DNA from: Vicugna vicugna
Lineage: Eukaryota
DNA length: 64,000 bases
Direction of reading: 5' to 3'
Assembly: GCA_013265495.1 (NCBI GenBank)
Contig: MU058065.1
Location: forward strand, 7,378,302 to 7,442,301
The notes under the pieces: model-generated
The model's database searches: none
What the model was told of the DNA's origin: nothing
Seen by the model: the letters and a program-made list of their open reading frames with translations, nothing else
Translations under genes and position numbers: made by a program
Shown here: positions 1 through 64,000 of the stretch, piece by piece
Layout: every line of letters starts with the position of its first letter
How positions within the stretch are numbered: the first letter of the stretch is position 1

Positions 1-149
1 TACCTGGGTGCTGCTTCTTCAGCCCACGTAGTTTCTCTTCCTAGTGCTGCCATTGCAGTCCTTTAAGAGAAAGACTATGAGGAAGTGGTTACACATGAAC
101 CAAGAGGGGAGGAGGCTTTAGGAAAGAAGTGTCTCAGCGAAGTCAGTAA

Positions 150-420
150 GAGTTCAAAAGTTTGGATTGGTTTTGTAATTCAGCAGGAAATCAGTAATTT
201 CCTTGAGAGAAATTTCAGGGTTTGTAAAATCATCAACTGAACTACAGAAGGTTGAGAGTGAAAGAAAGTAAATTGTAGAAATCACATTTAGACAACTCCT
301 TGAGAAATAGCCTGTGAAAGAAAAAGCTCAAAAGGGCTGTAGCTAAAGAAGGATACGTGCAAAAGGAGGAAGGCTTATTCATGCATTTTTTAAGATGGAA
401 GTGACTTGAGAAATACATAA
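150..420 (-). mobile_element. Degenerate LINE-2 fragment
   Basis: Purine-rich tract (gaaggttgagagtgaaag...tttagacaactccttgagaaatagcctgtgaaag) resembling antisense L2 body; highly diverged. Confidence 0.45.
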
Positions 421-429
421 TCTTAGGAT

Positions 430-948
430 AAGTGATATTTTGGATATTCTCTGTTTACTACATCCAAGTTGACTCTTTACCTGCAGTGTGCCCTGAGAGT
501 TTGACCATTTGAGACTATGTTAAGGGGTCCCTTGTGATCTGGTTTGCAGTTGAGTTTGGACAATGGGAAGCAGTAACAGGAGGTCAGAGACCAGGAGAAG
601 GAGTTTGGAATATCTGCTCCCACATCCCTGTCCTTGCCTGGCTAAGGTTTGGCAGCAGACCACAATTCTCTACCAAAGGCCACAACTCCTGCCAGACAGC
701 TCCCTCCTGTCGCTGCCACAGCTCTAACTTTCTAGTAGTTCTGTTAACAGCTTCCTTTCTCTTTGCTTCGTCAAGCCTAGGGGTGGTGGTATTGGCTTCC
801 TGCTGTTGCTACTCTTGGGAGCTTCACCAAACTTTTCTGATTTCCCTTAACTCTGACCACACCCTTGTAAATAGTCCCTTTATTAGACTCTCTTGAATTA
901 CCCTCATTTGAATATGCCATCTGTTTCTTGTTGGGGACTTGACTGGAA
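430..948 (+). mobile_element. ERVL-class solo LTR (LTR33/LTR41-like)
   Basis: Characteristic 3' part: cctaggggtggt...ggcttcctgctgttgcta...cacacccttgtaaatagtccctttatta...tgccatctgtttcttg...gacttgactg. Confidence 0.65.
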
Positions 949-2108
949 AAGGCGGGGAGGTGAGTAAAGGCCCTGTTTTCATCATAAGGCTCCAGAGAAT
1001 GATGAGAATATGGACAAAACACATGAGAACAGCTGTAACAATAGAGCTTGAAAAACAATGAAAGTGAGGGAATTTTAGTCAAAATGGTATATTCGGTTCA
1101 CATCTTGAGGCCTTCACTCTGCTTGGACACATCACAGTATCAATAAAATACCAGACTTGTAGATGTGGCTGAATCTCCACATCCTATGAGACCACAGGTT
1201 AAAAAAAAATAAAGTCAGAGGCAGCTGCATACTCAATCCTGCTAGTATAATAATGGGTATAAAGAGCCTTATCCCTGCCATGGTTATCAAGTCATAAAGA
1301 GGCTGGAGAAAATTTAACAACCAAGTCTATAACTTATACAAAACTACATGCCTATGGAAGCAGGAGAAGACAGAACACAGTCCCTGAGCTAAGACCTGGG
1401 TCAATACGCCTACTGGCTTGAAGATTAAATCTGTAATATGCTTAATTTCATACAAAAATGGAAATTCCAAGCTTCCTATATATAACCTGGTTCTGAACTG
1501 GACTCATATAAGGTGAACCTGTAAAACAAAATTCTGAGATACACAAGAGATATTGATGATAAGACAGGCACCTAACAAAATAAAAAATGGGAAAATGAAT
1601 TAATCTCAGGTTAAAGTAATAGAACAATTTAAAATGATTTAAAAATAAGTATGTTTAGGATTGTCAAAGAGATAAAGGAATATTAACCAGAATAATTAAA
1701 AGCTAAAGAATCAAACAAGGAATGATGGAACAAAAGAAGCAAAAATTATGAGAGAATATTTAAACTAACAATAGCAAACTGTGATACTAAAAATAAAGTA
1801 TTTCATAACATTGGAAAAACATTACTCAACAAATAGAATAAACTACAAACTAGGGCCTGTCAAGAAGAAAGTATGTAAATGGGTGTGATGGTTAATTTTA
1901 GGTGTCTACTTGACTGGGCATGGGATGTCCAGATATTTAGTCAAAAATGTTCTGTGCATTTCTGTGAGAGTGATTTTTAATGAGGTTAACATTTTAATCA
2001 GCAGAGGAAAGCAGATTGCCTACCCCCATGGGTGGATGGGCCTCATCCAATCAGTTGAAGTCCTGACTAGAAGAAAAAGTTCAACCCTCTCCCAAGTAAG
2101 AAAGAATT

Positions 2109-2149
2109 CTTCAGCAGACTGCCCTTGGACTTCAGCAGACTGCCCTTGG
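2109..2149 (+). repeat. 21-bp-period tandem duplication
   Basis: cttcagcagactgcccttgg occurs at 2109-2128 and 2130-2149. Confidence 0.9.
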
Positions 2150-2210
2150 CTTTTGAGTCTCAAGCCTGCTGACTCATACTACAGATTTGGAGTTAACAGT
2201 CTCCAAAATT

Positions 2211-2272
2211 AGTCTATTTCAGAACCAGGTTATATGTGGGAAGCTTGGAATTTCTATCATTGTGTGAAATTA
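2211..2272 (-). repeat. Inverted copy of 1443-1504 inserted in the MLT2 LTR
   Basis: Reverse complement aligns ungapped to 1443-1504 at 54/62; flanked by direct repeat agtctccaaaatt (2198-2210, 2272-2284). Confidence 0.9.
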
Positions 2273-4159
2273 GTCTCCAAAATTGTGTGAACTAATTCCT
2301 TATAATCTCTCTCTCTCTCCCCCTCCTCCACTATCTATATATATATATATAAATATAAACAAAATACAGATAGAGAAATTATATATACATATACAAACAT
2401 ATGACAGACAGTTAAGAAGCATGGAAATTGTATTAAGAGGCTCCAACATACATCTGATTGGGAGTTCCAGGAAAAAAAATACAGAGAACGATATAAGTTT
2501 TCAGAAATGAAGTCATGAATCCTTAGGTTGCAAGTTCACATAAAGTGCAAAAAGAGCAAATAAAAATGAAATTACATCTATTTATGTTCCAGTGAAACTG
2601 TAGAACATAAAAAATAAATTTAAAAGCTTACCTACAAAGATGGTTTACCTATAAAGAAATAACAGATTGACAAAAGAATAACCTTCAGCCACATAAGACC
2701 CACTAAATGTAATCGAGTTAATATCTTAAAAGCATTGAGAAAAAAAGTTAACCTAGAATTTCATACCCAGATAAATTATTATTCAGTTGTGTCGGCAAAA
2801 TAAGAACACATTCAGCTACATGAATAAGTAAATTTACTATTCATGGACCTGTGTACATAGTTCAAAAAGAATAAAAGTGAAATTAGAGGGTAGAATTGGA
2901 TACAAGATAGAAATAGTTGTAAAGTATTTCATTAAGTCTATTAATTATTGACAATGTAAAAATAAACTTTGCTTTAAAAAAGTGGGGACATAAGTTTAGA
3001 CAATAAGCACCAAAAAATGGTGGTGGTGGTAGTGATCAGTAGTTAGAACACACTGACACCCTTGTCTTTTTTGAGAGGGTGCTGGCAATAATAAACAAAT
3101 TTAGATCTTAGAAAAAAATGTACATATTAAGTATGTGTATTTAAAATATATGAGTAAACCATTAGAATAGCAGAAATACAATCTAACTTCTAAACCAGAA
3201 GCCAAGTGGAGAAAAGGTGGTGGTGGAGGGAAGATTAACTACAGCTCTATTAATACAACTGGAGGCAGAGAAGGAGAAAAAATGAGGATTTAAAAAAGAT
3301 GCATGCAAAGAACAAGTGGGAAAATAAGTGAAAATTGATTTTACTTGCAGGATCTTACATGCAGTGTGATACCTTTTATCTTTAAAGTTACCAAACACAC
3401 AAAATAATAGTAAATGTTTTGTATAAAAATGTGCTAAAAATATAAAAACCTGTACAGATGAGATATATGCAAGAGAGTGATTACCAAAAAGGAGAAAGTA
3501 AGGAGGGGAGGAGGTTTCAGCTGCATCTTTAATGTTTTATTTATTTTTTAAAAGGTCTAAAATATACAATGATAGTAACATTTAAAAAGTAGGTGTGATG
3601 ATGCATGTGTGTGTATGTCTCATTATTCTTTATGATTTTCTCTATCATGAGATATTTCATGATTTTTAAGGAGAAACAAATGAAAGGTAGAAGAACTGTA
3701 TGGCTGCAGAAACAGGTTTAAGAGCAGTATGGCTTGGTGGCAATGGGGGATTTCCTTAGACTTGAGGAAAGACTTGGAAAGGATTCCCAAGGTCACAGCC
3801 AGGTAGATATAGGCCGAGTCTGTAGATCAAGTAATTTTGTACTCATAGAGGTTTTGCCTTGGTCTGTTAAGATCTAGGGAAGTATAAGAAGTGATTATAA
3901 GTACACTAGGGTTAGGTTAGAACAAGATGTGGCATGGAGAGATTTGGACTAAGGAAAGCCAGTAAGGGCTGTTTAATTCTTTCAACCATATACTGGTACT
4001 GACTGTAAACTTTTTACTTAGTGTTCATTGAGTACTTGTTATCCTCATGTCACTCTATGAAATGTATGACTTGTATTATCTTATTTAAACACCTTCAGCC
4101 CATGAATAGGTAAGCACTATTTTTATCAACTGTTTCATTGAGGCAGTAAAATGTTTGGT

Positions 4160-4392
4160 TAGTCTCAAGAACTCTAAAGAGTTAGTTCAAAGCTTTGCTC
4201 CTAATGAGCTGTGTGATTGTGGCAGCTCACTTACTTTTTCTGTGCTTTAGTTTCTTCATTTTAAGCTGGAAATAATAATAGTACTTACTTCACTGCATTG
4301 TTTTGTAGATTAAATGTATAGACACATGTGAAGGCTTAGAAGACTGATTGGCATATAATCACTACATAGATTGTTGCTCTTATTTATTGCTA
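4160..4392 (+). mobile_element. MIR SINE
   Basis: gagctgtgtgattgtggcagctcacttac...ctgtgctttagtttcttcatt...aataataatagtacttacttcac core. Confidence 0.75.
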
Positions 4393-4479
4393 TTTTGGAT
4401 GAAAAAAATAAAAGTCCAGAGAAAGAAAGTAACTTGCAAAAATTCACAGCTAGTTGGACATTGTGGGGTCTGGGTAAGG

Positions 4480-4722
4480 CTGTGGTAGCCTTCAGTAGCT
4501 TAGCTAGCCCAAGGATGAGCTCACACAGTGAGGGTGGTTGAGCAGAAAGATGGTAAGAACCTAAACTTTGTTGATGTCACTGGGCTCTGAACTTCCCAGC
4601 CTTGGAATTTCCCTGCCCAGGGACTTTTGTTATGGAGATAACATGCTTTCTTAATTGTTCAAACTAGTTGAGATGTACAGTTTTTCCTTACTTGCAGCTC
4701 AAAGCATCCAAATGAATTCAAA
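4480..4722 (+). mobile_element. MaLR LTR 3' part (MLT1J/K-like)
   Basis: gagcagaaagatggtaagaacct...ggacttttgttatggagataa...tttttccttacttgcagctcaaagcatcc. Confidence 0.6.
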
Positions 4723-7074
4723 TACCATATTAAGCTCTTGCTATTAGGGGAGAGAAAGACATTGTGTCTTGAGATCTTGGAGCACCGAAGGACAGCCCCA
4801 GATCTATGATTTTGTCCCTGAGAGTAGGGAGTGGGTTGTGGCAGCATAAGATGACAGCAGAACCTGGTTTTTCCTACCAAACTAGAAAAAGCCATTCCAT
4901 GAACTGGGTCATGAGCTGCTGCCGAAGCAGTTTCCCTCAGCCCTTTAAACTGAGGAGCTCCTGCAACAACTAAACAAGTAGGAATCCAGCGGGGAGAGGA
5001 CAATGCTCCCTACTCAGATTAGGATGCATGAAGGTAATAAAAACCACCCCAAAGGAACTGTGAAAAGAGACTTGGGAAGTACATCCAAGAGAGTGAAAAG
5101 GAGGGAGAACAGAAGGAGCCCGTGGAAAGAAAATCTTCCAGACCAAATGATGGTCCAAAAATAATGAGACCAAAGTTCAAAGAAGTAATTTAAGCCAAAT
5201 ACGGCAGAGAAAGCTGAGCCAGCAAGGGGCAGGCTCACTCTGCAGGGAGCAGGGAGCAGGGAGCGTGGAACAGCAGGGATAGAGTTGAACAGAGTTCATT
5301 TTAGGACAGTACAGGGGTCAGAATTGAGAAAGGCACTCATCTGATGGCCTGGAGCTCCCATTGCCCAGATCAGTGAAAGGGGTGGGGCTAGATGGTGTGC
5401 TAGAACCTTCTCTGCATCCGAGAGACTGGATCATGGTGTCCACCCCCACAACTGCCAGGGCTGCTTGAGTTTGCAAAGCTTATCCCATCTGGATGGGCTT
5501 GCTGTCCCTGCAAGAGATAGCCCCAGAGAGCAGGCAAATGAAGAAAACTTGACCTGCCTGGAGCCAACCTTCTTTTAGGCCCTATTTTATATCTCATTTC
5601 AGCAAAGAATTACAGGGATGCCAGGGATGATGGATGCTAAGCTCATTAACTGTCTGCTTAATTTGGGACTTGGGCTCTTGCCGATCCTATACCCCAGGTG
5701 ATTGCCTAGAGCTGAGTGTCTGAGCATGCATCTGGCTCATTTATATACTCTGCACAAGGGTATGTGTGTGCACATACACAGTAAAAAACATATTTCTATT
5801 TATGTCTACTAACCATAGTCCTTATTCCAAAGTTAAACTCCATACCTTCCACCACAGCCTTTTGAGCCATCACATTGAGTTAAACAAACAAAATTAATGT
5901 CTTCACAAGCATTGAGGATTTAAAGAGGCAAAGAAAGGAACATGGAGAATTTAAATTCCTAAACAGCCCTAGAAAAGTCTCCCTTCTACGTACCTCCCTT
6001 GGTTACAATCTCCACTATTCATTCTTACAACAGAGGACAAAACTGGACCATATTTCATGGTTACCACTTGATTCACACTGCACTCAAATATACAAAGAAA
6101 ATATGGTTCAGGTGGCTTTTAGAATTTTTCTGTGACTGATCTGAGTCTCTATGGCACTGGCTAGTGGGAAAATGACACCTAATGATAGCTCAGTCTCTTC
6201 CAGTTAAGTAAAACTTAACCCAGAGAAACTCAGAGTTGTTTGGAAGGGGTCCTTCCACTGCTCCTCCCCAAGATGGCACCTGGAGGTTGAGGGGGACTAA
6301 AAAGACGTCATGGTGGAAGAAAAGAAGGGCATGAAAGGCATTGCGAGCCAAAATGGTACCCCCTGGATTCTCGACTGTGGAGTGGCTAGTCTGGTCTTGT
6401 CCCTGAATTGGTGACCACTGGTCTTAAGTGTCCTATGGGGCCAGTGTGTCACCTTCTTAACCCTCTTGGCCCTCTCTGCACCTCCTTGGCCCCTATCTGG
6501 AGCATTTGTGGATTTCTGGGTAAACTGCTCAACACCAGGGCTCTAGGTAGTTGGAGAGGGAGAAGTGCTGCTGTGGGCTCCCCGACCTGTGCACTTCCTG
6601 GCTCCACTGTTAAGCTGTGCCCAGACCATACTGACTGTGGCTTTGTGTGTGGCTCTGCCTAGAGGCTCACAAACTCCTCCAGGCCATGCCTAGGGAAGAG
6701 AGCCACTGGTCCCTTACCCCAAATGTTTGCAGGTCCCTTCCATACCTATCTAAAAATTTCCACCATGCCTCCTCTGGCCTTGGGCTTCATCTTAGAGGTG
6801 GATAATAAGGACTTGTGAGTCTGACCTCTTTGCCCTACTTCTGTCTTTCTTTTCTCCCCCTTGGAACAATTGGGTAATTTCCCTTCTACTCCAGTCTACA
6901 GGGTACAGTTTGTTTGGAATCTTCCTCTGCTCTCTTCCCACTTGAGATGTTCTCTGTCCTTCCTTATTTTCTGAGACATAAAGGCAAACACAGTGCAAGG
7001 AATGAGAACTTGTTTTCACAGATAAGTGTTCATGACTTCAGAAATATTTAGAAAAATATAGCAATTACACTAGC

Positions 7075-7208
7075 ACTGACTCAGTTCCCTCATCAGGAAA
7101 ATGGGATAATTGTTTCTATCTCCTTGAGTTGTTGTGAGGGCTCATGAATTAATCTGGTGAAGTATATGCCACGGTGTCTAGCAGATAGTAAGCCCCCTGT
7201 TAATGGTA
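7075..7208 (+). mobile_element. MIR SINE fragment
   Basis: ctcagttccctcatcaggaaaatgggataat...gttgttgtgaggg core. Confidence 0.75.
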
Positions 7209-7760
7209 GGCTAGACAGTCATAAACGCCTGGTGTAGGACTAGAAGCCAAGCTCCTGACTTCCTGGCTGATTTTCTTTCAGAGCCATTCTCTGCCTGTGT
7301 TATTATGGTTGGCAAGACCCTGTCTCAAATAACTTATGGTCTATGAGGACACAAGTCCAGCCCACGGAAGGCAGGGCAACAGGCAGAGACAGTAGGCTGT
7401 CGTGATAAGTGCTGGGCTAGCAGCGCCAAGTGCTTTGAGGACTAACGGCTGCTGTTAGCCAACAGCTGTACTCCGGATTGCTCCGAGAGCACGGCCTTCC
7501 AGGGCCTGCTTGGACCTGCTCCAGTTCAGTCCCTGCAGGAGCCGGGGCCTTGCTCTGGGCCTTTTTGCGCAGGTCTGGCCAATCAGAGCTCTGTTGCTAC
7601 ACAGCCCCTGCAGGCAGAGCCTTCTCTCCAGTTCTGCTTGTAGCCAGCCTAGCTGTCCACAGACATCCCTTTGCTGTTTCGTTTGGATTGAATTTTTATT
7701 GTATAGCACCTGATACATACTTTTCTCTTTCTTGTTTTCCTTTTTTTCTTATTCCATTCA

Positions 7761-7782
7761 ACACACACACACACACACACAC
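7761..7782. repeat. (AC)n microsatellite
   Basis: Direct reading. Confidence 0.95.
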
Positions 7783-10700
7783 AAGGAATCAAACTCAGAA
7801 TCATTAACAAAGAAACCTTGGTCCAAGAGAGAAAACAATCTTTAAAAATACTCGTACTCCATGCTCGACACAGCAGGGAAGATCTGTCTTTCTGGTATTT
7901 GGGGATGCTAACTAAAAGGTGGCCCCATTGCTGCATATTTAGCTTCCCTCTATTCTCGGCTCCCAGGAGAAGAGAAGTGAACAGGAGAAAGATGATAAGG
8001 TTTCAGATGATCTGCCTCTCACCCTCTTATTGCCACCTCTCCAGCGTCCATCCACAGGGCTAGTGTGACACAAGTTATCAGCATGGGGGAGCTCAAGGAC
8101 TCTCTGCGTCTCTCCTCTTGTGAGAGAACAACACCCCTCCACCCCCAACCACGATAAGAGAAAGGACAAACACATTCTTGAGAGAGAAGGGGCTGCATGC
8201 AGCAGGGGCTCATGATAACACCCGAGCCCCCAGGGAGGGAGAGATGGCAGAGAGAGATGATTGTGGGACCAAGATGAGGGGATAAAGTGGTCCCAATGAA
8301 GGGAAATTTCTACCGAGGGAGGAAAGCAGAGGGGTCAGGGAGTTCGGCATGATAAAGAACAGGAAAAGATGAGAATTTTAAAAGCAGCTTTGACCTGTCT
8401 TCCTGAGCCTTCTGAAATATTAAGAGAGAGATGTGAGAAAAGGTTGGAAGACCTGTGTAGCTGTGGTGTTTTGAACTCACTACTACTCTGACACGGAACA
8501 CTTTTTAAGTGTTTTATTACACTCACTCACTCTGACACCTACCTGCTCCGATTTTTAGGTAATTTTACAAAAAACATACATACATAAATAAATGCCAATA
8601 AAATAAGGGTTAATATTTTTAAAATCACATGGTTATCAGGCAGATTTTGCTGGGGAGGCTTTTTCTGGAAACCTGGGTAAGCTAGTTATTAGACTGTGAT
8701 TGCTCAAAGGAAAGGGGAATTAGGCAGAAAGCCAGACTACCTTCCTTCCAACGATTTTCTCCAGAGTTCTGATCCTTTTAGTCTCTGCCTCACCCTTGCT
8801 ATCCCTATTCTCTTGGTGGGTCGGTGTTGCAGTGGAGGGGGCGTTTCAGCGCCATCTATATCACAAGCACAGTGCAAAAGTTTTGAAGCAGAAATGTAAA
8901 TAATAGTTCAAACACTTGGGGAATTATGATTTTATTTTTAAAGAACATAGCTTAAAAACCCATGCAAAATACAAGTGCTCGCCTGAAAAGCCAGGGTCTA
9001 AGATAAATAAGAGTTTTAAAAGATAGTGATTCCCATATCTTAAAGTTTAGCAGCTCCTTTCTCCCTCCCCTCTAAACAAAGATGAGGGGTTTTTTTTTAG
9101 GAATTAATGTCTCATGTGGTAAAGAAACATTTTCACTCTTCAGCAGTTCCTTAAGATTCATAATGGTTTTTCTTTTACACTCAAACAAGCTTATACTTCC
9201 AATTTTTAAAAAGTAATTAAGACTTCGTTTTTAAAAAATTGTACTTATCTCTTTACATTGAGAGGAATGATTCTGACAATATTTATAAAGGCCATTTTAA
9301 TAATGAATTATCGAAGAGATTTTTTTAAACCTTTTTTGTACTTTTCAGTCTAGTGTGATTTTAAAAACAGACTGCATATTGTTTTCTACAGAAGTAACAT
9401 GACTTTCTTAAAAAGGAAGAAGAAATCAGGCAATGTCTTGAGAAGAAATTAAAAGCCAGTGACTTTTCCCTGCAGATTTCATGAGTGTGTGTATGTGTGT
9501 GTGGGTGTGTGGTGAGGGTAGCAGCGTCTCAGTGCCTTCATTCCCAGGAGACAGCCCACGGCAATATCAGTATTCAGTGGAATGAGGACCAGACAAAGGG
9601 AGCAGAAGCAGTGAGTGTGAGGGAAAATGGGCACCAAGAAAGTTAAACATGACTCACAAAAACACATTATAAAATTTTGAGAAAGGTCAAGTCTCAGAAA
9701 TTATGGTTACCCATCCCCTTCTTCCTGAATAGAACAGCCCTGGCCCTCCCCGGTTTAGGTGGGCGCTCCCGCTTAGGCTAAGTCAGCATTGAGAGGGGTG
9801 GGAAAGGAGAGTGAGGAGGTGCACCAGAGTGATGGGAGGAGCAGGTGCATGGGTTTTCCATTGTCAAGGTGCAAGCAGGGAATAAGCATCCTTCCTGTAA
9901 CTGGGCTGAACCAGAGGAGGACCAGTGGCCTGGAGGCGCTTCTCAATAGCCAGCATTTCTCAGAAGCACAGCGGAAGTCTCCCAGACAGGGCAGAAAAGC
10001 TGGCATCCCTTTCTTGGGAGTCAGAAGGAGAGGAAAGAGTGAGGCAGGCCTAGCCAACATACCAGGGACAGTGGTGAAATCTTGGGAATCTGCGGGGTCT
10101 GCCAGACGTGCTTTCCACAGCCACTTGGACCGCAGCTCTCAATGCCCTCACCTGGAGAACCCGCATGAACTTGGCTGCCAGACCATAGAGGGAAGTCCCT
10201 GGACTGAAGGACCAACTGCCCCATGTAAATTCACTTCCTGGTGCCAGCTCCTAACTGTAGGGATGCATGTAGGTCTGGGCCACTCTGCATGGGTCCTGGG
10301 ACCCTTAGGAAGGTCCAGGCTTGTGCTTGTCATCCTGTGATACTCTCTTTGCCTTGCTTGTTTCTCCTGTCTTGCCAGACACACTCTTCCTCACCTGTCA
10401 GTGACCAAATCACACTTGTATCTGGTGTAATCAAGAGCTCAGACTCATCACTGTAATCCAGTTCCCACAAAGTTTCTAGATCACTAGCCTTTCTCTTTCA
10501 CTCCAAATCCTCATAACCTACAAAGGAGAAAACAAACAACACATGCAAACAAAAAATCAACAAAGAACAGAAGGAAGATTTCCTGGCTTTGGGCTGGAGG
10601 CACAGCAGGAAGCTGTAGCCACACAAGCTATGCTCCGTGGCCAGAGTCATGCGTCACGACCCTGAGGTTGAGCAACCCAAATGTAACACCAGGGTGTTGA

Positions 10701-13212
10701 GGTGCTGGAATCCACTCTCTTGCCCTCTAGTAGGTCAGTTCTTGGCGGTAATATAATTTTATAGATGGAAAATTCCAGACAGAAGTGACCTTCTCTGTGT
10801 TATGCAGCCAGATGTAAGTAAAACAAGGAGAAGTGACATAAGCCTAGACCCAATTATTTGACATCCCAAGAACTTTCCTTTATGGTCTGCAGTGGCTTAG
10901 GTGGGATGGAGGTCCAGCAAGTCAGCAGCATGGGAAGCCAGACTGGCAGACCCCTTTCTCTGCAACTCTGTCTTAGTTACATTAACCTTTCCCACCTTAT
11001 TACCTGAGTTAGGGATGTGAAGTGGAAAAAACACATTTGCTTGGAATTATACCTAAAACAGAAATTAGAAATCTGTGGTAGGTTTGTGTTTCCCTGGTCT
11101 CAGGGCATCTCACCTGTTTTCTTCTGCATTCAGTCTCTAATTCAGGACTGCTTCCCCTTTCCTGCACATGAAATATCAACCCAGCTTATTAATATACCTC
11201 ACTGGTACTTTAATGGACACTCCAGTTGACTAATTTTGTTCAGTCACAAAATGAGCTTCCCACCAAGACAGAAGAGGAGGTTATATAATCAGATATAAAT
11301 TTATAAAAATGGAAAGAATGTGTAAGGATGACATAGTAGCATCTTCAGAATGGCAGGATTTGCCGTGAGGCCATGGCAGCTTCTATAGCCCAGAGAAAGG
11401 CCACTCGTAAGGTGTGAAAGCAAAGGCATTACCCCGTCTCTTGGTCACCACCTAACTGATCCACTAACGGGTGCTCTTTCTTCACTGCAGGTGAATGTGG
11501 CTCAGGGTAAGAAGCTCTAAAAGTTTACCCAAATTCCTTACTGGTACTACTTTATTTTACTCTGTAATGTTATATAAAATTGTTTAGCCAGACTTTTGCT
11601 TCATACATTCCAAGTTCCTGGCCAAGGACTCAAAGTTTTGTTAGATGCCATGTACCCTAAATTAAATTTTATTTGATGTGCAGTTATGTGCTGAAATATG
11701 TTGTGTTCTATAGAAGTGAGAAAGGTGAGAAAATGAAATGCTGAAGGACTGTGTTGTATACCTTGGATCAAATTAGTTCAGGAGTCATTCAGATGGACCA
11801 GAGTACCCTAAACTAGATGAACAAATCAACCTATAAAACTTTGTCAAAAGCTTGTTAATAGAGAACTCTATCGATCAAAATTTCCATGTCAGTAATGCTC
11901 AAACTTTTAGTACTCCTCTCTTGTTTTGGCCTCACTAAACTGAGGTGAGGTAGGAAGGTCTTACCCTCCATTTAGCAATGTGGAAAGAGAGATCTAAAGA
12001 GTTGGAGTGTAAAATATAAAGAAGTCTCCAAGCTGGTGACACATGGAAGCAGAACAACATCCTACTTTCCCATCCTCTTTTTTCCTTGATGCCACTGCCC
12101 TACAACATGGTATCCCCAGAAGCCACAGTCATCTCCTCTTTGTGGGACAAACATGAATCTATCTTGGCCCAGCACTCCTGAGAAAAGCAGAATATATTAA
12201 AAAAATTTACCTCTGTCTCACCAGATGCCTTCAGGATGAAATTCTTCCCTAAACCAAATCCTAGAGTCCAGTTAAGTGTTTCAAGGAGGGCAAGAAGTAA
12301 CAAGGAGAAGTATTGAATCCTCCTCTTCCCCTAACACAGGACTGTATCCAAGCTTGATGTGAGCATCTCCTGCCAAAGCAGGCAAGATTGTTGAGCTGAA
12401 ACCAAGAGGATGGGTCCTTGGCAGAGCAGACCCTTTCAAGGATGAAGATTGGATGCTGGGGAAATCCACCGTCCACAGATCTGAGGTTCCAAACTGGACG
12501 CTCTCATTTTCCATACCTCCTGAGGAGCTGGCAGGGCAAGACATGGAATAAACTGAAGAATACTGCGCTCCATCCAACCCGTCTGGGAACTCACAGTGGA
12601 AAATAATGGGGGTAATACACTGGGACAACCTCAACTTCTTGAGATCAATGCATACCTCTATGCTTGTCTGCATACTTTATACAAGTTTTCATTTTGAATA
12701 AAATGAAGAGTTAGCATCAAGAATGGGAATGGCTACTCAGTTTTAAAATGTGTTGGTGAAGCCAGAACTTGGAGAAGCCAGTGGAAGCAGGGGTGGGAAT
12801 AATCAAGGAAACTAGCCTCCCATAAGAAGCATCAAGGAACTGGATGTTTGGTATCAAATTCTGTTGCACCAAACCCTTGAGGATTTATGCTTTTTTTTTA
12901 AAAAAAAATATAATTAACATTAGGACCCTTGAATGCATTCATTCATAGGACATACATTATGCTCCTATTTGATCACAAACACTGGGAAGGTCAAAAACAG
13001 ATAAGATATAACTTCTGTGCCTAAGGAATGTTAAAAATAGTAGTTATCTCTAATCAAAGGAGACTGAATTGTGGAATAATATTGAGAAACATATAATTAC
13101 TTAAAAATAACAACACACACAATCAGTGGCAAAATGTCCCAGGTCTCCTTTAGCACCTTTATCCAGTGTGGCTCTGACCTCTCCTGAGACATTCCCCTTT
13201 GTTCTAGATTTG

Positions 13213-13245
13213 CCTACGTCTAGTTAAGCTTAGACTAGACGTAGG
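13213..13245. repeat. 33-bp quasi-palindrome
   Basis: cctacgtctagt-taagctta-g-actagacgtagg: perfect 12-bp arms, self-complementary 8-bp centre, one unpaired base. Confidence 0.9.
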
Positions 13246-14829
13246 ATGTTAGAACAGACTGGAGATCTGTGATACTAGCTTGTGACAGTCCTCTCTCATG
13301 TAGGTGAAGGAACAGAGGCTCTTAGAAAAGTGGATGAAGTAGCTTTCTGAATGGTCTTTCCAATTCTGTGTCTCCCACTTTGTGAATTAGCAGTGTCTAG
13401 GATAACTCAGTCTTCTTATGGCAAACTTCCTTTGTAGTCTCATAAATAACAGAAAATCTTCAGTGGATCCCCAGTCTTATCTGATCAAGTGAAAATCCTC
13501 TAGTAAAAATGGATGCTTAGGATTTCCTAACAAGTCTTTATTCTTTCCCTACTCTGTGCTTGCTCTCCTGAAATTGCTGTTACATAAAACATTTACATTC
13601 ACTATACACTCTAAAGATCATATTCATCTTTCAAAACTTATTCTTCTTTTCCTGGGAGTCAAATCTTTTCTCCCTTTTTTGGATTCCCAATAGTATTATG
13701 TTCTTGCATTGTCACCACAGAGCTTCATCTCACTAATTACCTCCCTCCCAGACCCCCACAAAAACTAAAAATTAAAAAGCTTTATCTCAATAGGAATAAT
13801 GTCTTATGTGTCACTGTTGGTTCTGAGACCTGACATAGAGCCTTGACCATCTATTTGTTCAGGAAACATTTCTTGACCAGAGATACCCATAGACCCACAA
13901 CTCATTCCTGGCAGAACCTAATTTAGAACTTAGATATCTGTACTCTTTCCCTAGTGTTTCTCCTATATCCTTTGACTCCTAGTATATCAATTTGTAGGGC
14001 TCCTTTGAAGCTCTGACATATTCATCCCATTGTCCATATTACACATTACCTTGGCTTGAGAAATCTAGTGATTTAAGAGTCTTTGGAAATAAGTTTTTCC
14101 AGTTTTGAACTGAGTTGAGGGCACATACTAGAACTGTATTGCCCATTTCCTAATGACACTCTGCTGAGTTCTGAGTTCAGAGAGAAACTGAGTCTTTGAA
14201 AGCACAGACTTGTATTTAGATATTGATTTTAAGTCCTTTTTTTCCCTTGCTCTTCCTTTATCCCTTTTCCCTACTCTTTCCCTCCCATTCCCTCTCATCT
14301 TTTCTGCAAAGCTTCATCTAAATCTGCTAAACAGGAGATAGTCCTGTTAATTGTAATTTAATAGATATTAATGTAGTATCTAACTGGCCTGAAGAGACAC
14401 ATCGTCAGTGTAGTACACTGAAAGTGGGGTCAGTGGAGCATTCAGGAAATCTGAGTGAAGGCTGATTCTAGAGGCACCCATCCTGAGTTATATCTGGGAA
14501 CCGAAGGTTTGCATCAGGATTCTCACAACTTCGTCATACCAGGATGTCGAGGAGGGCAAACCAGGGCAAGTGGATTTTAAGATTTTCCTGCCTGATCTTG
14601 ACCAGGGAAGGATAGACAGACTAGGAAAGAACAAATGTTCTCAGACACTGGCCATGCACACACGGGCCCCACAGTCCTTGAATACTAAAGAGAGGTGCCT
14701 TTGGCTGTCACACTCCCACTCCAGGTTCTCCCCACCCCGCTGGCATCTCCTCAGTTTTCCCAGTTCTTTTCTCGTTCTCTGTCTCCCAAGCACAGTGTTC
14801 TTCAAGTGCTGTGTTCTTCGTTCCCTATT

Positions 14830-15250
14830 GCAAACTTGTTCTCAAAGAATTCATCCACTCTTATGACTTCTATTACATGCAGTTGTCTCTCAAATCTGAA
14901 CCTCTCTCCTGAGCTCTAAGCCTAAATGACTATTGGACCTTGCAACTGAATTTCCCTCTCAAATAGGAAATGGAGTTTTAAACTCTTGCCCTGTCCCTCC
15001 TCCTGTGTCTCCTATCTTAATAACTGATGCATTCCATTTGATGCACTCAGTCTTCAAGCCGGCGATTTAACAAATATCCTAGATTCCATCCTTATTGTAA
15101 TCCTCCTTAATAGTCACTAATACTGTTGATCATCTTTTCTAGAAGCTAGGTGAAAGCAGCATGTTGCCCTGGTTCTCACTTGTTTCTTGTACTCTCCAGA
15201 CGCTTTGAGTGCTAACTGCAACTTTAACAATGGCTTCCTAACCTGATCTT
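14830..15250 (+). mobile_element. LINE-2 fragment
   Basis: ctcaaatctgaacctctctcctgagctctaagcc...cctcctgtgtctcctatcttaataactgatgc, L2-like. Confidence 0.55.
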
Positions 15251-16190
15251 TTCACTAATTCCACTGTGAAAGAATCCTTTAATTTCTTTGCTGTTTCTTC
15301 ATCTAAATCATGATGGCATTGAACTACTTCTCTGAGAGCTTTCTCAGCTCTGATATTCTTTTATTTGTCGGCTTGCAAATGTCACAGGCCCTAAAGTGAA
15401 AATCTGAGTTTTCTGCCCTTTCACTCATTCCCTGACTCCCAATAACCTTTTGATCCTTCCTTCTCCCCTACCCTGCTAACGAATCTTTTGATTGCAATGT
15501 GGCAGTCCTAGGACCCAAATCTTTAGCCAGGATATGATCTCCCAGCATTCCCAAGGGAGACAGTCCTGTGTCCTTTCCTTCTGCTGTCACAGCAGGGAAG
15601 GGACTTGCCTTGAGCCAAGGCTTACACAGAGCAGCCATTGTTTTCATCTTGATCCTCACTGTTATTGTTTTGAGGTGCTGCTCCTCCACTCAGCAGAGGC
15701 AAACAACATAGATGGGAAGTTTTAAGACATACCCACCCCTGCAAGTTAACTAGAGGCTGAGTATCAATTCCTTGTTCCCATTCCACCCACGTCACCATCC
15801 CTTCAGCCAGAATACCAGGCTCAATGAGGTGGCTCCTGAAGCTTGATGTTGCCCTCAGGACCAGGGATCCTTTGGTCTTAATTTAGAGGCTTCACAGAAG
15901 GAACACCAAAGGGAGTGGTGTACCTGCTGAGAGCTGGTGAACTCACCATCGTTTCTGAAATAACACACTCCTCTCCACATTTGCGCAGTTGCATTCTCCA
16001 TACAAGCTGGGAGATGATACAGAAGAGCTAGGACTTTCATACTCCAGGTTCCCAGACTTGGCATTTACTTCATATTGCCTCATGTCATACAATTGAATGG
16101 ATAAAGTTGGTTTTCAACATCTCCCATTATCTTTCTCTGTTCTATGAAAATTATGATGAAATGACTTTCTCCCTTTTGTACACTTAGTGC

Positions 16191-16214
16191 GTGTGTGTGT
16201 GTGTGTGTGTGTGT
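16191..16214. repeat. (GT)n microsatellite
   Basis: Direct reading. Confidence 0.95.
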
Positions 16215-17064
16215 CCATCTTCCTAGAGTCTGAAGGCTCCTGGGGGAGGGGAGAAATGCAAGTGTATCCCATGTTGATCTTTGTTGAAATTTCTGGTAAG
16301 AAGCTGGCAAAGACTATTGAAAGGATATTAAGACATCTCTGAACTTTGTATAAATATTAGAACCTGGATAGGAATTTGAATTTATCTATGCTCTCCTCAA
16401 CCACACCTGCTATTTTATAGGTATGGAAAATAAGGCTTTCAGCAAATTAGCAGTGCACTCCCAATCATGTGTACTTTCCATTACAATCTGCTTCCTAATT
16501 ACATGTGAATTTCCTTATTCCTCAGAGCCAGGGAGCATCAACATTTGGCTTCAGAAGTGCTTCTAAATCCTGAATAAACAAAAGTGAATACGCAAGGTGG
16601 CGGTCGGGATCTCCTACTCCTAAAGCCAGATGCAATGCTTGTGTTTAAGCCTCTGATCCCGGGTTGCTTCAGTGCTGACCCAACTTTCTTTTAATAAGTG
16701 GAGAAGGACATGCAGGGCTAACTGACACATATCCGTAGGGCTTCCTGTGCTCCCTCCGAGCCCCCGCATTGACTCTTAAGAGATGGGAGGGTTTCTGTTT
16801 GCATATATGCAGCAGAGAAAGACCTTCCTCAATTGTGGTCAGCAAGGTTTGACTTGGATCTAGGAAGGGTAGAGGAGGCCTCAACTGAAGTGCCTTCATG
16901 GAGGAGTGGGAGGGCTTTTCTTTTTCTCTCTGCAAACCACTGTTTGAGTTACATTCTACCAGTAGAATTTTTCCAAGATAAAATATTGGGAAACATGCTA
17001 AGTTGGGAGTCATGATTCCTAGTTTCTCAGCATGGTGCTCCTCCCATGACTTAAAACCTCATCC

Positions 17065-17985
17065 ATACATTCATTTATTTAGGAAACAAAATAGTCATTG
17101 AGCTACTATATGCTTAGTACTATTCCAGGTACTGAATATTGTGTATGATAATGCAAATTTCCTGTTTCCATAGGTCTTGCATTTTAGCAGAGAAGTCAGT
17201 AATTGACACATAAATATAATAATACTAAATGGTATGAAGAAAACAGAAATTGACTAAAGCAATAGAGAGTGACATACAAGAGGGTGTGTTTGTGTGTGAG
17301 TGTGTTATAGTGCTTTAAAACATGTCCACAGATTCTTTACAGTCTCTTCAATAGGTGATGTCTAATCCCCTATCCCTTGAGTCCTTGGGCTGGACTTAAT
17401 GATTTGCTTCTAAAAGACAGAATGACATTGAAGTGAGAGGGTATGACTTTGAGTAATAGAGTCACTGTGTCTCCCTCTGGTTTTCTTGGATTATTTGCTC
17501 TGAGGAAAGTTGGCTGACATGTTGTGAGGACACTCACACAGCTTAAGAGGCTCATGTAGTAAGAAACTGAGATGTCCTGCCAACAGTCATATAAAGGCGT
17601 CATCTAGGAAACTGATTCCCTGGCCCCAGTCAAACCTTCAGATCACTGAAGCTCCTGCCGACATCCTGACTGCAAGTGAATGAGAGATTCTGAGACAGGA
17701 CCACTCATATAAGCTGATCCTGGGTTCCTGACAGAAACTGTGAGATAATAAATAGTTGTCATTGAAACCAGAGCTTTTGGTTAAATAACAATAGATAGCT
17801 AATGTTGGTGTTTTAGGGAAGCTCTCTCTGAGAAGGTAATCACTGAGCAGAGACCAGAATGGGAAGAGGAAGTGAGACAGTTTAAGATGTGTATGGAGAA
17901 CCCGTGAAGTAGAGGAAATAGAACTGGAAACAGGACTTGTGATAGGAACACGCTTGGAGTTTTCAAAGCCATGTCAGGAAAAATT
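17065..17985 (-). mobile_element. LINE-2 3' region interrupted by MLT1 LTR
   Basis: cattcatttattt...attgagctactatatgc tail; resumes at ~17805 (agggaagctctctctgagaaggtaatcactgagcagagacc). Confidence 0.65.
17302..17803 (+). mobile_element. MaLR solo LTR (MLT1F-like)
   Basis: gccccagtcaaaccttcagat...cagaaactgtgagataataaat...caatagatagctaat terminal motifs. Confidence 0.8.
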
Positions 17986-19622
17986 GTCCAAGATTTGTAA
18001 ATGGGCAAGATAGGACTGAGTATCCTTTCAGTGGAGAACTAGGCAGTGTCTAGGGTATTTTCTGAAGATTACCTGATTATATTGAGATATTCCCCTTTGA
18101 CTGAACTTCTATTGCCTAAGTTATTTTATAATCCTGTAGAAGTAGAATTCAATTTGTAGAAAACAGAGTGATGCAAGTGATCTTTTCCAAAGCAATATAA
18201 TGAATCTTGTCCAGTAGAGATACAACTGAATTCTACACTGTAGAAAAGATGGCCCCATACAACACATTTTAAGATGCTTTATTTTTAAAAAAGAAGCTTT
18301 ACTGAGACAAAATTTTTATACCACACAATTCACCATTTAAAGTTTACTATTCAATTTTTTTTAGTATATTCACAGGATTGTACAAATATTACCACAAACT
18401 AATTTTTGTCCACCTTGTAAAGAATCTCCATACCTATTAATAGATGTCCCCTATTCCCGTCCATCATTTCCCTTCCCCTCCACCAGCCCTAAGCAACCAC
18501 TAATGTACTTTCTGTCTTTATAGATTTGCCTATTCTGGTGATTTCATATTAATGTAATCATAAATATGTGGTCTTTTGGGACTGGCTTCTTTCACTTAGC
18601 ATAATGTTTTCAAAGTTCATCCATGTAGCTTGTATTAATACTTCATTATTTATTCATTAAATAATATTCAGTCATATGAATATACCACATTTAGTTGATC
18701 TCTTCATCAGTTGGTGGGTATTTGGGTTATTTCTACTCTTTGGACAGTATAACTAATACTTATAGAAACGTTCACATATAAGTTTTTGTGTGGATGTATG
18801 TTTTAATTTCTTTTGGGTGTATGTTTAGCAGTGGAATTGCTGGGTCATATGGTAGGTCCATGTTTAATATTATGGGAAACTATCAAACTATTTTTCAAAC
18901 TGGTTATACCATTTTACATCCCTTCCATCAATATATCTGGATTCCAATTTCTCCACATTCTTGTCAACACTTATTATCATCCATCATTTCAATTATAGAC
19001 ATTTTAGCTGATATAAGGTAATAGCTTATTGTGATTTTCATTTGCATTTCACTAAGGACTAATGATATTGAACATTATTTCATGGACTTATTGACCATTT
19101 TTATATTTTTCTTGGAACAAAGTGCTTAAATGCTTTGTCCATTACGATTTTTGTCTTTTACTATTGAGTTTTAAAGGTGTATATTCTGTCTGTCAATTAA
19201 TCTATAACAAAGAAGGCAAGAACATATAATGGAGAAGAGACAGTCTCTTCAATAGTGGTACTGGGAAAACTGGACAGCTACATGTAAAACAATGAAAGTA
19301 GACCATTTTGTAACACAATATACAATAGTAAACTCAAAATGGATCGAAGACCTCAATGTTAGACCAGAAATCTAAAACTCCTAGAAGAAAACATAAGCAG
19401 AACACTCTTTGACATAAATCATAAGCAATACTTTTTTTGGATCTCTCTCCTAAAACAGAGGAAATAAAAGCAAAAATAAACAAATGGGACCTAATTAAAC
19501 TTAAAAGCTTTTAAACCTTTGACAAAATAAAGCAAAACAAAAAAACAACTTACAGAATAGGAAGAAATATTTGCAAATGATATGACCGATAAGGGATTAA
19601 TTTCCAAAATATATAAACGTCT

Positions 19623-21002
19623 AATTAAATACTACAATAGAAAAACTAGATTTGGTGGATATTTTCAGAGCTTTACACCCCCCAAAAATAGAATATACAT
19701 TCTTTTCAAGTGCACATGGAACATTTTCCAGGATCGATCATGTACTTGGACACAAAAGAAACCTCAACAAATTTAAGAAGATAGAAATTATCTCAAGCAT
19801 CTTTACTGACCACAATGCCATGAAACTGGAAATCAACAACAGAGAAACAAAGGAGAAAAAAAGAAAAGCATGGAGATTAAACAATATGTTATTGAAAAAA
19901 CAATGGATCAATGAGGAAATCAAAGCTGAAATTAAAAAATACCTTGAGACAAATGATAATGAAAGCACAACCACTCAAAACCTATGGGACACAGCAAAGG
20001 CAGTGCTAAGAGGGAAGTTTATAGCGATACAGGCCTTCCTCAAAAAAGAAGAACAATCTCAAATAAACAAGTTAACCCACCACCTGAATCAATTAGAAAA
20101 AGAAGAACAAAAAGCCCCAAAAAGCAGCAGAAGGAAGGAAATAATAAAGATCAGAGAGGAATTAAATACAATAGAGATTAACAAGACCATAGAAAAAATC
20201 AACCAAACCAAAAGCTGGTTTTTTGAAAAAGTAAATAAAATCGACAAACCTCTGGCCAAACTCACAAAGAAGAAAAAAGAGAGAGCACAAATTAGCAAAA
20301 TAAGAAAGGAAAATGGAGAAATTACAACAAACAAAATAGAAATACAGAATATCATACGAGAATATTATGAAAAACTATATGGAACCAAACTGGATAACCT
20401 AGAGGAGATGGACAAGTTTCTGGAAACATACTGTCCACCAAAACTGAATCAAGAAGAAACTGAACACTTGAACAATCCGATCACTAGAAAGGAAATAGAA
20501 ATAGCAATTAAAAACCTCCCTACAAATAAAAGTCCAGGACCGGACGGCTTCACCGGGGAATTCTACCAAACATACAAAGAAGAACTCATACCAGTCCTTC
20601 TCAAACTCTTCCAGACGATTGAAAAGGAGGGAATACTCCCAAACTCATTCTATGAAGCCACCATCACCCTGATACCAAAACCAGGCAAAGACACTACAAA
20701 AAAAGAGAATTATAGGCCAATATCACTGATGAACATAGACGCCAAAATCCTCACCAAAATTTTAGCAAATAGAATCCAACAACACATAAAAAAGATTATA
20801 CATCATGACCAAGTGGGGTTCATCCCAGGGACACAAGGCTGGTTCAACATACGCAAATCAATCAATGTAATACATCACATCAACAAGAGAAAGGACAAAA
20901 ACCACATGATCATCTCAATCGATGCAGAAAAAGCATTTGATAAAATTCAACACCCATTTATGATAAAAACTCTTGCCAAAGTGGGTATAGAGGGAACATA
21001 TC
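19623..21002 (+). mobile_element. Young internal L1 ORF2 fragment (endonuclease C-terminus, Z domain, start of RT); open frame, both ends truncated
   Basis: About 460 uninterrupted codons: [81 protein letters not shown]. Stops at GIEGTY, before the YADD motif, so it is non-functional. Corresponds to ORF 19652-21061. Confidence 0.95.
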
Positions 21003-21367
21003 ATAAACTCATCTTCAAAGGAACCAAACAACCAGATTTTAAAAATGGGCAGAAGACCTGAATAGACATTTTCCCAAAGAAGACATACAGATAGCCAACA
21101 GACACATGAAAAGATGCTCAAGATTACTAATCATCAGAGAAATGCAAATTAAAACCACAATGAGGTGTCACCTCACAGTTGTCAAAATGGCTGTCATCAT
21201 AAAGAACACAAATAACAAATGTTGGTGAGAATGTGGAGAAAAGGGAACCCTTGTACACTGTTAGTGGGAATGTAAATTAGTACAGCCTTTGTGGAAGCCA
21301 GGATGGAAATTTCTCAAAAAACTAAAAATGGAACTACCATATGACCCAGTAATTTCACTCCTGGGTA

Positions 21368-21374
<7 letters not shown>

Positions 21375-21402
<28 letters not shown>
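21375..21402. repeat. (TA)n microsatellite within L1
   Basis: Direct reading. Confidence 0.95.
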
Positions 21403-21407
<5 letters not shown>

Positions 21408-24400
21408 AAAACATCAGTTTAAAAAGATACATGTATCTCAATGTTCATAGCAGCACTACTTACAATAGTCAAAATATGGAAGCAACCTAAGTGTCCATTA
21501 ATAGATGAACGGGTTAAAAAGATGCGATATATATACAAAAATATTACTCAGCCATAAAAAGAATGAAATTTTGCCACTTTAAACAATGTGGATGGACTTG
21601 GAAGGTATTTTGCTAAGTGAAACAAGTCAGACAGAGGAAGGCAAGTACTGTGTGCTATCACTTATGTGTGAAATCTAAAAAAATAAAACTAACTACTGAA
21701 TATAACAAAAAAGGAACAGACTCACACATACAGAGAACAAACTAGTCGTTACCAGTGGGGAGGGGCAAGATAAGGGTACAAAATTAAGAGATACAAACTA
21801 TATATAAAATAAGTAAGTTACAAGGATACATTGTACAGCACAGGGCTATAACCAATATTTTATAATGACTATAAAAGGAATATAATCTATAAAAATTGTG
21901 AATCATTATATTATATACCTGAAACTTATATAATATTGTATGTCAACTTTACATTAATAAAAAAATGTATATGTATATTCTGGTTAGAAGTTCCTCATAA
22001 AATATATGTCTTACAACTATTTTCTCCCATTATGAGGGTTGCCTTTCACTCTCTTGATGGTATTATTTGCAGAATAAAACTTTTTAATTTTAATTTATTT
22101 TTTCTTTTGTTGTTTGTGGTTATGGTGTTATTTCAAAGAAACCATTGTCTGACCAAAGACCATGAAGATTTGCTCTTATGGTTTCATCTAAGAGTTTTAC
22201 TATTTTAGCTCTTACATTTAGATATGTGATACATTTTGAGTTAATTTTGTGTATATTGTGTGGTAAATTTCCAAATTCATTCTTTTGCACGTGGATATCC
22301 AGTTGGTCTTCCACCAATTGTTAAAAAGACTCTTCTTTCCCTATTGAATTGTCTTTGGACCCTGGTTGAGCATCAATTGATCATAAATATATGGATTTGT
22401 TTATTGAGTCTGAGGTCTATTTGATGGATTTATATGTTTATTCTTTTTCCAGTATCATACTTTCTTACTATAGCTTTGCAGTAAGTTTTGAAATTGGTAA
22501 GTGAGTTCTCCAATTTTATCCTTCTTTTTCAAGATTGTTTTAGCTCTTTTGGATTTCTTGCATTTCTATGTGACTCTGAGGATTGGCTTGCCACATTTTG
22601 TGCAAAGGCAGCTTCTGACTTGATAGTAATAGTTTTGTATCTGTAGACCAAACTAGGGAGTGAAGTCGTCTTAATAATAGTAAGTTGTCTGATGCATGAC
22701 CGTGGAATGAGTATCTTCTCATTTATTTAGATGTTTCTCAATCTCTTACAACGATATTTTATGATTTTCCTTGTATGTCTCATTTGTATTTAATGTGTTA
22801 CTAAATATTTTTAATTTTTAATGCTATTGGAAAAAATTAAATTCTTAATTTTATTTTCAAAATTTTCACTGTTAGTGTGTAGAAATACGTGACTTTTGTA
22901 TACTGATCTCGTATCCTTCAACTTTGAATTCATTTATCAGTTTTAATGGTTTTTAGTGAATTTCTTAGGAGTTTCTATACACAAAATCATGCCATGTGCA
23001 AATAGAGTTTTACTTTTTCCTTTCCAATCAGGACGCCATTTCCCTGCTGCTTTTTTCTTGCCTAATTTCCCTGGTTAGAACTTTTATTATGATGCTGAAG
23101 AAGTGAAAAGAGTGGACACTCTTGTCTTGTTCCTGATTTTATAGTGAAAGCATTCAGTCTTTCAATACATAATAGGATAGTGGTGGGTTTTCCATAGATG
23201 GTCAATATCACACGAGTTTGCTGAGTATTTTCATCATGTAGAGTGTTAAATTTTTATCAAATACTTTTTTCTATGCCCATTGAGAAGACCATATGGTTTT
23301 GTCTTTATTCTATTAATAAGATGTGTATTATATTAAGTGATTTGTATCTGTTTAACTAACCTTGCATTTCTGGGAGAAGTCCCACTTGGTCTTGGCGTAT
23401 AATCTTTTTGATATGTTACTTGATTTGATTTGCCAGTGTTTATTGAGTTTTTTTCTTTGTGTATGTGTGTTTATATTCATAAGGGATATTAATCTGTCAT
23501 TTTATTTTCTTATGATGTCTTTTTGTGTGAAGACCCAGTAATGGTCTCAAATAATGAATTGAAAAATGTTCCTGACTTTTGTATTTTTGGAAAGGTTTTG
23601 AAGAATTGTTATTAATTCTTTGAATGCTTGATAAGTTTTAAAATTATGAATTCGGTTGTTTTACTTGTTATAGATCTATTCATATTTTCTATTTATCTTG
23701 AGTAAGTTTCTATAATTTGTGTATTTCTAAGGATTTATCCATTCCATGTAAATTATCTTACTTATTGATATACAGTTGTTCATAGTATTCCCTTGTAAAT
23801 CTTTTTTTCCTTATGTAAGATTGGTAGTGATGTCTCTTCCTTTCCTGATTTTAGTAATTTGAAAAGATTTCTTGGTCTGCCTGGATAAATGCATGTCAAC
23901 TTTATTGATTCAAACATTACATTTTATTATATTATACAGTATTAACCAGTTCTGCATCTGTTAACAAATTCATTTCAATATTTCTGACAGCAAATGTATA
24001 CATATATCTCTGTTCTTCAAATTATCTTTTGAACTAATCTTAATCACTTGCTGGTTCTGTCATTAATTAATGAGTTGAATATAATATTTAATATGTTAAT
24101 TTTATACATTTATAAAATGATATTTTTAAACTAATGAAAATTACATGTTAGCAGAAGGTATAAAAATCAGTGAGGAGTCAGAGAGTGATGGGAAATGAGG
24201 GTGAAGAGAAAGGTATAGGACAGATCATGTAGGTCCTTGTAGGCCATGCTAAGGAGATTGGTTTTTACTTAAGTGAGATGAAAAACTATTAGCATCATCT
24301 TAGACAAACCCATTTTTAAACTGTGGCCTCAGCTATCTGAAATGTCTCTATGCTACCTCAGAATGGAATGAGATTATGGCGCTGGAGATTGCACTGTTAC

Positions 24401-27400
24401 TCTTAGAACTCAGGTCATCTATGAGGCCAGTTTTCAGGCACTCATGACTTGGTCTAATTTTTGTTTTCAAATTCTTACCCGAGGCAGATTCCTAAGGAAG
24501 GAAAACATAGGGAATTTCAGAGAGCTGGACCCGGGATCCTGAAAAAGGCAGTCTTATCCATGAAGATGCTGGGGATTCATACATTAATATAATGTATAGG
24601 TCATTGAATCCCCCAAAGAAGAGGAGATTGGGGCTGAGGAAATTTGAGGGCTCAGAAGGTGGGCTTGGCTTATCTCATCATCTTTGGTTTGGGCTGATTC
24701 TGTGTAATTGGAGAACTAAGACAGTGGAGAAGCAAGTCTGAGCAGTGAACAGACAGGTCAAGAGGGAGAAGCTGGGTATGTTAAATGGGGTTGATAGAAA
24801 GCCTCAGAAGTTTAAGCTTGAAAAGGAAAGCAAACGCTAGAAAGTGATGAATCCACAAAACATGTTTAGAACATGAGAGTATTATGGTGCTTAGGACTGA
24901 GAGAGACAAAGCCAAAACGAAGGATGGCATGGGGAACCAGAGGAAAAAAACATCCCTTTAGAAAGTTTGACTTGCACGAATTCTCAAGCATCAATCCTCA
25001 GCCTGCATCTCAGGATATTCATAGATTGAAAACGAATCAGCTGAATATCTCTACCATTCAATTTATTTTTATTTTATTTTACCTCTGACTTGACCTAAAT
25101 CTTAAACTATTCATGGAGAGTTAAAACTCTATTCTAGCACTCAAAATTCTCCTTGTCAAACTTCTTCCAATTGTAGAACCTAAATTACTGTTGTTTACTC
25201 TAACTCCTATTTTCTCTTGTCTCTTCCTCAATAGTTCAGCAGCCTGCCTTTCCAGAGTTCAGCTAAAGTCCTGAGAACTAGATGAATTTCAAGGTAGGTC
25301 TAGCAGGCTGAAACAGGCAGGCTTTCAGGAAAGGAGAACACTCTCTGGAAATGGTCTGACCATGAAAAACTGGTTGTTTGCGGTAATAGAAACCTAAATC
25401 TCTCTGCTCTCAAGTCCTAGTAAAAGGATTGAGTTTACCAGCATGACCTGAGTACAGGGAGCTATAAAGTGTGTTCGTCAAAGATTTTCTTTTCTTCCCC
25501 TTTCTCTCCTTTCAATTAAGAGTAAAAGTCCCCAGGAAAAGAATCATATAAACATGAGGATAGAGTTAAGATAAATGCATTCCTTTTGCTTAGGAAATTT
25601 TCCATGATGAATGAACAGCTCTCTAGGCCTTAGTGAGAAAGGTCAAGAGCTGGCTCTTTAAGGAAGACCTGCTTTTCCAGAGCTGAGGCTGGGGGCTTTG
25701 AGAGAGAGAACCTGTTTCTGAAGAGGGGAGCCAATGATCAGAGCTGACTTCTCCCAAGAGGTTTGCTGCTCCTTGGAGGTTTCAGATCTGCTGGTGGAAT
25801 CTATATGTTTGATTTGGGGCCTCTCTCCCAGTGGCCCTCTAGAGCTGACCTGACCACTCATGGCTGCAAATGTGAGGGCTGAAAACACTTTCAATAAAGG
25901 GTATTGTGCTCATCCCAGACGGAAACAAAGCTTGTATTTCTCCATTTGCCCCAAAGAATGAGCAAACATCTAGATAATGTAATTTGGAAATCATCATAGA
26001 AGAAAGGTATCAGAAAACCTGGACCCCAGATCTGATTCTGTCTGTGAATAAAGCTTAGGGAGTATAAACGGTGCCCATGCTCACCTGGCTAGCTCCATAG
26101 CCAGTGAAACCAGCAGGAGTCAAACCATAATGTCAAGTTCTCTCCAAATTCTAATATTCTGTATCTAAGTGCCCTAGAGACCCCTGAATGTTCCTGAATA
26201 TCCACTTACTTTCTTTAATTCCCCTTCTATGTCCCTTTCCCTGAGCAGCTACTTGGAGAGCTTGGTCTAACATAGCTAGGGAGCCACTGATTAGCAGATA
26301 AAATAAACATAACCTAAGGAGTCTTACTCAGTTATATGTATGGCATACTCTTAGTTTTAAAATCAAGCAGGGGTAGAAAAACCTAAAATACAGGATGTTT
26401 GATACGTAGGAATGTTAGGCCCAAAGGGCATACTAGAGAGAAATCTTACTTGGTAGGAACAACCATGTGTATGGAGGTGAAATAAGTAGATGAAAAGTGA
26501 TGAAGTCCATCTTTATAGATGTGTTCATTGCACGCTCAAGTATATATTCTAGTCACCAAGGAAAGAGGTACAAGTGGAAGCATAGATGGACAAGGAGAAA
26601 ATGAGGTGCAAGTGTAGGTGGTGAATTATTTTGCAACTTTGTATGGGTTTTCAGGACCTTTGGCCATCACTCTGAGGTGACCCTTCATTTGGGCTACACT
26701 GTCACAAGAAGTGAATGGAATCCTGGACCCATGGTTAAGACTGCTTGACCACTGCAGTCTGGAAGGTTAATGGGAGTGGACTGCCATGACACACACATTA
26801 TTAAGTAAAAATAAAAAAGAAAACGAGAATAGTTCTATCGAAATAGGCTAGTTCTCCATCAACACCTCAGAAACCTTGTTTCATCTTTTAAATAAACACC
26901 TTGATATCCCTTGGTATCTTTCTCACCAAGTCTTAAATACTGTTAATCATTCCTGAATATCACCAGGATCTCAGTTCTAGATTTGTTTAAAATATTCCTT
27001 TCCACTCACAGTGAACTCTTTCTTGAAATCCAACTTCTTAGGAACTTGTCTGCTCCCCTGAAACTTTGGGCCATATTTCCACCAAAAATAATCTCTCAAG
27101 AATTTTCAAATATTTGGCAGTGGTAACCCAGGAGAAGTCCAGTGATGGGCAAAGCCGGAGAGGCATGACTGAACTTTCTCAGAACTCTAGTTTTCAATTA
27201 AACAGTCCAGGAAAGCATAAAAAGAGAAGCTAGCATCCTGCCTTACCAGGCACTTTCTTTGTTCTTTTTCTTTCCTTTCCCCCTCTCCATTCACTTCCCT
27301 CTTCAGGGAGAGTGTGACACTAATACAAAGTGCCATGTTGGCATTATTGCGATGTCATAGGACTCCCCATTATTTCTGATTCCTTGGGGGTTGATTAACT

Positions 27401-28639
27401 CTCTGAGGTGATAACAGGTTATATTTGGGTCCTTGAGTCCTTCTCCCACTCCCTTAGGCTTTGGGTCCTGGCCCAGTAATTCCTGCTCTCACTTTCCCAT
27501 TCACAGTTAAGGGCAGGCAATGATTCCAGTGAGTTGAATTAGAGGGAGGTGATAGGGATTGGAGACTACTGAGAGAAAATCTGGGAGACAGATGACCTGG
27601 CCAGTGATAACCCTTTTAGGAATGTGTGACTTTACATGCGATAACACTTTTAGGAGTGTATAAGTCTACATGCAGCTGCCTGTGCTGGAAGAGGTATAAA
27701 GAATTCCTGTGAGTAAACTGGTTCTGAGAATCCTCCAATCCCTATGGGTGTGTGATTCCTGCAACCAGGAAAACTAGGAAGGGAGGATGCATAACAACAT
27801 GGAAGACTCAAGACCACTGCTACGTGGGCGGATCCCCTCATAAGGATGTGAAAGGTGGGGTGGGAGATACTGACTCTAAGGCAGATCACAGAATAGATTG
27901 CCCTGAGATGAATTTAGTTGGGGATTTTAACCAGAAAACCAGTCATAAAATCATTGCAGTAAGTAGAATATTAAAAATATAATTAGAAATCAAGCATGGT
28001 TTTAGAGTCTATGAAATAAACAATCCATAGGCCCAAATGGAGAAGTAAGGCAGAAGCATATGATAGACACCTCTTTGTGAAGAAGGTGGACAGGTTTCAC
28101 CTATCACATACGTAACCCCATCTGTCCACTCTGGGCAAGGGCAGCTCTCCATGCTTCAAATACTCAGGAAAGAGTAAGGGATGAGTCAGGGTGTAGGAGG
28201 AGTCTGTTTTTCTGGAGAATTTGACTTTGGAGGTTTCTGGCAGGAGTAGTATAAGGTTAGGAATTTTATCTGTCTTGTGGGTCATCTTTAGATGACCCAG
28301 TTTTTCCCACTTCCAGCTAGGAGCATCAAAATTGCAACTCAAGGATTGTATTATGGAATGCCTAAGCTGACCAGAGCATGGGTCTAACAGCTCCCAAACT
28401 CTGAGTTACAACTGTGCAGATTGCCTTGTGATGGTAGTTGCAGAAGGTGGAGGAAGATGTCCAAAGAAATGTCAGTTACCCAAGCAATAGCAAATAAAAG
28501 GGTGTGATCCCAAAATGCACCCCAGAGAGTAAGATAGTGTCTGAAGGCACAATCAAGTGGTATGGCTTCTGACATCTTCAAAGTGTTTCATGAGTATAAC
28601 TGACAAACAGAATAATTTCTGAATCCCGTTGGCTGATGG

Positions 28640-30310
28640 GCGTAGAGCACTGGATATTCTTCTACCCGAGTGTTGCATCTTTTTTGAAGGGGTTGGTTTT
28701 CTTCATTCTGCACAAGTAATTTGAGATTCATCTATATTGTGGATTACATCAATAATTGAACCCTTTTTATTACCATTATATGTACAAGATATATCACATC
28801 TTGTTTAATCAACCATTTACCCATTGAAGGACATCTGATCATTTACAGTTTAGGGCACTTATAAATCAAGCTGCTATTAACATCCATGTATAGGTTTATT
28901 GTATGTTGTTATTTCATCTAGGAGAGAGATTGCTTCATGGTAAGCATACATTTAACTTTTTAAGAAACTCTCAAACTGTTTTCCAAAGTGTCTGTACCAT
29001 TTTGCATTCCCACTAGCAATAGATGAATGTTATATTACTCCTGATCCTTTCCAACATTTGGTATGAATCGATGTATTAAGTGTTAGTGATTCCAATAAAT
29101 GTGTATAAGTATCTCATTGCAGTTTAACTTATATTTCCCCAATAAATAGTGCTGTTAAGTGCCTTTTCAAGTGCTTATTTGCTAATCATACATTTTCTTT
29201 AGTGAGTGTTTAAATATTTTGCCTATTTTTATTGCTTTGCTTTGTCTTTTCATTCTCTTAACAGTGATGTTTGAAGAGCAGAAGTTTTCGATGAAGTTCA
29301 ATGTATTAATATTTTTCTTTTATTTCCTTTTGTGGATGCTTTAGATGTAGTATCAGAGAAATTTTTGCCTAATCCAAGTTCACACAGTTTTCCTCCTATG
29401 TTGTCTTCTAAAAGTTTTATAGTACAGGTTCTACATCTATGATCCATTATGAGTTAATTTTTGTGTATGGTTTGAGATCTGAATTGAAGATCATCCTTTG
29501 GCATATCAATATCTAAATATTCCAGCACCATGTTTTGAAGCCTACCTTTCCTACACTAAATCATCTCTGTACTTAGGTTTAAAAAAATCCACATTTGTTT
29601 GCTCTATTTCTGAACCCTTTCTTCTGTTCCATTGATTTGTTTGTTGATCTTCATGCCGATATCTCACTGTCTTGATTACTCTAGTTTTTATAAGTTTTGA
29701 AGTCAACTAGTGCTAGACACCCAACTTTGTTTTTCTTTTTCAAACCTGTTTGTCATATATTGTCCAAAAAATCTGCTGAAATTTTGATCAAGTATTGCAT
29801 TGAATCTATAGATAAGTCTGAGGTGAATTGATAGCTATATGTGTTCCAATCCCTGAACAGAATATATCTCTCCATTTATTTATGTCCCCTTTAATTTCTT
29901 TTCACAATGTTTTGTAGTTTTTAGGGTACAGGCATTCCAAATCATTTGTCAGAATTATGCATAAGTATTTGGTTTTTTTAAATTGTAATGCTGTTTTTAA
30001 TATCAATTTCCAGTTGTTCATTGCTAGGATATAGGAATACAATTGATTTTTTTTTTGTTGATTCCATCTGATTTTCTACCTAGATAATCATGGTGTTTGT
30101 AACTAAAGTAAATTTTACTTCTTTCCAATCAAGATATTTTTACTTCTTGTTTTTGTCTAATTGTCCTGACTAGAAGCTGAAGTAAAATGTCAAATAGAAA
30201 TGCTGAGAACAGATACTATTTTCTTGTACTTGACCTCAGGGTAAAAGTACTTATTCTCCCACCATTCAATGTGATTGAGGTAGTTCTCTTCCATTCTTAG
30301 ATTGCAGAAT

Positions 30311-30344
<34 letters not shown>

Positions 30345-31440
30345 TGTGTGTGTTTACATGTGTGTGTTTTCATTTTTGGTCAGAAATTGGTATTGGATTT
30401 TGTCAGATGCTTTATTGTATTTATTGAGATGATCATCTTTTCTTTTCATTTGCTAATATAGTGAATTACATAGATTTATTGCCAAATGTTAATCTAACCT
30501 GTATTCCTGGAATAAACCCTGCTTCATCCTGTGCCATATTCTTTATACATATCATTGGACTTGGTTTACTAAAGTGTTGTCTAGAAGCTTTGCATCTATG
30601 TTCATGAAAGCTGTTAGTCTGTAGTCTTCTTCTCCCATAATGTCTTTGTATGGTTTTTGTATCAGAGTAATTCTGACCTCATAGAAAATATTCTCTTCTT
30701 TTTAAATTTTTGGGACTGTTTTATAGAGTTGGTATTATTTCTTCCTAAAAGTAATTCACCAATAATGGCATCTAAATCTGGGGTTTTCTTTGTAGGAAAA
30801 TTTTAAACTACAAATTCAATGTCTTTATTAGATATAGGGCTGTTTGTGTTAATGTGACCTGTTTCTTCTTAAGTGAGCTTTGGTAGTTTGTGTCTTTCAA
30901 GAAAGTTATCCATACCATTTAGATTGTCAAATTGTTGACATAGTGTTTTACATAATATTCCCCTATTATTCTTTTCATATTTGTAGAATCTATAATGATG
31001 CCACCTCTCATTCCTGATATTGGTAATTCATGTCTTTGCTCGCTCATGCTCTCTCTCTCTCTTGATTTTCCCTGATCTTATTAGAGGATGATCAATTCTA
31101 TTGATGTTTTTAAAGAACCACCTACTATTTCACTGGTTCATTTATCTTTATATTATTTTACTCTTTTCTATTTTATTGATTTCTGCCTTGATCTTTATTA
31201 TTTCCTTTATCTTACTTATTTTGGGTTTAATTTGCTCTTCTTTTTCCAGTTTCTTATGGTGGAAACTGAAATAATTGATTTGAGATTTTGTTTTATTTTT
31301 CTAATATAGATATTTGGTGCTATATATTTCTTCCTAAGTACTACTTTAGTGACATACCACAAGCTTTGATTTTCATCCATTTCAAAATACTTTCCAATTT
31401 CCCCATTGAGTTCCACTTTGATAACCGATAATTATAAAAA
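28640..31440 (-). mobile_element. Old L1 (L1MC/MD-like) 3' region and ORF2 remnants
   Basis: T-rich strand with antisense L1 motifs (ttccaaagtgtctgtaccattttgcattcccactagcaat; gcattgaatctatagataag); minus ORF 31216-31416 resembles ORF2 (EIGKYFEMDEN...LW). Confidence 0.85.
30312..30367. repeat. (TG)n microsatellite
   Basis: Direct reading. Confidence 0.95.
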
Positions 31441-32015
31441 TGTGATAATTTGATAATTATTATGATGTAAATAAGCAGAGCAACGGGATAGAAAATATTA
31501 GAAGATCATCTTTACTTTAGATGAGGCCCTAAGGGGAGACTTCTTGGAAGCGATGACATTCCATCCAAGGCCAGGAGGGTGAGAAGGAGCCAGCTAGAGA
31601 GTGCTGAAGCAAGAGTGTTGTAGGCATAGAGACAACAAATACAGAAGCTCTGAAACAGGAGAGAGGAAGAAAGAATCTTACAAGAGGCAAGAGGTGAAAG
31701 AAAATTTGCTCTAAGTTTTATCATCGAAGCATGCGATTTCCAAATACTGCAAAGTATAGGAATAAGCAGTAGCTGTGAGGACAGAGGGCTTCCAGGTTTG
31801 GCCTGACTACAGCTCATCTTAGAGTCAAGGCAATGGATAAAATGACCCTTGGAGAAGCCTTGCCATCCCCGGAATTCTATCCCTGTGAAGTTGTTGAAAT
31901 ATTGTTCCATCTTTAGAATGTGCTGCTGTACATCCTTAGTAAATTAAATTCTTTATTCTTGGTAGTTTGCCATGAGTGATCACTGGATTATTATTTTTTT
32001 CTTTAAATTTTTTTT

Positions 32016-32480
32016 ATACAGTGGAATACTATTCAGCCATAAAAACTAACAACATAATGCCATTTGCAGCAACATGGATGCTCCTGGAGAGTGTCATTCT
32101 AAGTGAACTAAGCCAGAAAGAGAAAGAAAAATACCATAGGAGATTGCTCATATGTGGAATCTAAAAAANNNNNNNNNNNNNNNNNNNNNNNNNNNNAAAT
32201 ACAAAACAGAAACAGGCTCATAGATATAGAATACAAACTTGTGGTTGCCAAGGGGGGGTAGGAAGGGATAGACTGGGATTACAAAATTGTAGAATAGATA
32301 AACAAGATTATACTGTATAGCACAGGGAAATATACACAAGATCTTATGATAGCTCACAGAGAAAAAAATGTGACAATGAATATATATGTATGTTCATGTA
32401 TAACTGAAAAATTGTGCTCTACACTGGAATTTGACACAACACTGTAAAATGATTATAAATCAATAAAAAATTGTTAAAAA
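32016..32480 (+). mobile_element. Young 5'-truncated L1 (ORF2 end and 3' UTR), camelid-like
   Basis: YTVEYYSAIK...MPFAATWMLLESVILSE; 3' end aatcaataaaaaattgttaaaaa; probable TSD aaatttttttt (32005-32015, 32478-32488) at a TT/AAA site. Confidence 0.9.
32169..32196. other. Assembly gap (28 N)
   Basis: Run of n inside the A-rich linker of the L1. Confidence 0.99.
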
Positions 32481-34789
32481 TTTTTTTTGATTCTAAAGCA
32501 GCTTTCCAGATAGACCTCAAATAACTGATTCATATTAAATACATTTCTTTGCCTTTTCCTTCGCTCTAGCCTCCCTGTGTGGGGCTCTTTGGTTCTTGAT
32601 GACAAGACTAAAATGATAAATCATGGACCCAATCTGGTGCCATCGATTTTCAACATTATTCTTTTTTTCATCACAAAGGATCTGTGATGGAAAATGTTCT
32701 TTAGTCAGCCACAGCTGGCTCCAGGACCACAGTGAGTTAGTAAACATCTGTTAAAGACAGGCTGAAGACGTGATTTCCTTAAATTATTTTCTCCAAGCTG
32801 GCTCACTGAGGAATTGTTCCCTCTATCTCTGGAAATCTTTACCTGTACTTTTTCTCCTCTTTGGTTCCCCTGAGCTTTCATCAACTCTTCCAATTCTGTC
32901 CACAATTGAATAATACATATTTTGTGTATTTCTTTCATGTCAGTCTTGAGGAAATCTAGTGAACATTCTATCTTTTCCCTAGTGGTGAGGACCCTGCTCT
33001 TAGGATCTTTGTCACAGGTGCCTTAGACCATCACTTCACCTTCCAGTAGAAGATTAGGGAGAATTTGGCTTTTATATTTTTTTGACCATCCTGCAAGATG
33101 AGATCAGTCAAAGAAATCTCATCATGAATGTAGTTCCCAGGATGGAACCATTTCAAGAATGGGAATTAAGAATTCTGTTCTATTTGGGATGTCCTCTTCT
33201 CAAGTGCAGAATGATTGGTTCTCTCCTAGTCTTTAGATATTCTGAGCAAAGGTCTTTCTAAATTTTTTTTTCTGCTTATATTTCTGTTTCCTCCATTCCT
33301 TCAGTTAGGAAATCCTTTCTGGTACCTGAGAGAAGAAACAATTTTATTCGTCTTCCCACATTTATTCTTTGGCTTGTAGAGAAGGAATATAATACTTCCA
33401 TCTTATCCCTCCAACTGCCTATTTGCTCCTCCCCAAAGGAAGTGGGCGGGGGCGGGGAGATGTTGGCTGGTGAGAGCTTGACCTTCACTGAACCACACTT
33501 ACTGGTGGATGGAGTGGCAGTATTAAATGCTGCCCCAGTTTACACAAGGTATTGTTTCTCTCATGGGAATTGAGGGTTCATGTGGAGAGACGTTCGTTCA
33601 TCCAGCACAAGGGAACGGGTTGCAGGGTCTTCTCCTTGTGGCAAACTCCATGTGGTAAATTCCCTGAGCAAGGGCTCCAAGTATGGGGGAGGGAGGGAGG
33701 ATCTTCATCCTTTCTATGTTTTCTAGCTGTGTTAGGGTGTAGAAGCAGGCTTGTAGTCCTTGAAGCTAGCTGGGTAGCTAATTCAGGTCAGACACACAGA
33801 TCACCTGTTCAGACAGGTGGCTCCTAAGACCAAGATTTGGGTAGCTGGAATTGGAAGCCCCATTAAACTTAAGGTCTAAGTCTTATTCTCCAAAATTGTC
33901 TGCAAATCCTACTTTCACAGTAAGATTGGGTATATCCTTCTTCACCATGAAGCAGTTTGGTCCTTTGATCCCTATTTGATTTCATGAACCTGGTATCTTT
34001 TCTCTCAATGGAGCAGAGCCTAGAGGAAGAGACTGTAGCCCATCTTCTAGCCTCCATCTAAATGTTTTATGTTGAATGTAGCCTTTTAAGGTGAAAATGG
34101 TTTTTAAAGTTATACTAATTGTCTCCCAGAGCTCCAAAGATTCTTGTGTGTGTATATGTGTCTAACTACCCTCAGTGTTCATGGCTGAAAAACTCAGAAG
34201 TGTCAGGTTCATGCATCTAAGGAAATGGAGACCCAGAGAGGTCAGCTGCCTGGTCTACAGTCATAAACACATTGTCAAGACCTTTCTCTTTCCATCGTTC
34301 CTATGGTATTTGAGTTGGCACAATGTGTTAACATTTTGTCTCCTTAGTGCTAAAAAATAAAGATGCCATAATAAAGAGGTAAAAATTGCCTCAATTCCTT
34401 CTGCATGTCTATAAACCACCCTCTTGAGTCTACTTAGAGTTCCATGCCCCAAATCTTGGACATAGTCCCAGGAACAAAATCAGTCCTCTAGGTCTTGAAG
34501 AGAATGGATTAAACTACCAGATACATCATCAGCCAGTGTTGATGATCCAATTTCTTTCTCTTTGTGCTTATCACCATTGATGTATACTCTGCAGATGGAA
34601 TGGTGATTCCAGTTATGGGGGAAAAGCCATGGATGTGCTTAATTTCCTACCACTCTCTGTGACAAAGCTAATTTCATGTCCTGTGATCAAATAACTGTAA
34701 CTTTGTAAAAGCAAAATGTGTTGGAATAGAGATACTCAGGGTCCTTGTGTGGCTTGGAATATTGCCAGGGCAGCTATGGGGTCTGAGTG

Positions 34790-35070
34790 AGTGTTTTTAT
34801 TTTATTCCTGCTTTATTGCACTGCCTAATTCTCCCATTTCAAAATGTCGTGGAGTAGGCTGGTGTCATTTGTTTTCATAAATTAATGTCGATTGCAATTT
34901 ATGGCCAGATGGGCCCTGAAAAATAAGAGGCTTGTGTGTCTTTTGGAAGGTTTAAAGAAAAGCAGTGGGCATGCTTGGAGTGAACTTTTGCACTTCAATG
35001 CTTCATTCTGCGGAGAGAGTAAATACTTGTGAAAAACTCTGTTTTATAACAGCTGGGCACAAAGGGCTCC
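34790..35070. promoter_or_regulatory. Candidate developmental enhancer / conserved non-coding element
   Basis: Non-repetitive tract with TGTCA (34863), inverted CATAAATT/AATTTATGG pair (34876-34904) and GTAAATA (~35019). Motif inspection only. Confidence 0.3.
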
Positions 35071-36961
35071 TTCTTAGGATTACTTTTTGTCACTGCTTCT
35101 AATTCCTGTAGCAACTAGAAAAAATGTAAATATTGTCATTTTTCTTACTGGGAAGCCACGTGTATGTTGAGGAACAACTCCGTTCTGCTTGGAAATCAGA
35201 GGTCTAGGGTTTGAATTCCCCAGATATTGCCCCAGCCAGCTAATGTGGAGTGGGTGGGAAGTGGGGTGCATATTGGATCAATGCAGATGGAAGCTCTGAC
35301 CCAGTATGTATATCTCTTTTTGCTATTCCTTTATGAATCAGTGGGAAGAACTGGATTAGTGAGAGGCACAGAAAAAAGAAAAAAAAAACTAGAGAATTTG
35401 ATGAGTCTATGATTCTAAGAAATATGGCATGTGGGAAGCTGGAATCCAAGGTCGGCTTGGCAGCAGCCAAAGAGGAGGCTGCTTGGCTGCTGTAAGCATT
35501 CAGAGACCACGTGCAGCTGGATGATGCTTCCTCCCACAAAGGCACATGCCTTGAGATATGTGAGGGACAGCACTAGAAGCCCTCTTTTCTTAACCATGTT
35601 GGTATATAGCTATGTGATAAGTCACATAGATCCTCAATTAACTTACTTTCCACTAAAACCAAGTATCTAGACAAGACAAGCTCCAGGATCTCTTTCATCT
35701 CTAACACCCTTTTGTTGATAAACTTTGTTTCATGAAATTATGTTAGGATTAGAATATTATTTTATTCTCCTACTCGAGTAATTGGCCCTTAAATTCCTCT
35801 TAGTAAACATAACATTATCTAATGACCTTTACCCATCTAATGCCCTTGCCATATTTTTGTAGACCTTTATAGCTGAAAAAAAAAACATTTTCATATATGA
35901 AATTTTGTGAGATAGATAACAAAGTAACCACAATTGGTCTCAGCCCTCATAACTGAACTGGGATTTAAGCTTAGTCTCCTGGAGATGTTGCTGCTCTATC
36001 ATTCAGCAAAATCACTCACATATTTCTTTTGGAACACAAACTAGATGCAAAGTACTTTGTTGAACATAAGAAATGCATCATTGAACAAGACAGGTGCAAT
36101 CCATATCCTCAGGTTGCTCATATATTGTTGGGCAAAACAACACTTAATTATAATACAATGTGATGCGTGTGATGGAAGGGGATGGGGCCATCCAGCAGGA
36201 GAATCTAGCCCAGAGTAAAAGCCCATAAAGATCTCATTGAAGAAGTGAAATTTAATTCTGCTCAAGAATGGAATTGCTTTAGCCAGGCCAAAAGGGAGTT
36301 AGGGAAGAATGTTCCAGGCAGTGGGAATAATATGTCCTTTGGATTAAGACAGGATTTCTCTAATAACGTGGATGGGTTGGAGGAAGGAATGTAAGGAGAA
36401 GAACAAGAACAACCCAAGGTAAACAATGGGCAACTAGAAGATTATTTCCCACTGTGTTTACATATAAAATAACTTTTGAGATTGATGATCTACCTGAATA
36501 ATTGCAGCTACCTCACATCGAAACTGGATAAATTTTGGATAATTTAATAAAACATTAAATCAATATGTATCCTGGGAAGTCTATGAAACTCTGAATGCCT
36601 GCCACATCCATAGCCCTCATCTATGGAAAGAATCCACAACAGGTAGTCCCCTTCCTAGAGGTCAATCAAGTTTGTACCATGTGACCTTCAAAACCCTGGA
36701 GACATCTGATTGGACCAGGGATCGATGTCTGAGACATTGGTAGTCATAAGAGGTGCCCCCAGGGAAGGACTATATTTCACAGAAGTGTAAGAGACTGGAT
36801 AGTAACTGAAGGATCTAGTCAGTATATCTGAAGGTAAAGCAGAAAGACAAGGAGGACAAGAGATGCTATGACTGCAGAAAGCTATAGAAACCATGAGTAA
36901 GAAGAAATCATGCTGAGTGTGCAGGGGGTTAGAGAAAGAACAAGAGTAGGTAAATACAGTT

Positions 36962-37073
36962 CAAGGGAGCAGGGGGCAAGGGAGGAGGGGGGGCAAGGGA
37001 ACAGGGGGCAAGGGAGTAGGGGGGGCAAGGGAGTAGGGGGGGCAAGGGAGTGAGGGGGCAAAGACAGTAGGGG
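36962..37073 (+). repeat. G-rich minisatellite, ~7 units of 15-17 bp (caagggagtaggggggg)
   Basis: caaggga recurs at 36962, 36977, 36994, 37009, 37026, 37043. Confidence 0.9.
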
Positions 37074-37129
37074 ATGGGGGAGGAGGAGGATGAAGGCAGA
37101 AGTAGTAACAGAAAGAAGCAGAATTGTAG

Positions 37130-37640
37130 AAATTGGAGAATGACTGATAAGCCATTTATTGAGTTAAAAAGCTGCAGAATGCCAATGGTTTGGAGTGGAT
37201 TTATGCACTGCTGTTGGGAGTGTTGCCAGGGACAGTCTTTCTGGAGAGCAATCTGACACAACTTAGTCAAATTAAAATGAATACTACATGTATTTCCCAA
37301 GAATATCTCACATAGGCACATAAGGGGATTTATGTGAAGATGTTCATTATAGTGTTATTTGTAGTGACTGGCAGTTGGCAACAATCTGGAAATGCATCAA
37401 TAGGGATTATATAGGCAACATGTATCATGGGGAACTAAGCAACTATGAACATTAACAGCCTAAAGGAACTTTTAATAATACAGATGAACTTATATATAGT
37501 GATGAGTGAAAAAGGTAAGAACAGAAGGAGACATATAATAAAGCAGCATTTTTCAAGATGAAAAATACAGATATTAAAGAAATACATACTTTACAAGAAC
37601 ATGTACAAACCAAAAGATATACACTAAACCCAAAAAAGAG
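37130..37640 (+). mobile_element. Ancient L1 (L1ME-like) 3' fragment
   Basis: cactgctgttgggagtgt...ttctggagagcaatctgaca...gaagatgttcattatagtgttatttgtagtg. Confidence 0.6.
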
Positions 37641-37641
37641 G

Positions 37642-37774
37642 GTGGAGGGGTATAGCTCAGTGGTCAAGCATGTGCCTGGTGTGCCTAAGGTCCTTGGTTC
37701 AAACTCCAGTGCCTCTGTTAAGGGGGGGGGGGAATAAATAAGCTAAATTTAATATTTAAAAAAAAAGAAAAAAA
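37642..37774 (+). mobile_element. tRNA-derived SINE (camelid vic-1-like)
   Basis: ggaggggtatagctcagtgg (A box) ... ggttcaaactcc (B box), A-rich tail. Confidence 0.8.
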
Positions 37775-38249
37775 GTGGTTGCTAAAGGGTGGGGGAATAG
37801 AAGACTAGGATGCCAGAAGGGGGATAAAAGTAAATAAGAAACAAGATAGAGAATAACCGTGGCCTGAGGAACACAATTTGTTCAAATAACAAAAGAAGGG
37901 AAAGATGGAGAGGAGAAAAAAGTGAGGAAAAGAAAGTAAAGTTGGTGACAAGCAGACAAACACTGGTCATATGACAGGTTATGGCTGCAATAATCTAAAA
38001 GGTTAAGAATGATTTTCCAGATCTCTGAGGTCTGGCCATGCAGCTGTGGAGTTTCCTGGACTTCTTTTATGCCACATATCTTTATAATAAACCCCAGTCC
38101 TCTGAGGTCATCTGAGCGGGTCTCCATTCTCTAAAACCTTAAATCACCTAAGGAAAAGTTGTAAAATGGGATATAAATGACAAATCAAGCTACTTTTGTA
38201 GGACAATTATTAGGTACTAAGCCCTATCCTAGACTATTTTATATGTCAG

Positions 38250-38420
38250 ATATTACTTAATTCTAACAACAATTGCATGTTTAGGTACAATTATTATCTT
38301 CATTATACGAATGAGGAAACTGAAACACAGAGAGGCTAAGTCACATGCCCAAGGTTGCAGCCAGTAGGTAGTAAGATGGGATTCAAAATCAGGCAGTTTG
38401 GTTACAGAGCCTGTGCTTAT
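38250..38420 (-). mobile_element. MIR SINE
   Basis: atgaggaaactgaaacacagagaggctaagtcacatgcccaaggttgcagcc. Confidence 0.85.
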
Positions 38421-38679
38421 AACCAAAAGTGGTATCACAAGATGCTCTTGAGTAAACTGTATTTGAGTGGCTAGTTTTGCTCAATGTCAAGCTTGACTAA
38501 CTTCTCAAAATTCTTAGATTTTTAAAATTCAGTAACCCCAGTAGAGGCAGTTAGTAACACTTAGACTGACTCTGAAGTAGTCAGATTTGGAGGAAGGAAA
38601 TGCTACTCCAGGCATGCCATATTTGATTCTAAAACCATGATCTTCCTATTCCATCATGAGGAAGGGAATAACACCAAGG

Positions 38680-38850
38680 ACACTGGATTTGGAGTCAGTG
38701 GTTCATCTCTCCCAGGCCATGTGACCTTGTGTGAGTCATCAAGCTTTCTGATCCTCAGTTTCCTCATTTGAAAAGCTGTGACTAATAACAACTCTCATGC
38801 CTTGTTATGGGTGTTAAATGAAGTGATATACGGTAAAGAACTTTGAACAT
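38680..38850 (+). mobile_element. MIR SINE
   Basis: tttggagtcag...tgtgaccttg...cctcagtttcctcatttgaaa. Confidence 0.75.
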
Positions 38851-40090
38851 TGCACAGCCTGTGTCTGGAGCCTGTGACACACTATTTGAGGTGATCCTTC
38901 AGGCTCTTCTTCTCCCACCCCGTGCCTTTTGTTAAGTCTCAACACCAATTGGGAGAGCCTTGGATTCCTATTGCATGAATATCAACCTGGGAGTTAGGCT
39001 GTGGTCACCACCAAGTCCATGGTGCTGTTTGGTAGTTAACGTATGTGGTAGTAGAGTTTAGCCTCAGTGTTGTTTGTTTTTCAACTCTGCATGGAGTAAC
39101 TTGATATTTCTGGGTGTGTTTTCAATTTTCTTGGCAACTAGAGCATCATAGGACTGTATTTCCCACCCTTACTCTCTGGGTTTTGCCACATCTTTTCTCC
39201 ACCAGCCCTTCTCTGAGTCTCCTCCCACACCAGAATCTGATTGGTCCTTCCCTGGAAGTCCTTTAAAACTATATTTGTCACTTTCTTAGGAGTCATATCT
39301 TTATTCTAGTGGTACATGTGCTTATCCTTACTATGCCTTGTTTAGAGTAGGAGCCCTTAAATGAGTCCTTGCCTGCTTTACCTTTAAGTAGCTTGGTGTC
39401 TGCCATGTAGGGGCACATAAAAGACGCCCAGTGAACCAAAGAGCTGTGAACCCACCCTTCGGGTCACCCAGACTGCATGAAGTAAGGGGACTTTGATGAG
39501 TCACAGGCCCTACTGGTGTAAAGAAAGATTCAAGGGACCAGCAGCACCATCTGACATCAGTTTTCAAGCTCTCCATTGCTTTTCCTGGAAGGATCATGAA
39601 CTTAGCACTGTTACACTCCACTGGTTCTAAGACTTGGGGCTTTCAGTTACTACCATTCATTGTTATGAATCTACTCAGGAAACATTTATGAAGTGCCTAC
39701 TTGTAGCTGACTGAGGGCCCAGGATTAAGAAGACTAAAATGTGAGTCTTGCCTATGAGAGGCCATGGTCTGATGGGAAACATAAATGGAGGCAAAAAACT
39801 AAAATTCAATAGCAAAAAGAAATGTTAACAGTAGAGATGTGAGCAATTGGGAGCAAGTGGACCACAGTGAAACTTTTCACAGTAAAATGTTGGGAGAATA
39901 AAGGGAGTGACTGAATCTTTGGATGTTCTTTGAAGTAGAATTTGAGCAAGAAAACGGAAGAAACTAAAGACCTGGAATGACCTGTTTTTTGCTGCACTTT
40001 TCTCCAACAACACGTGCCAAAGCTCAGAAACATGAGGGAGAAGGTATACTTTGGGTGATGATGAGTACTTCTGTACTGAGATAAGGGTGC

Positions 40091-40732
40091 TTGAAAGAGG
40101 GGCAGAGTTTATAGTGGCTAAAAGTACAGACATCCTAGGTTCAAATGCCAGCTTGGCATTCACTAGCTTTGTAACCTGGGAGAAGTTGCTCAAGATCTTT
40201 GTGCTTTAATTTTTTAATCTATAAAAATACGGGTAACATTATCTACCTTATAAGACTGCTTTCAATGTTAGATCTGTTAACATCATCATCATCATCACCA
40301 ACATCATCTTAGGAAAGCTTATCCTCTCAATTCATCAAAGCTTAGAGTCTTCTCCCTGGCTCCACCTCACCCCTTGTTGAATGAGAAGCTTCTAGAGAGA
40401 CTCAGCTAGAAGCGGAAAGGAAGAGCGAGAGGAAGAGCCACAGTGAATGAGGTTGGGGTAAACTGAATGGGAGTCTGGGGTCCAAGAAAGAAAGTCAAAC
40501 ACTCAGGTACCAGTCAGATAGATGAACACAAGAGACCCCAGGCGTTTGCTCATGTCAACCTCATGCACGTGGCTTCTAATGCTATATTTAAAATGTTGGT
40601 GAAATTATAATCCTGTTGTAGTTCCTTTGGAGGCTGGTTCATTAATCTAGGCAGTGTGTGTGGCTGGCAGGTAGCCAGCATCATCCCCTGACTCCCATCC
40701 CCATGTGACTCAGCACAAATCAGACACTTTAA
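40091..40732 (+). repeat. Inverted repeat, left arm (642 bp; includes a MIR at ~40108-40300)
   Basis: Ungapped match to reverse complement of 44122-44763; 11 mismatches by manual alignment. Confidence 0.97.
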
Positions 40733-40910
40733 TATCTTCTGATCCCAAGTTTGAACTTGCCCCTAAAGAAAGCCTGCCTCTCCCTATCCACTTTCTCCCC
40801 ACCTTCACAATCCATACCCCACTTCCAATTTATCAGCTAGTAAATTCTGAGTTGAACTTGGAGCCAGAGTTTCATTTGGTTTTGGCAAAGAATCAACTTC
40901 TTCCAAGAAA

Positions 40911-40913
<3 letters not shown>

Positions 40914-40942
<29 letters not shown>
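40914..40942 (+). repeat. Poly(A) run
   Basis: Direct reading. Confidence 0.9.
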
Positions 40943-40944
<2 letters not shown>

Positions 40945-42010
40945 AGGCTGTGGAAGGGAAGGTTTAAAAAAAGCCTAGCTAAACAAAAAGGGCTCATGGA
41001 AACAGCCCCACAACATTAAGTAACTCAGTGCAGAGTGCAGAGAGAGCAGTTCTTTTTGATGCATTAAGTGCGGATGAATTTAAAACAATGTTGGAAATGC
41101 TCTGAACATGCAATTGGGGTTACCAACAAAGCACAGATAGGCTCCTGGTTTGGAGAGGTCATGGGATCACCAGTCATTAGCGGGTGACTTCAGAGCTGGA
41201 GAGAGGGTCTGGAGGTGATCATGGCACCCACACTCATTTTCATTCTGGATTGTGTAACATCCTTACGCTTGTGAATAGCAGAAGATTTGGTGATCTAAGA
41301 CTCTGCCCTGTTGGGTCTGTCAACCCCCTGAAGACCAAGAGACATTTCTGGCAGTGTACAGTATCCCAAGCTACAGAAAAAGACGTGGGAGTGGTTCAAC
41401 TCCACTTATAATGAGAAAAGTACAAGTCAAACTATCAAACTGGAAAAAAAATTAAGTTTGATCATCACCGTCAGCTTGGAAAAAATATTTTAAAGTTTAA
41501 TAGCATCCACTACTGGAATTGGTAGGGGAAAATGGCCACTCTCTAACATTGTAGCTTTTAATGTAAATGCTATTACCCTTTTGGAAGGAAATTTGACCAT
41601 ATTTTTCTCTGCTTCTGTTATCCCCCCTTTTTTCATTCCTTCTTTCATTCATTCTCCTTCCACAGGCCATCATTCCCCATATATTTAATGTTTATTATTT
41701 TGCATATATTCTTGTAAAATGTGACATACTGATTTTTTTCTCCATTTTATTTTAGTTAAACTTTTTATTGAAGTATAGTTGATTCATTTCAGATATATAG
41801 CATAGAGCAATTCAGTATTTTTACAGATTATACTCCATTAAAAGTTACTACAAGGTAATGGCTATAATTCCCTGTGCTATACAATATACCCTTGTTGCTT
41901 ATCTATTTTATACATAGTAGTTTGTATCTCTTAATCCTATACCCCTAACTTGCCCCTCCCTGTTTTCCTGGTAACCTCTAGTTTCTTTCTATCTGTGAGT
42001 CTGTTTCTAT

Positions 42011-42155
42011 TTTTTGTTTGTTTGTTTTTTGTTTCTTTTTATTGGGGGAGGTAATTAGGTTTATTAATTTATTTTTTAATAGAGGTACTGGGGATTGAAC
42101 CCAGGGCCTCCTGCATGCTAAGCACCCACTCTATCACTGAGCCATACCCTCCCCT
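42011..42155 (-). mobile_element. tRNA-derived SINE (camelid vic-1-like) nested in L1
   Basis: gaggtactggggattgaacccaggg...ctgagccataccctcccc; T-rich tail; flanked by tgtttctattt / tgtttctgttt. Confidence 0.88.
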
Positions 42156-42548
42156 CTTGTTTCTGTTTTGCTGCATAAATTCATTTACATTATTTTTTAG
42201 ATTCCACATGTAAATGATATCGTACAGTATTTGTCTTTCTCTGTCTGATTTATTTCACTAAGCTCAATATTCTCTAGATCCATCTGTGTTGCTGCAAATG
42301 GCAGAATTTCATTCTTTTTATGGCTGAGTTATTTTCCATTCTATATCTGTATACATACCACATCTTTTTTAGTCCATTCATCTCTTGATGGACACTTCAA
42401 TTGCTTCCATATCTTGACTATTATAAGTAGTGCTGCTATGAACATTGGGGTGCATGTATCTTTTCTAATTAGTGTTTTCATTTTTTTCCAAATATATACT
42501 AATAAGCAGAATTTCTGGACTATATGGAAATTCTATTTTTACTTTTTT

Positions 42549-42567
42549 AAAACATTTTTTATTGATT
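42549..42567 (-). mobile_element. Ultra-short L1 3'-tip insertion
   Basis: aacattttttattgatt matches the young L1 terminus seen at 59593; flanked by tattttta(c/g)tttttt duplicates. Confidence 0.7.
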
Positions 42568-44121
42568 TATTTTTAGTTTTTTGAGGAACTTTCATACTGT
42601 TTTCCATAGTGGCTGCAGCAATTTACATTCCTATCAGCAGTGTACAAGAGTTCCCTTTTCTGCACATCCTCCCAACATTTGCTTTTTGTAGACTTTTTGA
42701 TGATAGCCATTCTGAGAGGTGTGAGGTGATACTTTGTTGTTGTATTGGTTTGCATTTCTCTAATAATTAGCAATTTTCACATGCTTGTTAGCCATCTATA
42801 TGTCTTCTTTGGAAAAATGTCTATTCAGGCCTTCTGCCCATTATTTGATTGGGTTGTTTGGTTTCTTGATATTGAGTTGTATGAGATCTTGGTATATTTT
42901 GGATATTAACCCCTTATCAGTCATATCATTAGCAAATATTTTCTTCCATTCAGTAGGTTGTCTTTTTGTTTTGTCAATGGTTTCCTTTGCTGTGCAAAAG
43001 CTTTTAAGTTTAATTAGGTGCCATTGGTTTATTTTTGCTTTTATTTCTTTTGCTTTAGGAGACAGACCCCCCCTCCAAATTACTATGATTTATGTCAGTG
43101 TTCTGACTATGTCCTCTTCTAGGAGTTCTCTAGGAGTTTTAAGGTTTTAAGTCTTATACTGAGTTCTTTAATCCATTTTGAGTTTATTTTTGTATACAAG
43201 AAAATGTTCTAATCTCATTGCTTTATATATGACTATTCAGTTTTCCCAGCATCACTTATTGAAGAGACTGTCTTTTTCCTCCACTGTATACTCTTGCCTC
43301 TTTTGTCATAGATTAATTGATCATATGTTCATGGGTTTATTTCAGGGCTCTCTGTTTTGTTCCATTGATCCATGTGTCTGTTTATGTGCCAGTATCATGC
43401 TGTTTTGATTACTGTAGCTTTGTAGTATAGTATGAAATCTGGAAGGGTGATACCTCAAGTTTTGTTTCTTTTCCAAGATTGCTTTGGTAATTTAGGGTCT
43501 ATTGTGATTCCATATGAATTTTAGGATTATTTGTTCTAGTTTTGTAAACATGGGTATTTTTATAGGGATTGCATTAAATCTGTGGATTGCTTTGGGTAGT
43601 ATGGTCATTTTAACAATATTAATTCTCCCACTCCAATAGCATGAGATATCTTTCCATTTCTTAGTAGCATCTTCAATTTCCTTCATCAGTGTTTTACAGT
43701 TTCCTTATATAGGTCTTTTACCTCCTTGGTTAAGCATATTCCTAGGTATTTCATTTTTTTGAAGTGATTTCAAATAGTATTTTCCAAAACTTTCTCTTAC
43801 TGATATTTCATTTTCAGTGTACAGAAAAGTAACAGATTTCTGTATATTAATTTTGTATCCTTCAACTTTGTTGAATTCATTTATTTGTTCTAATAGTTTT
43901 GGAGTGAAGACTTTAGGGTTTCCTTTGTAAAATATTGTGTCATTTGCAGATAGTGACAGTTTTACTTCTTCCCTTTCAATTTGGATGTCTTTTATTTCTT
44001 TTTCCTATCTTATTGCTGTTGATAAGACTTCCAATACTAATTAAATACAATGTTAAATGTGTTAAATACAAGTGGTAAGAGTAGCCTTATTGTCTTGTTC
44101 ACAAATTTAAAGGAAAGGCTT

Positions 44122-44763
44122 TTAAAGTGTCTGATTTGTGCTGAGTCACATGGGGTTGGGAATCAGGGGATGATGCTGGCTACCTGCCAGCCACACACAC
44201 TGCCTAGATTAATGAACCAGCCTCCAAAGGAACTACAACAGGATTATAATTTCACCAACATTTTAAATATAGCATTAGAAGCCACGTGCATGAGGTTGAC
44301 ATGAGCAAACGCCTGGGGTCTCTTGTGTTCATCTATCTGACTGGTACCTGAGTGTTTGACTTTCTTTCTTGGACCCCAGACTCCCATTCAGTTTACCCCA
44401 ACCTCATTCACTGTGGCTCTTCCTCTCGCTCTTCCTTTCCTCCTCCAGCTGAATCTCTCTAGAAGCTTCTCATTCAACAAGGGGTGAGGTGGAGCCAGGG
44501 AGAAGACTCTAAGCTTTGATGAATTGAGAGGATAAGCTTTCCTAAGATGATGTTGGTGATGATGATGATGATGTTAACAGATCTAACATTGAAAGCAGTC
44601 TTATAAGGTAGATAATGTTACCCGTATTTTTATAGATTAAAAAATTAAAGCACAAAGATCTTGAGCAACTTCTCCCAGGTTACAAAGCTAGTGAATGCCA
44701 AGCTGGCATTTGAACCTAGGATGTCTGTTCTCTTAGCCACTACAGCCTCTGCCCCTCTTTCAA
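44122..44763 (-). repeat. Inverted repeat, right arm (642 bp)
   Basis: Reverse complement of 40091-40732; abuts the L1 5' truncation point. Confidence 0.97.
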
Positions 44764-44890
44764 CCAATTTCTCTAGTGATAGATTCTCAACTTGCCTCTA
44801 ACTCTACACTTTTGCCAAAAAACGAAAAAAAAAAAAGATGTAATGATCATTGTTGTATATGTTTCTTTATGAACATGTATGAAAATTTTT

Positions 44891-44892
<2 letters not shown>

Positions 44893-44926
<34 letters not shown>
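44893..44926. repeat. (TA)n microsatellite
   Basis: Direct reading. Confidence 0.95.
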
Positions 44927-44930
<4 letters not shown>

Positions 44931-46129
44931 CTCTATCTCTCTATATCTATGTTTATATCAAGGTAGAATTACTGAGTCATAGTATATGAATGTATTTAAT
45001 TTAATTAAGTAGTACATCAATTTGAAAACATCAACTCAAATTTAAAATTTTACATATTTGACTTGGCATTGTTAAGAATGTACCCTATAGATAGAATTCT
45101 GTGTGTTTACCAAGATAGACATTTAAGGATATTTAGGGAAATACTGTTTATATTAGCAAAAGCATGGAAAGTGCTGGTGTGTCATGGGAATAGACATTTA
45201 AGTGTGTCCCTAAGAAGGGTTACTCTGCAGAGAGGGAGAGAGCACAGTCTCTGAGGAGCAAACCCATTGACTGACTCCTTGGTTCCATACCTCTTGACTG
45301 TGTACTTTGCGCAGGTACTTACCTTTTTTTGCTTCAGTTCTTTCAATGGTATAAGTCTCAGCCCTGAATTAGTGAGAGAAGATGGCAGTCTCTCAAATGC
45401 AGAAAGCAAGCTGTATTATTATTAATATTAGTATCGATTCCCTATTAAAGTCATTGAGTCAGATCGAGATGTGCTGCAGTGGGGTTAGGTCTCCAAGACA
45501 CCACATTAAAGAAAGAAGATCTGGGCTTAGTGTAAGAAATATAAACCCCTTTGTATAAAAGAGATATTTTAAAAATTGGTTAATGGTCAGTGTGTTTGGA
45601 GAGAGAATCTAAAGTTTACATGGGAGTGGGGAGAAGCTTTCATTTTTTATTTTCTCCCTTCTGTTACAGTTGTACTTTCATGCATGACTTTTAATTTTCA
45701 AAAATGTCAACAAGTGTTATCTGGGTGTTGAGTTCATGGGACATGGCTTTCTGTTTTTATTATTCTATCATAGTTTTTAAAAGTATTTGTAAGTTTAAGA
45801 AGGAAGTATGTTACTGAGAAGTGCACTGTGCTGGAATATTCTAAGTATGAAAATTGGTCTAAAATAGTATTTTTGAGACTCTTAAGGCCTCTGGTGTGCT
45901 CATTATTTACTACTGAAGGGTCACCTTGGCCTCACATTCCCTTCCTTTCTTAGTTCTAGAATCTGTGCCTGGAATGAGTGATTTTCAATAGGCTTAAGCA
46001 GTAAGACATTCCACAAAACAAGTTCTTGCTGAGTGGGGAAAAATATATACCACTATATGATTCCTTGAGATTTTATGGATCTGTATATGTAGATTTTATG
46101 GATATGTGCAAATACATATACATATATTA

Positions 46130-46370
46130 TTCAGCATGGCATAAGTGTATCATAAAGAGAAAGTGGCTGGGCTCTGAAGTCACACTACCTAGATTATTAT
46201 TCCAGCTTCACACTTACCAGCTAGTTATTGTGGGCAAATTACTCAACTTCTCTAAACCTTGGTTTTCTCACCCCTAGATGATTGCTACCTGCAGCACAGG
46301 AACTTTGGAGGATTAAGTGAGATGAACATGCCCGGCACTTTAGGAATCACTCAGTATATGGCAGCAGTTT
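46130..46370 (+). mobile_element. MIR SINE
   Basis: gggctctgaagtcacactacctag...gtgggcaaattactcaacttctctaaaccttggttttctca. Confidence 0.75.
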
Positions 46371-48054
46371 TTTCTTGTTAAAAGTAACAGCTCAAGCCAG
46401 CTTTTTCCAGTGAAGACTTTTGTTTTATTCCAACCCAGTCTCTCTAACTTATCTATCAGGAATTTCTCCTGGATAGAATGGGATCAAATGGGTGGAAGTG
46501 GGCATTTTTAGACATGCATCCCTATAGAGTGCCAAGCTCTCTGAGCTCAATATTCTCTTCAATCTTATTAGACCAATGAGGAACACAATGTCTGTGGAAA
46601 TTCAGTGACCTATCCAAGCTCACAAAGGTGGGATTTTAAAACCAGGCTTCCTGACTTCAACAAGTTACCTTTAAAGTACTTAGAACCCCATCCATGCATG
46701 GCCATCAACGACAATTTGCTAAGAGGGACAGAAGGATATCCACAAGAAATTCTCAGGGTGGAAGAGCTCTAATAGGTCATCAGATCCATTGCCCTCCTGC
46801 AATGGCACTCCCTCAGGGACCACTGGTCAGGATCAGGACAGCTTCTAGCATGCAAGATGGAGCAGACCTGAGCAGGCCACAGCTATGACCTAGGTGCTCC
46901 CCTCCCCAACTTAGCCCTCATAAACAAATTAATGCTTCTCCTTGTGGCAGAGTCCCACTCTTCAACTCAGATACTTTGTGGATTCTTTGAAATTGGAATC
47001 TCTATCCCTTGGCACTCCTTTCAAGTTTCACTTCGCAAAAGACTGGGCATTTTTAGTGTCCTCTTAGCTAGGCACCAAACCCTACCACCCTGAAGGGAGT
47101 TCTGCTCTGGTATGACCCCCAGTAGATGGGAGGTGTCATCTGAACCAATGTCACCATTGTGATCATCACAGAGACTTTGGCAGACCAGAAGTCCTGGGCA
47201 TCAGCTCAAGCTAAATAACTTTAAAAGAAAAAGTCCCTGCCTTCTAGATCCTGGAGTGGTTTTGCTTCACTTTTAAGGAATGTCTCAACATTAAAGCTGT
47301 CTGAAATGAAACAGCAAGTTCCTCATCTTTAAAAGTGTTTAATGAGAGACTGGCAAACCAGTTGATATAAATATTGTAGAGGAGTTAGATGATCTCAGAG
47401 TCCCTCATTCTAGGGCAAGGCCTTATCTTTTTCCTTAACTGCCAAAGAGGTGAGTAAATGAAACGAACCCTATATAGAATAAGGGAGAATTTAGTCATAT
47501 TTTCCATACTAAAAATTATTTCTGTGAAGGAAAATCAATGTGGTGTCTAGGATGAAGCCCTGGACTTGGAGTTAGGATGTCTGCCAGGATGTATCAAGTA
47601 GCTTTCTCTCTGTGCTCTCTGGGTCCTCGTTTCCTTACCTATCACATAAAAGTGTGGGATCAGAGCATCTCTAAGTTTCCTTGTTTTGGGAACTTTGTTT
47701 GGGATCCCATAAGAGGTCAGAAAATAAAATTCAAACATCTTTCTGCAGATAAACAGATGGCAGATCCATGGTCAAAGGGTAAAACCCACAGAACTGTCCA
47801 TGGTGTATGTGTATATATATATATACACACATTCATTCATGTTCCTGGTTAAAAAAAGGGGGCATACTGGAGAAAGAATTAAGAAAAAGCATCTTAGAAA
47901 CTTCTGCATCAATATAACTCAGCTTGGTCATGGAGGCCTATTCACCAAATGTGGCTCTTTTTTGGCAGCTTATGCTTCAGGCCAAAATAAAGAGGGTCCA
48001 CATTTTAAATTCCCAGGAACCCTGGCTTCTGTGGGCTAGAAAGATACTCCTGCT

Positions 48055-48474
48055 TCCATTCATGCTAGAGATGCCATAAGAAAGTCCCACAGGTGGAGTT
48101 CCTTGAACAACAAAAATGTATTGTCTCACAGTTATGTAGACTAGAAGTCCAAGATCAAGGTGTCTACAGGATTGGTTCCTTCTGAGGGCTATGAGGGAAG
48201 AATCTGTTCTAACCTCTCTCCCTGGCTTATAGATGACCATCCTCTTTCTATGTCTCTTCACATTGTCTTCTCTCTAAGTGTGTTTCTGTATCCAAATTTC
48301 CCCTTTTTATAAAGGACACCAGTCTTATCAGATTGGGGCCCACCCTAATAACCTCACTTTAACTTGACTGCCTTCATAAATAGCCTATCTTCAAATAAGG
48401 TCACATACTAGGGTGTTGAAAGTTAAGACTTCAACATATGAATGGAGGAGGCGTGTAACATTCAACCCATAATA
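48055..48474 (-). mobile_element. MaLR solo LTR (MLT1B-like)
   Basis: tctcacagttatgtagactagaagtccaagatcaaggtgtc...aaggacaccagtc...aaataaggtcacat...ttcaacccataata. Confidence 0.88.
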
Positions 48475-51400
48475 CAATTAATACCACCCCACCCACTTCT
48501 CTGGACCTTCTGGGTCATGTCACAGTTGGCAGGATGGGTCCTTGGTAGTGAGTCACGAAAATGACCACATCCTCCTTCAGGCTCCTTCATTCCTTTTGGC
48601 ACCATTTTCACCCCAGATCTTTAAACCAACATTTGTTTTTTACAGTAATATTTCTTTGGATTGGAGAGTAGTCTGTATGTCTGTGCATTTGTTTGTGTGT
48701 GTGTGGGAGAGAGAAAGACACACACACAGAGAGAGACATTAGCACACACTTCCTCTTCTCAGTACTTCCATTCAGTAGAAACCTACAGCATTTATCTACA
48801 TGCTGTACATGTGTCTAGTTTCTATACAAATAACCAGATTTGGGCTATTGTCTCAGGGTTCTCCTAGAAGAAATCTTGAAATATGAACAGTAAAGCTAGA
48901 CTTTCCAGGGTGAAGCAGTAGCCTCCCATCCATACCAACACAAAAATGGGCTCAGTGTAAATCAAATCTCATCTTAGTAATTACCCAACTGGGCATTTAT
49001 GTTGGGCTGGGTCCCAATGCTCTACCATGATACTTATCATCTCTATTCTGGACTCAAATGACCCACTTTGCAGTTGAGTTCATCCTGGAATCCCATCAGG
49101 AGGACAGGAGGAGGGAAGGCCCTGAGGAAACGTCTGCTGCTGTGTGCTCTGGGCCCTCAAAGGCTAGAATCTCTGGCCTTGGTCATGCTCAGGTTGGAGA
49201 GAGTACCTGATCAATGCCCAACAGTCCAGAAACATCAGCAGGGAGTAGCTTCCAAGCTCATGCTCCTAGTATATTTTTGGCCTCCTTTTGGGTTTAACTG
49301 TCAAGGTTAATCCATGATCTTGTTCACCATGTGACCGGCCAAGTATTTAAACTGCCTGGCAATAAGTATCTTAAGCCTACAGCTGCTAAAAACAGTTCCA
49401 ACTTCATGTAGTGAAGCATTATAATATATGCATGAGTAAAGTAGAAGCAGATCATTTTGAAGAGGCAAGAACTCATACAGGGAAGGCTAACATCTTGACT
49501 CTGGTCTTCAGTGACTCAGTAATGAAGATGAGGATTAACTCCTGGCTCTTAGGTCTCAGCTGAGAACTCTTTCCAGCAGACTGCCCCACTGTCCAACCTG
49601 ACTTGGTTCTATGAAACTGCTAGTTGAACACTGCAAAGGTCATCATGAGTAACAAGCCCCATATCAACTTATCAGATCCTTCAGCTCTGCAAACACTGGA
49701 CCTTCCCCAGTTTTTAGGATAAGAAAGAGATTTCTCATCCTATTGTAATGCAAGTCTAACTAGGGAATGCTGCTTCATAACATGAGTTTTACCCATCACC
49801 TGGAAACAAGCAAACAAAACAGGCAAATTGAGGGGCAAGGGATGGTCAAGAAAACTCAGGATTCTCCAGTCTCTGAAGATCCTTGAGAGTGTGATAAGAG
49901 ATGGACCACACTGCCTACCAATTTCAAAGAGTTAAAGGTGACATTTATCAAGCATATATTACATGCCAGGCATTACGCTAGGTGCTTGTACATTTTCCCA
50001 TTGAATCCTTATAAAACTCTTTGAGGTAGGAACAATTTCTAGAGCGGTGAGGATCAAGTGAGCTAATGCACATAAAAGTGCTTAGAAATGATGAAGTGTT
50101 ATAAAGCCTCAAAGATTCAATGCATGCTATTATTTTATTAAATGACCCCTGAAATTCCTTTTAGCCTAAGACTTACGTAGTGAAATAATAGATGCCTAGA
50201 AGATACTTGACACAGCCTTCTCATATACCACAAAGCATCACCAAGAGAAGTGACATCAGCTTGTTAGAGAGGGATAGAAATGCCGTGCAACCTGCTCAGG
50301 GAACCACAATCATGTAGAATCTTTCTTCAGTTACCATGAGGGCACTCAGGTCAAATAGGTTGGCTATTGACCAAGACACACATGTTGTCAACACTTAGTC
50401 CAGGTGTAAAAGAAGCCAGATTTTTCATTGCCTTCTGCATCTTGGTTAGTGTCTCTGATTGGAGTATAGAATATACAAGGTTGGATCTCTGCTGGACTCA
50501 GTTTTCATATTAATAGAATGGGGATAACATTTTGTGTGTTTATACTAATGTACTAAATGAACTGATATGTTTGAAAACATCTATCAAAGTGTTGACATAC
50601 AGGAAGTAATACAAATAATAATTAACACCCACTGTTTCATCCTGGTTGGGAAATGAAGACTCAGAATTTGTGGGGCTCATGCAGGGTGACACATTTTATA
50701 AAATGGGTGGTGTTTGAAAGGAAGTGAGTCTACAGGCATTAGAGCTAGTGGAGTATGAATGCCCTCAGGGCAAAAGCCTTGTTTGTTCTTATTCACATAA
50801 TGCCACCCACCTTGTCATTGAGTCACTCCCTTCTTGTTGGCAATTGTTTTTTCTGGAGTGTGGAGGCATATGAAGGAGTTTGTACTGGGACACTGCGGAG
50901 TTGTTTTTAACCTCATTAAGGCATGTAAAACTAGAGAGCCAGAACTAAAGCTGAGGGCATTAGATCAGCTATCAGGGTGAACATCCCAGGTAAATAGCTC
51001 GGGAGATGTATAGCCGCGTGGTTGAAACAGAGGCTTTGGAATCTGATAGACTTATGTGTTTGTGAGCTTCCCTGAGCTTTGGCTTCAATAGCTTCAATAA
51101 TTAGATATGATAATTCACATGAAGGATTTAAACAGTACAAAATAGATGTTCCATATCCTAAATTATTTCATTTGAAAGTAAGGGAACCAGAATAGGAACT
51201 AGAGACAGATTTCCCATGTTTCTAGAAATCTAGACAGATTTCTCTGTGTTCTAGTTCTGGTTCTAAGTGCCCAGTCAACAGCTGCTGGTCTGCCCTTTGC
51301 TCTCTGATAGAACTAGAGTACATAAGTGCCAGTGATGCAGTTGAGAGAAAAATGTACAACCACACGAGCTCCAGAAGTGGGAAATGAACTCTGTCCATAC

Positions 51401-54400
51401 TTGGAAATTGAGAGTGTGAGGGCAGAGGGAGTGAGGGGTGAAGGCTGAATCATGTGGCTGCCATTTGGTCACAGGTTCTCTCGAGAGATCGGCTGATGAG
51501 TTCTGAAAGGCAGATCACCTCTAGCACTTGGTCCTCAGAGTTGCGGAGGCAGAGCCGCAGATGAAGGAATTTCTGGCTCCTTCCCGTAGCCTGACTGCCC
51601 TGCACAAGGTCCATGGGAGTGCTGGCAGCAATGAGATGAAGGGAATAAATGGAGACATAGAGCTGGATAGATCTGGTAACTGCTGGTGACTGAGTTCTTG
51701 TTGGCTACAGCTCATTTCATCTAAGATCCCAGATTGGATATTCACAGGCTGGTTCTGGTATGGGATCCCTGAAAGTCTCCTTGTAGACAGTTTCCCCCAT
51801 TTAAACTTGGTGGAAGGTGAGTCTGATCCACAACGCCACTGCCTTCTGAGTGTTTCTGGCGCCGACCCCAAAGCCTGTTTTAGCAATTTAACTGGGGATC
51901 AGAGCGAGTGGGCCAGTTACATAGTGATGAGGGGTCATGTCAGGAGAAGCACCTGGGACAAGCTTACCTGTTGATCTGATCAAGCTTTCTCACTTCACAT
52001 GTTCTCAGAAAATGCTGCTTGTCTTGTCTGCTATGTGCTCAGTGGGAAAATTCAATAGATTTAGTTGCAGGTTGCCAACATATCCATCCATTGGTAATGG
52101 CAGATCATAGTGAGCCAGGGTAGGAAAGTCAATGTGGTCTTCTGAAATCCCAGCATCTTCCCTCCCAGAGGGTGGCAATGGAAAGTTGATGTTGCCTTCC
52201 AGTCATTCTCCACACTCACACCCAATGAATGGCCATTATTTACTACATAGTAGAAGATTTTTTTCCACTTTGTGTTCTCAACATGTGCATTCTGTGTGTC
52301 TGTTGTTTGTTTAAGATAGTGTTACACCTTAAATAAAATTCTAACAAGGACTCTGTCTTTCAGAATTGTTCTCTATAATTTACAGTTGCTCCATAGGTAA
52401 ACAGCCCATCCTAAGTTTATTACTCAAAATATATTCTTTTGGAGGAAGGAGAAAGGAAGAGGGCTTGGACAGAGTGACAAATTCTAAAAAGTCTTGGTTT
52501 TTTTTGGTCACAAAATTGTTTGAGATTTTTCTCCTAGATATCTCAAACTTTAGAATTTTTTTTTCTTAAACTTAAAGCTTTGTTCCCTGGCAATATGCTA
52601 GAAAAGCTCTGTAGGAAAGGAAGCATGTTACTGCTAATCTCTTGACTACACTTGAATAGGGATGAATATGAGCTTTACACAACATTAATTTTGCTAGGAA
52701 AGGGATGAGGGTTGCTTGACTGAGTTGGCAGGAAGAGGTATAAAAGGATGAGAGGGCTAGGAATTGGGCTCACCTTAAGAAGACAGGGGTACAGAAAACA
52801 TATGCAATGATGTAGAAGCAAATCTTTTGTTTTTTCATAATTTTGAGAAAAATCTGTCTTGATGGTGAGAACCTTGGAACACTGAGATGCACTGTGCCCT
52901 GTGCTTTCTCTTTAGCCAAGTCATTGTTAAAGGTAAAGCCACAATTCTTAGACATATAAAACGAACACATATCAAATATTTTATGTCACTCAATAATTAA
53001 TGAGGGAACCAGCAAGCAGTTACAACTGGTTTGAAGGAGAATTCAAAGAACCACACAAATCCAGGCCATGCAGAATGCCAAAGTCAATAATAAATGGTGA
53101 CATTTCCTGAACTTGTCCAAACTTAAGTGAAACACCCTATTGATGAGCATTTAGGAACCTCCTTATCAATTGTGAGGTTTTGTATTATCTCCATCAGTAC
53201 AACTTCTAGTTTTTGAAAGCAGTAATGAAAACTTGATTTTGTTGTAGTTAATTGTAGGGAATTGTTACAAACTGGGTTCCCTAGTGTTGACCTGTAAGCA
53301 GCTATTTTGATTACTGGAAAAGGGAAGATCCTGCCTTGGGAATGATGACCTAGAAGCAGAGATCTTTCTTCCTCTGCACAGATGCCATGTGTGATCTAAG
53401 GGGATCCACATCTCAGTTTCCTGTTCCCCCAGGAATGATGCTAGCTTTGACTTATTTTTCCAAAGGCTTTGCAAGAAAACCAGAAATACAAGATTGTCAA
53501 GTGAATTTACATGACCGTCAGGACTAGCACCCCAACACAGAAGTTGCTCGATTAAGGCTCTGGCTAACACAGCAGAAATCCAAGTAAGGAAGAGGGAGCT
53601 ATTCCATGGCCCTGCCCAGCCTGATTGGTGGAAATCTCCTCAACTCACAAACACTCTTGTCATTTCTCCTGGCAGCCTTCCCCATGCTGTTTGTTTGCAG
53701 TGACTTGACACGCTGGCGCCTGGAGACAGGGCAGGGCGGGGAAGGCTTCGGAATCTGCACAACTCATTGCCCTCCCCACTCCCACAAACTCTGTCCTCAA
53801 GCTCTGTCTCTGGGCCCTGGGATCAGATTGCTTGCTTCCAGGTGCCAGAGAGACACTTTTCTGTTTGCTCTCCCACCCAGACGGCCCTCAGTTTGTCCTT
53901 CCCCTAGGTGGGGGTGGCAAGTGACAGAGGCAGTTTTGAAAAGAATCTTTCTTCTTCTCCCCCCTGCCTCCTCAAACTGCAAGAACTTTTTGGCTTCTTT
54001 CCATCACTTGGGGCTTGTATTAGAGATTTGAGTCTGCTCTTGTTCCCTGTAAACAGTTCAGACGTTAAGGTAGGGGTACAGTCTAGAAGTGAGCTGTTCC
54101 TGGGGGATAAGCAGGAATGCTCAGAGATGGTTGCACTGTTGTTGGTAATGCACTTTTGATTTCAGTGCATGAAGCCTATAGTCCCCTCAATACTTCCATC
54201 TTAAACCAGATGGTCTTGCCATTGGCTAATTTTCTACTTCCTCCAGACATAGGATATTACCCAATTTGATTAACTTTCATGTCCTAAAGCTGGCAAAAAT
54301 CCTTCATTCTGCTGTTAAACTTTTTGGACTATGACTCTATCTTAAGAACATTTTCTCTATGAAGAGGACACCTATGGGTCTTTTAGAAGGCAGAACTACA

Positions 54401-54429
54401 TTTTACTAACTTACATTAACTAAATTTTA

Positions 54430-55040
54430 TGTTACAATCCAGCTCAAACTAATTTAAACAAAAACAAGAAGGTAATACTTCACATAGTTGAGAAGTTCAG
54501 GGATGTATTTTAATGGAGAGGTTCAAAAGACCCAGGCTTCCTGCTGTGAGGGTTGTCATATTTAGCAAATAAAAATACAGAGGACCTTGTTAAGTTTGAT
54601 TTCAGAGACAGAAAAAAATTTTTTTTAGTATAAGTATGTCTCATATTGCTTTCTATATTTTATCTCTACTTGGCACCCTATGTCAACTTTCTATTCCTTC
54701 TCATGTTGGGATTACTCTCAGGCAGACTCTAGCCTTGAGGTGACAGAATGACTGCTGGAAGCCCTAAACTAACATCTCAGATCATAAGCACCATAGGAAA
54801 AAGGGCCACTTTTCCCCAAAAGTTCTAGCAAAAATCCTAGGGCTGCATCTCATTGACATGGCATGGGTCTTGTGGCCATCTTGGAAGTAAACACTCTGTC
54901 CAGGGAGATGAAATGTGGTTCAGTCTGTTGTGTTTCTACCTTTACAACTGTGATACAGGGTTAAGTCCACCTGAACCACTTGCATTAAGAGTGGGTAGGA
55001 GTTTTCCCAAAGTCAAACCAGAGTGATGATATCAGAAGAA
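54430..55040 (-). mobile_element. Old MaLR LTR (MLT1K/L-like) interrupted by a DNA element
   Basis: ttctagcaaaaatcctagggctgcatctcattgacatggcatgggtcttgtggccatc. Confidence 0.55.
54549..54680. mobile_element. MER53-like non-autonomous DNA transposon
   Basis: agggttgtcatatttagcaaataaaaatacag...ttagtataagtatgtc...tggcacccta; imperfect terminal inverted repeats. Confidence 0.7.
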
Positions 55041-57149
55041 AGACACCAACTCCATGGTTTAATAGTAGCCATTCTCTAGGGCAAGGCTCACTCCTCACAT
55101 CACACAGTGGCTTCTTAGAGTCTGATTGGACCAAAGAGAAGTGGATCATGGTTTTGCTTCTAATGGGTGAGTTTGGAGAATGGATGGCAATCTAGGTAGT
55201 TTCTGAATCAATAGCAGTAACAGTACCTAAACATTCATTAGTGCCATCTCTGTGTGGCCTGTGGTACCTAGAATGAGTTTTATATTAAGATAGAAAGGGA
55301 GATATTGTTGATGTCCATGAACTTACATTCTAGTGAGAGGTAGCTCGTTGTACCTTGTTTTAAAGTCTTATAATACTCCCTTTGTTTCTACATATAAGTA
55401 ATTATACAAAGAAGGGATGAATTAATTCCAGATAGGGATTGCTAGAGGAGATGCATTTGAGCTGGATCTTAAAGAATAGAGTTTAGACAGGCAGATGGAG
55501 AACAGAAAGAGAAAAATTCCAAATGGAGAAACTAGAAAAAGCAAACCTTTTGACTTCAGATTGCTTCTACCTGCATTGGAGGACATTGCCTTTCAGGGAG
55601 ATGGATCTTGATGTGGGCCCTTGACTTCACTCAGGGACAGACAGACATGAAAGAATCCTGGAAAAAAGTGAATGATTGTGTACTCTGCATGAGCTAGTAA
55701 TTTGATAGTCCTTTGAATACTTGTTCACAGTTCATTTAAAGAGAAGACTGAGAAATGTGAGGAGGGCTAGGAGTTGGAGAAGAGGCACTCAATTGCTTTT
55801 CTATCATCCTTGGTAATTCTACTCTGGCCCCAAATCTGCATACTCCATTCAACAAATAAAAGATTTGCAGTTAAATGGACTAATCTTCCTTTCTTAGCAA
55901 GTATCTGGGGTTCCTTAAGCCTAATACTTGGAGGAAGGAGGGTCTCACCTCCTTGACCCAGGTGCCTTAATACATCTTCTGAGCACTTGCAGTACTCTTC
56001 CTGAAGTGAGCTCTGATAAAGTCTATTTTCTCACACTGCCAGGATACTGTATTTCACTGGTGATGTTTGGTGTGACGGCCTGCCACCTCCAAATTTGACA
56101 ATACTCCAAAGAGCTGAAGATTGGAAGAAGACTGGAAATGTTTTGCCTCTTCAGTCCATGGCTGCCTGAGCACGTGGTTCAGAGGGTATCTGAGTATGTG
56201 TCACTGGCTCACTTAGGCAAGACTCCTCAGAGCATGAGGTTTTCTCCTGAAATGACCATCAGAGACTGCAGTAGAGGCTGAGTGCATGAGAAGTGCTACC
56301 AGGGGAGACTCCTGGATCCTCCATTTAACCTACACTGAGTGACCCTGAAAATTCAGAAGAATAATTGATAGTTCATAGTTAAACTGAAGGCCTTCTGCTG
56401 AGGACTGCCATCTTCAAGGATAGATAGATGTGTGGTGGTAGGACAGCTCTTCCTACTCACAGGCTGCTCTAATCTCCAGCCTAAAGTTCTCCTTTACCTA
56501 TGCCTTCTATTGACATTGGCCAATCAGAATTCACTGACATGAAAAACCCCAAATTAAATTTTGCTTGAGAAAATATTATTGTTTCAGATTTGTGTCTTTG
56601 GGCCATATATATTTAAGACAGATCCCTCTGTGTTATAGTGAGGATCCTCTAATGAAATGAGCCGGAATATGTGGTTCTAGAAAAAGATGGGCTAAGAGCT
56701 TTCTAGAAAATAAATAAGTTTGACTCACGATAAAGTTATACTTTTGAATCAATGTTTGGAAATAATTGAACTAGACAAGAAAAAAGGACAACATAATGGA
56801 ATAATAGTTCTAAACAGTGCTGTATAGTATTCTTGCCCCAGGGGAAATTGTATCTACCCTCTTGTTGGACAATTGGGTTATATTCTTTGTGGACAAACTC
56901 AAGGGCCCTTTTGTCCCCAGCCCTATCTCCCCATGGTGTGTACAGTGTTCATTTGTGCCCAAACCTTTCACATGCCAGCATTACTACTTTTATCCTGGGA
57001 TCTTCTCTTCCAGAGTGAGTTTGTCCTTATGTCTTTCAGATCCTGGGAGCCAAAAACAATAGCACAGCCTAAAATTTTCCTTTTATTTATTCTCATGCTC
57101 CTCATCTATCTTGAAAGGAACTATTTTCTTCATTTTTTTTAAAGAGTCC

Positions 57150-57617
57150 CCTGGAGGAAACTTGAATACATATTGAAAGAAACCAGTCTGAAAAAACTAC
57201 TGACTGCATGATCCTGATAATATGACATTCCAGAAAAGACGAAACTGTAGAGATAGTAAAAAAAATCAGTGGTTTGGGGGTAGAGGAAGAGGAAAGGGAT
57301 GAATAGGTGGAGCACAGGGAATTTTTAGGATAGTAGAAACTATTCCATATGCTATTGGATTGGTGGAAACATGACATCGTGCATTTGTCAAAACCCTTAG
57401 AATAGCACAACTCAGAGTGAACCCTAACATAATCTATGGACTTTAGTTAATAATAGTGCATTAATATTGTCAATGTGCCATGTTAATGAAAAGGTGTTAA
57501 AAATAGAGAAAACTGTGTGAAGGAGGGAGGGAGGATATGGGAACTCCATATTTTCTGTTACATTTAAAACATAAACTTAAAACTACTCTGAAAAATAAAG
57601 TTCACTAATTTAAAAAG
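57150..57617 (+). mobile_element. L1 3' end (L1MC-like)
   Basis: atatgacattccagaaaagacgaaactgtagagatagtaaaa...gagtgaaccctaacataatctatggactttagttaataat...aaataaag. Confidence 0.85.
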
Positions 57618-58549
57618 GAAGGCTCCTTTTACCCTGAGTATTATTTTTTTTTTCCTATTTTCCCTTCTCTGAATCTTCCTTCGGGAATGTTTGAGTTGAA
57701 CGTTACTTAGATTTGCTCAAATTTAGATCACCAAATATTCCTGCATCCTCAGCATTTCAAATTATTTCACTAGAACAAAACACAAATTTATCATTTTTGT
57801 GCTTATCTTTAATTGGCCCTTGTTCACGCAAACCATGAAGCTGACTTGTAGGCAAATTTCAGTTCAACAAGATGTTCTCGTTCCCTCCAATTCTATCCTT
57901 TCAGATCATGATGTCTTGGTCGTCTCCTCCCTGTGCCTTTTCACTGACCTAAACGCTGTCTGTAAGAAGTTTATGCAAGGGGCTGGTGGGCAGGGACCTT
58001 GCATGTAACTTTAGAAGGGTCTCTTTCTCTTGGCCTGGTTGAGAAGACCTTCACTGCATACCATGCTGATCCATCTTGACCATCCTTCCATGCCTCATAA
58101 GAGCCGACTTGGGAATCCACTGAGTTTGACTCAAGAGTGTGGTTCATTATCTTAAAAACCCTGGTCATACATATCTGAGATGATCCCTGAAGACTCTCCA
58201 GATATTTATTTAATGAGAGCAGCAAACCCAAACAGAGAGCTGTGTGGTTACAAAAAGAATTTTAAACAAAGTCACTGAGTAGTGTTCGACCCTTCTCTTC
58301 TATAAACAGGCCCTCTCTGTCATCACATTGGCTGTTCCATAGGGGCCAGAGTTATCTGTCTTGAGACACTGAAATCACAGGGTACTGCACTTCCTCAAGG
58401 CAGAGAAAATAGCCCCAGGCCTCAGAGATGGAGGCTTCCAGACAGATCTTTTAGCAGGACTATCTTAGAAGCCAGAATATTGTCATTTCCCCCACATTTA
58501 GCTCCAAAGGTAGAGCTGGGCTGAGAAGTAGGGAGGAATGACTGTGTGT

Positions 58550-58720
58550 CTTCCTACAATGTGTCAGGCACTGTATTAGGCACTTTATACAAGCCAGTCC
58601 ATTCAACCCTTGGAAATGGGTATTAGGATTCCTCAGTTTACAGATAAGGAGAAAGATGGGGAAGGGAGAGAAAGCAACACATCCAAGGTGAAGTGGCAAG
58701 ATCATCCCTCTAGCTCAGAA
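58550..58720 (-). mobile_element. MIR SINE
   Basis: tgtgtcaggcactgtattaggcacttta...tttacagataagga. Confidence 0.65.
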
Positions 58721-58724
58721 AATT

Positions 58725-59038
58725 CCAACAGTGATACAATGCAAGACACAAATGTAAGCCACATCTGTGGTTTTAAATTTTCCAGTAGCCATAGTTCTTA
58801 AAAACGAAAATAATAGATAAGATCAACATTATTAATACATTTGATTTAACCCAATACATCCAAAATATCCTTTCAACACATAATTAATAAAAAAATTGTC
58901 GAGATATTTTTATTTTTTGTTGTGGTATAAAGGCTGTAGAATCTGGTGTGTATTTTATGTTACAGCCTATCTCAGTTCAGACTTTCAGGTCACATTTCAA
59001 TTCACATGTGGATCATAGCCTTTATATTAGACAGTGCA
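58725..59038. mobile_element. MER33-like hAT-Charlie DNA transposon
   Basis: ttttaaattttccagtagcca...atttaacccaatacatccaaaatat...aatctggtgtgtatttta...tattagacagtgca. Confidence 0.75.
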
Positions 59039-59583
59039 TTCTAGAACTTCTACTTTTATCCTTGGGTTCAGTGGTACCACCCAAGCTCTGTTTTGCTCCA
59101 GTCCTTCACTGAATTGTGTTTTAATAGGATGCCTTTGACTTTCAGTGAAGAACACAGCAGCATGAGTTGTCATAACCATCAGCAACAACTGTGGGAGAGT
59201 TATTGACTGTTACTGGATCATTCACTGCTCCACACAGCCTCACACTATTTAAAGGAGACATTTACTTGTTCTCCCAAATGGTATGTCTCCTTCTTTGTCA
59301 TAAAGAGTATTTTGTTGTCTATTCTGTGTTTTATTTTGCATTGGCTACCAGGAGGCTCAGGGCCAAATTGGACTCAATATTAGCTATGGATAGATCAGTG
59401 ATTTAATGGGGGAATGTAATAAAATATTTGGTTAAATGTTCTGGAATTCATGAATATGCATATTCTACTCAGGGTAAAGGACTGTATCTTTTTCCCTTCC
59501 TAAGCAAAATGTGCTATATGTAATTTATCATGGTGTATATCTCTGGGAAATCTGCTATTACCTTATGAGGCATAGCATGGATG

Positions 59584-59856
59584 TTTTTTTTTAACATTTT
59601 TTATTGATTTATAATCATTTTACAATGTTGTGTCAAATTCCAGTGTTCAGCACAATTTCCCAGTCATTCATGGACATATACACACTCGTTGTCACATTCT
59701 TTTCTCTGTGACTTATCATAACATTTTGTGTATATTTCCCTGTGCTATACAGTGTAATCTTGTTTATCTATTCTACAATTTTGAAATCCCAGTCTATCCC
59801 TTCCCACCCTCTACCCCCCTGGTAACCACAAGTCTGTATTCTCTGTCCATGAGTCT
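59584..59856 (-). mobile_element. Young L1 3' UTR fragment, same family as 32016-32480
   Basis: ttttaacattttttattgatttataatcattttacaatgttgtgtcaaattccagtg; TSD core catggatg (59576-59583, 59865-59872). Confidence 0.9.
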
Positions 59857-60829
59857 TTAGATTACATGGATGATTTTTTAAATTTAATTTACTTTTGAGA
59901 CTGAGTAGGTTTTGCTTTCTTGAAAACTCTTAAACTGTGCTTCAGAATTAAATAAATCATAGAGTATTATTCTTTTTCCTTTGGCGAAATATAAAGAAAT
60001 ACAGAAAACAGAGAGTAGTATTTTTCCAAATGCAAGCAAGAATAAGTGTTTTCTTCCTCTGCAGAAAAGAGGCAAAAATAGGTATCTTTTTCTGCCTCTT
60101 CCCAACTTCTGTTATTTTTACAGAAAGGTCTGGTGCTACTCAGTCTATTCCATGAAGCCTCACCAGAGTAGTCTCCACAGCTGGTGCTGTTGTGTTGCTG
60201 GTTCTCTAAAAGGCATTTGCAAATAATGATAGAAGATGAGATGAATCTGAAAGGAAACTTTCAAGCCTTTGGAATTATCCAGTGTAAACTTTTCATCTTA
60301 CAGATGAGGAAACCATCATCATATCCACCCACAGGGATAGTAATATTTGAAATGGTGTCATCTACCAGATGTTGCAAAGAGCAGGTGGAAACTTCGGGTG
60401 TAACAGAAGGCCATCTCAGAGACATGGGAATTTGTGGGGTGTATCGTTTTATCCAGACTCCAAACATGATCACCAAGCTCATTTCTTTTTAATTCCTTAC
60501 TGATGTCACCCCACCAACTCAAACCCACGTCCTGATAATTTAACCTTTATTTCTATCCAAAGTGTATTATATTACTGATTCATCTTGTCCTTGATGATTT
60601 GGGCCACTATCTAGAATAGGAAGAAGGAGAAGAAGGAGGAGCAGGGACAGGAGGAGGAGGAGGAGGGGGAAGGAGAGTGGGGAGAGGGAGAGTGAGAAGT
60701 TAAACACTGAGATAAGTGACAAAAATAGCAGCATATCTATTCTTTTCAATTCCTCAGCATGTACTAAGCACCCACCAAGGTCATGCTGGTGGACACACAG
60801 ATAAATAAGACCAGCTCATGCTCCTTGCT

Positions 60830-60909
60830 TTTATTTTTTTTAATTTTTTGTGTTCTTTTTAAATTGAAAGCATAATCAGTTTACAATGTTGTGCCAATTT
60901 CTGGTGTAC
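60830..60909 (-). mobile_element. Short L1 3'-end fragment
   Basis: ttttaaattgaaagcataatcagtttacaatgttgtgccaatttctggtgtac. Confidence 0.65.
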
Positions 60910-61369
60910 GCCAACAGCAAAATCTTGCTGTCAGAATATTGTTTCCTCTACCTCAGGGTTCACATTTCAGACAAAGTATTTGTTGGGTGCCCTGAAGGAC
61001 AGAGCAAGCTATATGACTCTCTTTCAGTGTGCTCAGTAATAAATGTTTGGGCATCTGGTGGAATCTGGTTTGAGGCTTGCTCCCATTGTAATACGCCACC
61101 AGGCACATGGTTCTGGAAGAGGAGCTATGTGGCTAACCTCCTACTCCAATTGTCTAGAGAATCTTATGGCTGTGAACAGCCAGACTGGCCTAAGGTGTGG
61201 CCCCATCACTCACAAAGAGACAGAGCTCTTTAACATTTCAGGAACTTTCCACTGTAGTTCCCTTTGCTGGGAATGCTCTCCTTCTCTGGTAGTCATCTTT
61301 TGGGTTAGCTAGTTTCAAACTGAATTTTAGTTTCTCTGAGTGGCCTACTGGATCGCTCTTTCTAAGAGG

Positions 61370-61790
61370 GTGTAGGTTACTTGCTTGATTCCTCTCTCAT
61401 CAGATCCATCTTTGTTCCCTTCCTGTTCCACCCTGAACTATACGGAACTGGCTCTGGCCAGATCTGGCCCAGGGGAGGCACTAGTAGAATACTGGCATAT
61501 GGGAAAGGGGGAAGCCAGGGTAATAGTCTCTTGTGCCCTATCTTGGTTGGCATCTCCAGCAGATAAGTCCTCACTTCATATTCCTGTGGCGCAGCACCCC
61601 TTCTATGAATCTAGCTACCAGGTAGCCCCAGCTTCTAGGCTCTGGAAACACCAGCTCTTCCCATTGCCCTTCAAGTCCTGGGGGTGGGAGTGGACTTCCT
61701 ATGTTGCTAACATCTGACGGCTTTCATTGTTCCTCTCTTCTTTCCATCATGTGTACCACAACTCCTTGTACTAAATTCCCTCTGTTACAC
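61370..61790 (+). mobile_element. ERVL-class LTR (LTR33/LTR41-like)
   Basis: gaagccagggta...ccagcttctaggctctggaaacacc...ttgcccttcaagtcctgggggtggg...ttcctatgttgctaa. Confidence 0.55.
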
Positions 61791-62339
61791 TGTTACACTA
61801 TCCCCTATAATAGTGGATTATATCACCTTGCTTTGTCTTATCCACACAGTTCCTTTCACAAGCTTTAATTATTTACTTGCTTATTTGCTTACTAGCATCT
61901 TATCTATTTCCTACATTAGACTGTGATCTCAATGAAAAAGGATACTATCTATATTTGGTCACCATCAGATCCTCAATATCTTCACAGTCCCAGGTGCTCA
62001 GTAATAATTTATTAAAAGAATAAATAAATCTAATGTCAGGTGTTTTTAAATTTTGGATCCACGAACCATTCAGGAACACGTGGATGAGTTTCAGGAGATA
62101 AATAAACCTTTTAAAATTATATACAAATGTTTGTATAAATTTGTGTATGTGTTTTTTCTCCTCATGAGCAGGAATCCATAACTTTCATTAGAGTTTCAGC
62201 ATATTAAGACCTGACAGGTAAGGGACAGTGCACCTACAAGAAGAGATGTAAACATGTACAGCTGTTATTAGAATTTTATAATATTGATGTTAGTAAAAGT
62301 ACATGGGAGCACAGAGGAAGAATTTAGTCTCTCTTTCCA

Positions 62340-63065
62340 GTTGTTCAAGCTAAAAACAGATGTTACCCTTGACATCTCATTTTCTCTTATTCTTCACTTC
62401 CAAATCCATCAACAATTATATCAGTTGGCTCTACCTTCAAAACACATCCAGAATTCAGTCTCTACCATCATCACCCTGGCTTAAGCCACCATTATCTTTT
62501 CTGGATGAATGAAAAAAGACTCTTGTCTGCCTCAGCTCTTCCCCTTATATAGTCTGTTCTCAACAGAGCAGCTCAAAGTCTGACAGGAGTCAGATCATGT
62601 CACTTATTTGTTAAAAACTCTCCAGTGGTTCCCATCTCGCCCAGAGTTAAAGTTAAAGGCCTCCCAAAGCCCACTTTCCCCCCCCCTCTTTCTCCCTCCT
62701 CATTTCCAACCTCTCTCCTTCATTGCCCAACCAACTTACCTTGTTGCTGTTTCTTCTCCCACCACAGGTCTCCTATGCTGGAATGCTCTTCTCCCATACA
62801 GCTTCTTCTTTGTTTCTACATTCCTTCCAAGTGTTTGCCCATACAACAAATAATGCCCCTGCTCCCCTCTCTCTATCCTGCTCACCCTGTTTTATTTTTA
62901 TCCATAGCATGGATCATCATCTGATATACTGTTTATTTAATTTATTTGTTTACTGTTTATCCCTTCCACTAGAATGTGAGCTCCAAAAGGACAAGAACTT
63001 CATTTAATTCAAGCTTGAAACAGTGCCTGGAGCAAGGTAGAGTCTCAATATATATTTGAGTGGGT
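62340..63065 (+). mobile_element. LINE-2 (L2a-like) 3' region
   Basis: ctctaccttcaaaacacatccagaat...cagatcatgtcact...ccactagaatgtgagctcc...acagtgcctgg...ctcaatatatatttgag. Confidence 0.85.
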
Positions 63066-63317
63066 GTGATGGTGGCAATATTTAGAGAAACTTAAAAGAT
63101 GAGTAGGATTTGGAGGGGCAAAGATGGATGGGTGATAGCAGGGGAGAAAGGTCAGTGACAAGCATCCATCAAGGCTGGATGAGGATAGAGTCCTTTCCTT
63201 CTGAGTATGTTTTAATTTCAGAATATTATATTCAATCATCACCCATTTCCCCTCCCCAAGGTCTAGCCTAGATAAGTTCATAGGTGGGTAGATATTCTGT
63301 TTCATACACAGAATTGG

Positions 63318-63318
<1 letters not shown>

Positions 63319-63360
<42 letters not shown>
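63319..63360. repeat. (ATT)n microsatellite
   Basis: Direct reading. Confidence 0.95.
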
Positions 63361-64000
63361 TGCTTAGTCCATGGGTATAACTGGACTAAAGAAATTTAGA
63401 GTTTAGTTAGCTAGTGCTATTTCAGGGTGAGTTCTTGACATACCTGATGAATAATGCAACAGGTGATTGTGTTGGGAGGCAGAAATTGATGATGGAAGTC
63501 AAGGAAGGTGAGAGTGAGAAAGAGAGAGAGAGAGAGGCATAACAAAACCTTACTGACGAGTTTGAGGAGTTCCAGGTTATCCAATAACTCTTTTCCAGCC
63601 TCTCCCATCTGTCATCCTGAAATGCTGGGGAGATTGACTTCAAGGAACACAGTCAAATTTTGTTTTTGGAGACTGCAGGGTAAACATTACAGATCTGGAA
63701 CTGCTGGCTCAAGACTTCAAAGCCTTGAATAAAGCTGCTGGATGATTTGGAAGCCACCTGGCAGGAAATTTAACTTTTGCAGTTTTTTTCCTTCCCAATC
63801 CTTAATTCCTACCTGCCTCCCTCATCCTCCGTAACACCAAATTAGCTATTTGGATGCCATAGATGCAGTTTAGTCTTGGGTACCAGCCAAGGTCACGCGG
63901 CTTAGTGCATAAGAAGTGAATGCCAGCTGTATTTCAGACAGAATTTCTAAGGCCAGAGAAGCGGGAGGTATGGGCTTCCTGATCTTGGATTTTCTTCTCC

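Follow-up and report, generated by a model that had tools for sequence, protein, structure and literature searches.

How can the two arms of an inverted repeat be nearly identical when one of them is joined to the broken end of an L1 insertion that is itself millions of years old? The question is raised by a locus in a 64,000-nt stretch of the Vicugna vicugna genome (assembly GCA_013265495.1, contig MU058065.1, positions 7,378,302 to 7,442,301), which was analysed as a whole and is called the window here; all positions refer to it. An earlier note on this DNA, made from the letters alone, had described a 642-bp ungapped inverted duplication across a 3389-bp spacer, and this description was borne out. 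Between 40091-40732 and the reverse complement of 44122-44763, 631 of 642 sites are equal, with 11 mismatches and no gaps, and the arms are 3389 bp apart. The full extent is slightly greater, 40088-40732 against 44122-44766, and amounts to 645 ungapped bp with 12 mismatches and 98.1% identity in this one assembly. The inverted repeat is confirmed as real in the assembly and is, by a wide margin, the strongest self-match in the window. Its parts and the features around it are collected in Table 1.

Table 1. Features of the inverted repeat, the L1 insertion and their surroundings, in window coordinates
Feature	Position	Strand	Remarks
Left arm, donor copy	40088..40732	+	MIR relic, CAT repeat, then unique DNA
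Outer-edge cluster of differences	40090..40125		6 differences in 36 bp; partner 44729-44764
Presumed MIR relic within the arm	40116..40283	+	profile from 28 other copies
Perfect block 1	40126..40400		275 bp, identical to 44454-44728
Middle cluster of differences	40401..40413		4 differences in 13 bp
Perfect block 2	40414..40691		278 bp, identical to 44163-44440
Inner-edge cluster of differences	40692..40698		2 differences; partner 44156-44162
Candidate motif, presumably AP-1/ARE-type	40706..40715	+	duplicate at 44139-44148; motif scan
Spacer	40733..44121		3389 bp; 1 kb of older DNA plus the L1
Very old L1 relic	41390..41595	+	0 of 60 shuffles as good, against 28 paralogues
5'-truncated old L1	41760..44121	-	3' end and decayed tail at left; profile and paralogue matches
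tRNA-derived SINE inside the L1	42014..42157	-	head 42080-42151; 4 of 106 sites differ from its own family (private differences)
Right arm, derived inverted copy	44122..44766	-	joined to the L1 truncation point
Very old L1 relic at the outer end of the arm	44767..45021	-	similarity may reach about 12 bp into the arm
Probable old L1 relic	45030..45230	+	3 of 60 shuffles as good; weak

The pair of arms is unique within the genome as far as it was searched. A query with 39700-41400 against the vicugna's own genome, in a search that passes over very common words, returned five matches, namely the query itself, the right arm and three MIR pieces of 60-85 bp; no third copy of the arm was found in this manner. 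Among 51 comparison loci (199,910 bp together, each only 3-5 kb long) there were two inverted matches of at least 100 bp, at 71% and 73% identity. A single 22-letter exact pattern from the arm gave no matches in metagenome contigs. From public sequencing runs, 20 of the 24 listed (9 studies, 2 organism labels) contain 0.90-0.98 of the words of 39300-41400, a segment that covers the left-arm side only. Neither end of the left arm lies inside a detected repeat that is cut at the arm boundary. A profile of the relic that we take to be MIR was built from 28 other copies; its match starts at 40127 in the left allele (E 4e-22) and at the equivalent of 40116 in the right one (E 4e-23). Rfam returned two tRNA-like SINE heads and nothing else.

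The L1 retains its 3' end and a decayed tail at the target and is truncated at its 5' end. Half of the L1 paralogues tested (9 of 18) align up to 44121; beyond that point eight of the nine read TCAG and one reads TTAG, and the window reads TTAA. These alignments bear out the claim that the right arm is fused to the exact truncation point. A microhomology of about 2 nt of T had been claimed at this junction as well; a tiny microhomology is indeed seen, with a length of at least 1 nt and no more than 3 nt. The right arm begins exactly at the cut of the minus-strand L1 and stops where an older L1 relic starts, and since both of its ends are defined in this way it is the derived copy, as had been proposed. 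The reported absence of a clear target-site duplication also held: nothing convincing was found, the best candidate agreeing in 8 of 9 letters, being AT-rich and not standing at both junctions of what is an old site. Degenerate homology past the arm ends was borderline at the outer end (P 0.04-0.10 over three lengths), and none was detected at the inner end (P 0.12-0.26). At the inner end of the donor, positions 40727-40732 form what we take to be an endonuclease-type motif. There are five such motifs in 40601-41760, and this one shares letters with the T/A microhomology, which makes it no more than a weak lead.

Older L1 fragments had been noticed on both sides of the insertion. The plus-strand relic on the left and the minus-strand piece at 44767-44890 are well supported, the latter being equalled by none of 60 shuffles. 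Similarity to old L1 at 44930-45035 is weaker (2 of 60 shuffles), as it is for the plus-strand relic further right, and the stretch 41600-41760 is not above chance (53 of 60 shuffles). As that stretch does not rise above chance, it is no more than plausible that a single old element runs through the insertion site. Read literally, the weak alignment of this stretch would have about 100-115 bp missing between the flanks. When the two old L1 relics were used as queries, the vicugna genome gave no match beyond the locus.

The age of the L1 was estimated from its paralogues, 40 of 35,890 candidates being scored. Identity to the best scored paralogues is 74-81%, and the nearest of 29 is 17.9% apart. 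Private divergence, counted as sites that depart from family-majority columns, comes to 169 of 1866 sites (9.1%), and the element carries 20 private indels in addition to the nested SINE. At a slower rate of 2.5e-9 per year, 9% corresponds to about 36 million years. A mutation rate of 2.5e-8 per generation with a 5-year generation, as given in the available text of PMC8605555, makes the same 9% about 18 million years. Arms that were born with the L1 and left untouched should be about 18% apart and show about 116 mismatches and about 12 indels; 12 and none were observed. The binomial probability of 12 mismatches is 3e-39 when 116 are expected (18%) and 4e-14 when 58 are expected (9%). Provided that the duplication is as old as the L1, the identity of the arms exceeds what its age allows. 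The arms had previously been described as a well preserved product of plain co-insertion. This was not borne out, and a simple untouched co-insertion is ruled out by the L1 clock, with its substitutions, indels and nested SINE set against near-identical arms. This leaves two possibilities, a later homogenisation of the arms or a duplication that postdates the L1. A closer L1 subfamily among the unscored candidates could lower the age, yet the indels and the nested SINE would still set a floor.

The distribution of the differences between the arms bears on this choice. The 12 mismatches fall into three clusters, at the outer edge, in the middle and at the inner edge, which flank two perfect blocks of 275 and 278 bp. 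None of 200,000 uniform simulations yielded two such blocks, a statistic that was picked after viewing the data. A two-rate hidden Markov model gained 10.9 log-likelihood units over a uniform rate, which none of 1500 null sets reached; its best rates on a coarse grid were 0.0001 and 0.18, the second being the value expected from the age of the L1. Through three of the middle-cluster differences the left arm, unlike the right, has a full 8-bp hairpin stem (40388-40395 paired to 40406-40413). Random clusters do equally well in 106 of 5000 cases, so that the three may be one templated mutation; shuffling gave z -1.8 (11 of 200 shuffles). When these hairpin changes are counted once, the gain is 7.7, again reached by none of 1500 null sets, and the best high rate drops to 0.10. 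A uniformly diverged young duplication is ruled out by this clustering. The arms thus form a patchwork of identical tracts and leftover divergent patches, mostly at the edges, and patches near the age-expected divergence around identical cores would be the expected trace of gene conversion. Efficient recombination in mammals needs about 200 bp of perfect homology, and the arm blocks are slightly longer. No GC excess was found in the blocks, which have 38.5% and 46.8% GC against 43% in the flanks. Nor did other MIR copies tell which arm keeps the old letters: 19 copies did not separate the alleles at the outer-cluster columns, and the 28-copy profile favours the right allele by just 3.3 bits.

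From the anatomy, the junctions, the age of the L1, the excess identity and the clustering, all of which are shown, we infer a joint arrival of the L1 and the arm through a fold-back intermediate, followed by arm-to-arm gene conversion, and we give this reading, the most likely one, a probability of about 0.5. The first-strand cDNA of a minus-strand L1 is the plus strand growing rightwards, and the right arm reads as if templated by the plus strand from 40732 to 40088. The template would accordingly be the very strand that the cDNA extended, which points to a fold-back of the cDNA end. Starting near 41760, target-primed reverse transcription would have extended the plus strand as far as 44121. 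With its terminal T, the end of the cDNA could then have annealed by 1-3 nt to positions 40730-40732 of the plus strand, a site roughly 1 kb behind the target on its poly-A side that resection or strand opening had bared. From there it would have copied 645 nt of the plus strand in the leftward direction before being joined to the far end at 44767, and no clear target-site duplication would have resulted. The resulting inverted repeat, with arms 3.4 kb apart, may later have been homogenised by arm-to-arm gene conversion or by replication fold-back template switching, a process that would have cleared two stretches of about 275 bp each of their differences and spared those at the edges and in one middle cluster. 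Against this history stand the missing target-site duplication and the possible gap of about 100-115 bp, which comes from one weak alignment and would also fit a later deletion.

A later repair event, independent of L1 activity, would account for that possible loss of about 100 bp of flank as well as for the missing target-site duplication. Here a stalled fork or a break close to the old L1 would have cost the element its 5' part, the target-site duplication and some flank, and an inverted copy of DNA from the neighbourhood, primed by microhomology, would have closed the site, with conversion being optional. Such patches are known under the names FoSTeS/MMBIR and synthesis-dependent end joining. 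Nothing specific to L1 is required, a young patch would directly account for the high identity of the arms, and the middle cluster can be a single hairpin-templated mutation. However, a young and unconverted patch predicts scattered differences, and those observed are clustered (P about 1e-5 or less; 0 of 1500), six of them in the outer 38 bp. An old patch with subsequent conversion fits the pattern, yet its deletion must span the 5' junction of the L1 by chance, and we regard a repair origin as possible but doubtful. Less likely still is that the perfect blocks are artificial, the arms existing but the assembler or polisher having merged isolated differences between them, or one arm having been misplaced in gap filling. 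The assembly is fragmented (2.03 Gb in 12,405 contigs), a 28-N gap lies within the window, and the right arm is known from this single assembly; the merging of bubbles would leave differences near the unique flanks and a tight cluster. However, two arms with 18% divergence have hardly any 31-letter words in common and would presumably escape merging, so that a real high identity would be needed anyway. When arms with 2-8% uniform divergence were stripped of isolated differences in a toy model, each divergence level gave this pattern no more than 3 times in 20,000 runs. The right arm carries its own alleles, and its two junctions are clean, without an N in the vicinity.

The earlier note had also allowed for a plus-strand transcript as template, which would mean that the L1 reverse transcriptase switched to an RNA near the target and copied 645 nt, with conversion afterwards. 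The orientation of the arm suits a plus-strand template, and one co-inserted nearby pre-mRNA is on record in the available text of PMC10191854. No support for this variant came from the window, in which no gene was found. Pfam was blank for 138 of 139 open frames, with one sub-threshold match, the scan having covered 139 of the 162 frames of at least 70 aa, a length at which short exons would escape; neither these frames nor Rfam gave a coding exon or RNA family in the donor. The copy bears no splice or poly-A signature, and RNA and DNA templates are inseparable from sequence alone. We consider an RNA template highly improbable. Twin priming is ruled out, as the arm consists of MIR and unique DNA and gave no match to the L1 profile. 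L1 5' transduction is likewise ruled out, the L1 being cut internally and the only other copy found being local and inverted.

That locally templated additions are a known class of L1 event, as had been stated at the outset, is supported by published descriptions. The closest come from two versions of a preprint that we take to be by Mendez-Dorantes. The later version (10.1101/2024.12.14.628481), in the text available, describes L1-made ends that undergo resection and self-annealing, and inverted duplications that lie at the reciprocal end and have 2 bp of microhomology; the earlier version (PMC11702581) describes a cDNA-end fold-back after 6271 bp of resection. Fold-back duplications made up three events (0.3%), with 52-220 bp of added synthesis, in the accessible part of PMC10191854. 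Like these events, the present locus has an inverted copy of nearby DNA at a truncated L1 5' end and a microhomology of about 2 bp, and it would involve self-annealing of a resected end. Unlike them, it is old and germ-line, the published cases being fresh somatic or cell-line events. Its donor is 1 kb distant on the poly-A side, and the arm measures 645 bp against the 52-220 bp of the one study, whereas the two published inverted-duplication examples use the reciprocal-end side, a feature that it does not share. Its geometry is closer to the cDNA-end fold-back of PMC11702581, but here the outcome is a simple insertion. L1 chimeras and twin priming (PMC13174262, 10.1101/2024.08.27.596794), as described in the available portions, share with it foreign or inverted sequence at the L1 5' end arising in one event; unlike in those cases, the added piece is neither L1 nor a known RNA, and its sole other copy is local DNA. 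The part of PMC12016303 that is available has no content on local templated additions.

Arm-to-arm gene conversion keeps inverted repeats alike in the palindromes of the human X and Y (PMC3723533, PMC8981503) and in Caenorhabditis, where intergenic arms are 124-160 bp (PMC1803023), and between neighbouring repeats such as Alus conversion operates within about 10 kb (PMC8230782), according to the available text of these reports. The locus resembles these systems in an arm identity far above the age expectation, a freely evolving spacer and patchy identity. It differs from them in being small, apparently non-coding and mammalian, in having a nested L1 and SINE as an internal clock, and in being known from one species. 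As in the human polymorphic inversions of PMC3961182, from what is accessible of that study, a segment of a few kb between near-identical opposed arms can flip, sometimes repeatedly; those inversions span 5.1-226 kb and were genotyped, whereas a flip at the present locus is hypothetical. A literature search for L1 inverted duplication combined with gene conversion found no such locus by title or start of abstract; most subscription journals are outside its coverage, and this is weak evidence of absence.

L1-linked inverted duplication and arm-to-arm conversion are both already known processes, and nothing here points to a new mechanism. If the locus is confirmed across camelids, it would be a dated natural experiment, in which the age can be read from the L1, the amount of homogenisation from the arms and the scale of conversion tracts from the sizes of the blocks. 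Confirmation would also mean that fold-back outcomes known from cells and tumours become fixed in germ lines, and that high identity in a local inverted duplication need not mean youth. A wider view can be offered only tentatively. A germ-line L1 insertion of about 18-36 million years may have made a sub-kilobase inverted repeat by cDNA fold-back, and this repeat could have evolved in concert ever since, conversion working in blocks of about 275 bp that end at clusters of mismatches. A flippable 3.4-kb spacer would then be framed by two synchronised copies of an element bearing candidate AP-1/ARE and E-box motifs. Such loci might constitute a general, self-dating class, in which L1 creates small invertible cassettes that persist for long and itself provides the clock by which rates of conversion can be measured in short non-coding repeats of mammals. 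The locus itself is most likely neutral, and no function is proposed for it. The motif that we take to be of AP-1/ARE type, a candidate only, was matched three times in the 64 kb scanned, and two of these matches are the arms.

The inner end of the left arm of the inverted repeat, the donor copy, coincides with a motif of the L1 endonuclease type (40727-40732), and this is one of five such motifs within 40601-41760. Very old L1 relics also lie about the repeat. The end of the plus-strand relic (41390-41595) falls at approximately the same L1 position as the 5' end of the minus-strand relic (44767-45021), corresponding to about 42595 of the younger, truncated L1. The two ends may match by chance, or they may stem from an earlier inversion-type event at this site. 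A long A run is located within the spacer between the arms (40915-40943), and a TA microsatellite is found in the relic to the right of the right arm (44892-44927).

Each arm holds one AP-1/ARE-type motif and one E-box, and the duplication has thereby doubled a candidate enhancer. The motif scan gave a third ARE-type match in the window at 2167.

Features identified in the window by position
Feature	Positions	Strand	Basis or remark
AP-1/ARE-type motif	40706-40715 and 44139-44148		motif scan; one per arm
E-box	40566 and 44283		one per arm
L1, parts in permuted order	19192-21965	+	paralogue comparison
G-rich array, units of 15-17 bp	36940-37086		49-nt reference matched 7 times, copies overlapping
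Second tRNA-like SINE head of the window	37646-37717	+	
Inverted match, 65 bp, 86%	1443-1507 vs 2208-2272		self-comparison of window
Inverted match, 87%	32214-32480 vs 59588-59856		self-comparison of window

Within the permuted L1, a 1.38 kb ORF2 piece (about 19620-21002) separates two L1 parts that adjoin in paralogues. Although identity with the paralogues compared is only 73-75%, an open frame of 478 aa in this piece is oddly intact; the piece may be a younger, tail-less one inserted in an older L1.

An assembly gap of 28 N (32169-32196) is located within an L1 3' region. The Pfam PF21709 match on the minus strand at 61948-62184 scores 21.8 bits, which falls short of the 27-bit cut-off, and is probably due to chance.

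Follow-up and report, generated by a model that had tools for sequence, protein, structure and literature searches.

A small inverted duplication beside an old L1 element in Vicugna vicugna, with clustered arm differences that suggest gene conversion

Two inverted copies of a 642-nt sequence lie on either side of a decayed L1 element in the 64,000-nt stretch of Vicugna vicugna DNA analysed here (the window). In an ungapped comparison the arms are 98.3% identical, with 11 substitutions and no indels, and in the assembled sequence these mismatches are clustered beyond chance. The L1 itself is old. We favour, at slightly better than even confidence, an explanation in which the second arm was made as a fold-back copy at the 5′ end of the L1 and the two arms have since been homogenised by gene conversion between them.

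The inverted arms and the distribution of their differences

The region contains the following features, with strand in parentheses.

40091–40732 (+): left arm and probable donor copy, MIR-like in its outer third
40108–40125: mismatch cluster 1, with 5 sites over 18 nt; 17 nt separate it from the outer end
40126–40400: perfect tract 1, 275 nt, with a (CAT)n array within it
40401–40413: mismatch cluster 2, with 4 sites over 13 nt
40414–40691: perfect tract 2, 278 nt
40692–40698: mismatch cluster 3, with 2 sites over 7 nt; 34 nt separate it from the inner end
40733–41754 (no strand): single-copy part of the spacer, about 1 kb, with a 29-nt A run at 40914–40942
41740–41754 with 44764–44777 (+): candidate decayed target-site duplication, 11/15 matches, score 6
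41755–44121 (−): 5′-truncated, decayed L1, comprising ORF2 from within the RT domain and the 3′ UTR; 3′ boundary approximate
42007–42156 (−): tRNA-type SINE, a later insertion in the L1 3′ UTR; boundaries approximate
42545–42575 (−): second and very short later insertion, identified by eye as a T-rich tail with short flanks that resemble each other
44122–44763 (−): right arm, the inverted copy, directly adjoining the point of L1 5′ truncation

The arms are 3389 nt apart. Proceeding inwards along the left arm, 17 identical nt are followed by cluster 1, 275 identical nt, cluster 2, 278 identical nt, cluster 3 and a final 34 identical nt. The mismatched sites (40108, 40109, 40111, 40122, 40125, 40401, 40408, 40411, 40413, 40692 and 40698) agree base for base with those listed in an earlier sequence-only reading; the perfect tracts, which it had put at about 275 and 278 bp, measure 275 and 278 nt, and the identity that it described across the (CAT)n repeat is borne out by an array that is the same in both arms. 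That reading gave no position for the right arm. Its suggestion that divergence has been left at the edges does not hold, however. The arms match completely over their outermost 17 and innermost 34 nt, and no homology above that of shuffled sequences continues past the arm ends. Identical ends of these lengths have probabilities of 0.04 and 0.001, respectively, at 10% decay per arm. The edges are thus not simply unconverted, and their identity counts against the conversion reading.

When 11 mismatches were placed at random 200,000 times, no placement yielded two clean runs of 275 nt or longer, and 2.0% yielded a single such run; under a model of uniform divergence the observed pattern has a frequency of at most 0.0002. 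Of the differences, 7 are transitions and 4 transversions, and G/C alleles occur on the left arm (three) as well as on the right (six), as in ordinary accumulated change; this counts for conversion between old arms. At both 40401 and 40692 the left arm has C and the right arm T within an identical five-base context, which is probably a coincidence.

The left arm gives weak matches to dispersed repeat copies within the window, and the repeat-like outer third belongs to a family that we take to be MIR. We presume the left arm to be the native copy, partly on the basis of repeat consensus sequences. Sequence words from 39500–40900, an interval that covers the left arm and its flanks and says nothing on the right arm, are found in 20 of the 24 listed sequencing runs (10 studies, three organism labels) at 0.92–0.99 of the 144 words sampled. 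One of these 20 runs is a possible source, and the remaining four, at 0.00–0.04, provide no evidence. A misassembled second haplotype was considered and is judged unlikely by reasoning, given a clustered difference of 1.7% and no indels. Elsewhere in the window, 1443–1507 and 2208–2272 form a 65-nt inverted pair, 86% complementary and 700 nt apart.

The L1 element and the origin of the copy

The identity of the L1 is established by PDB matches to human ORF2p (E ∼1e-16) and by an open piece of 99 residues that matches L1 ORF2p. As the sequence-only reading had noted, its ORF2 is fragmented and the element carries two later insertions, the SINE at about 42007–42156 and the T-rich tail at about 42545–42575. 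There are 10 stops in 424 aligned codons, some of which may represent out-of-frame run-on. The frame changes 8 times along 14 colinear pieces; a fifteenth, off-diagonal piece was dropped. The SINE is 73% identical to a copy at 37636–37721, which overlaps an Rfam tRNA match; adjoining that copy is a G-rich minisatellite at 36962–37086, with periods of 17, 32 and 49.

At modal positions of the alignment with its homologues the L1 retains 49 of 72 residues, whereas the homologues themselves match the modal residue at a median of 85% and, at best, 96% (81/85 homologues). Calibrated on this comparison, its decay is about 0.10–0.18 substitutions per site, with wide sampling error; judging by the stops and shifts of frame, the higher values are the likelier. 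A camel mutation rate of 2.5e-8 per five-year generation, as summarised in PMC8605555, gives the L1 an age of about 20–36 million years, and a slower rate would make it older. Independent decay of the arms at the level of the L1 predicts 113–159 mismatches, compared with the 11 observed in 642 nt. The earlier claim that the arms are more identical than the age of the L1 allows is therefore correct if, and only if, the copy and the L1 arose together.

A shared origin is suggested by three features of the junctions. The right arm abuts the L1 truncation point exactly, with microhomology of up to 4 nt; the last four bases of the arm correspond in frame to the Leu-Lys of the L1 motif EKLKAFPL, a pair carried by 23 of 38 motif matches among the homologues. 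At the donor end there is an endonuclease-like T-run/AA motif, scored against the published consensus site, and such a motif lies within 2 nt of 1.3% of positions. The candidate target-site duplication enclosing both L1 and copy lies where one would be expected but is not significant, its score of 6 being reached at 126 of 500 random sites and at 65/300 and 136/300 sites in the other control sets. Two alternative target-site layouts score 4 against 6, a comparison that is likewise uninformative.

On the reading that we favour, the L1 would have inserted at about 41755. Microhomology of a few bases would then have let synthesis switch, at the truncated 5′ end, to genomic DNA 1–1.7 kb away, from which 642 nt would have been copied in reverse before the far flank was rejoined. 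In its truncated L1, inverted nearby DNA and short microhomology, the locus resembles the L1 insertions with local inverted duplication outlined in bioRxiv 10.1101/2024.12.14.628481. The events described there are new, and somatic or experimental, whereas the element here is ancient, and they come with a target-site overlap that is not demonstrable here. Their copies derive from the reciprocal end through small hairpins and take DNA from the 5′ side; the donor here lies 1–1.7 kb off on the 3′ side, which counts against the favoured reading.

The lack of a demonstrable target-site duplication leaves room for a later event that cut the L1. One alternative, which we consider unlikely, is a very young duplication unrelated to the L1 insertion, in which replication-repair cut into the old L1 and pasted inverted nearby DNA. 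The three clusters would then have been made at once, by error-prone synthesis or short template switches, with almost no mutation since. Such an origin fits the lack of any isolated mismatch, the identical arm ends and the position of two clusters 17–40 nt from the junctions, and the L1 occupies so much of the spacer that a breakpoint inside it is unsurprising. Small inverted duplications with 1–15 bp of microhomology are, moreover, reported to be common in humans (277 polymorphic events, median 284 bp) and often to form with no L1 involved, and ‘non-tandem duplication with deletion’ is described as a recurring pattern. The young copy nevertheless requires less than about 0.5% divergence since its birth (probability 0.05 at 0.5% and 0.002 at 1%) together with 11 errors in a single pass, and the spectrum of the differences, free of indels, resembles ordinary substitution.

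The end of the spacer and the right outer flank were also considered as halves of one older L1. Both align in order to an old copy at 18300–19000, with scores of 67.6 and 88.9 that do not exceed the shuffle maxima of 71 and 90, and this candidate was rejected. Further L1 sequence is found in the window. A 478-codon open piece of L1 ORF2 at 19625–21058 (+; Pfam RVT_1, E 1e-21) lies inside an older same-strand L1, in which adjacent query positions map to 19613 and 20995. The piece lacks a 3′ end and tail of its own, and may represent an insertion truncated at the 3′ end, sequence converted by a young L1, or a misjoin. At 32214–32480 and 59588–59856, 27 kb apart, are two L1-like 3′ ends in opposed orientation that are 87% identical.

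Conversion, assembly and selection as possible sources of the pattern

Following duplication, arms 3.4 kb apart would repeatedly have repaired from each other, removing isolated differences. Tight groups of differences would persist where conversion tracts end at or skip them, and some groups may represent single multi-base events. In toy models of conversion the observed pattern is matched at frequencies of up to 0.05, compared with at most 0.0002 for uniform decay; matches occurred in all 24 settings, in 0.4–4.6% of 6000 runs. These models are coarse and their match rule was chosen after seeing the data, so that they rank the rivals only loosely. The clustering and the L1 age from which the sequence-only reading argued for gene conversion are both upheld, and conversion fits the pattern better than uniform decay does; the age of the duplication is one that we infer.

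The ratio of conversion to mutation needed is about 120 to over 370, between the values of about 20 given for human duplicates (bioRxiv 10.1101/135152) and about 4000 given for X-chromosome palindromes (PMC8981503). The average conversion rate summarised for human duplicates, 2.5e-7 per base per generation, is several-fold below the need of this locus (bioRxiv 10.1101/135152; PMC10172114), and this counts against the favoured reading. Duplicates are also reported to escape conversion as they diverge (bioRxiv 10.1101/135152). When conversion was made sensitive to mismatches, any match was obtained in 8 of 48 settings (40 runs), and in 2 of 24 at the age of the L1; the arms mostly turned identical or escaped altogether.

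It is equally conceivable, and to our minds equally improbable as a recent duplication, that the arms truly differ by a few percent and that the assembly erased isolated mid-arm differences by bubble merging, gap filling or polishing, keeping the groups near the flanks and one dense group. A later duplication and homogenisation by assembly or polishing were the alternatives named in the sequence-only reading. The window does come from a gapped assembly, with a single gap of 28 N at 32169–32196, inside L1 3′ sequence; this closest N is, however, 7.9 kb off. Differences close to the arm ends are those that a k-mer assembler retains, and clusters 1 and 3 are no more than about 40 nt from these ends. 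A toy model of this process, built on the bubble-merging rule of such assemblers, reproduces the pattern in 1.4% of runs at k=31 and 3% true divergence. That figure, about threefold below the best conversion settings, counts against the favoured reading, but it was never exceeded in 84 settings of 4000 runs. At 10% true divergence there were no matches at all, and bubble merging thus cannot hide divergence of L1 age. Such erasure would still leave the arms much younger than the L1, or much more homogenised.

Selection might instead keep the arms paired, as a long hairpin RNA, or keep the clusters different, as in the divergence peaks of opsin duplicates; this we regard as very improbable. A transcript spanning both arms could form a long duplex, and divergence peaks under conversion are reported to be possible marks of selection. 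No gene was found near the arms, however: in a set of 39 long open frames and 148 of the 422 shorter ones, the sole Pfam match is to L1 RT, a single sub-threshold match to Osw5 being ignored. No kilobase has a CpG observed/expected ratio above 0.5, and in the two ranges scanned with Rfam, which lie outside the arms and spacer, the only match is a SINE-borne tRNA. The inverted duplication is most likely neutral.

Local inverted repeats and comparison with known systems

The alleles at the difference sites are distributed unequally with respect to short inverted repeats. Of the 11 alleles on each arm, six on the left and none on the right pair in perfect inverted repeats of 8–9 nt inside 250 nt, and three further left-arm alleles fall in a 7-nt repeat. 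In cluster 2 it is the left alleles at 40408, 40411 and 40413 that make the 8-bp stem with 40388–40395 perfect, and those of cluster 3 sit in a 9-nt reverse complement of 40467–40475. Controls as good were found in 6 of 3000 cases for the cluster 2 stem alone and in 1 of 400 for the six-site completion. Sliding the clusters gives P = 0.06–0.43 for four matches of 8–9 nt, a symmetric null gives 63, 14 and 37 of 600 at 60, 250 and 500 nt, and for the left-allele excess overall P is 0.02–0.1. The completion of local inverted repeats by left-arm alleles is thus a weak lead. Templating of the clusters by direct repeats gave nothing (546–576 of 600 controls as good), and the eight MIR-like copies in the window are too decayed to serve for polarising the alleles. 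For a young duplication the lead is awkward, as the repeats are completed by alleles of the presumed donor arm and not of the copy.

Clustered substitutions that complete a local inverted repeat are also features of template-switch clusters as outlined in PMC5453318, PMC9435742 and bioRxiv 10.1101/2023.08.09.552703. The longest local reverse-complement matches here are 7, 8, 8 and 9 nt, unlike the template switches of PMC5453318, a human study that required at least 10 nt and in which matches under 12–13 nt are described as often due to chance. Gene conversion in yeast is reported to yield quasipalindrome errors (bioRxiv 10.1101/2023.08.09.552703), and if the lead is true the clusters would be single template-switch events such as yeast gene conversion produces. 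The fullest version of this idea, an L1-born 0.64-kb fold-back kept by conversion across 3.4 kb for tens of millions of years, with the differences as template-switch scars of conversion synthesis, we hold to be quite doubtful.

Conversion between inverted arms is itself known (PMC1803023), and the locus is a probable member of the class of miniature palindromes under conversion, judged from its sequence. Like the primate X-chromosome palindromes summarised in PMC8981503, it has inverted arms that are too alike for their age, provided that the age inference holds. Those palindromes have a median arm of 37 kb, over 99% identity and cross-species proof, whereas here the arms are 0.64 kb and 98.3% identical in a single sequence. 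For non-allelic conversion between human duplicates the mean tract is given as about 250 bp (bioRxiv 10.1101/135152; PMC10172114), close to the 275 and 278 nt of the perfect tracts. A similar patchiness is described among human inverted repeats (PMC3961182), where a 7-kb, 94%-identical pair contains a 782-bp stretch at 99.9%, and where inverted arms can flip the spacer between them; the repeats there are larger and the inversion was genotyped, whereas the present arms are known from assembled sequence. Each component is already known, namely L1-linked inverted duplication, inverted-arm conversion, patchy identity and template-switch clusters. Among titles and the opening parts of abstracts we found no account of this locus, and the supplements of L1 and inversion papers may hold closer examples.

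As a single locus, a probably neutral, non-coding inverted duplication matters little. Were conversion confirmed across species, however, it would be seen to keep arms of only 0.64 kb alike over roughly the time in which an old L1 has decayed. The rate of homogenisation would be well above the human average for duplicates, and small inverted duplications would be older than the identity of their arms suggests. With L1-anchored pairs collected across the genome, the limits that arm length and spacing set on conversion in mammals could be tested. If the differences do prove to be template-switch scars, L1-dated micro-palindromes would be datable recorders, in mammals, of the germ-line conversion rate and of conversion-linked mutagenesis.
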